A DNA stretch of 63,373 nt, counting the filler, from Archaeoglobus sp. JdFR-37 (GTDB lineage Archaea > Halobacteriota > Archaeoglobi > Archaeoglobales > Archaeoglobaceae): NCBI GenBank assembly GCA_002010215.1. It is 3 parts of 3 records of this genome, joined end to end, with 100 filler letters (N's around TTAATTAATTAA, not from the genome) between each part and the next. Parts side by side here need not be neighbours in the genome. Positions count along the whole stretch, not along the records: positions 48,384 to 63,373 come from MTMY01000005.1; 2 more parts are not named here. One strand, written 5' to 3'. Below the pieces are notes generated by a model. It ran no database searches. It was given only the letters and a program-made list of their open reading frames with translations, and was not told where the DNA came from. The position numbers and the translations under genes are program-made. Of this stretch, positions 1 through 63,373 are shown piece after piece. The first letter of the stretch is position 1, and every line of letters starts with the position of its first letter.

Positions 1-30
1 GGAGAAAGAAGCTGGAGGAGTTGAGAGAAG

Positions 31-393
31 ATGATGAAGCAAACCCATGAGATTCCGGATGTGCTATATAGAATTGCAGCTGCAAGTGTGGTCATGAGTG
101 GCAGAGATTTTGCCAACTTCGACCAGTTTGAACCATCCGAAACCGGAGTAGTATTGGCGAGAATTAGAATAAAGAGAGATATTTACGAAGAGCTGAAGAA
201 ACAGGGCCTGGACATAAACGTCGTCGTTAATCGTCTGCTGGAGAACTTCATCATCGCTTACCGTGCATTTTGGGGAAGCTACACAGAAGAAGTTATGCTC
301 CGGCCGGGATTTGAACCCGGGTCGCCGGCTCGAAAGGCCGGAATGATTGGCCGGGCTACACCACCGGAGCCTGCTCTGGGCATGCCGGAATGA
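31..393 (+). CDS. Probable N-terminal fragment Int(N) of an SSV-type split tyrosine integrase, with an RHH-like segment, reading antisense through tRNA-Glu
   Basis: RIRIKRDIYEELKKQGLDINVVVNRLLENF resembles a ribbon-helix-helix; the ORF enters the tRNA from its 3' end (MLRPGFEPG); GGAGGAG SD at 14-20; alternative start at 94. Confidence 0.5.
   Translation: MMKQTHEIPDVLYRIAAASVVMSGRDFANFDQFEPSETGVVLARIRIKRDIYEELKKQGLDINVVVNRLLENFIIAYRAFWGSYTEEVMLRPGFEPGSPARKAGMIGRATPPEPALGMPE
296..370 (-). tRNA. tRNA-Glu (TTC)
   Basis: Reverse complement GCTCCGG...CCGGC-CT-TTC-GA-GCCGG...GGTTCAAATCC...CCGGAGC-A forms a cloverleaf; no intron, CCA not encoded. Confidence 0.97.
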
Positions 394-635
394 GTTTATA
401 TTTTTTTTGCTGAAGTTGTAATGATATCGTGTCTTGGAATTTGCTCATGTAGCACACTTAAAATTAGAGTCGTCATCCTTGTTACTCTCTTGTTCTCTTG
501 TCTGGATCTATTGCAAAATCCTGTTACAGTGTATAGCGTCGAAGGGATGGGAGGAGTGATGCCTCTCTCTAATACTCTAAAGAATAGTTTTTTAATCCTT
601 ATTTTACGCCTAGTTCCTCATGAGAAGAATATGGC

Positions 636-710
<75 letters not shown>

Positions 711-852
711 AAGCTTCGCAAGCTTCGTTTTCTCTGCCCTTTTCTCGCCCGCTTCAGTTTTTAAGGGTTGTGGTATTTTAAATATTCTGGAATTTCTGAA
801 GTTTTTAGATTGGGTTTGGAGTATGGTTTTTGGTCAGAGTACAGATTTTTAG

Positions 853-1833
<981 letters not shown>

Positions 1834-1837
1834 TAGG

Positions 1838-2296
1838 ATGCAACTCACAATAAGCAAGATTAAGGATGGTACCGTCATTGACCACATAAACTCTGGAATG
1901 GCCCTTATGGTTTTAAGGATACTCGGTATCTCCAGCGGAACAAAAGAGCCGGTTTCAATGGCCATGAATGTGCCCAGTAAGAAGATGGGGAAAAAGGACA
2001 TTGTTAAGGTTGAAGGCAAGTTCATAAATGAGGACGAACTCAACAGGATTGCCCTGATCGCTCCAGGAGCCACCATAAATCTTATCGAGAATTACGAGAT
2101 AAGGAAGAAGTTCAGGGTCGTTCTTCCAGGATTTGTTGAGGGAATAATCAAATGCCCCAACTCCAACTGTATATCAAATGCAGAAAGAGAGCCTATAAGG
2201 TCCAAATTCCACGTGTCAAAGGAAGGAGAGGCGATAGTAGCGAGATGCCACTACTGTGGAAGGAAACTCAGGAGTGTGGAGGACTTTATCGCCTGA
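1838..2296 (+). CDS. pyrI: Aspartate carbamoyltransferase regulatory subunit
   Basis: GTVIDHI motif; Zn site CPNSNC...CHYC; directly follows pyrB. Confidence 0.97.
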   Translation: MQLTISKIKDGTVIDHINSGMALMVLRILGISSGTKEPVSMAMNVPSKKMGKKDIVKVEGKFINEDELNRIALIAPGATINLIENYEIRKKFRVVLPGFVEGIIKCPNSNCISNAEREPIRSKFHVSKEGEAIVARCHYCGRKLRSVEDFIA

Positions 2297-2330
2297 GTTT
2301 TATCGCCTGGTAGGTTTAAAGGTGTTGGAA

Positions 2331-2828
2331 ATGTGGAAAAAAATAAGGGATAAGTTTGAGAGGTATCCTTCTCAGATAGCTGTGGCAAAGGAGTTTCTAA
2401 GGCTTGGAATCTCTGTCAAGAATGGTAAGGCCTATTGCGGAGAAATTGAGCTTGTGCCAACTAAAATTGCAGAAGCAATAGGTGTCGACAGGAAAGTTGT
2501 GGTCATGGCCATTCAGAACATAGAAAGCGATGAGGAGCTAAGAAAGGTTTTCTCAAGCCTCAGACCTGTGGCAAACATCGCAGACATTGCCCGCATTTTA
2601 GGCTTTGGTGTACTGGAGGTGTATGCTGAGAGCACGAAGGTTGGTATTGTGGCTGGCATAACATCCATTCTCGCCCAGGAGGGTATATCTATCAGATACA
2701 TTTTGGCTGAAGACCCGGAGCTGAGCGTTGAGAGCAAGCTTACTGTAGTTACTGAGGAAAAAATCCCTGGGAAACTGGTGGATGAATTTCTGAAGGTTGA
2801 TGGGGTTGAAAAAATTGTGATAAGCTGA
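2331..2828 (+). CDS. ACT-domain amino-acid-binding regulator (archaeal COG2150-like)
   Basis: MWKKIRDKFERYPSQ...GVDRKVV N-terminus and C-terminal ACT fold (GIVAGITSILAQEGISI). Confidence 0.85.
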   Translation: MWKKIRDKFERYPSQIAVAKEFLRLGISVKNGKAYCGEIELVPTKIAEAIGVDRKVVVMAIQNIESDEELRKVFSSLRPVANIADIARILGFGVLEVYAESTKVGIVAGITSILAQEGISIRYILAEDPELSVESKLTVVTEEKIPGKLVDEFLKVDGVEKIVIS

Positions 2829-2857
2829 TCTCAGATTACTGGATTTCAGATTATTGT

Positions 2858-3202
2858 TCAGATTTTGTCCACTTTTGACTCCTCCACCCTTTCTATCTCT
2901 CCCTCCTGAGATATTTCAAGAGGTCTTCCTTCCATTATAGCCCTAATGATTTTGGCTCTTGCAGACTTGACGAGCCTCCATACTGTCCCTCTTGATGTCC
3001 CCATTTTTTCTGCAGCATCTTCGTAGCTCAGATTCTCTAAATCAACAAATCTTACAGCCTCCAGTTCGGGAAAATTTAGTACGACTGACTCTTCACTAAG
3101 CATAGGCTCTGGGACGAATCTTCTAATAGCTGGCAGGGTATGAATAAGGATGTCAGCAGAAGGTCTCCCTCTTCTTTTTCCTCGCTTCCACCTCCACCTC
3201 AT
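2858..3202 (-). CDS. DUF134 family putative DNA-binding protein
   Basis: RGRP...F.P...ELEAVRFVDLENLSYEDAAEKMGTSRGT HTH signature. Confidence 0.88.
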   Translation of the reverse strand: MRWRWKRGKRRGRPSADILIHTLPAIRRFVPEPMLSEESVVLNFPELEAVRFVDLENLSYEDAAEKMGTSRGTVWRLVKSARAKIIRAIMEGRPLEISQEGEIERVEESKVDKI

Positions 3203-3274
3203 TTTTTGTGCTATGTCACAAAATTTATATATGTGTTTCGCCAATATGTGATATATCACAAAAAGGTGGTAGGA

Positions 3275-3463
3275 ATGAGTTGCAGATACGGGTATGGTAG
3301 GAGGTTGCAGGAGACACAGGAAAGGATGCCGGGGAGAGTGCGGGAGAGAGTGTGGAAAAGGAATTGCTGGAAGGCTGGAATTTTAGAGAGGATCGAAAAA
3401 GAAATTGGAGAAATAAGAGCTGTACTGGAGAGTATTCACCAAACCCTGAAAGCTGAGCAGTAG
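3275..3463 (+). CDS. Small basic coiled-coil hypothetical protein
   Basis: SD AGGTGG before ATG 3275; MSCRYGYGRR...LERIEKEIGEIRAVLE; lies between DUF134 and NifX-family genes. Confidence 0.55.
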   Translation: MSCRYGYGRRLQETQERMPGRVRERVWKRNCWKAGILERIEKEIGEIRAVLESIHQTLKAEQ

Positions 3464-3483
3464 TGAAGTGGAGGTGAGGAGAG

Positions 3484-3834
3484 GTGGTGAAGATGGCTTT
3501 CCCTACTGATGATGGTGTTACGATCTCCAGACATTTTGGAAGGGCAAAGTATCTTCTTATCGCTGAGCTTGGCAGCACTTGGAGAAAACTGACTATTCTG
3601 GAACAAAGAGGACATAGACTGGCGAGAACTCTGAAAAATGAAGGAGTTGAAGAAATCACATGTCGCAATATGGGCGCTGGAATGTTTAAGTGGTTGGGAG
3701 AATTTGGTATCAAGGTAATTTACACAGATAAGACGGAAATAGACAGCGTTATTAGAGATACGGCCACCGCTAGTTTACCACTTCTCCCTCCAGAAAGTGG
3801 GGATAAAAAGGCTTATGACTGCAAACAGCTCTAG
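3484..3834 (+). CDS. NifB/NifX (dinitrogenase FeMo-cofactor) family protein; 3' end overlaps trkH
   Basis: AFPTDDGVTISRHFGRA and MGAG motifs. Confidence 0.85.
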   Translation: MVKMAFPTDDGVTISRHFGRAKYLLIAELGSTWRKLTILEQRGHRLARTLKNEGVEEITCRNMGAGMFKWLGEFGIKVIYTDKTEIDSVIRDTATASLPLLPPESGDKKAYDCKQL

Positions 3835-5208
3835 CCTCCCCATCCACATATCTATTGAGAGAATTAGTTTGGCAAACCATGGAAGGGCTGAATAGGTCTC
3901 TGAAGCTCCTGCAGCCCCTAAAGCCGGACCCACGTTGTTTATGGTGGCAGCTACAGCTGAAATTGAGGTTATCATATCTAGACCGGAAATGGAGACGAGG
4001 AAAACCGAAATAACAAAAATGACGATGTAAAGGACGAAGAAAGCTGCCACCTCATCCAGTAGCTCGCTTTTAATAACTTCTCCACCGAATTTTACAACCC
4101 TCGCCCTCCTGGGCTCTGCTGCTTTTTGTATCTGGATGATGGAGTAAATTGTGAGTAGGTACATTCTTCCAGCCTTGATGCCACCAGCAGTTGAACCGCT
4201 ACTCCCGCCAACGAACATGAGAATGAGTAGAACTAGCTTGGCCGAATCATTCCAGGTATCGAAATCGTATGTGGTATAGCCGGTAGTGGTCATGATTGCA
4301 ACAGCCTGAAAGACAGAGTAGCGAATCGACTCAATGATAGATGAATAGGTATCGAGATTCAGGATAGCTAGAACTAGGACTGCCATGGAGAGTATGAAAG
4401 CATAAACCCTGAATTCTGCATCTCTGATTATTCTGAAATTTCCGCGAAGCAGGAAGTAGAGAAGGGCGAAGTTGGCACCTCCGATGAACATGAAGAGTGT
4501 TATTACACTTTCCACGGCGGGATTGTTGTAATAGGATATGCTTTGGGTGTGGGTTGAGAAACCGCCTGTTGAGAGGGTTGTGAAAGCATGGTTGATGGCG
4601 TCATAAAAATCGAGGCCAAGGATGTATAGAAGGGATATTTCAAGAACCGTAAAAACGAAATAGGCAGTATAGAGGAGTATCGCAGTATCTTTTAGCTTCG
4701 GCTTGAGCTTGCTGAGCCTGATGCCGGGTACTTCTGCATGGAGCAGGGGTTCACCCATTTTGGCTATAGCAGGGAATATAGCCACGAAGAGGACGACTAT
4801 ACCCATTCCTCCCAGCCACTGGGTTAAGCTTCTCCACAATAGAATTGATCTCGGTAAATCTTCAACTGTATCAAAAATTGTAGCTCCAGTGGTTGTGAAA
4901 CCCGACATGGCTTCAAAAAAGGCGTCAAGAGGACTTACGCCAATGTACATGTAAGGTAATGCTCCAATTATGGACACGATCAGCCAGCCAAGGCCTACTA
5001 TAGCATAACCTTCCCTGTATTTCACAACTTCGCTCTCAGGTTTCATTATGCTCAAAATTAATCCTACAGTAAAGCTTGTTGCAGCAGCAATCAGGAAAGG
5101 GAGTAAATTTTCACCATAATAGGCGGCAGTTGCTATTGGAACGGAAAATATCAGAGAAAAGTAGATGCATATTCTGCCAAGAAGGTTCAAGACCAGAGGT
5201 ACGTTCAT
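3775..5208 (-). CDS. trkH: Trk potassium uptake membrane protein
   Basis: SGFTTTG, STGGF, TTTGY, GGSSGSTAGGIK and NNVGP pore-loop motifs. Confidence 0.96.
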   Translation of the reverse strand: MNVPLVLNLLGRICIYFSLIFSVPIATAAYYGENLLPFLIAAATSFTVGLILSIMKPESEVVKYREGYAIVGLGWLIVSIIGALPYMYIGVSPLDAFFEAMSGFTTTGATIFDTVEDLPRSILLWRSLTQWLGGMGIVVLFVAIFPAIAKMGEPLLHAEVPGIRLSKLKPKLKDTAILLYTAYFVFTVLEISLLYILGLDFYDAINHAFTTLSTGGFSTHTQSISYYNNPAVESVITLFMFIGGANFALLYFLLRGNFRIIRDAEFRVYAFILSMAVLVLAILNLDTYSSIIESIRYSVFQAVAIMTTTGYTTYDFDTWNDSAKLVLLILMFVGGSSGSTAGGIKAGRMYLLTIYSIIQIQKAAEPRRARVVKFGGEVIKSELLDEVAAFFVLYIVIFVISVFLVSISGLDMITSISAVAATINNVGPALGAAGASETYSALPWFAKLILSIDMWMGRLELFAVISLFIPTFWREKW

Positions 5209-5224
5209 GCTACCAGTCCTTCTA

Positions 5225-6541
5225 TCAGTCCTTCAGGGCTTTTTCAACGCTATCTATCTCACCCCAAGTTGTGATGACTAGCAGTTTATCTCCTGCTTGG
5301 ATCTTCGTATCTCCTTTGGGTATTAGGCAGTCATCTCCCCTCAATATTGCTCCTATTATTGCCCCTTTAGGCATTTTTAGCTCTCTGATCATTTTTCCGG
5401 AGAGTTTTTCTCTCACCTCGATCTCCAGAACTGCCGCCTCTCCCTTCCCTATCTCTGCTATCGTGTGAACATTCATGAGGTGGAGGTGCTTCATAACTTC
5501 ATTATACGTGATTCTTCGAGGTGATAAGGCAACGTCAACCCCCACTTTTTCAAAGAGCTTGACATACATCCCTCTGTCAACCTTGACAATGGCTTTTCTG
5601 GCTCCGAGACTTTTTGCAAGGAGGGAGACTAGGAGGTTCTTCTCATCGCTGTCTGTGGTTGCTATTACCACGTCGCTCTTCCCGATCTCCTCTTCCACCA
5701 GTAAATCTAGGTCTGTTGCATCGCCAATAATCACCTTCGTCCTCCTCAGGACAGAACAAAGGGTCTCGCAGACTGAAGGACAGGAGTCTATCAGCTTGAT
5801 ATGTATGTTGCTTCTGTCCAGAAGTCTTGCGATGTAGCCGCCGACGGTTCCACCACCGAATATCACCACATTCCTTGCAACCTGCTCACCAAAAATCCCC
5901 CTGATCCTAGAAAGGTCTTCCATTGTTCCAACAATTGCAAGCCTGTCTCCTTCTTTGAGAACTGTCTCACCTTTGGGGACTATCAGCTCCCCGTTTCGGT
6001 ATATTGCCGTTATTATCACATTTCCAGGCAGATGGAGCTCTGAGATTCTTTTTCCTGCAACTCCTGAGCGGGAAGTGATGGAGATTTCCACCATATCAAT
6101 TTTACCGCCGCTGAATGTGACAAAATCCACCGCTCCGGGAATTGTTATCAGATTGACAATTTCACTTGCTAAAGCCAGTTGAGGGCATATGAGGAGGTCG
6201 TACCCGATGGGGTGATCCATAACGATCGGCTTATCGACATATTCGGGATTGCCAACGCGTATGATTGTCTTTTTTGCCCCCAGCTTTTTTGCAGCCAGAC
6301 CTGCAAGCAGATTTACCTCATCATCTCCCGTAACTCCTAGGAAAATATCGGCTTCATCAATTTTCGCTCGCCTTAAGATGTCGATGTTGGCGGCATTACC
6401 CTCAATAACTTCCACGTTGAGTTTGGATATATCGTTTATCTTTTTCTCATCGTTCTCTATAACGTAAACATCATGAGCATAAGCTAAATCCTTTGCAATA
6501 TTAAAGCCAACTTCGCCAGCTCCGGCGATGACTATTTGCAT
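5225..6541 (-). CDS. trkA: Trk system NAD-binding subunit
   Basis: Two RCK-N/RCK-C repeats (GAGEVG, GGGTVG); upstream of trkH. Confidence 0.95.
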   Translation of the reverse strand: MQIVIAGAGEVGFNIAKDLAYAHDVYVIENDEKKINDISKLNVEVIEGNAANIDILRRAKIDEADIFLGVTGDDEVNLLAGLAAKKLGAKKTIIRVGNPEYVDKPIVMDHPIGYDLLICPQLALASEIVNLITIPGAVDFVTFSGGKIDMVEISITSRSGVAGKRISELHLPGNVIITAIYRNGELIVPKGETVLKEGDRLAIVGTMEDLSRIRGIFGEQVARNVVIFGGGTVGGYIARLLDRSNIHIKLIDSCPSVCETLCSVLRRTKVIIGDATDLDLLVEEEIGKSDVVIATTDSDEKNLLVSLLAKSLGARKAIVKVDRGMYVKLFEKVGVDVALSPRRITYNEVMKHLHLMNVHTIAEIGKGEAAVLEIEVREKLSGKMIRELKMPKGAIIGAILRGDDCLIPKGDTKIQAGDKLLVITTWGEIDSVEKALKD

Positions 6542-6564
6542 TGCAACTTCCAACTCCTATTCTA

Positions 6565-7350
6565 TTAATTTTTCTTTCGGTAAGTAACCGATGAGATCAC
6601 AATACTTAGCTCATACATGGCCACAACCAGAATCAGCACAATAAGTTGAGACAGGCCGGTTATATCCATGGTGAGGTTTGTTGCTAGAATGAAGACACCA
6701 GCGTAAACGAGAAGCCTTTTGCCTTTGAGCCAGTTCGGATCAATCATTCCTAGTCGAGAAGCAATGGCTGCTACGACTGGGATTTGAAACACTAGGCCAA
6801 AAGAGATAAAGATCCTGACGGCATTTCCAAGGGTTTTTTTGACAGAAAGCATGGGCTCTGCTCCAAGATATTCCTGGACTGCGAAGCTGTAGAGCTTTGG
6901 AATGACGATGAAATATGCTAAGGCGGTACCTAGGAGGAAAAGGAGGTAGGAAAAGGGAATGAAGGTTTTGACGAATTTTCTTTCGTGTTCATAGAGGCCG
7001 GGCTTTGCAAAGAGGTAGAGTTCGTAAACGATGTGAGGATAGGCGATGAAGAAGGCGGAGGCGATGGAGAAGTAGATTCGGGCAGCCATCCACTCCGTTG
7101 GGGTAAACGTTACGATATCCATGGGCTCTCTGAACAGCCCCCCCCAGAACAAACTTATGAGTTCGGAGGACTTGAAGAAAATTACTGCTGACAGTAAAGA
7201 GAGGACCGTCATGGCTCTGATGAGTCTGTATCTGAGCTCAGCGATGTGTTCCCGCAACTCCATCTCCCTGTCTTCTGGAGGTTCTCTTGTTCCCGAGGTT
7301 CCTGAAGTTTCCGAGCTTCCCGAGCTTCCCGGGTTCTCTTGCGCTCCCAC
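6565..7350 (-). CDS. tatC: Twin-arginine translocase subunit TatC
   Basis: ELREHIAELRYRL, FAKPGLYEHER and FGLVFQIP motifs; start uncertain. Confidence 0.93.
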   Translation of the reverse strand: MGAQENPGSSGSSETSGTSGTREPPEDREMELREHIAELRYRLIRAMTVLSLLSAVIFFKSSELISLFWGGLFREPMDIVTFTPTEWMAARIYFSIASAFFIAYPHIVYELYLFAKPGLYEHERKFVKTFIPFSYLLFLLGTALAYFIVIPKLYSFAVQEYLGAEPMLSVKKTLGNAVRIFISFGLVFQIPVVAAIASRLGMIDPNWLKGKRLLVYAGVFILATNLTMDITGLSQLIVLILVVAMYELSIVISSVTYRKKN

Positions 7351-7737
7351 AAAGTAGAGGCTACGTTATGCATTTTTAGGTTTTTGTGTTTTGGTTGAGG
7401 TGTTGACATCGGTAGGGTTAAGTTAGCTCCTTAGCGGTGGTAAAACTCTGGACTTTTAGGGTTTCATCTATGAACGGTATTCGGCTAATCATGCTCTATT
7501 GATGGAATCCATGAAAACGATTACCTCTTTTTCCTCTTCTTAACTAACTCAAACATCCACCCACCCCTCCTTTTAATTACTGCCTCAACCTCCACATCCA
7601 TGCATCCATTCAATTCAAACTTCTCCAAATCCCCCAAGATCATACACTCCTCAATTTTACATAATCTGTTGAGATTCTGCAAGTGAAACACCGGTTCAAA
7701 TCACAAATTATTTATGAAAATTCGTGAAGGAGCGGGC

Positions 7738-9015
7738 ATGAAGGAAGTAGTCATTGTTGGAGGCGTCAGAACCCCTGTTGGGAGGTTTGGAGGCTCTCTG
7801 AAGGATGTTCATGCTTATGAGCTTGGTGCCATAGCCATAGGAGGATTGCTGAAAAAGCTTGAAATAACACCTGTGAGGACTTCTGAAGACCTCGAGTTTT
7901 GTCCATCAAAGCTTCCCAAGGGGGAAATAGCTCTTGAAAAAGATCATTATGACCACGAGGGAGAAATTGAGCTGAAGATCGATGAAGTTGTTATGGGCAA
8001 CGTCATTCAGGCTGCACAAGGGCAGAATCCCGCCAGGCAGGCGTCAATTTTTGCAGGAGTGCCGAAGGAAACTCCAGCATTTACTCTGAACAAGGTCTGC
8101 GGTAGCGGTCTTAAAGCCATTGCAGAGGCCGCTTCAAGCGTACTGGCAGGGCAGAGCACCGCTGTGATTGCCGGAGGAATGGAGAACATGAGCGACTCGC
8201 CCTACGTCCTCAAGAAGGCAAGATGGGGCTACAGGATGTTCAATGACGAGATTGTGGACATCATGGTTTACGATGGCCTCTGGGAGAAGTTCTATGGCTA
8301 CCACATGGGTATCACTGCTGAAAACATTGCAGAGCTTTACGGAATCAGCAGGGAAGAGCAGGACAGGCTGGCTTATGAGAGTCACATGAGGGCTGTAAGA
8401 GCAATTGACGATGACAGGTTCAAAGAGGAAATAATCCCGGTTGAGGTGAAGCAGAAAAAAGGCGTCACTGTGGTTGATACTGACGAGCACCCCCGCAGAG
8501 ACACGAGTCTTGAAAAGCTTGCAAAGCTCCCGCCGGTGTTCAAAGAGGGAGGGACGGTAACGGCAGGGAATGCAAGTGGAATTAACGATGGTGCCGCTGC
8601 TCTTCTCCTGATGGAGAGGAAGGCTGCCGAAGATATTGGCTTGGAACCCAAACTCAGGATTCTCAGCTACGCTTCAGCGGGAGTTGACCCGGCGTACATG
8701 GGTCTTGGTCCAATTCCAGCCATAAGGAAAGCGTTGAAGAGAGCTGAGCTGAGCCTTGACGACATTGACATCATAGAGCTCAACGAAGCTTTCGCTGCCC
8801 AGGCTCTTGGAGTCATCAAGGAACTAGAGCTGGATACGGACAGAGTTAATGTGAATGGCAGTGGAATCAGCTTGGGACACCCAATTGGGGCAACTGGAGC
8901 TAGGATAACTGTAACGCTATTGCATGAGATGGAGAGAAGGAAGGCGAACTACGGCATGGCCAGCCTCTGCATTGGAGGAGGCATGGGTATAGCAATGGTT
9001 TTTGAGAGAGTTTGA
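7738..9015 (+). CDS. Acetyl-CoA C-acetyltransferase (thiolase)
   Basis: [20 protein letters not shown] and LCIGGGMG catalytic motifs. Confidence 0.97.
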
Positions 9016-9176
9016 TTTTTTATTTTTGTTATTTCTCAATTAACCTTTTTTATTTCATCAATTTTTATCCCTTCCATACGTCCCCTCCACCGTCCCTGAG
9101 CTTCAACGGGTAAAGGCTCCCCCATTACCTGAAATTTTTTATTCTCCACCTCTGACATCACATTCAGGTGACCTTC

Positions 9177-10046
9177 ATGCTCAGATACGACGAACCGGTT
9201 TTCCGCCCTCCAAGCGAGGCCAGAAGCCTGATAATCCAGGCGACCATAGGATGCTCCCATAACCGCTGTACCTTCTGTGGAAGCTACAGGATGAAGAAGT
9301 TCAAGGAAAAGGGTATTGAGGAAATTAGAGAAGATATGATTATTGCCAGACGAATTTTTGGCGAGGTGAAGAGAATTTTCCTGGCCGATGGGAATGCCTT
9401 TACAATGGATTCAGAAAAGCTGCTGGAAATTATCAGAATTGCAAAGGAAGTCTTTCCCGAGCTTGAGAGAGTCTCGGCATATGCCTGTCCAGCTGATATT
9501 CTAAACAAGTCCCCTCAGGAAATCAAGATGCTGACAGAATCTGGCTTGAATCTCCTCTATATGGGTGTCGAAACCGGCCACGATGGGTTGCTAAATGAGA
9601 TAAAAAAGGGCGTTGACGCTCAGGAAATGGTGGAAGCAGGCAGAAAGGCCATTGAAAACGGGATGAAACTTTCTGTTACGGTTATAACTGGACTTGGCGG
9701 AAAAGAACTATCGTACGATCACGCTAAAGAAACAGCAGAGGTTCTGAATCAAATGAAGCCACACTTTACTGCAGCACTGACACTCATTCTCGTTCCCGGA
9801 ACCCCTCTTCACAGAAAGTATGAAAGAGGCGAATTTCACCCGCTGAACCCACTGGAAACGCTTCAGGAGCTAAGATGGATGGTGGAGGATCTGAATTACC
9901 CAACTGTCTTCCGGTGCAACCACGCATCCAACTATCTGCCCCTGAAAGGAAATCTGCCAGAGGATAAGGAAAGACTGCTTTCAACTTTAGACTACGGTAT
10001 GGCTCATCCAGAACTTCTGAGGCCTGAGTTCTTGAGGGGCCTTTAG
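9177..10046 (+). CDS. Radical SAM protein of unknown function
   Basis: CSHNRCTFC (CX3CX2C), FRPPSE N-terminus, FLADG, NHASNY. Confidence 0.92.
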   Translation: MLRYDEPVFRPPSEARSLIIQATIGCSHNRCTFCGSYRMKKFKEKGIEEIREDMIIARRIFGEVKRIFLADGNAFTMDSEKLLEIIRIAKEVFPELERVSAYACPADILNKSPQEIKMLTESGLNLLYMGVETGHDGLLNEIKKGVDAQEMVEAGRKAIENGMKLSVTVITGLGGKELSYDHAKETAEVLNQMKPHFTAALTLILVPGTPLHRKYERGEFHPLNPLETLQELRWMVEDLNYPTVFRCNHASNYLPLKGNLPEDKERLLSTLDYGMAHPELLRPEFLRGL

Positions 10047-10099
10047 CTGCTGTTTGGTTAATCTTTGTCTGTAAAACTGCTTCCCAATCTCACAACCCC

Positions 10100-11251
10100 T
10101 TAACTCCTCACACCAAGCATCCTCCTGCCAATCAGCCACTTTTCAATCTCTTTCGTCCCCTCATAAATCTCCAGGGCCTTCACATCCCTGTAAAATCTTG
10201 AAATCTTGTATTCGCTGAAGTAGCCGTATCCACCGTGGATTTGCAGAGCCTCATCTGTTACCTCTACAGCAATCTTTGCCGCATACCACTTTGCCATGGC
10301 GGAAAGCTCAGGACTAACCTTTCCTCTGTCTATTGCTGCTGCGGCTCTGTATGTGAGGCTTCTTGCAGCCTCAATTTTAGTGGCCATATCCGCTATTTTG
10401 AACTGAATGGCCTGAAAATGAGAAATTGCCTGTTCAAATGCAGTTCTTTCCTTCGCATAGCTGATTGCCAGCTCCAGAGCACCCTGAGCAGCACCAACTG
10501 CCTGAGCAGCTACCCATGTGCGGCTTCTGTTGAAGAAGTCCATGATGTGGTAAAATCCCCTCCCTCTTTCTCCCATCAGATTCTCATCTGGAACATGCAC
10601 GTCATCAAAATGAATTTCGGCGGTATCACTTGCCCGCATACCCAGCTTTCCCGTCAACTTCCTTCTGCTGACTCCGTCGGTGTTCAGGTCAACCAGAAAA
10701 GTGCTAAACCTCTTATGCCTCTCACCATGCTCTTCTGTTCTGCACAGGATTATAGCGTAATCAGCAATACTTCCGTTGGTGGAAAAAGTCTTGGTGCCAT
10801 TGATTACCCAGTAATTACCTTCTTTCTTCGCTGTAGTCCTTATTCCGGCAACATCGCTTCCTGCATGGGGTTCAGTAATCATAATGGCCATTATAGCCTT
10901 GCCTTTGGGTAAAGGGGGCAGAAACTGGCTTTTCTGTTCATCACTACCATTCAAAATAAGGGTTTCTGAACCGATAGTAGTACCCAATGCAGCAAATCCG
11001 CATCCCGGATCCACTCTGTGGAATTCCTCCCAGATGAGAGCATTTTCAAGATATCCAAGCCCTTGCCCGTCAAATTCCTCATCAATGAAAACCCCCACAA
11101 AACCCAGTTTGCAGGCATCTTTCCATAACTTCCAGGGAAACTCTTCCTTTTCGTCACATTCCTTGGAATATTTTGGTATCTCTTTCTCAGCAAATTCTCT
11201 TGCCGCATTTTTAATGTCGAGTTGTTCAGGAGTCAATTCTGTCGGTAGCAT
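10100..11251 (-). CDS. Acyl-CoA dehydrogenase
   Basis: ITEPHAGSD, KLGMRASDT, QIHGGYG and IYEGT motifs. Confidence 0.96.
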   Translation of the reverse strand: MLPTELTPEQLDIKNAAREFAEKEIPKYSKECDEKEEFPWKLWKDACKLGFVGVFIDEEFDGQGLGYLENALIWEEFHRVDPGCGFAALGTTIGSETLILNGSDEQKSQFLPPLPKGKAIMAIMITEPHAGSDVAGIRTTAKKEGNYWVINGTKTFSTNGSIADYAIILCRTEEHGERHKRFSTFLVDLNTDGVSRRKLTGKLGMRASDTAEIHFDDVHVPDENLMGERGRGFYHIMDFFNRSRTWVAAQAVGAAQGALELAISYAKERTAFEQAISHFQAIQFKIADMATKIEAARSLTYRAAAAIDRGKVSPELSAMAKWYAAKIAVEVTDEALQIHGGYGYFSEYKISRFYRDVKALEIYEGTKEIEKWLIGRRMLGVRS

Positions 11252-11424
11252 GGTAATCCATGTATATGAAACCATATATTGTTTTTGAGGAATTAATTAG
11301 CATTAATTAGAGACAAGCCAAGTTGAGTACAAAAGCCAATCCTTAAGTTTTCTTGTTTCAAACAATGAAATGATTTAAAATGCAAGATAATAAACGAGGA
11401 ACAATCTCAGCAGGAGGTGAACTC

Positions 11425-12591
11425 GTGGACTTTAGGCTGACAGATGAGCAGCGGGCTATTAAGGAAGCTGCAAGGGAGTTTGCTGAAAAAGAATTTACCT
11501 CAGAACTCATTGAGGAATGTGATAGAGAGGAGAAGTACCCATTAGAAGTGGTAAAGAAGGCCAGAGATCTGGGCTTTTCTACAATAAAAATTCCAGAGGA
11601 ATATGGAGGCATGGGGTTAACTCTCTTTGAGGAAGTCCTTGTGACGGAGGAGTTTTACAGAGTTAACCCCGGTATAGCCAATGCATGTCTCAGTTCAACA
11701 TTTGGGACGGAGTTACTCATCCTTTTCGGCAGTGAGGAGCAGAAGGAGAAGTATCTGAGGCGGGTTACAGAGAAGCATGCCATTACGGCAATGGCCAATA
11801 CAGAACCGGAAGCAGGAAGCGATGCAGCCGGCATCAAAACCAGAATTGTGAAAGAAGGGGATGAATGGGTGATAAATGGCACTAAAACCCTCATAACAAA
11901 CGGAAGCATCTGCGATTTCGTTCTCGTTTCTGGTAGGAGTTTTGAAGGTGAGAAGAGGCATTATGGCATAACTTTCGCCATAGTGGAAAGCGATATGAAG
12001 GGTTTTAAGGCGACGAAAATAAAAAACAAGCTTGGCTTGAGGGCGAGCGATACTGCCGAGATATATCTTAAGGATGTCAGGGTGCCGGAGGAAAACATTC
12101 TGGGTGAGCCAGGAAAGGGATTCTACTACCTCATGGAATTCTTCAACCATACTCGCCCCAGGGTTGCGGCACAGGCTGTTGGCATAGCACAGGGAGCTTT
12201 TGAGCTGGCTTTGAAATACGTCAAAGAGAGGAAGCAGTTTGGTGTTCCAATTGCAGCTTTCCAGCACACCCAGTTCAAGATTGCTGAAATGGCCACACGC
12301 ATTCATGCGGCGAGGCTACTCACCTATCAGGCTGCTTGGCAGTGCAGTATTGATGAAAGGAAGCCAGAACTCTCTTCCATGGCCAAGTGGTATGCTGGTG
12401 AGACTGCTGTATACGTTGCAGACTGGTGCGTCCAGCTTCATGGCGGCTACGGCTACATCGGCGAGTATGCGGCAGAGAGGTTCTACAGGGATGCAAAGCT
12501 GATGGAGCTCTATGAAGGGACAAAGGAGATTCAGAAGCTTGTAATTGCAAGAAATCTGCTGGGAGATATTTTGAAGAGGTTTGGTCATTAA
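11425..12591 (+). CDS. Acyl-CoA dehydrogenase
   Basis: SD GGAGGTGA plus GTG start; TEPEAGSD, KLGLRASDT, QLHGGYG and LYEGT motifs. Confidence 0.96.
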   Translation: MDFRLTDEQRAIKEAAREFAEKEFTSELIEECDREEKYPLEVVKKARDLGFSTIKIPEEYGGMGLTLFEEVLVTEEFYRVNPGIANACLSSTFGTELLILFGSEEQKEKYLRRVTEKHAITAMANTEPEAGSDAAGIKTRIVKEGDEWVINGTKTLITNGSICDFVLVSGRSFEGEKRHYGITFAIVESDMKGFKATKIKNKLGLRASDTAEIYLKDVRVPEENILGEPGKGFYYLMEFFNHTRPRVAAQAVGIAQGAFELALKYVKERKQFGVPIAAFQHTQFKIAEMATRIHAARLLTYQAAWQCSIDERKPELSSMAKWYAGETAVYVADWCVQLHGGYGYIGEYAAERFYRDAKLMELYEGTKEIQKLVIARNLLGDILKRFGH

Positions 12592-12604
12592 GCGAGGTGA
12601 AATT

Positions 12605-13540
12605 ATGAAACCTGAATTGAAAGTGGGGAAGATAGGTGTGGTGGGTTTTGGGTTGATGGGCACTCAGATCACCCAGTTCTTTGCTCAGCAGGGCTATGAA
12701 GTTGTTGCAGTTGATGTGAGCGAGGAGGCACTTAAGAGAGGGATGGATACCATCATTAACGGAAAATTCGGGCTGAAAAGACTTCTAGAGAGGGGAAAGA
12801 TAAATGAAGGACAAATGGAGGAGATTCTGGAGCGAATTAAAACCACGAAGGACTTCACAGAACTCAGTGACACTGATATGGTCATCGAAGCAGTTTATGA
12901 GGATTTAGGACTCAAATTGAAGGTGCTGAGGGAAATATCAAATATCGTGAAGAGTGATGCGATAATAGGTTCCAACACCTCAACAATAAGCATAACAAAA
13001 CTCGCTTCTGCAGTTAAAAACCCTGAGAATTTCCTGGGAATCCACTTCTTTAATCCTGCCCAGATTCAGAAGCTGGTTGAGCTTGTGAAGGGGCTCCTGA
13101 CCGATTCAGAAGTTCTGGAATGGGTAAAGGAGTGGTTCGCTCAAACAGGAAAAGTTCCAATAGTTGTGAACGACTCTCCTGGTTTTGCTACCAGCCGTCT
13201 CGGATTGATTTTGGGCAGAGAAGCGATTCTGATGGTTCAGGAAGGCGTTGCAACACCGCAGGACATAGACATAGGCATGATACTTGGCTACGGTTATGCT
13301 ATGGGGCCACTTGAGACGGGAGACCTTGTGGGACTTGATACTAGGCTCAGAAGCCTTCAGGCAATGTATGAGGCAACCGGAGACCCAAAATGGGCACCAC
13401 CTCGCCTCCTCATCCAGCTTGTTGATGCTGGCTATATCGGTGACCCCTCGCTGAAGCTAGGGAGCAGAGGAGGAATTTACGAGTATTTCGGACAGGAGAG
13501 GGCAAGTCAGGTTCTTAAGAAAATGGGAGTAAGGAGGTGA
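12605..13540 (+). CDS. 3-hydroxyacyl-CoA dehydrogenase
   Basis: GFGLMG Rossmann motif, SNTS, GIHFFNP, DSPGF. Confidence 0.95.
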   Translation: MKPELKVGKIGVVGFGLMGTQITQFFAQQGYEVVAVDVSEEALKRGMDTIINGKFGLKRLLERGKINEGQMEEILERIKTTKDFTELSDTDMVIEAVYEDLGLKLKVLREISNIVKSDAIIGSNTSTISITKLASAVKNPENFLGIHFFNPAQIQKLVELVKGLLTDSEVLEWVKEWFAQTGKVPIVVNDSPGFATSRLGLILGREAILMVQEGVATPQDIDIGMILGYGYAMGPLETGDLVGLDTRLRSLQAMYEATGDPKWAPPRLLIQLVDAGYIGDPSLKLGSRGGIYEYFGQERASQVLKKMGVRR

Positions 13541-14316
13541 GTATAATGGAGAGGATTCTGCTGGAGTATCCAAAGAAGGACATTGCCCTGATCACTTTAA
13601 ACAGACCAGAAAAGCTCAACGCTCTGGATACAAAAACCAGAATGGAGATCAGCGAAGCTATTGATAAGGTTGAAAGTTCAGCTAGGGTTTTAATCATCAC
13701 GGGGAAGGGGGAGGCCTTTGCTGCTGGAGCAGATATAAATGAACTTGCAAAAAGAACACCTTTTGAGTATCTGAATCTTGCAAAATGGGGGACGTGGCTG
13801 AACAACAGAATCGAGAATTTGGATATTCCGGTAATAGCTGCCATAAACGGCTATGCTCTTGGTGGTGGATGTGAGCTTGCAATGAGCTGTGACATAAGGA
13901 TAGCTAGTAAAAAAGCAAGATTCGGTCAGCCCGAACTTAACTTGGGAATCATGCCAGGTGTTGGGGCGACCCAGCGACTTCCCCGTTTGATTGGACTGGG
14001 AATGGCAAAAAAGCTGATTTTTACAGGAGAGATACTTGATGCCCACGAAGCACTGAGGCTGGGGCTTGTTGAGGAAGTTGTTGAGCATGAAAGGCTGATG
14101 GACAGGTGCTTTGAAATTGCAGAGAAGATCTGCAGCAAGCCTCAACTGGCCATCAGGCTGGTTAAAAGAGCTCTGAATGCAACAAGAACCATGTCGCTGG
14201 AAGATGGGTTGAGGTATGAGCTGAGTCTGGCAGCACTGCTGTTTTCAACAGAGGATGCAAAAGAGGGGCTAAGAGCTTTTCTTGAGAAAAGGGAGCCACA
14301 GTTTAAGGGGAGATAA
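13537..14316 (+). CDS. Enoyl-CoA hydratase (crotonase)
   Basis: LNRPEKLNAL, FAAGADI, ALGGGCELA and FGQPE motifs. Confidence 0.96.
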   Translation: MSIMERILLEYPKKDIALITLNRPEKLNALDTKTRMEISEAIDKVESSARVLIITGKGEAFAAGADINELAKRTPFEYLNLAKWGTWLNNRIENLDIPVIAAINGYALGGGCELAMSCDIRIASKKARFGQPELNLGIMPGVGATQRLPRLIGLGMAKKLIFTGEILDAHEALRLGLVEEVVEHERLMDRCFEIAEKICSKPQLAIRLVKRALNATRTMSLEDGLRYELSLAALLFSTEDAKEGLRAFLEKREPQFKGR

Positions 14317-14501
14317 GATAGTGAGTTAGTATGGCTGGGGTGTTAGAGCTCAGCCAATAAGAATATCTGTATTCGCAATTAGATATGTGTTGACCGTCCA
14401 ATGTTAGACATACAAAACGTTCAGATCACCTAAATTAACCAAAATTTTTAATCCCCATCTCAAATCTTCATTTCAGAGATCAATCCTCATCCGAAAACTA
14501 A

Positions 14502-14573
14502 GCCCCCGTAGGGTAGTGGATATCCTGAGGGTCTCCGGAACCCTCGACCCGGGTTCAAATCCCGGCGGGGGCG
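14502..14573 (+). tRNA. tRNA-Arg (CCG)
   Basis: GCCCCCG...AGGGT-CT-CCG-GA-ACCCT...GGTTCAAATCC...CGGGGGC-G. Confidence 0.96.
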
Positions 14574-14641
14574 CTTTACTTTTGGTTCAATGCCTATTAC
14601 TTTCACTGTACCTTCTTCTCGTTTAAACAAAAAATTTAGAG

Positions 14642-15260
14642 GTGGTTTTTGATGCCCCCATTGATATTCAGAATTGTGAGTGTACCTTTGAGAGGGAATT
14701 AGCATTGCTTAAGAGGTTAGACTTGCCGGAAAGAACGAAAAAGCTCTTAAAAGAGTCCATCGATGATGCGCTTCATAGCTGGAGTATCATGAAGATCTCA
14801 AAAGCGAGAGCGGCCAAGTTCCTGAGTCATTTAAGACATATTGCATATATGCTCCACGAAAAAGGCTACAACTTCGAATATCTTAACAGAGGACTGAGTC
14901 AAGTACATTTCAAAAAGAATTGACAAATATTTTTACGGGAAAAAGAAAAAGAAAGATGTAGATCCTGAAAAACCTAGGTGGGGAGTATGATTTCAAGAAG
15001 CCCTTTTAAAATTCATGAAATGGCTCGGAGCTGAGAAGAGAAATCCAGAAGACTATCCAGATAGGGATATCATTGAAGCAGCAAAAATTATTCTGGGAAT
15101 GAGAAAATGCCCAACCCCCCTGAGCTGGCAAAGATGAAGATCATAAAGCCGGAGGAGTTTGTTAAACTCAGTGACGTATCTCCTGCATGAGTTTTCAGAA
15201 CTCTGAGAACGTCGGCAGAGAACATCAGAGATGAGGCATTCTCCGCAGGTGCCGAGGAAT
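14642..15260 (+). pseudogene. Decayed tyrosine integrase (N-terminal part, several frameshifts) next to tRNA-Arg
   Basis: DIQN...ERELALLKRLDLPERTKKLL...ISKARAAKFLSHLRHIA, then out-of-frame YDFKK / LKFMKWL, KIIKPEEFVKL and ENIRDEAF blocks resembling archaeal integrases; end approximate. Confidence 0.6.
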
Positions 15261-15515
15261 TGGGCTCCGTGTCGGTAGTATGGGTTCTGAATGCTGTGAA
15301 AGTAATCTCCTTCGAATATTGTTGTTCTGTATTTGATATACTTCAGTAAAATGCGAAAAGGGTCAGGATTTACCTTCCGATCAGTGTTACTATATATTGG
15401 GAGGGTGACGGCTAAGAAAAGATTTACGAAGATGGAGTACGTGTTGCTTAATATTTAACAATCTCAGCTTTATGTGGAAACTCTTATAAAGATTTGATTT
15501 CAAATTGATTAACAT

Positions 15516-16472
15516 ATGAAAGAACATAATATTGAAAATGTAGAAATACCTCAAATCCCGATTGCAACAAACTATTTTCGCCAATTATATTTATTTGCGT
15601 TTGCGACAAGGGTGGAAGTCTTGCACCACATAAGAACTCAGGCTATTGAAGAGGAGAACGACCGTCTATCTGAAATCATCGCCACTTGGGAGAACCTTCA
15701 ACCACGTGTAGAAGAGCTAATACGGCGCGAGCTCGGTGTAGCTGAGAGCATTAAGGTAGAACCAATACCCAATGAATATAAATCCAAGTTGGAAGCGTTC
15801 GCCTCTGATCCTTTATTCAAGAAGTCATTCTTGGGCAGTCGAATAAGTTTCGGGGTGGTGGAGGTAGACAAATTGGTTGCACCCCAGAGAGAAGTCAACT
15901 TAGACTATGTGGATCGACTAGTCTCGTCATACCCTAAGTCTCCTACATTCCACGATTTGCTTGACATTTGTGTGTCACCCAAGCGTAAAATGGACCCCAT
16001 CCAGCATTTGGAGATAGCTCCGAATACTCATGTGTTCAGTTCACCGAATTCGGATATTCGATTCCTTGGAGCATTCGTCAAGCAATTGACAGTTGAAGAC
16101 CTTGAATATGCAGAGTTTGGTGGTTTACCGGCCACTGCAGTGATCGCATTCGTTGGATACGGTGGTGCACCCGTCAATGTTTTTCAGGTAGGTCGTCGCA
16201 TTATTCTCAATAATGGGCTCCACCGAGTTTATGCTCTCCGCTCTCTTGGAGTTACAGAAATTCCGGTTGTGATTCAACATATTCGAGATCCTCAGCTTGA
16301 GTTGCCAGAAGTAATTGCAGGATTGCCAAGAGAATACCTTCTAAATGTGCCACGTCCTGCGCTCGTCAAAGACTTTTTCGAACCTGATTTCACGATCACG
16401 CTTAAGGTTCGCGAGCGTATCAAGATAGTAATGGTGTCTATCGCTGTTAACCAACATGAAGTTCCTTCATAA
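15516..16472 (+). CDS. Hypothetical protein with a ParB/Srx-like motif
   Basis: Intact 318-aa ORF; ILNNGLHRVYALRSLG...IPVVI resembles the ParB/Srx GxHR motif. Confidence 0.65.
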   Translation: MKEHNIENVEIPQIPIATNYFRQLYLFAFATRVEVLHHIRTQAIEEENDRLSEIIATWENLQPRVEELIRRELGVAESIKVEPIPNEYKSKLEAFASDPLFKKSFLGSRISFGVVEVDKLVAPQREVNLDYVDRLVSSYPKSPTFHDLLDICVSPKRKMDPIQHLEIAPNTHVFSSPNSDIRFLGAFVKQLTVEDLEYAEFGGLPATAVIAFVGYGGAPVNVFQVGRRIILNNGLHRVYALRSLGVTEIPVVIQHIRDPQLELPEVIAGLPREYLLNVPRPALVKDFFEPDFTITLKVRERIKIVMVSIAVNQHEVPS

Positions 16473-16984
16473 AAGGTCTTTTGGAATTTCTTCAGCATAA
16501 TCGTCCAACGGTATAAATCTATCTGCCTTCAACCTCAGTTCATCGCTTATTGCACTTCTAAAAATTGCAACCTCTATTCTTTTATCCATAGATTTAATTT
16601 TGTCTATTGCATGGACGAAGTCTCCATCCCCGCTCACGAGTATGGAAGTATCATATGCGTCTTTGAATTCTAAAGAAGCATGTCTGTCATAAGGGCGACA
16701 TCTACTCCTTTTTCGAACTTTCTGCCACCCCTCATTCTCAAAGGCTTCTCTATAACTTCATAACCCTGACTTCTGAGGAATCTAAAGAATTTTTTCTGCC
16801 TGTCTGCGTTTTTCAGATCTGAAGGGTCAAAAGATGCGTAAAAGTATGGACGAATGAGATAACGGTCACCAGCAAGAACATCTCTAAGATTGATGTAATC
16901 TATCTTGAAATCTTGGTCAAAGGATTTACATGCGTGAAAGAGATTAGAGCCATCTATGAATATCATCACCCTTTCTGAATTCAT
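16467..16984 (-). pseudogene. NYN/LabA (DUF88) PIN-like domain protein with a one-base frameshift near 16672
   Basis: FIDGSN...EKGVDVALMTDMLL*, then in the shifted frame EFKDAYDTSILVSGDGDF...LRLKADRFIPLDD...LL*. Confidence 0.88.
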
Positions 16985-17048
16985 ACGCGATAATATTAAT
17001 TGTCGAAAATAAACTTTGTGGTTACGGCGAAAGTAAATAGTAGTTCAA

Positions 17049-17249
17049 TTATAGCTCCTCCCCGCGAATCCATCGGAGGTACATATCTGCTACATTCAAA
17101 ACCTTTCCTGCTATAACTTCAAGGTTTCTAAGACTGGTTGCAGCTGAAAGGGCTACAGTTTCTCTAGCCTCTCTTAAGGCGACCTTGCGAGCTATGCGCT
17201 CCTGTTTTTCATTGTATATCTTCTCAATCTTTTCACCCTATCTGGTCAT
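17049..17249 (-). pseudogene. Small hypothetical gene with TAG at codon 4
   Basis: 67-codon frame MTR*GEKIEKIYNEKQERIARKVALREA...VLNVADMYLRWIRGEEL*; TATA-like box about 25 nt upstream. Confidence 0.45.
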
Positions 17250-17568
17250 GTGGTTGATTAAAACGAAAATATATATCGAAGTAGGAGTCGTGTGAAAGTG
17301 TTTGAAGACTCGAACAAAACGTTTACGTTTCAGTGAAGGCGCTAATCGAGAGGTTGAACGCCCAGTAATAAGTTCAACCCCTTATATGTCCTATTCCGAG
17401 GAGAGTAAGGAGAAGGTGTTTCAGAGGCTGGCTGAAATGAGATTTGGGGATGTGGTTTGGGAAGAATCCCATATTGCTAATACCAATAGTTTTTACCTTT
17501 TTGAGTGATATTATTTTGCGGGTATATATATATCTCACGAAACATTTTAATATTTGACTTAACTTATC

Positions 17569-18282
17569 ATGATTGTGCCCCTTCCTACTGGCTTCTTTGT
17601 ATTAGGTTCATTATTGGCTTTAGTATCTCTTCTGAATCTGAGTATTTATCTCCAGCCTAACAGGGACGATATTGAGAAATTTGTAAGTAGAAATATAAAA
17701 TTAGTTGTAAGATTCTCTTTCCTGCTCTTTCTTGTTATGCTCTTCAATTGGTTTACGGGCACATTCATGGTCTTCCGTCCGGGTGAAATTACCCGTTTTT
17801 TTATGGACGTGGGAGCAATTGGGCTTTGGGTAGTACTCTTTACGACAAATTCTATTACCATCTTTAATCTGGTAAAGAATGGTTATAGGCCTGTAATATG
17901 CCAAGATTCGTTGAATATTGTTTTTTATATGGCTGTTCTCTATCTTGTTTTGGAAAAGTTCAGCATGCCTTTAATGATTGTTGAATTGGTTTTGGCACTG
18001 TTTTTAGTCACCATCCTCTATTTGTTATTTACTCTCTCAAAGTATGCAGGGATGCTTGAGAGAATTGTAGAGCCTGTAAACATTCATCCCTTGGCACTGG
18101 GATTCAGGGTGTTCTCCCTTATTGTTGGACTACAATTTATGTCGCTGTCGTATTCTCGCAATGCTTTCATCGGGTTGATGGTCATCTCTTACTTATTTTT
18201 CATGGTAGTTATTTGGTATATGATAAAAAAGCTGAAGTTATTGATTGATTTCAATGAGATTTTTCAGACTGGGTCTATTTGA
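17569..18282 (+). CDS. Polytopic membrane protein (about 7 TM), unknown function
   Basis: Long hydrophobic segments across 237 aa; TATA-like TTTTAATA upstream. Confidence 0.8.
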   Translation: MIVPLPTGFFVLGSLLALVSLLNLSIYLQPNRDDIEKFVSRNIKLVVRFSFLLFLVMLFNWFTGTFMVFRPGEITRFFMDVGAIGLWVVLFTTNSITIFNLVKNGYRPVICQDSLNIVFYMAVLYLVLEKFSMPLMIVELVLALFLVTILYLLFTLSKYAGMLERIVEPVNIHPLALGFRVFSLIVGLQFMSLSYSRNAFIGLMVISYLFFMVVIWYMIKKLKLLIDFNEIFQTGSI

Positions 18283-18380
18283 TTTACATGTTGGTTAAGT
18301 GAAGTGGTGTTGAATTCCGGGGTATTTAGTTCCTCTTAGAGAATCAGCTTGTAGGGTTATTAAAATCCAAAAATAAATCA

Positions 18381-18464
18381 TGCGGGGGGAGGGATTTGAA
18401 CCCTCGGACCCCTACGGGACGGGACCCTCAATCCCGCGCCTTTTCCTGACTCGGCAACCCCCGC
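18381..18464 (-). tRNA. tRNA-Leu (GAG)
   Basis: Reverse complement GCGGGGG...CGGGA-TT-GAG-GG-TCCCG, long variable arm, GGTTCAAATCC...CCCCCGC-A. Confidence 0.97.
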
Positions 18465-18613
18465 TGAGTGAGGGTGTAATATAAGCGCATCCCGCAACTC
18501 TGCATCGAGAACTGGTGAATTTAAAAGTTGTGGTGTTTAATGTAGTGCTGTTAATGTTGTTTCATCACATATTCGGGGAAGGATTTAATAGTTATCCGTT
18601 AATCTGGCAATCG

Positions 18614-19354
18614 ATGGAGTCAGAAGTACTTCGAGTGGCGTCTTCACTGTTTGGAGGAAGGGAAGTTACCACAGAGAAGGAAGTTGAGAGAATTGCCATA
18701 AGAGCAATCTTTATTGCACTTAAGGAACGGGCTCTAAAACTGGATGCAAAAAATCTAATCGATGAAGTCAAAGAGAGCTTTCTCACAGAGCCCATATCTC
18801 TCAACAGTCTGCATTTTTCGGAAAGAGTAGAATTGGAAGGTTTTGTTTTTTGCCACACTCATACCTGCAAACCATCTAAAGAGCAGTTTGAGGATGCTCT
18901 CTACGAATATCATAAATCCATCAGGCTTCTTGACAATTACCAGACGATGAGAGGGGTTGTAAGCAACTTTTTCAAGGGTTATCAGGAACGAGAGGGGTTG
19001 GTTAGGGAATACGCCAAGGGGAAGTACAGATATGCCGTCTTCTTCTCACTTATTGACGACTTGGCTGATGATTTGCCGCATCATCTGGATTTTGCTGGGA
19101 AATATGATGGAGAGTATGTAGTGGTGACGCCAACGGAAGACTCAATAGACCCCTTTCTGACATTCTTCAAGAGGCATTCTGAAGATGTAAAAAAGGCCGG
19201 ATTAAAGGTATGGGTTGTAAACACAATTGACAGAACCATTGACCCATTTATCGGCTACCCCAAAGACTTTCTGCTGCTGAAAGGGTTCAGGAATCCCAAG
19301 CTGGCAACGATGGTCAACAGCTGGTGGCGGGTTAGTGTTGAGGAAATAGATTAA
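18614..19354 (+). CDS. Conserved hypothetical protein
   Basis: Long ORF with host-like codon usage; C-terminal KVWVVN...IDPFIGYPKD; start chosen downstream of a TATA box near 18583. Confidence 0.75.
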   Translation: MESEVLRVASSLFGGREVTTEKEVERIAIRAIFIALKERALKLDAKNLIDEVKESFLTEPISLNSLHFSERVELEGFVFCHTHTCKPSKEQFEDALYEYHKSIRLLDNYQTMRGVVSNFFKGYQEREGLVREYAKGKYRYAVFFSLIDDLADDLPHHLDFAGKYDGEYVVVTPTEDSIDPFLTFFKRHSEDVKKAGLKVWVVNTIDRTIDPFIGYPKDFLLLKGFRNPKLATMVNSWWRVSVEEID

Positions 19355-19392
19355 AAATTTTAGTAGTCTGGCCTTATCAGCTCTGTTACCAG

Positions 19393-20490
<1,098 letters not shown>

Positions 20491-20519
20491 TTAAGCTGTG
20501 GTAGATGTGAAAGTAAGGC

Positions 20520-20804
20520 ATGGCAATGGAAACGCTCCGCAGCAAGATAATTGACCTTCTGCTGGACAGAGAGATGAGCGTTTCGGAGATATGCAGAGTC
20601 CTTGAACTTGAACCGGGAAGGGAAAGGGAGGTATATTCTATACTGTTCTCTCTGCCCAAGATTCTGAAAAGAAAGGGGTTGGCACTGCTTATGCATCCTC
20701 CGCAATGTCTTTCGTGTGGTTTTGAGCTCAGTAAGGCAGATGCAAAGAGGTGTCCAAGGTGCAAATCTCAAAGGTTGACAGAGGCTAGGTTTGTTATAAA
20801 ATGA
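20520..20804 (+). CDS. wHTH plus Zn-ribbon transcriptional regulator
   Basis: N-terminal HTH; CLSCGF...RCPRCKS. Confidence 0.85.
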   Translation: MAMETLRSKIIDLLLDREMSVSEICRVLELEPGREREVYSILFSLPKILKRKGLALLMHPPQCLSCGFELSKADAKRCPRCKSQRLTEARFVIK

Positions 20805-20896
20805 CATTAAGATCTTAATTCTTCATGGAAGATTCATGAAAGACGCCACATCTGAAAGGCCAAAGTTATAAAAAATCACCTATCCTTCTATAAATC

Positions 20897-21175
20897 ATGT
20901 TCAGCACCACATTCGCGTTGCTTCTCGGCATAATATATGGGCTGGTGAAGAGGGGTAAGCAAAGTAAGCTGGAGATGCTGAAAAAGGCCGTAGGCATTGG
21001 TTTTATTATAGGCATTATCCTCGCAATACCTGCAATCCTCTTCATGCCTGGCATTCTGGCCATATTTGCAGTTGGCGCGGGCATAATCGCTGCTGTGTCC
21101 TTTATTCTTTACTTCGCAATCTTCTTCGTTGTTGGAGTGTTTATTGGTGACCTGATTGAGGGATTAATAAGGTAA
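20897..21175 (+). CDS. Small membrane protein
   Basis: Three hydrophobic helices; TATA (GTTATAAA) about 25 nt upstream. Confidence 0.7.
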   Translation: MFSTTFALLLGIIYGLVKRGKQSKLEMLKKAVGIGFIIGIILAIPAILFMPGILAIFAVGAGIIAAVSFILYFAIFFVVGVFIGDLIEGLIR

Positions 21176-21213
21176 AAAAATCTGGAATCGGTCAGAATCG
21201 GTTAGAATTAGCA

Positions 21214-21942
21214 TCATATAAGCCCCAGTAGTTCGAGAGCCTGAACAACTCCCTCTCCGTTCTCTCCCGGAACGACGATATCTGCCTCCCTCTTCAGCCT
21301 CAAATCTGCATTCCCAACTGCTATGCCCAGCCCGGCAGTTTTGAGCAGATCAAGGTCATTTTCGGAATCTCCGATGGCTGCAAAGTTCTTGACATCAATT
21401 CCAAGTTTCGATGCGACAAACTTCAGAGCGTTGCCCTTGCTGACCTCTGCATCCACAATGTGGTAGGCGAATCCGGAATCAATCAGCTTTACTCCATCAA
21501 CTTCTTCAGCCTCCTCAAGAATCCTTTTTGCCACCTCTGCATCAAAATTCCGCCTCAAACACACTTCTGACCTTCTGTATTCGGCATCAAGAAGCTCGAT
21601 ATCAAAATGTTTTCTGAGAACCTCTACGGCCCTCATACACTTAGACAAATCTCCCAGCACAACATCCTCTCCATCATAGGCAAACCTCACAACTCCCCCA
21701 TTCTCACAAATTATTATGTCGGAAACTCCGATTAGCTTCGCCGCAGCCCTGGCAAAACAGGAGATGTTTCCGGTTGCCAGCACAACGGGAACCTTTACTT
21801 TTCTTAAAGCCTCTACTGCTCTGCAGTTCAGAGCCCTTTTTCTGTCAGTCAGCGTCCCATCAATATCTATGGCGAGGCCTCTCACCTCTATGGGCAGCTT
21901 TAAGGGTGGTTTTGGAGATGACATCAAAGGCTTCGATGGCAT
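21214..21942 (-). CDS. Phosphoglycolate phosphatase (HAD IIB, SPP-like)
   Basis: DIDGTLT, ATGN, ENGG and GDSEND HAD motifs; start approximate. Confidence 0.92.
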   Translation of the reverse strand: MPSKPLMSSPKPPLKLPIEVRGLAIDIDGTLTDRKRALNCRAVEALRKVKVPVVLATGNISCFARAAAKLIGVSDIIICENGGVVRFAYDGEDVVLGDLSKCMRAVEVLRKHFDIELLDAEYRRSEVCLRRNFDAEVAKRILEEAEEVDGVKLIDSGFAYHIVDAEVSKGNALKFVASKLGIDVKNFAAIGDSENDLDLLKTAGLGIAVGNADLRLKREADIVVPGENGEGVVQALELLGLI

Positions 21943-21993
21943 TGAATCGAAAAATTTAGGAATATTAATAACCTCTTCGCAAAAGCATCGCCC

Positions 21994-22833
21994 ATGCAAA
22001 TTAGCGGCGTTAAGTTTGGTGATAAAGTAGTGCTGATTGGTAGTATTTTTTACTCCAAGCATCGCATAGTTCACGATGTAGGTAAAGGAATTTTTGATCG
22101 GGATCGAGCTGAGAAGCTCATAAAAAAGCAGGAAGAGCTGGAGGACAGGTTTAGAATTCAGGGAATTCTGGATGTGGTTGCTGAGAGTGGGGAGGCACTG
22201 ATAAACTATGTTGATTTCATTGCAGAAGTGACAGACAAACCCTTCATACTGGATGGCTACGTTGAGGCGAGGGTTGCGGCTTTAAAGCATGCAGCCGAAG
22301 TCGGACTGCTTGACAGGGTAATCTACAACTCCATCAACCCCATAAACACGAAGGAGGAGGTCAAGCTTATCCAGGAGCTTGGAGTGAAAAATGCGGTAAT
22401 TTTTGACTATGACCCCGCCTATACGTCACCCCACAAAAGGCTCATGCTGCTGACGGGCGATGGCAAAAAAGAGGGGCTGATACCGAAGGCCAAAAAGCTT
22501 GGCATTGAGAATATGCTCATAGATGTGGTTCCAACCGACCTTAAAAGCCTTGGAGAAGTTATGGAGTCCCTGCTGCTTGTGAAGTCTACCTTTGAGCACC
22601 CAGCCGGATGCGGTCCGGCGAACGTCTCCTATTACATGGCAGATTTTCTTAAAAAGGAACTGGATGTGAAGATACTCGTTAGCAGCGTGGACAGCATAGC
22701 TCAGCTTTTCAGCGATTTCATCTTCTATGGCCCAATCGAAAGAGCACCAATAGCCTTCGAAAGTGCTTACGTTGTGGAGGAGGTCAAGGAAGGTCTGAGT
22801 GTTGAATTCCATAAGTTGATGGGGTTGGGGTGA
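21994..22833 (+). CDS. MtrH-family pterin-binding methyltransferase (stand-alone)
   Basis: VLIGSIFYSKHRIV...GIFDRDRAEKLI, IYNSIN, PAGCGPAN and DFIFYGPIE match the MtrH/MtxH/MtgA family; no mtrA-G nearby. Confidence 0.88.
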   Translation: MQISGVKFGDKVVLIGSIFYSKHRIVHDVGKGIFDRDRAEKLIKKQEELEDRFRIQGILDVVAESGEALINYVDFIAEVTDKPFILDGYVEARVAALKHAAEVGLLDRVIYNSINPINTKEEVKLIQELGVKNAVIFDYDPAYTSPHKRLMLLTGDGKKEGLIPKAKKLGIENMLIDVVPTDLKSLGEVMESLLLVKSTFEHPAGCGPANVSYYMADFLKKELDVKILVSSVDSIAQLFSDFIFYGPIERAPIAFESAYVVEEVKEGLSVEFHKLMGLG

Positions 22834-22837
22834 TGAT

Positions 22838-24316
22838 GTGTCAAATATGGATGTCACAGAAAAAACCCTGAAAGAGGCTTTAAGAGCTCAGGAGGAGTGT
22901 GTTAGAGCGATAGATGCTCATAGATTTGAGCAATTCAAGTTTTCACATGCAGAGGGTTTTGTAAGGGTAGTCGAGGAAATGAAAATTTATGAAGGACAGA
23001 GTGATGATGCGTTCCAGCTCTACCGCACTTCCCTTCTGCTTCATTACAGCATTCTGACGTCTCTTACCGAAACCGTAATGCCTAAGGAAACGGCCTTTCT
23101 TGAATGGATGCAGACTCCTGCCACTATGGAGATCCTTTTCAACCTCGACTCGTCATTCAGAGAAGCAGTTGAGGAGTTCTGCAGAGTTATTGAGGGGAGC
23201 GAGGATGTAATAGCAAAAGAGGCAATGAGGCTGTCTTGCGGGTTCTATGGCGTAACATCGGCAAAGGACTTTGCTGCCATCCCTGGCTCTACTTTCAAAG
23301 TCCTAGCCGAGATTGCTGAGCGAAGCAGCATTGACAGGGATTACAAGCTGACGATTCTGTCATCCAAATCTTGGGGACTCAACACGTCCTACGTTTTTGG
23401 TGATGCCTTCAACCAGACCTTTGCAGCAACTGGCGACGTAGAAAAGGCCATCCAGAAAGAGATTGAGGCAATGAAGTCCATGCTTCTCAAGCCTGTTGAG
23501 ACCCAGATATCAATCATGAAAAGATTTAGTTTCTCATCTTTCAACCCTGCTGAGTATTTTCAGAAGTACATGGAGGAATTCAGGCCAATGGTGGAGAGAG
23601 CATATAAAGAAGGAGTCCATCTAGCAAACATTGTCATGCTTCCAACTCATGTGGGCGACGTAGGCCACCACATTGGCTGGCAGTATTACCACATATGCAG
23701 GGATGAAGCAAATATGGAGTTGCTGAGGGTTCAGCTTGAGATGTTGAAGCTGAACATGCAGAAAGCCTTTGATGCCGGCAAAATCTCCAGCGTTTTTGAT
23801 GTTTCCAGCTTCGCTACGGGAATATCTGCCATGGTCATATACAGAATGCTGAGCGATGAGGGCTTTACAGCAGATATGCTTACACGCCTCTTCACAGAAA
23901 GATTCTATCATAGCATAATGGCCAAGCAGTTCGACAGGATGATGGTTAATGAATTGCATGTCAACGACTTCTTGGACTTCGCCTATAGGGGCAAAGGTCT
24001 GGCGAAGAAGGGGTGGAAGATAAAGGGCTACGAGGTAGACTTTACACCCTACATCAATTCGGAGATTCTGAACTCGGGAGAGCTCTATGCCTTCCCGTTC
24101 TGTGCAATCACAACGAAATTCGCAGTTCTGATGAAGTATGTTGACATGCCGTGTCTTCTCGCCCCTGAGCCCCCCAGCATTGTGGCAATGATAAATGCTG
24201 TTGCAATGGCTCCCGAAAAGCCCTTCGCTCCGGTTGAACTCTGCAAGGGATGTGCAACTGCAGCAATACAGCCGAACCGGTGTATGCATTGCAAGGCTGA
24301 GAACTTGGGTCTCTGA
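22838..24316 (+). CDS. DUF2193 family protein
   Basis: HYSILTSLTETV.P, QTP, GFYG...DFAAIPGST, SKSWGLNTSY and GDVGHHI blocks; C-terminal CX2C-X9-CX2C. Confidence 0.8.
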   Translation: MSNMDVTEKTLKEALRAQEECVRAIDAHRFEQFKFSHAEGFVRVVEEMKIYEGQSDDAFQLYRTSLLLHYSILTSLTETVMPKETAFLEWMQTPATMEILFNLDSSFREAVEEFCRVIEGSEDVIAKEAMRLSCGFYGVTSAKDFAAIPGSTFKVLAEIAERSSIDRDYKLTILSSKSWGLNTSYVFGDAFNQTFAATGDVEKAIQKEIEAMKSMLLKPVETQISIMKRFSFSSFNPAEYFQKYMEEFRPMVERAYKEGVHLANIVMLPTHVGDVGHHIGWQYYHICRDEANMELLRVQLEMLKLNMQKAFDAGKISSVFDVSSFATGISAMVIYRMLSDEGFTADMLTRLFTERFYHSIMAKQFDRMMVNELHVNDFLDFAYRGKGLAKKGWKIKGYEVDFTPYINSEILNSGELYAFPFCAITTKFAVLMKYVDMPCLLAPEPPSIVAMINAVAMAPEKPFAPVELCKGCATAAIQPNRCMHCKAENLGL

Positions 24317-24345
24317 TGGTTTAGTTTATTTCAAATTTATGTAAC

Positions 24346-24452
24346 TCACATATTCACCACATTCCTCGCCTCCTCCCCCTTCAGAACCCTCACCACGTTG
24401 CTCAAAGCTTCATTCAAAATCCTAAGCCTCGCCTCATTCGTAGCACCTGCAA
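24346..24452 (-). CDS. C-terminal fragment of a D-2-hydroxyacid dehydrogenase (cut by the gap)
   Basis: AGATNEARLRILNEALSNVVRVLKGEEARNVVNM*. Confidence 0.75.
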
Positions 24453-24552
24453 NNNNNNNNNNNNNNNNNNNNNNNNNNNNNNNNNNNNNNNNNNNNTTAA
24501 TTAATTAANNNNNNNNNNNNNNNNNNNNNNNNNNNNNNNNNNNNNNNNNNNN
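24453..24552. other. Assembly gap with artificial stop-codon linker
   Basis: 44 N + TTAATTAATTAA (24497-24508) + 44 N. Confidence 0.98.
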
Positions 24553-26849
24553 CTGTTCAAGTTCGCGTGGATGCTGGATTTCATGGCGTTAACGTCGACA
24601 TGCTTGGGAGCTATTCCTCCGGTGTCGTGGCATGAAACACAGTCTGGTCCGCCGTTAACACCCTCACCAACCTGATGGACAAATTCAGCTATTGTTGTTG
24701 CAGATGGTGCCACGCTGCCGTGGCACTGTTTACATATGCTATCAGTATAGCCCTGGGAGGTTATGACAGACGTGTGATTATACCATTCCTTTCCAGCAGA
24801 GTTTATTGCTTTTCCTGTGTTGTTTGTGTCTGCCAGTGGAGGAATCGGTGAGTAGGCAGTTCCATTGTAAGAGGGATTGATGTTGGATGATACGTGGCAG
24901 TTTGCACACCACTGTCCAGTCATGTCTTTTGCTCCATCAGCCACGTAAATCACTCTGCCCATTGCACTTGATGTATGGGTAGCTTTGACAACATCTCCCT
25001 CTCCGTGACAGAAGAGGCATGCAGCATTGTCATCAGCTTGAGTCCAGTAGTTGCCCCAGTTCTGACCTTCCCATGTCGCATTTCCGTGCTGGAAAGCGTA
25101 ATCGCCGATGTAAGGTGGATACATTGTGTATGTGCCGGTTCTTGTGGTGTATTGCTTGCCTGAAGCAGCTGAATTTGCGTGACAGTCTGTACACTTCACA
25201 GCATTGGCTCTGCTTGTTGTGTAGGTTGTCAAATCAGTACTGAGATATCTTGCCCCTCCATGTGGCGATGGAGAGTGACAGACATCACAAGGCACGCTGT
25301 TGTTATGCTTTGCGTCAACCTGTGGCGGACTCAGAGTGAATGTGCTCTGGATGTAGTTCTTGACCGCATCGTTGACTCCCGGGACGTGACAGTCCTCACA
25401 TCCAACAGCCTGAGCCTTGTCCGTCGAATATCCAGCGCTATGATTAAGGAACGTTATGCTGTGGAAGTCTGTGTTGTCGTGGCAGACAAGGCAGTCAACG
25501 GTTCCGTTGTGCTTCGCCACGCTATAACCAAAGTTATCTGTCTGGGGCTGGTAATTGTTGGTGTAAGCCTGGCTGTCGTAGCTTGTAAGGCTGTTGAAGA
25601 AGTTAGATATGCTTCCTGAGGTATGACATGCAGTACAGTCGTTCTTTGTAACTGCATTTGCAGAGCCAAGAGTTGTGTAGGTTGGCTGTGTTCCGGCAGT
25701 CTTGTCAAGAATGCCTATGCTGTGGGCATCTTGGCTGTGGCAGGCAGTACAGTAGACGGGGTTGGTTGGGGAGTGCTTTCCTTGGGATGTGTGGCAGGTT
25801 AGACACTGAGAATCTTCAGTGTATGAGTTTGAGGTTCCAGAAACAACGGGCTTCCATATATCATGGCCGGGCCCATGGCATGTGAGACATGGAATTGTCT
25901 GTGAAGGAGTATGAGCCTTGCTTGGCTGTCCTGTGCTGGTGTCGAGGGAGTAAATAGTCCTGTAGTTGCCACCAACGCTGTAGCCAGTTGTTGTCAGGAT
26001 TTCAGTAAGTTTGGTATTCTTTTGGGCGTGACAGCCGGTTGTATCATAGCATCCAGCTATTTCTGCCCTCTTGTTTCCAGTATCCGCATTTACGTGACAA
26101 TCCTGACATTTTTTAACACCATTGTGAATATCGTCGCTATACTGGGTTTTCTGAGTACCTTTAATATAATTCTTGTCATTATAGGCATTTGGATCATAAG
26201 GGACCTTATCATAACCTTGGTGGCAGGCTGTACAAAATCCATTTACCATTGGTGCAGAGTGATCTCCTTTCAATGGGTTCCTGTGGATATCAATACCTGT
26301 TGTGTATGGTGACTTCTCAGAATACCACCCGTGTTTGGATACATCTTCCTTTCCATGACAGTTGGCACAGCCCCACCAGTTATAGATAAATGTTTTACTG
26401 GCAACAAGATTCTGTCCGTTTACATTTGCTGAAGCTTCAACGGTCCAGTAACCATAATAGTTCTTAGCGTTGAGATTGTAGCTGAATGAAGCTACACCAG
26501 AGCTGTCAGTCGTTACAGTTGTTGTATATGCTGTACTCCCATCAGGTTTTTTGACGGTGAACGTAACACTCACACCAGGGATGCCTCCGTTATTATCAAT
26601 AACCACTGCATACCCTCTAATTGTCGTTGCTTCTCCATTCCAGTAATCAGTTCCCCAGTTTCTTGGTGGGGTTTCGAATCCGCTTCCTTTCTGTCCACTG
26701 TTTGGATCATCGAGAATTACAAGTCTTGATAGGTTCAGTTTAAGAACTGGCTGAGCCACAGCACTCCCCGAAATCGCTATCACCATAGCTACTGCTAAAA
26801 CTATCAGTAGAACTGTTCTTTTTTTATTTTCCAAACACATTATTTTCAC
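24553..26849 (-). CDS. Large secreted multiheme c-type cytochrome, 3'-truncated by the gap
   Basis: Signal peptide, Ig-like N-terminal region, 15 CxxCH plus one CX5CH in about 765 aa; no stop before the gap. Confidence 0.93.
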
Positions 26850-27071
26850 CCCAAAACCCCCGAGTTGGGGGTGCGAAATTTACTTTTACCTGCAGTATAA
26901 ATTTTTTCTCACATCTACTTAAAAGTTACGCATTATAATTATAATAGGGATGTGGTTAAGTAATTTTTGAAAATAATAATGTTGGTATGGACATTGTGGC
27001 AACCACACAAAGTAATCAAATAACCAAAAATACCAAAAAAATTTATCACCCAGCTATGCATTGGGAAACTC

Positions 27072-28244
27072 ATGAAGATTCATCACATCATTATTTTGCT
27101 TGCTTTTCTTATTCTTTCTGCACCCTCATCCGCTTGGACAGAACCGGAATTAATAGGTGAGGGAAGTTACCCAACAATCGCTCAGGATGCAGATGGAGTT
27201 TACTGGCTCGTTTTCAATAAAGCCGACGGGCTGTATATTAAAAATTCAACAGACCTGAAAAACTGGAATCAGGCTTACAAATTGCCCTTCTCAGGCCCTG
27301 GGGACTTCGATGCTTACATGAGAATATATGACGGCAAGTTTTATATAGCGTTCACTAGACACAAAATCGTTGATCCGGACTCTTTCTTTGGTTTTGACTA
27401 CGATGTTTATCTTGCCGTAGGAAATGGAAAAGACTGGGAAGTCTATGCAATAAATAACAACAACTCAAGCGTAGATTGGTATCCTTACATTTATCGTGAC
27501 CCCTCTGGCAAATTCTGGCTGGTTTACAGCAAAGATTACAAGGACGGCAATGGTTCTAGTATTGTTGTTAGGTATTCTGCTGATGGTGTGAGCTGGAGCA
27601 AAGAGTATCCGGCAATACCTCCTTCAAACGCCCTATTTGGGAGCCTTCTCTACGTTAAGAATAAATACTGGATGGTTTATGCAGTATATACTGGAAATTA
27701 CAGCATACCATCCCTTATGAACAATCACGACCTCTTCATTGCTTACAGCGATGATGGCATAAACTGGAAAAAAGCAGCCAGGCTTACAGAGGTTCCACCT
27801 TACAACTTCAGCCTTTATGTTGATGCAGAGACAGATGGTGAGAACATCTGGGTAGCGTATACATCAACTATTGAGGGGAATGAAGAGGTTTACATTATGG
27901 GTTCTCCCGATGGCAGTAGCTGGGATAAAGCGAAGAGGTTGAGCAGGAATATTGAATATATAGCGAGCCTCGAAAACCCCTATAATTTCAAATGTGATCA
28001 AAAAGATTTGCTGATTGACAGAGATGGCAGAGCTATTGTGGTCTATCAGTCAGCAATCTATCCGAAAACTACACTCTGGATAACCTACGGCAAACCGGAG
28101 TTAGGAGATATAGTCATGACAGTGAATTACAACATATCACTTCCGTATAGTTCGGAAAAAGAAAGTAGAAATATACCCGCTGGTATTGGCACCGCTCTGG
28201 CTGCTCTTGTGATGGCAGTTTACATTAGAAGAAGGGGGCAGTAA
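27072..28244 (+). CDS. Secreted sialidase-like / BNR (Asp-box) beta-propeller protein with C-terminal anchor
   Basis: Signal peptide; Asp-boxes STDLKNW, SADGVSW, SDDGINW and SPDGSSW; C-terminal IPAGIG-TM-RRR. Confidence 0.8.
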   Translation: MKIHHIIILLAFLILSAPSSAWTEPELIGEGSYPTIAQDADGVYWLVFNKADGLYIKNSTDLKNWNQAYKLPFSGPGDFDAYMRIYDGKFYIAFTRHKIVDPDSFFGFDYDVYLAVGNGKDWEVYAINNNNSSVDWYPYIYRDPSGKFWLVYSKDYKDGNGSSIVVRYSADGVSWSKEYPAIPPSNALFGSLLYVKNKYWMVYAVYTGNYSIPSLMNNHDLFIAYSDDGINWKKAARLTEVPPYNFSLYVDAETDGENIWVAYTSTIEGNEEVYIMGSPDGSSWDKAKRLSRNIEYIASLENPYNFKCDQKDLLIDRDGRAIVVYQSAIYPKTTLWITYGKPELGDIVMTVNYNISLPYSSEKESRNIPAGIGTALAALVMAVYIRRRGQ

Positions 28245-28479
28245 TCTTTGGGTGGGCCGAGAAATACGATTGAAGTCGCTAGTATGCAATATAAGGCTGT
28301 CAGGGAGTTGAATGCTGGGAATTGGAAACAATTTTTGGTAGGGTACTAAGATAATATCTCCGCCCTAACGAAAAAGCACATCTTCACCACTACTTTTCCG
28401 AAAGAACTGAACCCAAACTCAAAATCATTATCCGAAATCTGGCAAATTTTATATTCTTCAAGTCTCAAAACAAGTGTTA

Positions 28480-29286
28480 ATGAACATGGCCGAAAATGTT
28501 ACTACAATAACATCAGCCTTTGTTGGAGTTCTGCTACTGATGGCATCCCTCTACTCCCTTTACGTTGATTATTCCTCAATGCGTCCTGAAATATATGTTG
28601 CCATAGATTTTGTTCTTGTAATAATTTCATCGATTATCCTTGGTGGTAGCCTCAAGTTGCGTAGAAGGATGACTGCTTACACTGTTGCAGCCAACAGAGC
28701 GTTTGATGAAGTTATCTACAACCGGCTGAGGCCAATCATGGAAGAAGTGGCCATTGGTATTTTAGAGGTTAATGAAGTTAAAACAAAAATGGAATCGCTG
28801 GAAAAGACAGTTGCTTCACTTGAGGATAAATTATCTGTGAGAGCAGTAGCCCCTGAAACTGGAACAGCAGCATTCTACATGAAAACGATTATAGCCATGC
28901 TTGTGTATTTCGGCACGTACCTCTTCATGATTCAGTTCACCATCCCTTATGAAAACTACCTCTACATCCTCCTTTATGCTTACTGGTGGTTCTTCTTTAC
29001 ATTTGAATATCGAGTCCAGCATAGGACTGAGGCCTGGATTGCCCTCAGCATCCCGGTTTTGCTGGTCCCTGCCGGGTCAATTCTTCTGAGAGTGCTTGTT
29101 GGATTAACAATGCTAATGGCAATTGTTTTCCTCACCTCAATGATCTACGGGTACCTTTACTACCGCTATGCCAGAGAACTCAGAAAAGAGGAGCTGATAA
29201 AGGAGAGCGCCGATGGTTTCAGAAGGGAACCGTTTTTGAAAAAAATTGTAACTGACCTGATAGAATACTTGAAACCGAAGAGTTAG
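28480..29286 (+). CDS. Membrane protein with a central coiled coil
   Basis: 2 TM, coiled-coil segment, then 4 TM. Confidence 0.78.
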   Translation: MNMAENVTTITSAFVGVLLLMASLYSLYVDYSSMRPEIYVAIDFVLVIISSIILGGSLKLRRRMTAYTVAANRAFDEVIYNRLRPIMEEVAIGILEVNEVKTKMESLEKTVASLEDKLSVRAVAPETGTAAFYMKTIIAMLVYFGTYLFMIQFTIPYENYLYILLYAYWWFFFTFEYRVQHRTEAWIALSIPVLLVPAGSILLRVLVGLTMLMAIVFLTSMIYGYLYYRYARELRKEELIKESADGFRREPFLKKIVTDLIEYLKPKS

Positions 29287-29308
29287 ACCCAACCACTCTA
29301 AATCATTT

Positions 29309-30040
29309 CTAAATCACTCCAGCACTTTCTTTGAGACTCTTCCCGTACATCGCCACAGCATGGTTCATTACTATTGCAAATGCTGCCAGAAAGACTCCAC
29401 AAACGTATTCCACACATTCAGTCGAATAAATGAGTCTAGAAAAACCGAAAAATGCGATGGCTATGGAAATACTGAAAATAAATTCTGTAACATCCGATAA
29501 GACGATAATACCTCCTGACTCGATGAGAGAGACATATTTCGTCACTATATATGCTGTATAAGCTATCAAGATAATAGAAACTACAAAAACACTCTGCATG
29601 GCATAAGATACTGCCCAGAGGAGTCTGGGATATTCTTCCACCAAGAAACGCAAATATAGCCAGATTATCGCAAAAGTTTCAACAATAATGATGCTTCTCA
29701 AATTTACCCTCGGGATTAACCCCTCCACTCCAGCAACAGTAAAAACATCTCTCAACACAGCAATTTCCACAATCATCATCAGGATAGCTGCCAAATCAAA
29801 AACATACTCCTCAATTACCCCAACCACCCCTCCTGAATCAAGAAAGAGAAAGCCCAAAAGCCACATGCTTCTGACTAGTGCAATGGAGAAAAGTGCCGCA
29901 AGCAAGACTACCATATACAAAAATATCCTTTTCCAATAATTTGAGAGCATTTCCCTCTGACTATCTGAGAGGTTGAGGACTACTGCCGAAAGGTAAAGTG
30001 AGAAGAGGGCAAGGATGAGATATGTTATTGTTGTAATCAT
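29309..30040 (-). CDS. Polytopic membrane protein (about 7 TM), possible paralogue of 17569-18282
   Basis: Hydrophobic 243-aa ORF; TTTAAATA box upstream. Confidence 0.78.
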   Translation of the reverse strand: MITTITYLILALFSLYLSAVVLNLSDSQREMLSNYWKRIFLYMVVLLAALFSIALVRSMWLLGFLFLDSGGVVGVIEEYVFDLAAILMMIVEIAVLRDVFTVAGVEGLIPRVNLRSIIIVETFAIIWLYLRFLVEEYPRLLWAVSYAMQSVFVVSIILIAYTAYIVTKYVSLIESGGIIVLSDVTEFIFSISIAIAFFGFSRLIYSTECVEYVCGVFLAAFAIVMNHAVAMYGKSLKESAGVI

Positions 30041-30186
30041 GATTAAGTTTCATAGTCTAGAGGTATTTAAAACTTTCATCCAAGCAACTGGAATCAGCTG
30101 GAATAATAGACCTTGATGCCAAGTTAGTACCAGCATTTTCCGACATCTCCCGAAAGGATTTTATTACCTCACACTGAATATATCAT

Positions 30187-30294
30187 ATGGAAGCTAGCAG
30201 GAAATTTGACGCTTACGATGTTTTCTTTGCAGCATCGATTCTTGCAGTCATGCTGACCTTTCTCTTTATCGCCCTGAAATACGGGATTGGATAA
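30187..30294 (+). CDS. 35-aa single-TM small protein
   Basis: MEASRKFDAYDVFFAASILAVMLTFLFIALKYGIG*; BRE/TATA-like CGAAAGGATTTTATTA about 20 nt upstream. Confidence 0.55.
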   Translation: MEASRKFDAYDVFFAASILAVMLTFLFIALKYGIG

Positions 30295-30428
30295 AGTTTC
30301 AAGAGTTTCAATAGAATTTCAAAAATTATTTTTCTTGAGTGAAACATGAATTCAGAATTTGGGAAACAACAATAGATTTTTCGAACCAAAATATTCTTAT
30401 TCACTTAATCTGATATAATGAAACTGCA

Positions 30429-30513
30429 GCGGGGGTTGCCGAGCCAGGCCAAAGGCGGTGGACTCAAGATCCACTCCCGAAGGGGTCCGAGGGTTCAAAT
30501 CCCTCCCCCCGCA
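30429..30513 (+). tRNA. tRNA-Leu (CAA)
   Basis: GCGGGGG...GTGGA-CT-CAA-GA-TCCAC, long variable arm, GGTTCAAATCC...CCCCCGC-A. Confidence 0.97.
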
Positions 30514-30941
30514 TGATTTATTTTTGGATTCTAAAGAATTCTCGAAGCCTGTTCTTTAAGAATGCATACAAATTAATCTGGTCAGGGGGTTACACGAGAG
30601 CGGAAGGTTGAAAAGGGTGTATGGGAGTTGTTGGTTGAAGCAAATTACATATCTGCCATAATTTCAAAATAGATCTCTTTTTTACGCCCTATTTTTATTT
30701 GCTCTTTTTCATGAAGCTTGTCATAAGGAATATTCTACACACACTTTCAGCAAACTCATTAAGGTCTGGAAACTCTTCAGGTTTTTTAACTTGTTTAAGA
30801 TAATTCCAAATATATGATCTCACAATCTCTTCGATGCTCACAATAAGATATTTCTTCCATTTTTAGAGTCTATATCTACCCATCCTACATGCGTGACAGG
30901 GTCCTCAGAACAGACACTCCACAGCAAAAGCCACTCCCAAG

Positions 30942-32495
30942 CTACTCAACCTCAACAGTCACCGGATTTGAGTAAATTCTCTTCCAGCATTGGTCGCAGC
31001 CAACCACGTCATCAAAGGCAAGTTCAGCATAGGCAACCGCTTTATACACCCCTTTACTTAAAGTAAGGCTATCGCAGAACTCAATCTGTTCGGATGGGTT
31101 CATCACTGCAGTTTTGAGGATATCGAGGAGTACTGGTGGCAGCCGTGCGATGAGCTCCCCATCCTGGTACACCTCTATTCTGAGGGGATTTACGTGTCCG
31201 TAGTAAATCAGGCGAGGGGCAGAACCGTTGTAAGTGAGCGCTACACATAAGGTAACTCTGCCCGCAAGCCCTTTGTCCATTACCCGTAACCTCACCTCAA
31301 AATCGCCAAGGCCTCTGTAGGCTGTTTGCTCAATATCTCTGGCATTCCAGTCCTGGATGGTTACCACGTATGCAACTGTTGCATTGTCCGGAACCACATA
31401 TACCTGAAATCTCTCCTCACCCGTCACCCAGTTGTAATACCTGTAAACGTGAGGAACAGAGTAGGTGATGCCCTCAAATGCCGGATAATTCTTCTTCAAG
31501 TACTTTAGTGCTATCATCATGGCTTTCTGCCGCTCCCCCTCGTCAGGCTCTTTTACAAGTGTCTGAGTAGTCTCCATGATATTGAAGTCGTGTATCCCAC
31601 TCTCATTCAGACGGGAGTAAATTGTTGCAGCTCCATCATCTCCTTCGCCACTCTCGTTCCAGAAAGATACAGCGATGTAGAAGCCATCTGTCAGGTTGTC
31701 CCCGTGGAGTCTGTAAACCCTGTATTTCCAGCTCCAGAACCTCATGAGCTCTGGTTGCTCCAGAAGAAGATTTACGACTTCATCGTCACCCAGAATTTGC
31801 TGGGGGGTTAGAGTTGGCGACGTTTTTATCAGAGGTCTTTCTTCCACAGTAACATCCTCAGGAAGGCTGAACTCCGAGTCATCTATTTCAGCGTTGAACT
31901 CAATTTCTCTGAATTCCAGAATAGATATCGAGGAAACGTTACTCACCCCGTATTTCTCCCTCAACTCTTTGGGGAATTCCATTTCAACCCTCATCTCAAT
32001 TCTGACGGGATACCATTCACCTTTAACGATCCACATTCTTAGCTTGGACGGGGTTCTGTCTAGATTGCTGAACTCCAGCAAGTAGCAGTCCTTTCCCATT
32101 ACTCTCCCTTCGCCCTCCAGCGATACGCTGTATTCCTTCACCATCTCCAGAATCAGCCCGTAGTAGAAATCCGGGTTTGAGGGGGGTATCGGGAGATTTA
32201 TTCTTGTAGCTCTACCGATTGTTCTGTTGTATATCCACCAGGTGCTGCCGTTGATTACTGATGTGGTCTTTTCCTTGTCCTCTTTAAACCTGTCCGGCTT
32301 TTTGAACGCAATAGTAGCCTCTGTTCTGTAGACTTTTCCGTCTGAGATATCTTCGAGGTTGATTATGGCTTTATAGCTGGAGATGCTCTGATACTTTTCA
32401 TTGACCCTTTCCAGAATTTCTTCGGCGGTCAATTTCTCTGTACAGCCCATAATTAGGAGCGCAAGAATGAGCAACGGGAGTAGTTTTCCGGCCAT
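30942..32495 (-). CDS. Lipoprotein with a LolA-like (DUF2092) N-terminal domain and additional C-terminal domains
   Basis: Lipobox LIMGC; FKKPDRFK, NGSTWWIY and FNAEIDDSEF are typical of archaeal LolA-like proteins. Confidence 0.75.
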   Translation of the reverse strand: MAGKLLPLLILALLIMGCTEKLTAEEILERVNEKYQSISSYKAIINLEDISDGKVYRTEATIAFKKPDRFKEDKEKTTSVINGSTWWIYNRTIGRATRINLPIPPSNPDFYYGLILEMVKEYSVSLEGEGRVMGKDCYLLEFSNLDRTPSKLRMWIVKGEWYPVRIEMRVEMEFPKELREKYGVSNVSSISILEFREIEFNAEIDDSEFSLPEDVTVEERPLIKTSPTLTPQQILGDDEVVNLLLEQPELMRFWSWKYRVYRLHGDNLTDGFYIAVSFWNESGEGDDGAATIYSRLNESGIHDFNIMETTQTLVKEPDEGERQKAMMIALKYLKKNYPAFEGITYSVPHVYRYYNWVTGEERFQVYVVPDNATVAYVVTIQDWNARDIEQTAYRGLGDFEVRLRVMDKGLAGRVTLCVALTYNGSAPRLIYYGHVNPLRIEVYQDGELIARLPPVLLDILKTAVMNPSEQIEFCDSLTLSKGVYKAVAYAELAFDDVVGCDQCWKRIYSNPVTVEVE

Positions 32496-32655
32496 TCGGA
32501 TTATCGCATCCTGTCTCTCCTCAACTACCTCCATTTACCCACCATCACCAAATAATTTACTTTCCTGTAAGCTATAATTCTTTCGATTTTTCAGCAATTT
32601 AGCTTAGGATCCAAATTTTACCAAGGAGTTCACCGCAAAATTTGTAAAATTTCAA

Positions 32656-33336
32656 TTGTCTGCTTCAGCCGTGAACCTGGAAAATCATCCAGAAGTTGAC
32701 TGGAAATATCTGATCAAAACCATTGAAAAGGAAGCAATATCTAGAAATGCTCCAGTCTTCACCCTGAAAAACTTCCTCAAAACACCCTTCCAAATTCTAG
32801 TTTTTGCCATTCTGAGTTCCAGAACAAGAGATGAGCAGACAGTAGAGGTGACCAAGAGGCTTTTTCAGCGGGTAAATTCTCCAGAGGATTTGCTGAAAAT
32901 GGATGTTTCGGAACTTGAGGAAATTCTAAGAGGTGTAGGTTTTTACCGGGTTAAGGCAAGAACGCTGAAATCCATGGCAGAGAAGCTGGTTGACGAGTTC
33001 AACTCAGAAGTGCCACGCAACTTCGATGACCTCATAAAACTACCGGGAGTGGGTAGGAAAGTTGCTAATATCATACTGGCTGATGCTTTTAATAAGGCTG
33101 CAATAGGAGTTGATACCCACGTTCACAGAATTTCCAACAGACTCGGCCTTATCTCAACAAAAAAGCCAGAGGAGACTGAAGAGGAGCTCAGGAGAATCGT
33201 TCCAAAAGGGCTCTGGAACAGGGTAAACAAGGCTTTTGTGGGATTCGGTCAAACTGTGTGCAGACCTCAAAAGCCACTATGCAGTCAATGCCCCCTTGAG
33301 AGGCTCTGTCCGAAAATAGGAGTTAGCGGGAGATAA
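32656..33336 (+). CDS. nth: Endonuclease III
   Basis: LPGVGRKVAN HhH motif, VDTHVHR, CX6CX2CX5C; start uncertain. Confidence 0.95.
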   Translation: MSASAVNLENHPEVDWKYLIKTIEKEAISRNAPVFTLKNFLKTPFQILVFAILSSRTRDEQTVEVTKRLFQRVNSPEDLLKMDVSELEEILRGVGFYRVKARTLKSMAEKLVDEFNSEVPRNFDDLIKLPGVGRKVANIILADAFNKAAIGVDTHVHRISNRLGLISTKKPEETEEELRRIVPKGLWNRVNKAFVGFGQTVCRPQKPLCSQCPLERLCPKIGVSGR

Positions 33337-34156
33337 GCTGGGCTATTTCTTCAGCCACACTTATCACGCTTATTTGCCTCTCCACAGTATCTGTGGCAAT
33401 CACTTCCTGTATCCCTGAGGAAAACAGCTTGTTCAATGCATAAGATGCGAGCACTGCATGGACGCATGCTGCCCTGACTTCAGATGCTCCACTATCCATC
33501 AGCATTTTCGCAGCCTCAACTACTGTGGAGCCTGTAGATATGATGTCGTCAACAATAACCACCTCTTTTCCAGACACGTCCACCTCTTTTGGGCTTATCT
33601 CAACCTTGTCTGCATCCACCCTTCTTTTTTCCATATAATCAAAGAAGCATCCTGCTGCCTTTGCTGCCACCTTCACCCTCTCATAGCTGCCCTCGTCAGG
33701 AGAGATCATCACGACATCTTTATCAGCGAAGTGTTTACCAACAAGAGGCATGGCATCTATCTCCACCAGCTTTTTGAAATGTGAAGCAGCTTCTCTGCTG
33801 TGCAAATTGACAGAAATCACTTTATCAGCATAGGACTCGATAAGCCTAGCAACAGCCCTTATCGATACCGCTTCACCCTCCTTGAATGCCCTGTCCTGTC
33901 TGGAATAGCCCATGTATGGGATTACAGCAGTAATCTCTGTGTTAGAGGCAGCATCCAGCATTAGAAGAAGATACACTAAATCATCATTGGAGTTTATGCT
34001 CTGAACGATAACTGTTTCATCTTCAAGCCCTTCAATCTTTACGTAAAGCTCTCCATCAGGAAATCGCCTGAAAGTGGCGTTGAGGAGCTGGACATTCAGG
34101 AGATCAGCAACTCTCTTGGCAAGAAGGGGTGATGAAGGACCTGCAACAACCTTCAT
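33323..34156 (-). CDS. prs: Ribose-phosphate pyrophosphokinase
   Basis: FPDGE, PYMGYSRQD and VDDIISTGST motifs. Confidence 0.96.
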   Translation of the reverse strand: MKVVAGPSSPLLAKRVADLLNVQLLNATFRRFPDGELYVKIEGLEDETVIVQSINSNDDLVYLLLMLDAASNTEITAVIPYMGYSRQDRAFKEGEAVSIRAVARLIESYADKVISVNLHSREAASHFKKLVEIDAMPLVGKHFADKDVVMISPDEGSYERVKVAAKAAGCFFDYMEKRRVDADKVEISPKEVDVSGKEVVIVDDIISTGSTVVEAAKMLMDSGASEVRAACVHAVLASYALNKLFSSGIQEVIATDTVERQISVISVAEEIAQLISR

Positions 34157-34265
34157 AGGAACGCCTGTGAAAGCCTGAAAATAAAGGTTGTGTTATGTTT
34201 GATGTCTGTGATTTCGATTCCCTTGGAAATCCAAAACATATAATACCTTCCACCCAACTTGGGTT

Positions 34266-35606
34266 ATGGACTTAGAAGGCTACGCAAGGAGACTGCTTGA
34301 AGCGAAAAGCGAAGATGAGGTTCTCAAGTTATTATCGGAAAGAATCTCGGAGATAAAAGGTGTTGAGCTATCCAGGGCAGAAAAAATAGCTAAGGCAGTT
34401 ATTGAGGAAGTGAAGAATGCTTATTCAAAAACCAGCTTCATTCTTGATTACTATTGCAGCGGCGTCAGCATGGGAGCTTTCGGTGTTGGGAGTAGAGGTA
34501 GGGGAGATTTTTACGTTCATTCCAAGATAGCCGAAATAGCTTCAGTCATACCCTCAGAGGTGTCATCTAGGGATTTGGATGATGCAGGCGTGGTTAAGGC
34601 AGGAAGCGTTTTTATAAGCGTGGCTGTTGACGGCATTCATTCCCGCTTAAGCGAGTTCCCTTTCATAGCCGGTTTTCACGTCACGAGGGCTGCCATGAGG
34701 GATGTTTACGTTATGGGTGCAAAACCTGTGGCAGTCTTTTCCGACATCCATGTTGCCGATGATGGAGACGTCTCAAAAATCTTCGACCATATTGCCGGCA
34801 TAACTGCTGTCTGCCAGCTTACAAATGTACCGCTGGTTGCGGGAAGCACTCTCAGAATTGGTGGAGATATGGTTATAGGAGAAAGAATGACTGGATGTGT
34901 GGGCTGTGTTGGAGTAAGCCAGCACATCACTCCAAGGAGAGATGTGAAACCAGGAGATGTCATTCTTCTCACAGAGGGTGCCGGAGGAGGAACAGTTGTC
35001 ACAACTGCCATATATTACGGCAAACACGAGCTGGTAGATGAAACCCTCAACATAGACTTTTTGAGGGCATGTGAAGCAATCTTCGAAGCCAATCTAATTC
35101 CAGAGATACATGCCATGAGCGATGTCACCAATGGGGGAATAAGAGGAGATGCAGAGGAAATCTCAAGGGTTTCCGGCTGCTCACTTGTCTTCGAATTTGA
35201 AAAGGTCAGGAGCATTGTAAATCCAAAAATTCTGAAAATGCTTGAAGAGCTTCAAATAGACTTTATGGGTGTCTCTATCGATTCCCTCATGGTTATCTGC
35301 CCGCCTGAAGTTGCAGATGATGTCAAGGCTGCTGTCGGAAAAGCGGGTGTGAGAATGGAGGAGGTTGGCTGGGTTGAGGAAAGCGGTAGCTCTGAGCCAG
35401 GGGCTTATTTAATCGAAGATGGCAGTAAAAAATCCATAAAACCCAGATTCAGGGAAGCTGCTTACACTCCTATAAAGAAATTGGTTGGTGAGGAGACCCC
35501 AGCAGATTTTGAAGAGATGAGACTAAAAATTGATGAAGCTGTAAGGAAAGCAAATGAAAAACGGGAGAAGGTTGTGAAGATGATTATGGAACGGCTTAAT
35601 TATTAA
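34266..35606 (+). CDS. AIR synthase-related (HypE-like) protein
   Basis: GVGSRGRGDF, DGIHSRLS, GSTLRIGGD and DVTNGGIRGD motifs. Confidence 0.88.
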   Translation: MDLEGYARRLLEAKSEDEVLKLLSERISEIKGVELSRAEKIAKAVIEEVKNAYSKTSFILDYYCSGVSMGAFGVGSRGRGDFYVHSKIAEIASVIPSEVSSRDLDDAGVVKAGSVFISVAVDGIHSRLSEFPFIAGFHVTRAAMRDVYVMGAKPVAVFSDIHVADDGDVSKIFDHIAGITAVCQLTNVPLVAGSTLRIGGDMVIGERMTGCVGCVGVSQHITPRRDVKPGDVILLTEGAGGGTVVTTAIYYGKHELVDETLNIDFLRACEAIFEANLIPEIHAMSDVTNGGIRGDAEEISRVSGCSLVFEFEKVRSIVNPKILKMLEELQIDFMGVSIDSLMVICPPEVADDVKAAVGKAGVRMEEVGWVEESGSSEPGAYLIEDGSKKSIKPRFREAAYTPIKKLVGEETPADFEEMRLKIDEAVRKANEKREKVVKMIMERLNY

Positions 35607-35769
35607 GATATATTTTATAGAATGTCTTATTAAATATATTTAGCCAAAAGTCTATTTTGAAGTCGATTTGTCATCATCAACCATAAAATTTTTATTTTCT
35701 ATTACATCCCTACATCACGATTAATCATTTCGAAAGAATTTGGGAGTAATGTAGGATTGGAGGGATGAG

Positions 35770-36852
35770 ATGAAACTGACAAGACGAAATTTCGGGAAGC
35801 TTTTGGCGTCCATGGGGGCAACAGCGTTCTTGACTACCTACAAATCCGAAGTCGTAAGAGCTTTTGAGGATGCTAAGGATAAAGGGGTCAAACTCGTATG
35901 GCTTCAGGGTCAGAGTGATACCGCATGCACGGTCTCGCTACTTCAGGCGAGTGATCCAGATTTGTACGATGCTGTAGAGGAGCTGAAGGTTCAGATTGCT
36001 TTTCATACAACAATTATGCCCGATTTCGGCGAGAAGGCTATCAGAGTTCTTGAGGAAATTGAACCAGACGTACTTGTGCTGGAGGGCAGCATTCCGACAG
36101 GAAATATGGAGAATGCCTGTACTGTTGGTGAAGTGAACGGAAAGCCAGTAACCATTGCTCAGTGGGTAAAGGAGCTATCAGCAAGGACAAGAGTAGCAGT
36201 AGTGGGATTTGGAAGCTGTGCCAGTTTTGGAGGAATCCCAAGTGCTAGGGATTTTGAGGGGAGAAGCCCGACAAATGCTGTCGGATTATATCAGTTCTTC
36301 CAGTCCAATCCGAAGCCTTCGGTGCCGGTGATAAATATTCCCGGATGTCCAGGACATCCTGACTGGCTGATGACGGTGTTGGCAGCAACACTTTTGGGTG
36401 TGAATATCGAAGTAGATGGGCTTGGAAGGCCAAAGCTGTTCTTCTCCCAACTCATACATGACAACTGTGCCAGAAGAGGGTTCTATGATGAGGGATGGTT
36501 TGCAGAGAGTTTTGCCGAGTCAGACTTCAGCAAAAAGAAGTGTCTGTTCAAGGTTGGATGCCGTGGCCCGGTAACATATTCGGCATGCGCCGAAACGAAA
36601 TGGAATGGTGGAGTAAATGTCTGTATGAATGCTGGAGCACCCTGCATTGGCTGCATGCATCCCGAATTCCCGGATGCAGTATCGCCATTCTATGCAGAGC
36701 AGCGGAAGCTTGAGATAGATGCCACGAAGACGCTCTTTGGTAGCCTTACTACAGCCGTTCTGGTTGGAGCAGCAGCCTACATCGGTACCCACATTTACAA
36801 GGAAAACAAGGAAAATAACCTGAAGAAAAAGAAGGAAGGTGAGAAGAAGTGA
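35770..36852 (+). CDS. vhtG: Group 1 [NiFe] hydrogenase small subunit with Tat signal and C-terminal TM
   Basis: TRRNFGK Tat motif; GSCASFGG, PGCPGHP, HDNC...CLFKVGC and PCIGC. Confidence 0.93.
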   Translation: MKLTRRNFGKLLASMGATAFLTTYKSEVVRAFEDAKDKGVKLVWLQGQSDTACTVSLLQASDPDLYDAVEELKVQIAFHTTIMPDFGEKAIRVLEEIEPDVLVLEGSIPTGNMENACTVGEVNGKPVTIAQWVKELSARTRVAVVGFGSCASFGGIPSARDFEGRSPTNAVGLYQFFQSNPKPSVPVINIPGCPGHPDWLMTVLAATLLGVNIEVDGLGRPKLFFSQLIHDNCARRGFYDEGWFAESFAESDFSKKKCLFKVGCRGPVTYSACAETKWNGGVNVCMNAGAPCIGCMHPEFPDAVSPFYAEQRKLEIDATKTLFGSLTTAVLVGAAAYIGTHIYKENKENNLKKKKEGEKK

Positions 36853-37502
36853 ATTATCTGGAGAGATTCGATGTTCATCAGAGGGTGCAGCACTTCGTTC
36901 TGCTCACGAGCTTCATAATTCTGGCGGTGACTGGCATTCCACTCATTTACCGTTACACCGACTGGGGCATGGCCTTTATGGAGTGGATGGGTGGAATGCA
37001 GGTTGTTAAAGGTGTCCACAGGTGGGCCAGCTTCTGGATGATTGGTGCGGGGATATACCATGTTGCCTGGGCACTCTACAAGAGACCAAAAAGTATGATT
37101 CCAAGAAAGAAGGACATAGAAGACTTCATTCAAGACCTTAAGTTTGTATTTGGTAGCGTTAACGAACCTCCAAAGTATGACAAGTTCAATTACGTCCAGA
37201 AATTCGAATACTGGGGAGCATTCTGGGGAATGGTTATAATGATCGTAACAGGCCTCGTTCTCAGTTATCCTGACTACTTTGGCTTACCAGCAGACATTGT
37301 TGTTGCTCTAAGGGTTGCCCACTGGGAAGAGGCGATTCTTGCCGTGGTTTTCATTGCAAGCTGGCACATGTACTTCAGCCATTTCCGCAGGAAATTCTTC
37401 CCCTTCAACAAAGCTGTGTTTACAGGCAGAATAGAGCTGGAGAAGGCTATGGATGAGCACCCAGTGTGGGTTGAGAAAGTGATGAGGGGTAATGGTAGGT
37501 AA
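36849..37502 (+). CDS. vhtC: Hydrogenase cytochrome b subunit
   Basis: QRVQH, VHR, KFNYVQKFEYW, AHWEEA and WHMY His ligands; lies between the small and large subunit genes. Confidence 0.88.
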   Translation: MNYLERFDVHQRVQHFVLLTSFIILAVTGIPLIYRYTDWGMAFMEWMGGMQVVKGVHRWASFWMIGAGIYHVAWALYKRPKSMIPRKKDIEDFIQDLKFVFGSVNEPPKYDKFNYVQKFEYWGAFWGMVIMIVTGLVLSYPDYFGLPADIVVALRVAHWEEAILAVVFIASWHMYFSHFRRKFFPFNKAVFTGRIELEKAMDEHPVWVEKVMRGNGR

Positions 37503-37534
37503 TTTAGATGCGGTGAAAGAGATGGTGATGGTGA

Positions 37535-39094
37535 ATGGTAGAGCTTGTAATTGATCCGGTTTCAAGGCTTGAGGGCCATCATGGCGTGAAGCTGGAAGTT
37601 GAGGGCGGGAAAGTCGTTAAGGCCAAAGCTCTTGCAACAATGTTCAGAGGTTTTGAAAGAATTGTGATAGGAAGAGACCCGAGGGATGCACCAATCCTCC
37701 TCCAGAGGATTTGTGGTGTCTGCCACAACGATCACCGCCTTGTGAGCCTGATGGCCATTGAGAACGCTGCTGGAGTCAAAATCCCGGAAGCTGGCTTATT
37801 GCTGAGGAACATCATTGCATCTTTGCAGTTTGTGTTCGATCACCCGGTCTGGGCCTATGCACTGACCGGTCCTGATTACTGTGACGCCATCCATAAAACA
37901 GGCCTTGTAAGGTTCGATCCCATTACCGGTGCTGGAGTGAAAGAGGCTGTTGCAGCTCAGCGCAGACTGCATCAAGCCATGGCCTACATTGGCGGAAAAG
38001 TGCCCCACATCATGACTCCGCTGCCTGGAGGAGTGAGTCTGGAGATTAATGGGGACATAATCTCAAAGCTCGTCAGCATAGTGGAGGACGTGAAGAAGTG
38101 GGCAATAGGAGTTGGTGTCGGCAAGACTGCCTTGGAGCACACAGCAGACATTGCAGGCTACATAATCGATGATGTGACTTCAAAGCTCAATGCTGGGAAG
38201 CCTGTTGAGCCGCCTAAGGACCCAGAGATAGGCAGAGGGCTATACGATTTGGTCTCTCTCATTCTGGTTATGGCCAACATGGGTCTGAAGGACATGGGGG
38301 AAAGAGACCCAGTCATGTTAGCATATGGCTTCCTCGAGGATTATGACGGGAACAGGTACTTTCCACCTGGATTTTTCAATGGAGAGAAGTTCGAGAAGTT
38401 TGACGAGAAGAACATCAGTGAAGATGTCACCCATTCCTTCTATGTCGATGATGCAGGAGGCAGTTATGTTGGAGATGAAGATACAAGGAAGCTGAAGCCA
38501 GCATACGGGAAGGTAGGAGCCTACACCTGGGCCAAAGCTCCCAGATACAAAGGAGTGCCCGCTGAAGTGGGGCCGCTTCCAAGAATGGTTGCCAAGGGCT
38601 TCAGGGATGGATGGGAGCTTGGCGATCCACTTAATCTCAGAAAAGACTTGGCTGGAGGAAGAACCGCTAGCAATGCATTGGCAAGGAACATAGCCAGAAT
38701 TCAGGAGGAGCTTCTGCTCATAGATTACCTAGAGAATGCTCTGCTTCAGCTTGCAGAACACGTGGGCAAGAAAACGTGGACAGAGTACGAGATTCCAGAA
38801 AGTGCATCCGGCGTAGGATTGAGGGAGGCACCAAGAGGTGCACTGGGGCACTGGGTCAGGATAAAGAGTAAGAAGATCGACAACTACCAGGTAATAGCTC
38901 CCACAACCTGGAATGTCTCACCAACAGATGGAAATGGAAATATGGGGCCACTGGAGGAGGCTTTGATTGGTACGCCCGTCGAAAACATGGAATCGCCATG
39001 GGATGTGATAAGAGTCATACACAGCTTTGATCTCTGTCTGGCGTGCACAGTTCACGTCTTCGATGGCAAGAAATGGGCAAAGATTCAGATTTGA
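37535..39094 (+). CDS. vhtA: Group 1 [NiFe] hydrogenase large subunit
   Basis: L1 RICGVCH, L2 FDLCLACTVH and a cleavable C-terminal tail. Confidence 0.96.
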   Translation: MVELVIDPVSRLEGHHGVKLEVEGGKVVKAKALATMFRGFERIVIGRDPRDAPILLQRICGVCHNDHRLVSLMAIENAAGVKIPEAGLLLRNIIASLQFVFDHPVWAYALTGPDYCDAIHKTGLVRFDPITGAGVKEAVAAQRRLHQAMAYIGGKVPHIMTPLPGGVSLEINGDIISKLVSIVEDVKKWAIGVGVGKTALEHTADIAGYIIDDVTSKLNAGKPVEPPKDPEIGRGLYDLVSLILVMANMGLKDMGERDPVMLAYGFLEDYDGNRYFPPGFFNGEKFEKFDEKNISEDVTHSFYVDDAGGSYVGDEDTRKLKPAYGKVGAYTWAKAPRYKGVPAEVGPLPRMVAKGFRDGWELGDPLNLRKDLAGGRTASNALARNIARIQEELLLIDYLENALLQLAEHVGKKTWTEYEIPESASGVGLREAPRGALGHWVRIKSKKIDNYQVIAPTTWNVSPTDGNGNMGPLEEALIGTPVENMESPWDVIRVIHSFDLCLACTVHVFDGKKWAKIQI

Positions 39095-39231
39095 TTTCTT
39101 TAATTTTCTTTATAATTATATAATCATATGAAGTTCTAAGGATGTTTCTACGAAGCTACTCCATTGGGCCAGAGCTATTGGTAATGCCATGGTAAAATTT
39201 ATCATGTGTATGTTATTAAATAAACCCCATC

Positions 39232-40038
39232 ATGATCATAGAGGTCAAAAATCTGGTGAAAGTTTACGGGAATACAAAAGCACTAGACAGAGTAACTCTT
39301 GAGGTCAAGACAGATGAGATTTTCGCAATTCTCGGCCCCAATGGGGCAGGAAAAACTACGCTCATCGAAATCTTAGAAGGTCTGAGAACACCGACTTCTG
39401 GAGAAGCAAAGGTGCTCGGTTTTGATGTCATCAAAGACAGAGATAAGATACGGAGAAAGGTGGGAGTGCTCCCTCAGGACTTCGCAGCCTTCGACAGACT
39501 GACGGTGGAGGAGAACATCTCTCTTTTCTCTTCCCTCTATAACGGTCTTGATGTTAGCGAGCTCATCAGCCTCGTGGGGCTAGAGCAATGGAGGAAGGTG
39601 AGATTTCAGGAGTTGTCAGGCGGTTTGAAACAGAGAGTAGGTATAGCGTGTGCTCTTGCAGGAAGCCCAGACTTGGTTTTCCTCGATGAACCAACAACAG
39701 GATTAGATCCAATAGCAAGAAGGGAAACTTGGGAGGTAATCGAGAACCTCAGAGGCAAAACGGTTGTGCTGACTACCCATTACATGGAAGAAGCTGAAAA
39801 GCTTGCTGACAGAGTAGCCATCATTGTGTCTGGAAGGATTGTCGCATGCGATAGTGTTGAAGAGCTCAAAAGAAAATTTGGGAAATTACGACTGGTGGTT
39901 CATGGAGAAACGAGAAGGGAATTGGAGGTTGAAAGTTTTGAAGAGATTTACAGAATTCTTCAATCCCTTGATAAACCCTACCCCTTCGAAATCGTGACAC
40001 CAACTCTTGAGGAAATTTACGTGAAACTGGTGTCCTGA
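39232..40038 (+). CDS. ABC transporter ATP-binding protein
   Basis: GPNGAGKTT, LSGG and LDEPTTG motifs. Confidence 0.96.
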   Translation: MIIEVKNLVKVYGNTKALDRVTLEVKTDEIFAILGPNGAGKTTLIEILEGLRTPTSGEAKVLGFDVIKDRDKIRRKVGVLPQDFAAFDRLTVEENISLFSSLYNGLDVSELISLVGLEQWRKVRFQELSGGLKQRVGIACALAGSPDLVFLDEPTTGLDPIARRETWEVIENLRGKTVVLTTHYMEEAEKLADRVAIIVSGRIVACDSVEELKRKFGKLRLVVHGETRRELEVESFEEIYRILQSLDKPYPFEIVTPTLEEIYVKLVS

Positions 40039-40080
40039 GTTAAATTTCATGAAAACCATGAACAGTCACGAGGTGTCAGA

Positions 40081-41316
40081 ATGAAAGCTGTAATGAAAGC
40101 TGTTAGGATTATAAACATATCTCTTGCTTTATTCAAGGGCTGGATGAGAAGTAGGTCGGGAGTTTTCTTCTCCTTCATGTTCCCTGTAATGCTTCTCCTT
40201 ATATTCGGCGTCATTTTTCAGGGTGGTGGAGAATATGACCTTTACATCATCAATATGGATAAGAAAAATGGAATTAATGAACCAACGAACCTGTCAAAAG
40301 CCTTCATTGATGCTCTTAATTCAACGAGCGCCATTAATGTCATTGTTGTTAACGGAACTCCACAGGACTTCATTCAAGAGAATAGCTTTGGAAGAATCAG
40401 ACTTTTGGTGATTCCTCCAAGATTCGAGGAGAATTTCACCAAAGCCATTGCAATTGAGAGGATGAAATCAATGTTCTCCACAGTGGAGTACATAATCGGA
40501 AATTACTCCGCAAGAATACCTGAAGATGCTTTAAAGGAGATGGAAAAGGGCAGAGTGTGGTTGGAGAGAACCGAGAGGCCAGAGATAAGACTGGTATACT
40601 ATGCTGAGAAAGACGATGCTGTTGCACCCATCATTGCCGGAGTTCTGCATGCCTTCACAGCTTCTTTCACTCTCAAAGGCGTTGGAGCCGAGAACATCTT
40701 TCAGATGGAGATGGTGAATTACAGGGGACTGAAACCTGCTGACTATTACATGCCAGGGTACATCTCCGCTTTTATAATGACCAATGGAGTCATAGGCCTG
40801 ACTTCAACTGTGTCGGATATGAGAAGAAGGGGTATTTTCAAAAGACTGGCAACAACACCGTTGGAAAAAAGGGAGTGGGTTGCTGCAAACGTCATACACC
40901 AGTCATTGCTGGCGATAATGCTTACTTTCGTCATGCTAATTGTGGCAAGGCTTGCCTTCAGTGTTGAAGCCTTTCCCAACCCTTTCTCGTGGCTTCTGAT
41001 CTTTGAAGGTGCTGTTCTATTCTCCGGCATAGGCATGATTCTCGGCTCCCTTTTCAGGGATGTTGAGGCGGCAACAGCCATAGCCAATGCCATAGCCTTT
41101 CCCATGATGTTTCTTAGCGGTACATTCTGGTCCCTTGAGATGATGCCTGAGTATCTCCAGACAATTGCGAAGCTTATCCCTCTCACATACTTTTCTGAAG
41201 GATTGAGGACGGCGATGATTACTGGAGGCGACGCATCGTTTAATGCCATAATCCTAGGAGTTTTGGCAGTGGTTTTCCTGGCTCTGGGAAGCTATGCCGT
41301 GAAATGGTATGAATGA
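40081..41316 (+). CDS. ABC-2 type permease
   Basis: N-terminal TM, extracellular loop, five C-terminal TMs, FLSGTFW. Confidence 0.92.
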   Translation: MKAVMKAVRIINISLALFKGWMRSRSGVFFSFMFPVMLLLIFGVIFQGGGEYDLYIINMDKKNGINEPTNLSKAFIDALNSTSAINVIVVNGTPQDFIQENSFGRIRLLVIPPRFEENFTKAIAIERMKSMFSTVEYIIGNYSARIPEDALKEMEKGRVWLERTERPEIRLVYYAEKDDAVAPIIAGVLHAFTASFTLKGVGAENIFQMEMVNYRGLKPADYYMPGYISAFIMTNGVIGLTSTVSDMRRRGIFKRLATTPLEKREWVAANVIHQSLLAIMLTFVMLIVARLAFSVEAFPNPFSWLLIFEGAVLFSGIGMILGSLFRDVEAATAIANAIAFPMMFLSGTFWSLEMMPEYLQTIAKLIPLTYFSEGLRTAMITGGDASFNAIILGVLAVVFLALGSYAVKWYE

Positions 41317-41373
41317 GTTGACGTAAGTGAAGTCTCCAGAAAACTTTTTTAATTTCGTCAAAAATCATACCAC

Positions 41374-41964
41374 GTGATTTCCATAGTTAATTACGGTGTT
41401 GGGAATCTGAAAAGCATAAGCAAAGCCGTTGAGAAGGCTGAAGGCAAAGTGAACATCACACTTGACACCAGAGAGCTGAAGAACTCCAGCGGCATAATTT
41501 TGCCAGGAGTTGGAGCTTTTGCTCCAGCTATCAGAAATCTGGAGGCCGTAAAGGATGCCATTGTGGAAGCAGATGTGCCTGTTCTCGGCATATGCCTTGG
41601 CATGCAGCTAATGGCGGAGATCAGCGAGGAGGGCGGGTTGCATGAGGGTCTGGGGGTTGTGAAGGGAAGAGTAGTCAGGTTCCCTGATAGCGTCGGTAAA
41701 ATCCCCCATATGGGTTGGAATGTGGTAGAAGTCGTGAAGGAGAATGAACTTCTGGATGGATTTGAAAAAGATTATTTCTACTTCGTCCATTCCTATTTCC
41801 TGAAGACAGACGATGAACATGTTATTGGTAAGACTGATTATGGCCTTACTTTCCCGTCTGCCGTCCAGAATGATAACTTCTTCGGAGTTCAGTTCCATCC
41901 CGAGAAGAGCGGGAAAAGAGGCTTAGATATTGTGAAAAATTTTGTCAGATTATGCCGGAAATAG
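41374..41964 (+). CDS. hisH: Imidazole glycerol phosphate synthase glutaminase subunit
   Basis: PGVGAF, LGICLGMQ, PHMGWN and QFHPEKS motifs. Confidence 0.97.
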   Translation: MISIVNYGVGNLKSISKAVEKAEGKVNITLDTRELKNSSGIILPGVGAFAPAIRNLEAVKDAIVEADVPVLGICLGMQLMAEISEEGGLHEGLGVVKGRVVRFPDSVGKIPHMGWNVVEVVKENELLDGFEKDYFYFVHSYFLKTDDEHVIGKTDYGLTFPSAVQNDNFFGVQFHPEKSGKRGLDIVKNFVRLCRK

Positions 41965-42050
41965 AGCGGAAAATATAGAAGCATATACGCAAATACGTAG
42001 CGGTCAGAAGCCTTATATATTGCTTCTGTCAATAAAAGAGTTGAAGCGAA

Positions 42051-43235
42051 ATGGCTCGAACGGTTAAAGACCTTCTGGTTGAGATAAAAGATACAACTGA
42101 ATTGATGGTGGATCTCGCTTACTCGGCAATTCTCTATGACAACGAGGATATTGCCGAAGAAGTTCTAGATCTTGAGGAGAGAGTCAGCGAACTCGTAAGG
42201 CAAATCAGAATAGTGTCCATTCTTGCCGCTAGAAGAGTTGAGGAAGCTGAGCTGGTTTCAACTATACTCCTCATCGCCGATGCGGCCCAGAAAATATCCA
42301 GTGCAGCCGGAGATATAGCCGCCTTAGTTATGAAGGATTTTAAGCTGCCCAGAGATATGATAAGGGCAATTTTGACAAAGAGTGAAGAGACCATCGTGAG
42401 GCTGAGGGTTCCAGAGACTTCGGAGATTGCAGATAGAACTCTTGGCGAGTCCAAACTCCATACAAAGACGGGTATGAGAGTCATAGCTATAAAAAGAGGA
42501 TTTGACTGGATTTTCAATCCCGACAGGGACACCAAAATCCTGAAGGGGGATATTCTGTTTGCCAGAGGCGACATAACGGCAGTTCCAACCTTCTTTGAGC
42601 ACGTGACTGGAGAGAAAATCACAGTTGAGGGAGAAGAGGAGCTGCCAATAGAGGATCTGGACAGGGCCGTTGACATTCTGATAGACATGAAGAACCTCTC
42701 AGAGCTTTCAGTTGACCTCAGCTATTCATCCCTTCTTTACTACAATGAGGAGATTGCTCAAGAAGTTCACTATCTGGAAAGCCGAATAGATGATATGAAG
42801 TTCGACCTCCAGCAGTTCGTGCTCAAAAGTAGCCGCCACTTCATGGGATACGAGAACCTGAAGCCCCTCATCGCCCTGCTTGACCTTGCAAACTCCAGCG
42901 AGCTGATTGCCGATGCAGCCAAGGAGATCGCAGAGATTGTCGTCAAGAAAATGGAGGTCCACCCAATCTTCAAGAAGGCCATGGCTGAGAGTGATGAGAT
43001 TATAACTGTGGTTGAGGTTTCGGAGATGTGTAACCTTGACGGCAAAACCCTTGGCGAGGCAAGGGTTGAGAGCAACACGGGAATGCACATAGTGGCGATA
43101 AAGAGGGGTAACAGGTGGATCACAAAGCCAGGAGCTAGGACAGTGATAAAAAATGGTGACCTGCTGATAGCAAAAGGTACGAGGGAGGGTGAAGAACTCC
43201 TGAAGGAAATGTGTTCTATCTCACTGCCAGCATGA
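42051..43235 (+). CDS. PhoU/TrkA-C tandem-repeat regulatory protein
   Basis: Duplicated MKxxSELxVDLxYS block, each followed by an RCK-C domain (TGMxxxAIKRG). Confidence 0.88.
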   Translation: MARTVKDLLVEIKDTTELMVDLAYSAILYDNEDIAEEVLDLEERVSELVRQIRIVSILAARRVEEAELVSTILLIADAAQKISSAAGDIAALVMKDFKLPRDMIRAILTKSEETIVRLRVPETSEIADRTLGESKLHTKTGMRVIAIKRGFDWIFNPDRDTKILKGDILFARGDITAVPTFFEHVTGEKITVEGEEELPIEDLDRAVDILIDMKNLSELSVDLSYSSLLYYNEEIAQEVHYLESRIDDMKFDLQQFVLKSSRHFMGYENLKPLIALLDLANSSELIADAAKEIAEIVVKKMEVHPIFKKAMAESDEIITVVEVSEMCNLDGKTLGEARVESNTGMHIVAIKRGNRWITKPGARTVIKNGDLLIAKGTREGEELLKEMCSISLPA

Positions 43236-43935
43236 GTTTTCCAACAAGCTCACTTCTTATTTTCGAGTTCCTGCCACTCTCACAAACCATTGTTCTGACT
43301 CCGATGATGTCCGGTCCAAGCTCTTTCAGCACGGGAATGTGTTCCCAGGTAAGACTACCTGCCAGCGCCACGAAAAGGCCCTTTTCATGAGCAGCTGAGA
43401 CGAAGGCCTGAATTTCATCCATAGACATATGGTCGAACAGTGTTGAGCCATCTTTTATGGCCGTATCAACCATTATCCCGTCAGCTCTCGCTCTTTCTCC
43501 AGCGTCAGGCAGGTCTAAGGGAGAAATGCTTCCAACACGCCTGAAATCCGCATAAGCCGCAGCAACAACCTTTTTATCGGGGTCGTAGTCTTTAACAGCC
43601 TTCACAACACCTGAAAGCATTTCAACAGCCTCATCGGAATTTCTAACACCGTAAAGACCAACCTTTATGTAATCTGCCCCGCTTGTTGCTGCTCCAAGGG
43701 CTGCCAAGCTGGCAGTTCCGGGTTTGAAGTCAAGGTCTCCTAAAGTGGCGCTGACTTCCTTCCCGCTTTTCTTTACCACTGATGCGATGCTCTTAATCAC
43801 CCAAGGAAAATTTGCTCCGAGGGAGCCTTCTCTGGGATTTTTGACATCTATTATGTCCGCTCCACCTTTTATGGACTCGATGGCCTCTTCCATATTCATG
43901 GGGCTGACAAGTACCTTCATAAGTACCTTCACCAT
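43216..43935 (-). CDS. mfnB: (5-formylfuran-3-yl)methyl phosphate synthase, methanofuran biosynthesis
   Basis: ADIIDVKNPREGSLGANFPW, YIKVGL and DTAIKDG motifs. Confidence 0.93.
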   Translation of the reverse strand: MVKVLMKVLVSPMNMEEAIESIKGGADIIDVKNPREGSLGANFPWVIKSIASVVKKSGKEVSATLGDLDFKPGTASLAALGAATSGADYIKVGLYGVRNSDEAVEMLSGVVKAVKDYDPDKKVVAAAYADFRRVGSISPLDLPDAGERARADGIMVDTAIKDGSTLFDHMSMDEIQAFVSAAHEKGLFVALAGSLTWEHIPVLKELGPDIIGVRTMVCESGRNSKIRSELVGKLMLAVR

Positions 43936-43983
43936 AGCTGCTTGAAGCGTGGGGTATTTATTGATGTTGTTTTTGTTTCGAAT

Positions 43984-44268
43984 ATGATTATCATCCAGCA
44001 GCTTGAGGTTGGTGGCAGAACATTTCTGGGTGTGAGGATTGAACTAGGAGCACCACTTCTACTTATTAAAGGTGAGAAAGGGTACCTCGGATGTGGGTAT
44101 TTTAGCCTTGATGCAGCTAACAACATAGGCGATGCTCTTGCTATCGTGAGAGGTGTTTCCTCCTTTGACGATATGCTGAACTCTGAAGTCAAAGAGATAT
44201 CTGAGAAAGCGAGAGAGTTAGGTGTAAAGGAGGGTATGAATGGCAGAGAGGCGTTGATGCGGCTATGA
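43984..44268 (+). CDS. DUF1805 (YunC) family protein
   Basis: PLLLIKGEKGYLGCGY...GMNGREAL. Confidence 0.88.
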   Translation: MIIIQQLEVGGRTFLGVRIELGAPLLLIKGEKGYLGCGYFSLDAANNIGDALAIVRGVSSFDDMLNSEVKEISEKARELGVKEGMNGREALMRL

Positions 44269-44963
44269 GAGTATATTTTGTTATGGATTTAAAAGATGGA
44301 GTTGCTGTCAGGGGGAAAAGGGGGGAGAGGGAAAAATATTATCCCGTCAGCCAGAAAAGCGTCGCAGTATCATCCAGCAATCCGCTGGAAGTTGTTGGAC
44401 AGCTAAAGCCCAGGTTCCTTTATGTTGCAGACCTTGACAGGATAGAGGGGAGAGGGGATAACCTGCAGTTAATTGATAAGCTATCAGGGATAGTGGAGGA
44501 ACTGATGGCAGACTGCGGGTTCAGAAAACGTGAGGAAATAGAAGGTTTGCCATTCAAGCCTGTTCTCGGAACCGAAACCTACCCTATGGATGAAATCATT
44601 GATGGAGTTTATGTAAGTCTTGACTTCAGAGGTGGGAGGCTTCTTGGAGGTGGTAGAAGTGGTGAACGGGGCACCGCAGAAACACCGGAAAAGTTAGGAA
44701 ACATCTTGGAGATTTTAAATTCGCACAGACTTGAAGGTGTGATTGTGCTATCCATAGATAGCGTTGGAAGCCTCAAACATGATTTCAGGCTAACCAAGAA
44801 GGTTTTGGAGCTGTCGGAGAATCCGGTTATTGCAGCTGGAGGGATTGCTTCACTTAAAGAGCTTGAGGAGCTGAAAGAGCTTGGATGCAGCGGTGCTCTG
44901 GTTGCAACTGCCATCCATGAAGGGTTGATGAATGCGGAGCTGGTAAAAAAGGGTGAGATTTGA
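44265..44963 (+). CDS. HisA/HisF-related TIM barrel protein (C1-cofactor-associated type)
   Basis: VMDLKDGVAVRG...R..Y.P, YVADLDRI, AAGGI, LVATAIH. Confidence 0.85.
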   Translation: MRVYFVMDLKDGVAVRGKRGEREKYYPVSQKSVAVSSSNPLEVVGQLKPRFLYVADLDRIEGRGDNLQLIDKLSGIVEELMADCGFRKREEIEGLPFKPVLGTETYPMDEIIDGVYVSLDFRGGRLLGGGRSGERGTAETPEKLGNILEILNSHRLEGVIVLSIDSVGSLKHDFRLTKKVLELSENPVIAAGGIASLKELEELKELGCSGALVATAIHEGLMNAELVKKGEI

Positions 44964-44979
44964 GCCGACTAAACGAAAT

Positions 44980-45633
44980 TTAAACAAACTTCACTCCCAG
45001 ATCCCTCATCCCGTTTTTCAGGGCCAAGTTTATAAGCAAGGGTGTGATTGCCTCCACTGTCCTTGCAGCACTTAAAGGACCTGCATCAAGCCCTCTCAAT
45101 CCTTCAATGCTGTTGATAATGTCCATAACCATCTTTTTTGCCTCAACATCATCGCTACAAACCGCCACATCCCACTGGAATTCTGCATTTGGATCGGCAA
45201 ATTTAGCGGCAGGAATGTTGTTGAAGGCAGCAACCACTCTTGCATCAATGATGGAGGCTATTTTCTCCGCTGCAGAGCCCTCAGGAGGTGGAGTATAAAC
45301 GAACCTGCCATTTTCCTTCTTCATGGGGACGACAGGAGATACCACTACTTTACTCTTCAACTCATCCTTCAGACTCTCAGCTGTCACGAAAGCTTTATCC
45401 CACGGGATTGTGAGGATGGCAATGTCTGCATGCCTTGCAGCATCTCCATTCTCCATCCCTTCAATATCTGCCTTCCCGCCTCTAGCCTCAACGATTTTGT
45501 TGTACTCCTCTGCTTTTCCAAGGGCCTTTTCCAGTTTTCTGGAGCCCACGATAACATGATAGCCTGCAAGTTTGAGGCGGAAGGCCAGGCCAGCACCTAT
45601 GTGTCCGGTGCCGCCCAGCAGAGCAATCTTCAT
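44980..45633 (-). CDS. npdG: F420H2:NADP+ oxidoreductase
   Basis: LLGGTGHIGAGLA, GSR, PPPEGSAAE and DAGPL motifs. Confidence 0.95.
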   Translation of the reverse strand: MKIALLGGTGHIGAGLAFRLKLAGYHVIVGSRKLEKALGKAEEYNKIVEARGGKADIEGMENGDAARHADIAILTIPWDKAFVTAESLKDELKSKVVVSPVVPMKKENGRFVYTPPPEGSAAEKIASIIDARVVAAFNNIPAAKFADPNAEFQWDVAVCSDDVEAKKMVMDIINSIEGLRGLDAGPLSAARTVEAITPLLINLALKNGMRDLGVKFV

Positions 45634-45649
45634 AAAATCACCTTATGGC

Positions 45650-46891
45650 TTAAAGGGTCTGAAGATTCTCAACCACTGCCTGGGCAAATTCTCGTGTCCC
45701 AACAAGCTTTCCACCCATATGGCGGTGTATGTCATACGTTACGATTCCGCTCTTGATTGTCATCTCAACTGCCTTCTTTATAATCTCACTTGCCTCTTTC
45801 CAGCCCAAGTATTCAAACATTAAAGCTCCCGTCAGGATCTCTGCTGTTGGATTCACCTTATTCTGCCCTGCATATTTCGGAGCAGATCCATGGACAGGCT
45901 CAAAAACTCCCATTCCGTCACCGATATTGCTTCCCGGTACAATTCCAAGTCCACCAACCATTGCTGCTGCAGCATCGCTCATGTAATCTCCATTGAGGTT
46001 CGGCATCGCCAAGACATCGTATTCTGCCGTTCTGGTAAGCAGCTGCTGGAACATGTTGTCGGCGATGCGATCCTTAATCACAATCTTCCCTTTGGGAACT
46101 TCCCCACCGTAGTTATCCCAGAGCTCGTCCTCGGTTATGGTAACATCTCCAAATTCTTCTTTCGCCACTTCATACCCCCAGTCCCTGAAAGCTCCTTCAG
46201 TGTACTTCATTATGTTCCCCTTGTGGACGATGGTGACGCTCTCCCTTTCGTTGTCAATGGCATACTGAATTGCCATCCTGACAAGCCTTTTTGTGGCGAA
46301 CTCACTTATGGGTTTGATCCCTATTCCGGAATCCTCCCGAATCTGAACTCCGAACTTATCAGCCAAGAACTTTATCAGCTTCAGAGCTTCGCTGCTCCCC
46401 CTCTGCCATTCGATGCCAGCATAAACATCCTCGGTATTCTCCCTGAATATGACCAGATCAACCAGCTCGGGCTTTTTCAGGGGACTCGGCAGGCCATCAA
46501 GATAATAGACCGGCCTTACATTGGCATAGAGGTCGAGAACTTGGCGGATGGTAACGTTCAGACTCCTGAATCCTCCACCCACAGGAGTGGTTAATGGCCC
46601 CTTCAGAGCGACTCTGAACTCCTTGATAGCGTTAAGAGTATCTGCCGGCAGATAGTCGCCATATAGTTTGTATGCATCTTCTCCCGCATATACCCTGAAC
46701 CAGACAACTTCTTTACCTATCTTCTCAGCCGCAGCATCAAGAACCATCAGAGCTGCTGGAACGACATCCTTACCAATACCGTCACCCTCGAAATAGGGGA
46801 TTATTGGATTATCGGGGACTATGAGCTTTCCATCCTCATATCGGATTTTCTTACCATTTTCTGGGGGTTTTACCTTCTCGTAGCCCGGCAT
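45650..46891 (-). CDS. icd: NADP-dependent isocitrate dehydrogenase
   Basis: [36 protein letters not shown] and HGSAPKY motifs. Confidence 0.98.
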
Positions 46892-47011
46892 AACACCACC
46901 TATGCCGGGTTGGTAACTGGTTTAAAAAAGTTAAGGGTAATGTTTGGTTATCGCATTTAATCGTTCTTGTTTTTGAATTTTTGAACTCACTTCATTCTAA
47001 CCCATTCAGAG

Positions 47012-47154
47012 TTATTTATCCGACCCACCCAGCCACTCCTCCGTTCCATAGCTTCATTTCAGTAGTTTTGGTAAACATTCAGAGTATACTATCTCTATGA
47101 AGCTTTGAGACGGGTGGGTGGGCCGATGATATGGCTAATATACCGATAAATAAA
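47012..47154. repeat. Long imperfect inverted repeat (candidate structured RNA or MITE)
   Basis: CGACCCACCCA / TGGGTGGGCCG and AGCTTCAT / ATGAAGCT arms; outer TTATTTATC inverted pair. Confidence 0.55.
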
Positions 47155-47225
47155 AAAGAATACTTTTGGAGTTCCGAGGTTGATCTTTCCAATGTTGATG
47201 CAGATTGGATTGTACAGTACAATAT

Positions 47226-47945
47226 TCAATGCACAAACACGATCCCGAATGTGGTAGCGCACGGAAACTCCTCAGGCGGTATTGGCCTGGCTCTGACAGG
47301 ATACACTTCCCAGCCAAGCTTTGTTGCGAGATCTATTACATCAATCCCCACAGCTTCCATGGCAGGCCGAGATTTCAGAACGAATCTGCACCTCTTACCT
47401 TGCAGGACATTGCAGGGCTGCATCATGCATAAAGCGTGCTGACATGAACCTCCAGCAAAGCCCATGGCAAAATAATAGCCGTCGCTGAAGGCCTGTGCTT
47501 CAATAAGCCCTACGATCTCCATATTCTTCCTATAATGTCTGGCTATGTCCTCCTCTTTCTTAGGGTCTATGAAGTCCTCTTTTGGCTCCACGTCCCTCTT
47601 TATGACTAAGGCATACCTGTACTTTGGGATTATCCTTGCCATCTCTTCAGCTGTCGGGCTGTGAGGAGGGCAGTTTATGCAGTTATTGTAGTGATGGCAG
47701 ACTGAAATTCTGCACTTCAGCCTGAGTCTCTCATCCACATTAACCATGGAAGCGGGAATGATTTTAGCATCCTGGCACCCAAGTTTCAGAGCGAATTCCC
47801 TGTACCTTTCAAGATCTTCCAGCAGTTCTTCATCGGAAACCTGGGTTCTGAATCTCCTGGGCTTATGAAACATTCCTATCTGCCTGAGAAATGCCCTGTC
47901 GAACCTGGCAAATTTATTTTTTGATTCAATGCCGGTCTCCATCAT
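47226..47945 (-). CDS. DUF2284 predicted metal-binding protein
   Basis: RLKC...C..YNNCINCPP, GGSC...C and RPAMEAVGIDV motifs. Confidence 0.88.
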   Translation of the reverse strand: MMETGIESKNKFARFDRAFLRQIGMFHKPRRFRTQVSDEELLEDLERYREFALKLGCQDAKIIPASMVNVDERLRLKCRISVCHHYNNCINCPPHSPTAEEMARIIPKYRYALVIKRDVEPKEDFIDPKKEEDIARHYRKNMEIVGLIEAQAFSDGYYFAMGFAGGSCQHALCMMQPCNVLQGKRCRFVLKSRPAMEAVGIDVIDLATKLGWEVYPVRARPIPPEEFPCATTFGIVFVH

Positions 47946-48103
47946 TATTTATGATTCATAGTGAAAAATTAAATGAACTTTTCGTCGATATTATCAACAA
48001 TTCTTGACAAGATGTCAAATTAGAGTGGTTTGGTAAAAGCGTGGGTCTTGGTGTCATGATGAGTTTGCCAAGTGAATTTCATAAAATAAAGTGAAGCTAT
48101 GTT

Positions 48104-48283
48104 CTATTCCGCTTTTTGAATCACACCACTCATCAATCCTCTATATTCTTTCAGCGGCTCCCCTATCTTCAACCCTTCGCCGTCCACTATGTCAAGGATC
48201 CTTATTGTCCTCTCATGATTTCCGAACCTGTTCTTGATAACTGCAATTGTTTTAAGGAGCTCTCCTTCCACTTCCATGTGCCT
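48104..48283 (-). CDS. C-terminal fragment of a KaiC/RAD55-family ATPase (cut by the gap)
   Basis: RHMEVEGELLKTIAVIKNRFGNHERTIR...GLKIGEPLKEYRGLMSG. Confidence 0.75.
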   Translation of the reverse strand, partial: RHMEVEGELLKTIAVIKNRFGNHERTIRILDIVDGEGLKIGEPLKEYRGLMSGVIQKAE

Positions 48284-48383
48284 NNNNNNNNNNNNNNNNN
48301 NNNNNNNNNNNNNNNNNNNNNNNNNNNTTAATTAATTAANNNNNNNNNNNNNNNNNNNNNNNNNNNNNNNNNNNNNNNNNNNN
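48284..48383. other. Assembly gap with artificial stop-codon linker
   Basis: 44 N + TTAATTAATTAA (48328-48339) + 44 N. Confidence 0.98.
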
Positions 48384-48508
48384 TACCTTGGCCTTAAAGG
48401 CAGCATCGTGACGCTTGCGTATATTCCCCACCCTCCATGCCTCCTTCTAGACTCACGCCAGACTCTACATGCACCTTATTGCCCCGTCCAAATTTTGGGG
48501 GTAATTAT
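48384..48508 (-). mobile_element. Left end of an IS3-family element (partial)
   Basis: IR-like TAATTACCCCCAAAATTTGGAC, SD GGAGG, and orfA start VGNIRKRHDAAFKAKV running into the gap; boundary approximate. Confidence 0.7.
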
Positions 48509-48710
48509 AGCCTTCTTTGGCCAGGCCTATCTGCTTGTGAGAGATTCCTCCACTTAAGGGTATGTGATAAGGAATTATTGAGGCTAAGGAATGCATGCAG
48601 ATAGTACAGGACTTCTTGGGATTAATCTTGTATCGCCCTTCTAATATCACACTATCCCCAACCTTATAAACCGGGCAATTGCTTATAATTTCTTTAACAA
48701 TTAAGCCCAT
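48509..48710 (-). pseudogene. TIGR04076-family protein truncated by the IS3 element
   Basis: CPVYKVGD...ICMHSLASIIPY...IGLA, but the C-terminal QCxDP motif is replaced by IS sequence. Confidence 0.7.
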
Positions 48711-49903
48711 AACTCCCTCAGTAAAATATCAACAATCCTTTGCGTAGCCTTACCATCGCCATAGGGATTCATAGCCTTGGACATCTCTTCATAGGATTTT
48801 GGATTCTCTAAAAGCCTCTGTGTTTCTTCAATAATTCTATCCTTATTAGTTCCTACCAATCTCACTGTACCAGCTTCAACGCCTTCTGGCCTTTCTGTGG
48901 TGTCTCTCATAACTAAAACCGGTTTACCCAGAGCTGGAGCCTCTTCTTGGATGCCCCCAGAATCGGTAAGGATAAGGTAAGATTTACTCATAAGATAGAC
49001 AAAAGGTTCATAGTCTAAGGGATCAATCAAAAATAAATTTTTCTGGTTTTTCTTTATTTGGTCTTTTCGGTTTGTTTGGGTGGGACCCAGAATTTCATAA
49101 ACAGGCTTCTGGACGTTTGGGTTAAGGTGAACGGGGTAAACAATAGTGACATTAGGGTTATTTTGTGCTATTTCTCTGAGGGCTAAGCATATATTTTTAA
49201 ACCCCCCTCCAAAGCTTTCTCGTCTGTGCCCCGTGACCAGGATCAGTTTTGAGTTGTTAGTGTTAGTTCCACTATCAGTGGGCAGTGTTAGGTTCCATTT
49301 TTCTCTAAAATATTTATTCAATCCCTTTTGCCTGGCTACTGACTTTTGACTCCTGACAACTGTCAAGAGGGCATCGATCACCGTATTTCCAGTAACCCAT
49401 ATTTTTTCTTCAGGAATGTTCTCTTTTAACAGATTATTCTTCGCCCATTCCGTAGGGGCAAAATGATAATCAGCTAACACTCCGGTTAAATGCCTATTCT
49501 TTTCTTCTGGAAAAGGATTATATTTGTTATACGTTCTTAAACCTGCCTCCACGTGGGCAACAGGAATTTGCATATAGTAAGATGCCAGACTGGCCACAAA
49601 TGAAGTAGTAGTGTCACCTTGAACAATAACCAGGTCTGGCCTCTCCTTTTCCAAAACTTTCTTCAATCTCTGTAAGGATCTTATAGTAACATCGAAAAGA
49701 TCCTGGTTATTAGTCATTATATTTAAATCATAATTTGGGGTAATCTCAAATAGATTTAAAACCTGGTCTAACATCTCCCGATGCTGAGCCGTTACACAGA
49801 TAGTAGCTTTCAGCTTTAAGCTTTCAGCTTTAAGCTTTTGAACAAGTGGTGCAAGCTTTATAGCTTCAGGCCGTGTACCGAATACTATTAGAATCTTACG
49901 CAT
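48701..49903 (-). CDS. wecB: UDP-N-acetylglucosamine 2-epimerase (non-hydrolysing)
   Basis: [26 protein letters not shown] and [11 protein letters not shown] motifs. Confidence 0.97.
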
Positions 49904-50022
49904 TGTTATTCGTTATTTGTTATTCGTTTTTTTCTTGCCGAACAGATAGTTTATGTGTCCATTTAAAATCGTAAAGAGGTTATTTCGCATTCTTTTTCAC
50001 AGATAACTAGTAACTGATAACT
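49904..50022 (-). repeat. Inverted heptamer arrays flanking a probable four-helix-bundle gene remnant
   Basis: Coding strand AGTTATC AGTTACT AGTTATC ... AACGAAT AACAAAT AACGAAT AACA; core frame 49990-49913 MRNNLFTILNGHINYLFGKKKTNNK*. Confidence 0.6.
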
Positions 50023-51061
50023 ATTCCGTTACCTGCTCCCGCACTGCAGAAGAACTCCCAGGTGGAAAGTCGGCACTTTTTTCAATATTTTCCCAATTAT
50101 CTTTAAACCACTGAATGGTATTTCTTAAACCTTGCTCAAAAGGCGTCTTCGGCTCATAACCCAAAAGCTCCCTTGCTCTATCCACAGATGCCAAAAGACG
50201 ACTCTTGGTATCCCATTTTCGCTTACTAACCATTCTTATCCCCGCTTTATTTCCAACAAGCTCATTAATCATATTCGCCAGATCTCCGATCTTGGTTTCA
50301 TGCTCTGATGCCAGGTTCATCTCTTTACCTATTGCATTTTCAAAATATCCTGCACGGAGTAAACCGTCCACCAGATCTTCAACATAAGTAAAATCTCTTG
50401 TTGCTTCAGCGTCCCCCGTTATGGGCAATGGTAATCCTTTCATTGCCCAATAGATGAAGTTTGGAATTACGTTTCGATATTGCCCTGGCACCTCACCAGG
50501 GCCATAAGAATTAAAGAATCTCGTTTTTACCACTGGTAAATCATAATGATGATAAAAGAAGTTGCAGTATAGTTCCCCTAACATTTTTGTGATTTGATAT
50601 GGACTCGAAAGATCCATTGACATAAATTCTTCTTTTAGGGGCAAGGGAGCAGCACTACCATATATAGAACATCCAGATGAAGCATAAATAAATCTTTCTA
50701 CTTTACATAATTTCGAATATTCTAACACCTTCAAGGTGCCAAAGCCGTTTACATGAAGGTCTTTTTCTGGATAGTCAATAGAATTTTGGTTTGCAAAAAA
50801 TGCGGCAAGATGAAAAACATGACTGGGCTCTTCATTAAAGACTCTCTTCAATGAAATATCATCTGTAACGCTCCCCTTAACAAAAAGAATATTATGCCTA
50901 GAAGGAATGTTCCATTCATAAGAAGCTGACATGTTATCGAGAATGATAATAAGCCCCGCATCTAAATCAGATAGTCTTTTACAAAGATTCGAACCTATAG
51001 CACCTGCCCCACCAGTGACGAGAATCGTTTTGCCTTTGTAGAAATCTAAGTATTCTGACAT
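50021..51061 (-). CDS. NAD-dependent epimerase/dehydratase
   Basis: TGGAGAIG and YQITK (YxxxK); SD AGGAGG. Confidence 0.94.
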   Translation of the reverse strand: MSEYLDFYKGKTILVTGGAGAIGSNLCKRLSDLDAGLIIILDNMSASYEWNIPSRHNILFVKGSVTDDISLKRVFNEEPSHVFHLAAFFANQNSIDYPEKDLHVNGFGTLKVLEYSKLCKVERFIYASSGCSIYGSAAPLPLKEEFMSMDLSSPYQITKMLGELYCNFFYHHYDLPVVKTRFFNSYGPGEVPGQYRNVIPNFIYWAMKGLPLPITGDAEATRDFTYVEDLVDGLLRAGYFENAIGKEMNLASEHETKIGDLANMINELVGNKAGIRMVSKRKWDTKSRLLASVDRARELLGYEPKTPFEQGLRNTIQWFKDNWENIEKSADFPPGSSSAVREQVTE

Positions 51062-51075
51062 ATTTCCTCCTTTCT

Positions 51076-51106
51076 TTTTAGTATCAGTTTTCAGTATCAG
51101 TGTCAG
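51076..51106 (-). repeat. 3' arm of hexamer-based inverted repeat
   Basis: Coding strand CTGACA CTGATA CTGAAAA CTGATA CTAAAA. Confidence 0.8.
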
Positions 51107-51476
51107 TTTGCAATAGCTTGTTCCGTAGCCCGTGTAAGATGCGCATTTCTTCATTCAGTAGCCCGGATAATGAATCAATATCCTCATTAGATACATAACC
51201 AAATCTTTGCGCCAATTCCATTTGAGTATCAGGTTCACCACAAGATCCCAAAGCTATCGAAATAAATTGCCTAAACTCGTTTTTTGAATTCCGAAGTTGA
51301 CTTTCAGCTAAATTCGAAGGAATTGAAACTGCAGAACGCCGCATTTGAGAGGTCAAACCATAAACTTCTTCCTTTGGGAATCCTTTTGTAATCTTATAAA
51401 TCAGTTCGCATATCTCCATACCTTTTTGCCAGGCTATTAAATCCCTATATCCTTTACTTTTCTCTTTATCTCCCAT
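51084..51476 (-). CDS. Four helix bundle protein (23S rRNA intervening-sequence protein / Avd-like family)
   Basis: YRDLIAWQKG, FPKEEVYGLTSQMRRSAVSIPSNLAE and FISIALGS signatures. Confidence 0.95.
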   Translation of the reverse strand: MGDKEKSKGYRDLIAWQKGMEICELIYKITKGFPKEEVYGLTSQMRRSAVSIPSNLAESQLRNSKNEFRQFISIALGSCGEPDTQMELAQRFGYVSNEDIDSLSGLLNEEMRILHGLRNKLLQTDTDTEN

Positions 51477-51515
51477 TTCTATTTTCCTTTCCGACAGTCC
51501 GTCTGTTCTCTAACC

Positions 51516-51546
51516 CTAACACTGATACTATCTACTGACACTGACA
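51516..51546 (-). repeat. 5' arm of hexamer-based inverted repeat
   Basis: Coding strand TGTCAG TGTCAG TAGATAG TATCAG TGTTAG, starting right after the upstream stop codon. Confidence 0.8.
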
Positions 51547-52467
51547 CTATCTGTTATAAACCTTCTTCATCCACTCAATATACCTCGGTATTCCCTCTTC
51601 AATAGGCACCTTAGGATCATGTTTTAAATCCCTTCTTGCCTTCGAAAAATCTACCTTTTTTACCTTGGTAGTAAATGGTTCAGCTTCTTTATAGGTCACC
51701 AATTTATCACTTTTACCAAGATATTTTAAAATCAGATCAGATATGTACTTAATGTCTGTTATCCATTCTTCCCTGCCACCGATATTATAAACTTCACCAG
51801 GGATAAAATTATCCACAATATTGGCAAGCGTTCGACATGTATCCTCAACATAGTCAAATATACGTTTGTGACCCATATAAACCGTATAGGGCATATCCAT
51901 AAGGGCACGGTAGACAAAAATCGGAATGACCCCTCTATAAGAACTATAATATTCATGGGGCCCATAGCAATTTAGAGGCCGAACCCGCACAGTTTCCGTG
52001 CCAAACATCTCCGCAGAGTTTAACACCTGCAATTCTCCGGCCCATTTAGATATGGCATAATCATTCATTTGCTTGATAGAAATCTTATCCATGACATCTT
52101 CACTCATGACACCATCATAATCACCATAGACTTCGCAGCTACTGAAGAATATCTGTCGGAATCGATATTTCTCCTGAAGCCTCAGGATGTTTTTCGTTCC
52201 TATAACATTGGTTCTCCACAGATTCTCATAATGGTCTTCCCCATTCCATCTGCCATACTCTGCTGCCAGATGATATACATAGTCAAAGGAATGTTTTTCA
52301 AATATCCTTTCCATTTGCCAGTAACTTGCCACATCTGCCCTTATATGGATATCTTCTTCACCATGAAGAATGTCACAAGTTATAACTTCATGCCCCCTTG
52401 ACCTTAATTCAGCCACAAGATTTGTTCCTATAAATCCTTTACCACCAGTAACAAGAATTTTAGCCAT
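51547..52467 (-). CDS. NAD-dependent epimerase/dehydratase
   Basis: TGGKGFIG and YAISK; SD GGAGG. Confidence 0.94.
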   Translation of the reverse strand: MAKILVTGGKGFIGTNLVAELRSRGHEVITCDILHGEEDIHIRADVASYWQMERIFEKHSFDYVYHLAAEYGRWNGEDHYENLWRTNVIGTKNILRLQEKYRFRQIFFSSCEVYGDYDGVMSEDVMDKISIKQMNDYAISKWAGELQVLNSAEMFGTETVRVRPLNCYGPHEYYSSYRGVIPIFVYRALMDMPYTVYMGHKRIFDYVEDTCRTLANIVDNFIPGEVYNIGGREEWITDIKYISDLILKYLGKSDKLVTYKEAEPFTTKVKKVDFSKARRDLKHDPKVPIEEGIPRYIEWMKKVYNR

Positions 52468-52503
52468 ATTCTCCTCCGATTTAGCTTTTTCAACTAATTT
52501 GCC

Positions 52504-52534
52504 ATGCCCCGCCCGCCAAGACCGAGCGGGGCAC
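52504..52534 (-). repeat. GC-rich hairpin (REP/MITE-like)
   Basis: GTGCCCCGCTCG-GTCTTGG-CGGGCGGGGCAT, a 12-bp stem including G:U pairs. Confidence 0.6.
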
Positions 52535-52810
52535 CCTCGATGGATGAAAATAGGTATAATGCGACATCAATCTCTTATCTCCGGGATTAAGAGGTCGCGT
52601 ATCTGTTGGTGCTGCAAAGCCCGCAACTAGTTCGACCCGGGCATCCTCAAGGCACCCTAGATTGTTGCCATAGAGCACGATAAATAAACTCTTCCCACAA
52701 AAGGACGCCCCCTCTCGGAGATAACACACGGCCCAAACCTATTTTCTAAGTAATAATCAATAACTGTCACTATTTTCTAACACTGTCAAACTGAGACTCT
52801 TTCCCTGTCA

Positions 52811-54034
52811 CTACCTCGATCTCATAACCTCATAAAAAAGCTGTTCGTATTTTGGAATCTGAACCTCCGGCGCTAAATGCTGAAAATAATATTTCCTTCC
52901 CGCCGATCCCATAGCTTCTCTTTCTTTTGGAGACATAGCATAAAGTTTTCGTACAACACGAGCAAAGTCAACTGGGTCCATTGAACGCACTGCCAGACCC
53001 GCTCCAGCCCTAACAACTAAATCCGCTGCATCCCCATTTACCGATACAATTATTGGTTTTCCGCTTAATAGGCAGGATTGGGTCTTACCAGGCACAGTAA
53101 TCTCAAATAATGGATCATCAGTAAGATGAACCATCACAGCATCTACTAACGCATAGAAAGACGGCATCATTTCCATAGGCTGACGTGGTAAAAATTTTAC
53201 ATTTTTTAATTTTCTTTCCTTTGCCATTTTTTCCAATCTATCACGATCTATTCCACTACCCATCAACACAAACTGCAATTTTTTAATGTCGGTTAACAAT
53301 GATGCCGCTTCAATTACATTATGAAGTCCTTGGGCCGGTCCCATATTTCCAGAATAAAGTATATTAAAATAACCCTTAAGATTCCACTTTTCAGCGAGAG
53401 ATGGATCAGGATCAGGTAATGTAAATTCTCCTTCATATGCCCAATTATAAAAAATGTGAATTTTTTCACTTGAAACACCTTTCGCTTCCAAATTTCTTTT
53501 AAATCCTGCTGATATTACTGTAATGGCAGAAGCCTTTTTATATGTAAACATAGCCAATTTAGCTAAAACTTTTAACATTAACTGACTAGATATCATTCCT
53601 GTTGCTGGTAAAGTTTCTGGCCACATATCTTGGATTTCAAAGACAAAAGGTATTTTTCGGGGTAAACTAATGATGCATGCAGGTATTCCCAAAGTTATCG
53701 GAGGGTGATATACCATCATGACATCAACTTCACCACAGAAAAGGGGACCAAATATTGTTGCAGACATGGGAAAACTTAAATAGTTTAGCGATCTTTTAAC
53801 CACTGAATGGCTTCTGTCAGGATATAATGGCAACCTAATTACTTTTACACCATCGATTTCCTCTCGCTGAAAAAGCTTCTGCCGATAACCCGAATATATT
53901 TTCCCTTGGGGGTAATTTGGAAATCCGGTTAAGACTATCACTTCATGGCCACGATTAACCAGACCCTTGGCAAGAATGTGCATCTTGGGGTCGGGTTCGG
54001 GAATATAGTTCTGGGCTAAAATCAAAATCTTCAA
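52811..54034 (-). CDS. Glycosyltransferase family 4 (WbuB-like)
   Basis: QNYIPE, TGFPNYPQG, IQDMWPE and GNMGPAQGL motifs. Confidence 0.92.
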   Translation of the reverse strand: MKILILAQNYIPEPDPKMHILAKGLVNRGHEVIVLTGFPNYPQGKIYSGYRQKLFQREEIDGVKVIRLPLYPDRSHSVVKRSLNYLSFPMSATIFGPLFCGEVDVMMVYHPPITLGIPACIISLPRKIPFVFEIQDMWPETLPATGMISSQLMLKVLAKLAMFTYKKASAITVISAGFKRNLEAKGVSSEKIHIFYNWAYEGEFTLPDPDPSLAEKWNLKGYFNILYSGNMGPAQGLHNVIEAASLLTDIKKLQFVLMGSGIDRDRLEKMAKERKLKNVKFLPRQPMEMMPSFYALVDAVMVHLTDDPLFEITVPGKTQSCLLSGKPIIVSVNGDAADLVVRAGAGLAVRSMDPVDFARVVRKLYAMSPKEREAMGSAGRKYYFQHLAPEVQIPKYEQLFYEVMRSR

Positions 54035-54045
54035 TCTCTTCCCCT

Positions 54046-55206
54046 CTATAAGTCAGAGCCTAATCCTAAAACGCTCCGGTAGAAATCTTTGTGTCTTTGA
54101 GCACATATTTCTAAATCTAATTCTCTTAGAGCTACAATACGTGCCAGCTTCCCAAATTTAGCCCTCAAATCCTCATCTTCGATGAGAATACTTACCTTTT
54201 TAGCAAGCGCCTCAACATCCCTCGGTGGAACTATGAAGCCATTCTCGCCGTCTCTAATAAATCTTTTTACATCTCCAACATCCGTCGAAACTATGGCCTT
54301 TTCCATAGCCATTGCTTCCCAGACAGCCATCGGGCTTGCCTCAGTTTCAGAGGTACATACATAAATATCAATAGCCTTTAGAATTGATGGAATATCGTTA
54401 CGGGCACCCAGAAACAAGATGTTATTAAGCCTATAATACCTAACCAATTCCTTCAACCGTCTCATATACTGTTTTTGGCTATCTAATTCAGGACCCACTA
54501 TATAGAAACTCAAGTTCTCATTTTTCTTCCCCAAAATGTTAGCAACACGAATAAAATCCTCTATTCTTTTTGTTGGATTTATAGTGCCCATAGTCACAAT
54601 CTTTATTTTTTTATCTTTTCCTATTAGTTCATTTCTTACTACGTTTTCAGGGCTCAAATATGCAGTATCCACTGGAGCCTGAATCTCGATAAACTTCTTT
54701 TTTTGTAATCTGTTACCATTGAGATAAAATTGGTAAACTTTACTTCCTGCTACGATAAAACCATTACACAAACCTCCTATCATGTTAAAAATGACTCTCA
54801 GAATCCATGGTAGCTCGGTATCGTTTAAATGCCATACCACCTTTGCACCAGCCATTTTGGCTGCTAAAACACCTTTCATCTGCCATGAGGCGTTGCAATG
54901 AACTAATCGAATCTCCTCTTTTTTAATGTAATTATACAGAGAAAGTACTTCTGGAATGAACAAAATGGCCCAACTAAAAAAATGTGGGGTGTGCCTTGTC
55001 AGTCTATGTAAGCTTAATCTTTGGACACGAACATTCCTTTCAAGTAGCTTATAATAAAAAATTTCCGAATCTTTTCTGGGTATGATGACGACCGTTTCAA
55101 TTCCATATCTTCTTAATCTTTCCGCTACCTGAAGAATCCGGTTTTGTGGGCCACCAAACCTACCATCTAATATTATGTTGGCTACTTTTAAAGAAAGACC
55201 ATCCAT
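54046..55206 (-). CDS. Glycosyltransferase family 4
   Basis: GGPQ and EASPMAVWEAMA (EX7E). Confidence 0.92.
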   Translation of the reverse strand: MDGLSLKVANIILDGRFGGPQNRILQVAERLRRYGIETVVIIPRKDSEIFYYKLLERNVRVQRLSLHRLTRHTPHFFSWAILFIPEVLSLYNYIKKEEIRLVHCNASWQMKGVLAAKMAGAKVVWHLNDTELPWILRVIFNMIGGLCNGFIVAGSKVYQFYLNGNRLQKKKFIEIQAPVDTAYLSPENVVRNELIGKDKKIKIVTMGTINPTKRIEDFIRVANILGKKNENLSFYIVGPELDSQKQYMRRLKELVRYYRLNNILFLGARNDIPSILKAIDIYVCTSETEASPMAVWEAMAMEKAIVSTDVGDVKRFIRDGENGFIVPPRDVEALAKKVSILIEDEDLRAKFGKLARIVALRELDLEICAQRHKDFYRSVLGLGSDL

Positions 55207-56330
55207 TAACGTAATTGTTTTGAAGGCTTAAACATTTTTTGATTAATTATATTTAAGTATAAAGACTGATACTGGTGAGCCATAATATCAATAGACCACC
55301 GTGAAGCAATCTGTTCAGCTAAACGAGCGCGACATAACGCTGATCCTTGGTCAGATAGTGTATATATAAGTGCAGCAGCAATGTCTTCTGGGTTATTTGG
55401 ATTAACAAATACAGCAGTTTCTTCATCTAGAAATTCTCGATGTGCTGGAATGTTTGATACAACCACAGGACATCCACAGGCCATAGCCTCCATGACAGTA
55501 TTTGGACAGCCTTCGTAAAAGCTGACCGAAACAAAAACGTCCGCACTTCGCATCCAGGACCAGATGTCTGATATGTAGCCAGGCAGAAATACACGATTTT
55601 CAATTCCAAGTTCTTTTATAAGAAACTCTGCTTTACGCCAAAGCGGACCCTCACCACACAAGAAAGCGGCAGCTTGGACCTTAGACACAACTTGGCCGAG
55701 TGCCATGATAAGATTTTCGATGTTTTTTTGCTTCTCCAAACGGCCAGCATAAAGGATTATCTTGTGATCGGGAGAAAGTCCTCTTGTTTGCCATTTGAAC
55801 TGAGGCGCAGAAGCCACATCCTCGATCGGGAGAGCATTGGGTATAACGTAAACAGGTACAGTACCATGGATTTGTGATCGCCAGTAATCCGCTCCAGCTG
55901 ACGAATTGGCAACAATCACACTGGCACGGAAAGCAAGTAAGCGGCGCAGATAATTCTTCCACGTTGGCGAATAAGCTGGTGCAGAGTTACGCTCACTCAA
56001 TATCCAAGGTACTTTCGCTAAGCTACAAGTAATTCCGCCTAAGACATTCATCATTGGAAGCCAAGTCTGTACAAGCCCCGGCTGAACCTCACGTATTATT
56101 GAATATAAGCGTGCCATTATAATAGGATCATAGTGGCTACGGCAAGGAATACAGTGGACTTTTACATCATTAGCGATTAAATTTTCCAAGTTTGCGCCTC
56201 CCGATAACAGCGCAACATGCACATCCCAACCATATGTAACTAGCCCCTTGCATAGGTAGGTTAACTGTCGTTCAGTCCCACCCCCACCCATGCTGGCAAT
56301 ACAGTGTAAGATGCGTCTGAGTCTATTCAT
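55206..56330 (-). CDS. Glycosyltransferase family 4
   Basis: GGTERQ, GRLEKQKN and EGCPNTVMEAMA. Confidence 0.92.
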   Translation of the reverse strand: MNRLRRILHCIASMGGGGTERQLTYLCKGLVTYGWDVHVALLSGGANLENLIANDVKVHCIPCRSHYDPIIMARLYSIIREVQPGLVQTWLPMMNVLGGITCSLAKVPWILSERNSAPAYSPTWKNYLRRLLAFRASVIVANSSAGADYWRSQIHGTVPVYVIPNALPIEDVASAPQFKWQTRGLSPDHKIILYAGRLEKQKNIENLIMALGQVVSKVQAAAFLCGEGPLWRKAEFLIKELGIENRVFLPGYISDIWSWMRSADVFVSVSFYEGCPNTVMEAMACGCPVVVSNIPAHREFLDEETAVFVNPNNPEDIAAALIYTLSDQGSALCRARLAEQIASRWSIDIMAHQYQSLYLNIINQKMFKPSKQLR

Positions 56331-56335
56331 GCATA

Positions 56336-58183
56336 CTATGGTTTTGGTGGCGAAATATTTTCTTTTTCGACCCATGCCGCTAGCACTTGCAAGGTCCAAA
56401 AACGAGACCAATTCTGCCCAGAAGTGAATCGTTGTTCCACAGTCCGAATCGCCTCATGATCCAGACCCAAGTCCACTTCTGTTAAGTCTGCTACCCTAAG
56501 ACCATTTCGGAGCCAGCGATCATAGGGTAATGCAAAACCCTGCTTGGGGCGCTGTGCAACCTTGTTCACGATACTTGACCCCACAGCATCAACCAGCAAA
56601 GGCTTTTGGCGATGGTGAGGATTCACCTTAAGATGGGTCGGCAATGCCACAATTTTTTCGACTAAACGATGGTTGACGAATGACGAGCGTAGCTCTATTG
56701 AGTTTGCCATGCTCATCTGATCCCCGTCCCGCAAAAGCGTATTCCGTAAATAATGTGTAAGTTCTAAACGTGATAACTTACCGAGCGGCGTCGTGCCTCC
56801 CTGGTCACGAATGAACCGCGTTTGAGGTAATCGTTTCTCTCCTCGCAATCGCTCAAGCCCCCTTTGTGAAAAGACTGAATGCTGGGCCAAGTAAGCTGCT
56901 GCTAGTGGCTCATGGGCACCGAGTGTCTGAAAGAGCTTCTCATACTTTGTGTCATGCAAACGGGCCCAGTGTGCAGCCAAGGTTGATAGAAGATAACGCA
57001 ACCAACTAATTGGTAAACTAGCCAGAAAAAGCAGCCAAGGGAAAAGAGTTTTTTGCCAATAGCCTAAGAAAAGTTCGTCTGCACCTTGCCCTGAGATAGC
57101 TACCTTGATGCCAGCCGAGCGAATGGCACGGCACACCAAGTAAGTATTCACCCCGTCAAAACTTGGTTGGTCCATAGCTTGCACGGCCTCAGGCACCCAA
57201 CTGTGAGCCTCATTTTCCCCTACCTCAATTTGATGATGACAGGTTTGAAACTGACCAGCTACTAATGAGGACCACCGTTCTTCGCTGAAAGTTTCGTCGA
57301 AACCCTTAAAGATTACGCTGAATGTCTGAAGGTTACAAAATCCCTGCTCGCTTAGTATTGCCACATTAGACGACGAATCGATCCCGCCAGACAGTAAAAC
57401 AGCCACTGGCACATCGGAAACCATACAAAAGCTGCAAGACTGCCGCAAAAGCATGCCGACCGTTTCTAACGCTTCTCCACGTGTGACAGGCACCCTCTCC
57501 TCCGGTATATCGCGCAGAGACCAGTAAGCTCGTGCTACAATCTGTCCCTTATGTAACCGTAACCAATGTCCAGCTTCCACTGCTCGAACATCTTTAATCA
57601 AGGTGAAAGGGTCGGCCACACTACCGAATGTCAAATAAGCATCCAATCCGTCAGAATCCATACGTCTTTCAACAACACCAGATGCCAAAAGTGAACGAAC
57701 CTCTGAAGCAAAAAGAAATCGGCCATTTTGAACCGTGTAGTATAAAGGCTTCTCACCCATTCTATCCCTGGCTAGCCAGAGAGAGTGATTCCTTCGGTCC
57801 CACAGCGCAAATGCAAACATACCGCATAAGCGATCCAATGCCCCGACCCCCCATCTGTGCCAGGCATAGAGGAGAACTTCAGTATCTGAGTTGCTGCGAA
57901 ACGTATATCCATAACCTTCTAATTCAGCCCGCAGTTCGCGGAAATTGTAAATTTCACCATTGAAGGTAATTACTAATTGATTATCGGCAGCAGACATCGG
58001 CTGGTGACCCGCCGGGCTTAAGTCCAAGACAGATAGACGACGATGACCAAGCCATATCACACCTTCCGGGAGTCTATCTTCCCAAACGCCTTCGCCATCA
58101 GGCCCCCGGTGCTTAAGGGCATCTAACATGGCGGCACGGTTAATACCCGTTGGATCACCAAGAAAACCACATATTCCACACAT
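56336..58183 (-). CDS. asnB: Asparagine synthase (glutamine-hydrolysing)-like amidotransferase, probably modifying a glycan
   Basis: MCGI, HRGPD, NGEIYN, LSGGIDSS and SGQGADE motifs; embedded among glycosyltransferases. Confidence 0.93.
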   Translation of the reverse strand: MCGICGFLGDPTGINRAAMLDALKHRGPDGEGVWEDRLPEGVIWLGHRRLSVLDLSPAGHQPMSAADNQLVITFNGEIYNFRELRAELEGYGYTFRSNSDTEVLLYAWHRWGVGALDRLCGMFAFALWDRRNHSLWLARDRMGEKPLYYTVQNGRFLFASEVRSLLASGVVERRMDSDGLDAYLTFGSVADPFTLIKDVRAVEAGHWLRLHKGQIVARAYWSLRDIPEERVPVTRGEALETVGMLLRQSCSFCMVSDVPVAVLLSGGIDSSSNVAILSEQGFCNLQTFSVIFKGFDETFSEERWSSLVAGQFQTCHHQIEVGENEAHSWVPEAVQAMDQPSFDGVNTYLVCRAIRSAGIKVAISGQGADELFLGYWQKTLFPWLLFLASLPISWLRYLLSTLAAHWARLHDTKYEKLFQTLGAHEPLAAAYLAQHSVFSQRGLERLRGEKRLPQTRFIRDQGGTTPLGKLSRLELTHYLRNTLLRDGDQMSMANSIELRSSFVNHRLVEKIVALPTHLKVNPHHRQKPLLVDAVGSSIVNKVAQRPKQGFALPYDRWLRNGLRVADLTEVDLGLDHEAIRTVEQRFTSGQNWSRFWTLQVLAAWVEKENISPPKP

Positions 58184-58212
58184 GAAAATAATCTATTAAT
58201 TGGGAATGACTG

Positions 58213-59253
58213 CTATTTATCGCCGTTTTGCAACGTCCGTTTGAACTTCGCTGAGCTAAAGAATCGGGCACGCGTTATCCTATAACGAAGGCATCGTGCG
58301 CCAGCCAACAGCACACGATGAAGCAAGCCTAATCCAAGAATGGTCCACCCTTTAAGCGAAACTGGATTCATTGAGAGATACCTTAGCATATAGTAGACTC
58401 CTGCCTTACGTTGGCCCGCAACAAAATGCCACAGACCTGCTGTCCTTATGATTACTGCGAACAGGTTAGGAGCGTGCCGTGCAATTGCCTGACCATGTTT
58501 CCGTAATATTTCTTCTGCCTGCCACGCCCAATCAGCAGCGTAACGGAGTAAAACTTTTACATCTTTGAAAGCCTTAGTGCGGGACTCGGTGTTGTCTGCA
58601 TCCGAATACTCAATTGCTATTATATCCGGATCAATCCTTTGTTTAGTGCATTTTGCAAGATCCAGTTGAAATATCGCATCACCTTTTCTTCGGTGTGCAG
58701 GCCACGAGACACAAACATCATAAAGTTCCCTTCTATAGCAACAGAGAAAATCAGTACCGCCTTCTTGATCAACCCATTTAATCCGTCCAACATAATCTAT
58801 AATGCCTTCCGGCACGAATGAGGGGGTGATTTTTCCTGTATCCCAAATATAACGAGACCCAATTACACCAACGTCCTCCGGAGCATCATAAGTTCTCGCG
58901 TATAAGTTCTCTAATGCTCCTGGAATCAAAGCGTGATCACTATCCAAAGTAATAATCCATTTACCGATCGCATTGCGAACGCCAGTATCACGAGCAGCAC
59001 AGAGCCCCTGGTTGCTCTTATGGCAAATAAGTTTAAACCGACTATCTGTTACGGTTTTTAGAATCTCCTTAGTTCCATCGGTTGAACCATCGTCAACGAC
59101 AACGACTTCAAAATCATCAAAGGATTGCTTAAGACAACTTTCTACACAGCGCATTATCATGTTCGCCCGGTTGTATACTGAGATGACAATACTAAACCAC
59201 GGAGAGGAATTGCCCTTTTTTACAAAAGCCTGTAATTCTCCTTTGTTTTGCAT
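58213..59253 (-). CDS. Glycosyltransferase family 2
   Basis: SIVISVYNRA, VVVVDDGSTD and LDSD (DxD). Confidence 0.92.
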   Translation of the reverse strand: MQNKGELQAFVKKGNSSPWFSIVISVYNRANMIMRCVESCLKQSFDDFEVVVVDDGSTDGTKEILKTVTDSRFKLICHKSNQGLCAARDTGVRNAIGKWIITLDSDHALIPGALENLYARTYDAPEDVGVIGSRYIWDTGKITPSFVPEGIIDYVGRIKWVDQEGGTDFLCCYRRELYDVCVSWPAHRRKGDAIFQLDLAKCTKQRIDPDIIAIEYSDADNTESRTKAFKDVKVLLRYAADWAWQAEEILRKHGQAIARHAPNLFAVIIRTAGLWHFVAGQRKAGVYYMLRYLSMNPVSLKGWTILGLGLLHRVLLAGARCLRYRITRARFFSSAKFKRTLQNGDK

Positions 59254-59442
59254 CTTTTCCTCTCCACCTTTTTTGAAATTGTACTGTGTACCGTCCCCCA
59301 TTTTGAAACACTTTTTAGCACGCCTGCGCCCTTAAGGAATACCAAGCGTAAAAACTGTTGAGATACTCCCTAGAACTCATATAACCCAAAGGCTGCATAT
59401 TTTTATGAAACCGGCCACCCCAGTCGTCACGAGTGTGTGCTA

Positions 59443-60518
59443 GAGTTCGTTGAAATTTAGGGGTGGCTCCTCCTAGAATAGGTCGACCTATTGTAAAGAC
59501 TATCAAAAGGAGGAGCCACTGATGGTGGAGAAGGTATCATGGATAGGCGGCAAAGGGAAGAGGACGAAGCGGGTTTTGAGGATACAATTTGAGGAGTTGG
59601 ATGTGAGGGTGGCATTGATTCAGGCGTTGATTCCCATAGGGTTAGAGGCAGTGGCGGAGGAGCTTCAAAGGGAGGTAGCGGCTTGCAGGGCCAAGGTATA
59701 GTCGCCATGGGGGGGATTGGATGGGCACTATCGATGGGGAGCGGAGCGACGTTCCATCCATCTATTTTGCTGACCAGAAAATGGCGATTCAGGTGCCTCG
59801 TGTGAGGGACTGTGTTGGGAACAGGGAGGTTTTATTGGGGACGTATGAGCTGTTGAGTAGTCCCAGGGCAGTGGATGAGGAGCTTTTGAGGAGGATCTTG
59901 CTGGGCATTTCATGTCGGGATTATGAGCGTTGTTGCAGGTTGGTGCCTGAGGCGTTTGGTTTGTCTCCCTCTACGATCTCGCGCAGGTTCATTCAGGTCA
60001 GCTCTCGCAAGCTCAAGGAGCTGATGGAGCGGGACTTATCTGTGTATGACATTTCGGTTTTGTTCATAGATGGGAAGAGCTTTGCCGAGGACGAGATGAT
60101 CATTGCTTTAGAGGTGACCTCAGAGGGCAAGAAGGTGCCATTGGCTTTTATCCCGGCTGCCACGGAGAACGCCACTGTGGTAAAGGACTTCCTTTGGGGA
60201 CTGATTGAGCGTGGGTTGAAGATTGATAGGGGAATCCTCTGCGTGATCGACGGCGCCAAGGATCTTGTAGCCGGCATCAAGAAGGTCTTCTCCGACAGGT
60301 CGCTGATCCAGCGGTCAGTGGCACAAGCGGGAAAATGTGCTTGGCTATTTGCCCAAAGTGATTCGCCCCAGCTGGCGCAGGAGGCTTCAGAGGGCGCCTA
60401 TGAGAAGCCCACTTATGAGGGGAACCAAGGCGGCCTTGATGCGTCTTAAGGCTGAGCTTAGGCTGGTGAATGAATCGGCCGCAGCAAGCCTTCAGAAGGG
60501 GCTGGAGGAGACGCTCAC
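59443..60518 (+). mobile_element. IS256-family element, 5' part; frameshifted transposase pseudogene interrupted by IS481
   Basis: End GAGTTCGTTGAAATT; ATG 59522; QVPRVRD, GISCRDY, LFIDGK, VIDGAKDL and EETLT blocks; frameshifts near 59680 and 60315. Confidence 0.88.
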
Positions 60519-60519
60519 C

Positions 60520-61767
60520 TGGGCTGGCTACGATCAAATCTGACACTGGGTTAAGCCCAGGGGGTTTTCACTGGTGGTAGTCACGGCTATCCTTTCTGGG
60601 GTTAGAGCCAGACAAGGAACCGGAAAGGAGGAAGCCATGACTACCGAGGAGAAGCTTATCAGAAACAAGTTGGGACTCCTAGAGTTGGCTGCATATTTGA
60701 AGAACGTCTCGGAGGCCTGTCGGGTGATGGGCTACAGCCGAGACACGTTTTATCGGGTCAAGAGGGCCTACGAGGAAGGGGGTCTTGAGGCGCTCAAGGA
60801 GAAGAGCCGCCGGGTGCCGAACATCAAGAATCGGGTGTCTGAGCATGTGGAGAGGGCTGTTGTGGAGTTGGCCTATGAGGACCCCTCCTTAGGTCAGAGG
60901 CGTGTGAGCGACGAACTAAGGAGAAGGGGGCTGTTCATCTCGCCTGCTGGGGTGCGCTGTGTGTGGTTGAGGCACAATCTGGAGACCTTTAAAAAGCGCC
61001 TCAAAGCCTTGGAGGAGCGTGTGGCCAAAACCGGCGAGGTGCTCACCGAGGCTCAGCTTCGGGCCATGGAGAAGGCCAAGGAAGAGAAGATGGCCTGGGG
61101 GGAGATCGAGACCGAGTCCCGCCGGGGCGGGATGGGCTATCTTGGGGCTCAGGACACCTTCTACGTTGGCACCCTTAAAGGGGTGGGAAGGATTTATCAG
61201 CAGACCTTCATCGACACGTATTCTTCGGTGGCCTTTGCCAAGCTCTACACCACCAAGCACCCCATCAACGCCGCAGATCTGCTCAACGACCGGGTGATTC
61301 CGTTTTTCGACGAGCATGGAGTGCCCCTCCTGCGGATTCTGACGGATCGGGGGACGGAGTTCTGCGGCAGGGCGGATCGGCACGACTATGAGCTCTTTTT
61401 GGCCCTCAACGACATCGAGCACACCAAGACCAAGGCGAAAAATCCGCAGACCAACGGCATCTGTGAGAGGTTTCAGAAGACTGTGCCGGATGAGTTCTAT
61501 CGCATTGCCTTTCGGCGGAAGATCTACCTGAGTGTTGAGGAACTGCAGCAGGACCTGGATGCCTGGTTGGAGAGGTACAACACCCAAAGGCCCCACCAGG
61601 GGAAACGTTGCCAAGGGCGCACCCCCATGGAGACGTTCTTGGATAATCTGCCCTTGGCAAAAGAGAAGACATGGAGTATTAAGGATGAGATCCCTCTGAC
61701 AGCTTCAACTTGATCATACACCCAACCTCAGAAAGGATAGCTGTCAGATCGGATCGGAGCAAGCACA
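60520..61767 (+). mobile_element. IS481-family insertion sequence
   Basis: 26-bp terminal IRs (21/26 identical) TGGGCTGGCTACGATCAAATCTGACA / TGTCAGATCGGATCGGAGCAAGCACA; GCTCAC repeat at 60513-60518 and 61768-61773. Confidence 0.92.
60637..61713 (+). CDS. IS481 transposase
   Basis: NVSEACRVMGYSRDTFYR HTH; QDTFYVG, LTDRGTE and PQTNGICERF DDE motifs. Confidence 0.95.
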   Translation: MTTEEKLIRNKLGLLELAAYLKNVSEACRVMGYSRDTFYRVKRAYEEGGLEALKEKSRRVPNIKNRVSEHVERAVVELAYEDPSLGQRRVSDELRRRGLFISPAGVRCVWLRHNLETFKKRLKALEERVAKTGEVLTEAQLRAMEKAKEEKMAWGEIETESRRGGMGYLGAQDTFYVGTLKGVGRIYQQTFIDTYSSVAFAKLYTTKHPINAADLLNDRVIPFFDEHGVPLLRILTDRGTEFCGRADRHDYELFLALNDIEHTKTKAKNPQTNGICERFQKTVPDEFYRIAFRRKIYLSVEELQQDLDAWLERYNTQRPHQGKRCQGRTPMETFLDNLPLAKEKTWSIKDEIPLTAST

Positions 61768-63075
<1,308 letters not shown>

Positions 63076-63133
63076 CTACTATGAATTTTGTGTTATAGAA
63101 CACAAAAATTGAGACTGCTCAATACGACTTTAT

Positions 63134-63373
63134 TGGAGTGAACCCCTGAAGCTGGGCATTTTATGTTAGAGTATCTGGCAGGATCTGGGCCCCAAAGTTG
63201 GGGAGAAAGGATCTTGTCATGAGGAAGCAGAGGCGATTTTCCGTTGAGTTCAAGCGCCAGGTGGTAGAGGAGCTCCTCAGTGGTACTTCTCGTCCTGCGC
63301 AGCTTTGCCGCCGCTATGATATCTCCTCTGGACTTCTGTATCATTGGAAGCGCCAATATATTCGGGGAAGATT
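63134..63373 (+). mobile_element. Left end of an IS3-family element (partial; orfA starts at 63219)
   Basis: TGGAGTGAACCCC...GGGCA IR-like end; MRKQRRFSVEFKRQVVEELLSG...CRRYDISSGLLYHWK HTH. Confidence 0.85.

Follow-up and report, generated by a model that had tools for sequence, protein, structure and literature searches.

A four-helix-bundle gene between complementary repeat arms: a possible swappable cassette at operon junctions

Results

The locus and its host contig

The window, that is, the whole stretch of DNA that was analysed (63,373 nt, joined from three contigs assigned to Archaeoglobus sp. JdFR-37), carries the locus on contig MTMY01000005.1 (positions 48384-63373; 14,990 nt), whose scanned genes are glycan genes and a transposase. 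All features of the locus are on the minus strand. A four-helix-bundle gene of 130 amino acids (51084..51476; TIGR02436, PF05635) lies between two genes for NAD-dependent epimerases/dehydratases (PF01370), namely epi1 upstream (51547..52467) and epi2 downstream (50021..51061). Two repeat arrays enclose it. The 5′ arm (51516..51546) consists of five TGTCAG-type units with an AG core, and reaches 51510-51551 with two further units. The 3′ arm (51076..51106), recognised from its sequence and fold, consists of five CTGATA-type units and is the reverse complement of the 5′ arm; read on its own strand (51106-51076), it overlaps the last codons of the four-helix gene, including the gene's own TGA stop. 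The Shine-Dalgarno sequence (SD) of the downstream epimerase gene was located by sequence at 51066..51073.

The other two contigs of the window look archaeal by gene content. MTMY01000005.1 is the second most deviant of the 104 JdFR-37 pieces in tetranucleotide make-up, the nearest orthologues of the epimerase (79-84%) come from bacterial genomes, and the four-helix family was found in 0 of 36 relatives of the same taxonomic family. For these reasons we regard it as probably a bacterial contig binned in error or else a recent island. 23S rRNA is absent from the JdFR-37 assembly. Further along the same contig (59721-61713), an integrase-core transposase gene on the plus strand adjoins an ORF (59721-60449) that looks by eye like a broken transposase.

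The four-helix protein

The family assignment made in the first-pass annotation is firm, with 120.6 bits for TIGR02436 (cut-off 24) and 127.2 bits for PF05635 (cut-off 33.8). Helices are predicted at residues 14-30, 35-61, 65-91 and 97-129, and the structure model (pLDDT 94.9) fits XCC0516 (2GSC) with TM scores of 0.84/0.93 and an rmsd of 0.9 Å. The structural kinship with Avd that had been put forward was also borne out by the model (TM 0.74/0.89, rmsd 1.8 Å). The fold is common with Avd (PDB 4DWL, 8UB7), but identity is 9-12%, and at 20 bits the protein stays far below the Avd family cut-off of 80 bits. The solved homologues 2GSC and 2RLD have five chains each, and by analogy with both the JdFR-37 protein likely forms a homopentamer, i.e., a five-part ring.

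We know of no function for PF05635 genes. A structure of this family dates from 2006, and such genes reach 10-16 per genome in several phyla. In the JdFR-37 genome the four-helix gene has a single copy. Within the region of the GxxRxxxSxxxNxxE motif (PMC3936711), R47, S51, N55 and E58 are retained. None of 176 homologues has the changes G59S and L82P. The gene is identical in contigs of two other studies over the parts covered. Since those contigs show no differing letters, the two changes are not sequencing errors; the JdFR-37 copy is likely decaying, judging by its sequence. Glu109 of the protein corresponds to profile column 100 and is situated in helix 4.

Position, pairing and fold of the arms

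The first-pass annotation had put the start of the 5′ arm on the first base past the upstream stop and the end of the 3′ arm just before the next SD. Both placements are correct: 51546 directly follows TAG on the minus strand, and the gap to the SD (51073-51066) is 2 nt. The details of the proposed 31-nt pairing had to be amended in part. A unit-by-unit count returns the 23 Watson–Crick pairs, but with three G·U pairs instead of two and with five mismatches, and the central internal loop is present but is a 3x3 loop closed by U·G, not 4x4. By our segmentation, the 3′ array has five units and the 5′ array seven (the extra ones being GATAG and GGTTAG). The mirrored 6-6-7-6-6 order is not by itself significant for the JdFR-37 copy (unit-shuffle p = 0.235).

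The stem that loops out the gene was recovered as described, both the MFE and the centroid structure closing 24 bp (21 Watson–Crick and three G·U). In a 741-nt context, the paired positions of the arms have pair probabilities of 0.8-0.99 at 37 °C; these fall to mostly 0.7-0.9 when the temperature is set to 60 °C, and to 0.4-0.9 at 70 °C. The downstream SD is predicted to be mostly unpaired (0.7-0.9 at 60 °C). The duplex between the 5′ spacer and the 3′ flank reaches -39.5 kcal/mol, compared with -21.6 +/- 3.5 for shuffles, of which 1 in 1000 was as good. The arms form the longest inverted repeat within 2.6 kb, and the stem of the cassette is stronger on the coding strand than on the opposite one (-33.5 vs -26.5 kcal/mol). 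Taken as a whole, the 481-nt region does not fold notably well (z = -0.96; 18 of 100 shuffles equally good), and Rfam gave no match across 49500-53500. The repeats of the JdFR-37 cassette have mainly period 6, compared with the period 7 typical of homologous loci.

Exchange of inserts at the epimerase junction

We compared 80 loci with the upstream epimerase. The second epimerase is adjacent in 46 of them, more than 1 kb off in 16 and missing from the covered stretch in 18. In 41 of the 46 adjacent pairs the gap between epi1 and epi2 is at most 100 nt, and the junction is empty. The same junction holds an unrelated four-helix gene with different arms in one locus (L046) and a lone repeat array in another (L067).

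Between positions 51555 and 51073, a contig of a close relative (run X8) has a different stretch of 502 letters; outside it, the contig differs from JdFR-37 at 5 of 145 nt at the end of the upstream gene and at 12 of 81 nt at the start of the downstream gene. The matches of this contig bound an exchanged segment of 481 nt (51074..51554, minus strand). The upstream gene contributes its stop codon and its final 8 nt to this segment, which terminates at the downstream SD. Loose contig ends in three more runs (X9, X13 and X14) stop at the same two places and have arms of the GTTAT/AACAAAT type. From 30 letters of the loose ends we infer a second four-helix gene in the swapped insert. A reading of the X8 contig as an empty allele, with a joint that skips the 481 nt, is ruled out by the 502 letters found there.

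The claim that the gene and its arms are a self-contained unit at operon junctions therefore stands: among orthologous loci the unit is present, absent (the 41 of 46 adjacent pairs that are empty) or replaced (the different insert of the close relative).

In two further loci (L057 and L062, at about 3925-4190), the epimerase junction has a gene-less ATCCTG-type array and a CCCTCTCCC palindrome.

Arms at the neighbouring junctions

One junction upstream of the cassette, directly after the stop of a glycosyltransferase gene, there is a gene-less lone array of the first motif type (TGACAG/TGTTAG; 52764..52810, minus strand). It matches the 5′ arm to a degree that 1 of 300 shuffles attained. In run X8, a loose end with the first motif is likewise found at the end of the glycosyltransferase gene. 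Downstream, the epi2-wecB junction has a gene-less pair on the minus strand: a 5′ arm of three AGTTATC-type units at the epi2 stop (50002..50022) and a 3′ arm of three AACGAAT-type units just before the wecB start (49908..49928). These arms pair with each other (6 of 1000 shuffles as good), and their motif type is that of the loose ends in X9, X13 and X14. No four-helix remnants were found in the two neighbouring spacers. The closest homologue of the four-helix protein (68%; locus L083) lies before wecB, i.e., one junction downstream.

Judging from the X8 swap, the gene-less arms and the position of the L083 homologue, three consecutive junctions display gain, decay and exchange at the sequence level.

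A separate feature lies just upstream of epi1, where a G+C-rich hairpin occupies 52504-52550. Run X5 has a 290-nt piece over this hairpin at high depth and with 0 differences, and covers little else, which suggests a repeated element.

Arms across the family

Profile searches gave 263 matches. Full-length matches numbered 218, of which 188 had sufficient flank and 178 remained at <85% identity; 177 had complete windows. These 177 dereplicated loci come from metagenomes and several phyla. A held-out set comprised 67 full-length matches, dereplicated to 62 loci.

The co-variation of the flanks as reverse complements, which the first-pass annotation had anticipated, was clear: 143 of 177 loci exceed the 99th percentile of shifted controls, as do 55 of the 62 held-out loci, so that matched arms occur in 198 of 239 homologues overall. 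The mean flank alignment score over the 177 loci was 45.8 with the own partner and 23.1 with other loci. In the 80 epimerase control loci the maximum score equalled the threshold of 33 and never exceeded it. In 65 of 177 loci, and in 40 of 62 held-out ones, the own partner scored highest among all partners. The JdFR-37 arms, with a score of 35, are barely above the threshold (rank 12 of 177). Arms of different loci match only where the proteins are >60-70% identical, and cassettes within one genome bear different motifs.

Segmentation into units succeeded for 139 of the 143 strong loci and for 53 of 55 held-out ones. The unit is 7 nt long in 99 of the 139 and 8 nt in 28 (7 nt in 39 of the 53 held-out loci). 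Both arms have a modal count of five units (40 and 43 of 139; 12 and 16 of 53 in the held-out set); counts depend on the segmentation and range from 3 to 25, with a median of 6.5 in the small period-6 and period-9 classes. G-rich 5′ arms are seen in 126 of 143 loci. In 87 of 114 loci, at most 20 nt separate the start of the 5′ arm from the upstream stop, and in 60 of 99 the end of the 3′ arm is close to the next start. The median cassette length is 481 nt. By a crude longest-ORF rule, 146 of 166 loci have a co-directional upstream ORF and 126 of 165 a co-directional downstream one, the downstream ORF being convergent in the other 39. Many of the neighbouring genes are non-glycan genes, and many homologous copies contain stops.

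Only 13 of 143 loci have a T run after the 3′ arm, which gives no indication of a terminator role. Across the homologues we found no dispersed near-identical copies save passengers of an insertion sequence; viral contigs yielded one match and the phage collection none.

Nine of the 177 loci score as direct repeats only, and in another 25 neither orientation is above the threshold, many of them with short arms by eye. In locus L312, a direct array of about 340 nt with 8-nt units lies downstream of the gene on the same strand as the upstream array, and no stem results; L121, L172 and L245 also have direct arrays. On a Nostoc plasmid (L357; NC_003276.1), a 3′ array of CCTCTGC heptamers (2350-2410) has no matching 5′ array in 200 nt.

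Residue 100 and the AG core

AG is part of the unit consensus in 104 of 139 loci (66.8 expected), and in 41 of 53 held-out loci (33.6 expected; 99th percentile 40). The core is kept equally in both arms, with A in 447 of 491 units of the 5′ arm and 431 of 494 of the 3′ arm, and G in 464 of 491 and 473 of 494, respectively. Together with the 7-nt period, it persists across phyla as the remaining letters turn over.

When all columns were scanned, the best of 356 tests linked AG to Glu at column 100 (AG in 74 of 79 loci with Glu vs 30 of 60 with other residues). In a pre-specified test on the held-out set, AG accompanied Glu in 28 of 31 loci and other residues in 13 of 22 (p = 0.0096). On the tree, Glu100 changes state 34 times and AG is still tracked (Pagel test, LR 29.3); an independent-pairs test, in which few branches are well supported, gave 4.5 vs 1.1 pairs (median p = 0.375). 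A link between His100 and CG had an LR of 13.7, and the single His in the held-out set goes with AG. The second-ranked column, Lys9 with AG, was not replicated in the held-out set (p = 0.27).

Because five units are the mode, the solved homologues are five-chained and Glu100 tracks AG, the data suggest, by analogy, that one subunit corresponds to one repeat unit.

mRNA stem or recognition of the ends

Selection on mRNA pairing should favour G·U over A·C. The arms have no G·U excess (G·U:A·C 592:666; held-out 182:221), which speaks against the earlier idea that they are shaped mainly by pairing in the mRNA. Pooled over both sets, there are 774 G·U and 887 A·C mismatches (66 vs 95 loci), and a register-free count gave 54 vs 75 loci. 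The controls for this ratio are modest: 13:5 in tRNA stems, 9:7 in a 16S fragment and 137:124 in coding DNA. The equal AG core, the direct-only arrays in 9 of 177 loci and the convergent downstream ORF in 39 of 165 also oppose the view that mRNA pairing is what mainly shapes the arms.

A slight lean towards A·C on the coding strand amounts to wobble on the opposite strand (loci p = 0.027; post hoc and small in effect). Such a lean would be compatible with hairpin formation in the template strand or in cDNA.

Between arms, units resemble one another as closely (0.723) as they do within an arm (0.719). They stand in mirror order in 106 of 138 loci by a loose test and in 54 of 88 by a strict one, the latter above the null (p = 0.0015). 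This weak mirror order points to some real pairing or copying between the arms.

Among 150 other genomes of the host's archaeal phylum, the four-helix gene occurs in nine, all of them among the 48 with an RNase III match, and in 0 of the 102 genomes lacking such a match; the nine carriers fall in two families. The JdFR-37 genome itself has no RNase III match, though MTMY01000005.1 may not belong there. As to a processing switch specific to glycan operons, which had also been considered, the cassettes are not glycan-specific, having many non-glycan neighbours, and nothing points to a host switch.

Discussion

At slightly below even chance, we tentatively favour the following explanation: the insert is a selfish cassette of about 480 nt that can be swapped at an operon junction, with a likely five-part ring that likely recognises the units at both of its ends. 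On the best reading of the sequences, the cassette is related to the rRNA intervening sequence of Coxiella, and the protein likely binds its own arms. Each subunit would read one repeat unit, with Glu at column 100 favouring the AG core. The main constraint would be the recognition of both ends, either as single-stranded DNA or as RNA and its copy, because the core is kept equally on the arms' own strands and there is no G·U bias. It is plausible, by analogy with the rRNA case, that the arms pair in the transcript and are cut by RNase III with no re-joining; the stem and its likely cleavage would be a by-product of the inverted layout. The cassette would be read through from the host promoter, would supply or abut the upstream stop and would leave the next SD free, and its cost to the host would therefore be low. 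The chemistry of movement may be borrowed from the host or from a helper enzyme, since the four-helix protein has no known catalytic domain. Gene-less arms would be the remains of decayed cassettes.

A wider claim, which is possible but on balance unlikely, is that there is a widespread, so far undescribed class of enzyme-less mobile cassettes. In this class a pentameric ring would read a five-unit code at either end, code and protein would co-evolve, and a helper enzyme would move the unit to stop-codon junctions; the S23p rRNA intervening sequence would be one landing site, and the unexplained intergenic heptamer arrays found in many bacteria would be footprints. The helper could possibly be a reverse transcriptase, by analogy with Avd.

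According to a different explanation, unlikely but still a serious one, the insert is an intervening sequence of the mRNA. The arms would have been selected to pair, and either RNase III excision would follow or the stop would be brought beside the SD, no reading of repeats being needed. The high predicted probability of the stem and the mirror order above its null agree with this, as does the cutting of the rRNA version by RNase III (PMC4990558). The same is true of the placement of the arms (5′ arm near the upstream stop in 87 of 114 loci, 3′ arm near the next start in 60 of 99) and of the same-strand upstream ORF in 146 of 166. All nine gene carriers in the host's archaeal phylum are RNase III-positive, as are 48 of its 150 genomes; however, this co-occurrence comes from two families only. 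The G·U count (774 vs 887 A·C, with a modest control) and the direct-only arrays of 9 of 177 loci weigh against selection for pairing, an intergenic insert needs no removal, and the tandem units, the AG core and the residue link are left unexplained.

It is improbable that the cassette is a mere passenger of ordinary recombination between junction arrays, with template switching equalising the arms and shared descent producing the residue link. Such a history would accord with units that are alike between arms as within them (0.723 vs 0.719), with the lack of a strand signature, with the existence of gene-less arrays, and with stops in many copies and the likely decay of the JdFR-37 copy. It does not account for Glu100, which tracks AG despite 34 changes of state on the tree, nor for the survival of the AG core and the 7-nt period across phyla while other letters turn over, and most homologues keep both arms.

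We consider it distinctly improbable that the protein and the arms serve the host as a processing or translation switch that tunes glycan or other operons. The arms do sit at stop codons and ribosome-binding sites, and TAACTGA arrays just upstream of start codons have been proposed as sites of a translational regulator (PMC4679880). Yet the junction is empty in most orthologues and its insert is swapped in close relatives, cassettes of one genome differ from each other in motif, and many neighbours are non-glycan genes. Chance complementarity of two low-complexity stretches can virtually be discarded: the whole-region z of -0.96 and a JdFR-37 score of 35, just over the threshold of 33, would allow it, but 1 of 1000 shuffles pairs as well and the matched arms of 198 of 239 homologues refute it at the family level.

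The selfish cassette that we favour is closest to the ORF-bearing intervening sequences of 23S rRNA. RNase III excision, which the first-pass annotation took as established for the rRNA version, is confirmed for Coxiella: according to PMC4990558, the intervening sequence in helix 45 has a 28-bp stem and heptamer repeats before the S23p ORF, with the RNase III site at the first repeat. ORF-bearing intervening sequences of 23S rRNA are also known from Leptospira, as cited in the same paper. These elements have the same protein family and a similar size (428-444 nt compared with about 480 nt; PMC4990558). Both they and the cassette have terminal inverted repeats that form a stem of 24-28 bp (24 bp in the cassette) and, upstream of the ORF, heptamers in tandem that contain an AG core, and both are patchily distributed, with signs of ORF decay. 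Unlike them, the cassette lies between protein-coding genes (here two epimerases) and is swapped among neighbouring operon junctions, and both of its arms are unit arrays whose letters vary from cassette to cassette. By its sequence, it thus resembles an ORF-bearing intervening sequence in layout and differs from that class in location.

The four-helix family has been reported from cas loci (PMC3936711) and from rRNA inserts of CPR bacteria (10.1101/2024.02.27.582315), and has been described as Avd-like (PMC10053308). Avd itself is reported as a pentameric barrel that binds RNA, flipped bases being inserted between protomers (10.1101/2023.10.23.563531). Avd binds a stem-loop, whereas the candidate ligand of the cassette protein is a tandem array. 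None of the 12 ORFs scanned on MTMY01000005.1 belongs to a reverse transcriptase family.

Cyanobacterial STRR, which we take to be intergenic heptamer arrays, can presumably be likened to the cassette arms. For the intergenic TAACTGA arrays, the published description is of direct repeats without an associated gene or an evident mechanism, and the main text of that report has no mention of four helix, S23 or intervening (PMC4679880). TAACTGA is a rotation of CTGATAA, which is one base longer than the CTGATA unit of the cassette. Like the cassette arms, the TAACTGA arrays have 7-nt tandem units at junctions and stops in all frames, and take a C-rich form before start codons. Genome-wide abundance of the same unit, which would be expected of a TAACTGA- or STRR-type array, was not seen: the patterns tried found no such arrays elsewhere in JdFR-37. 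Twelve-mers of the arms have only two isolated matches elsewhere in JdFR-37, to which the contig, possibly mis-binned, may not belong.

In the literature covered, mostly open papers without supplements, we found no account of these arms outside rRNA. The JdFR-37 locus contributes the strain-level swap with defined ends and the arms at three consecutive junctions, together with the replicated link between a residue and a letter and the replicated absence of an RNA-pairing signature. For each PF05635 protein, the cassette suggests the array that flanks its gene as a candidate ligand, and it points to a residue for mutation. If the explanation that we favour is true, it would link the ORF of rRNA intervening sequences, stand-alone Avd relatives and the intergenic heptamer arrays (PMC4679880). 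If RNase III cuts the stem, operon mRNAs would be split at many junctions.

Insertion sequences and MITEs also have inverted ends whose inward sequence is alike on the two strands, and gene-less derivatives. The cassette differs from an insertion sequence in that it has no transposase and the four-helix gene is alone between the arms. No target-site duplication was seen at the JdFR-37 locus. Words of at least 6 nt are shared by the two ends in 14 of 139 cognate pairs, compared with 4.8% of non-cognate ones, the ends being fuzzy.

One genome (G138, loci L327-L356) has some 36 four-helix genes that are nearly identical and, with arms of their own, lie inside an insertion sequence, presumably IS982-like. 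We rejected these copies as a case of self-mobility, since their carrier has the terminal repeats and the DDE transposase of an insertion sequence. Within it, the four-helix gene and its arms lie between a promoter-like end and the DDE transposase gene, and a T run follows the 3′ arm.
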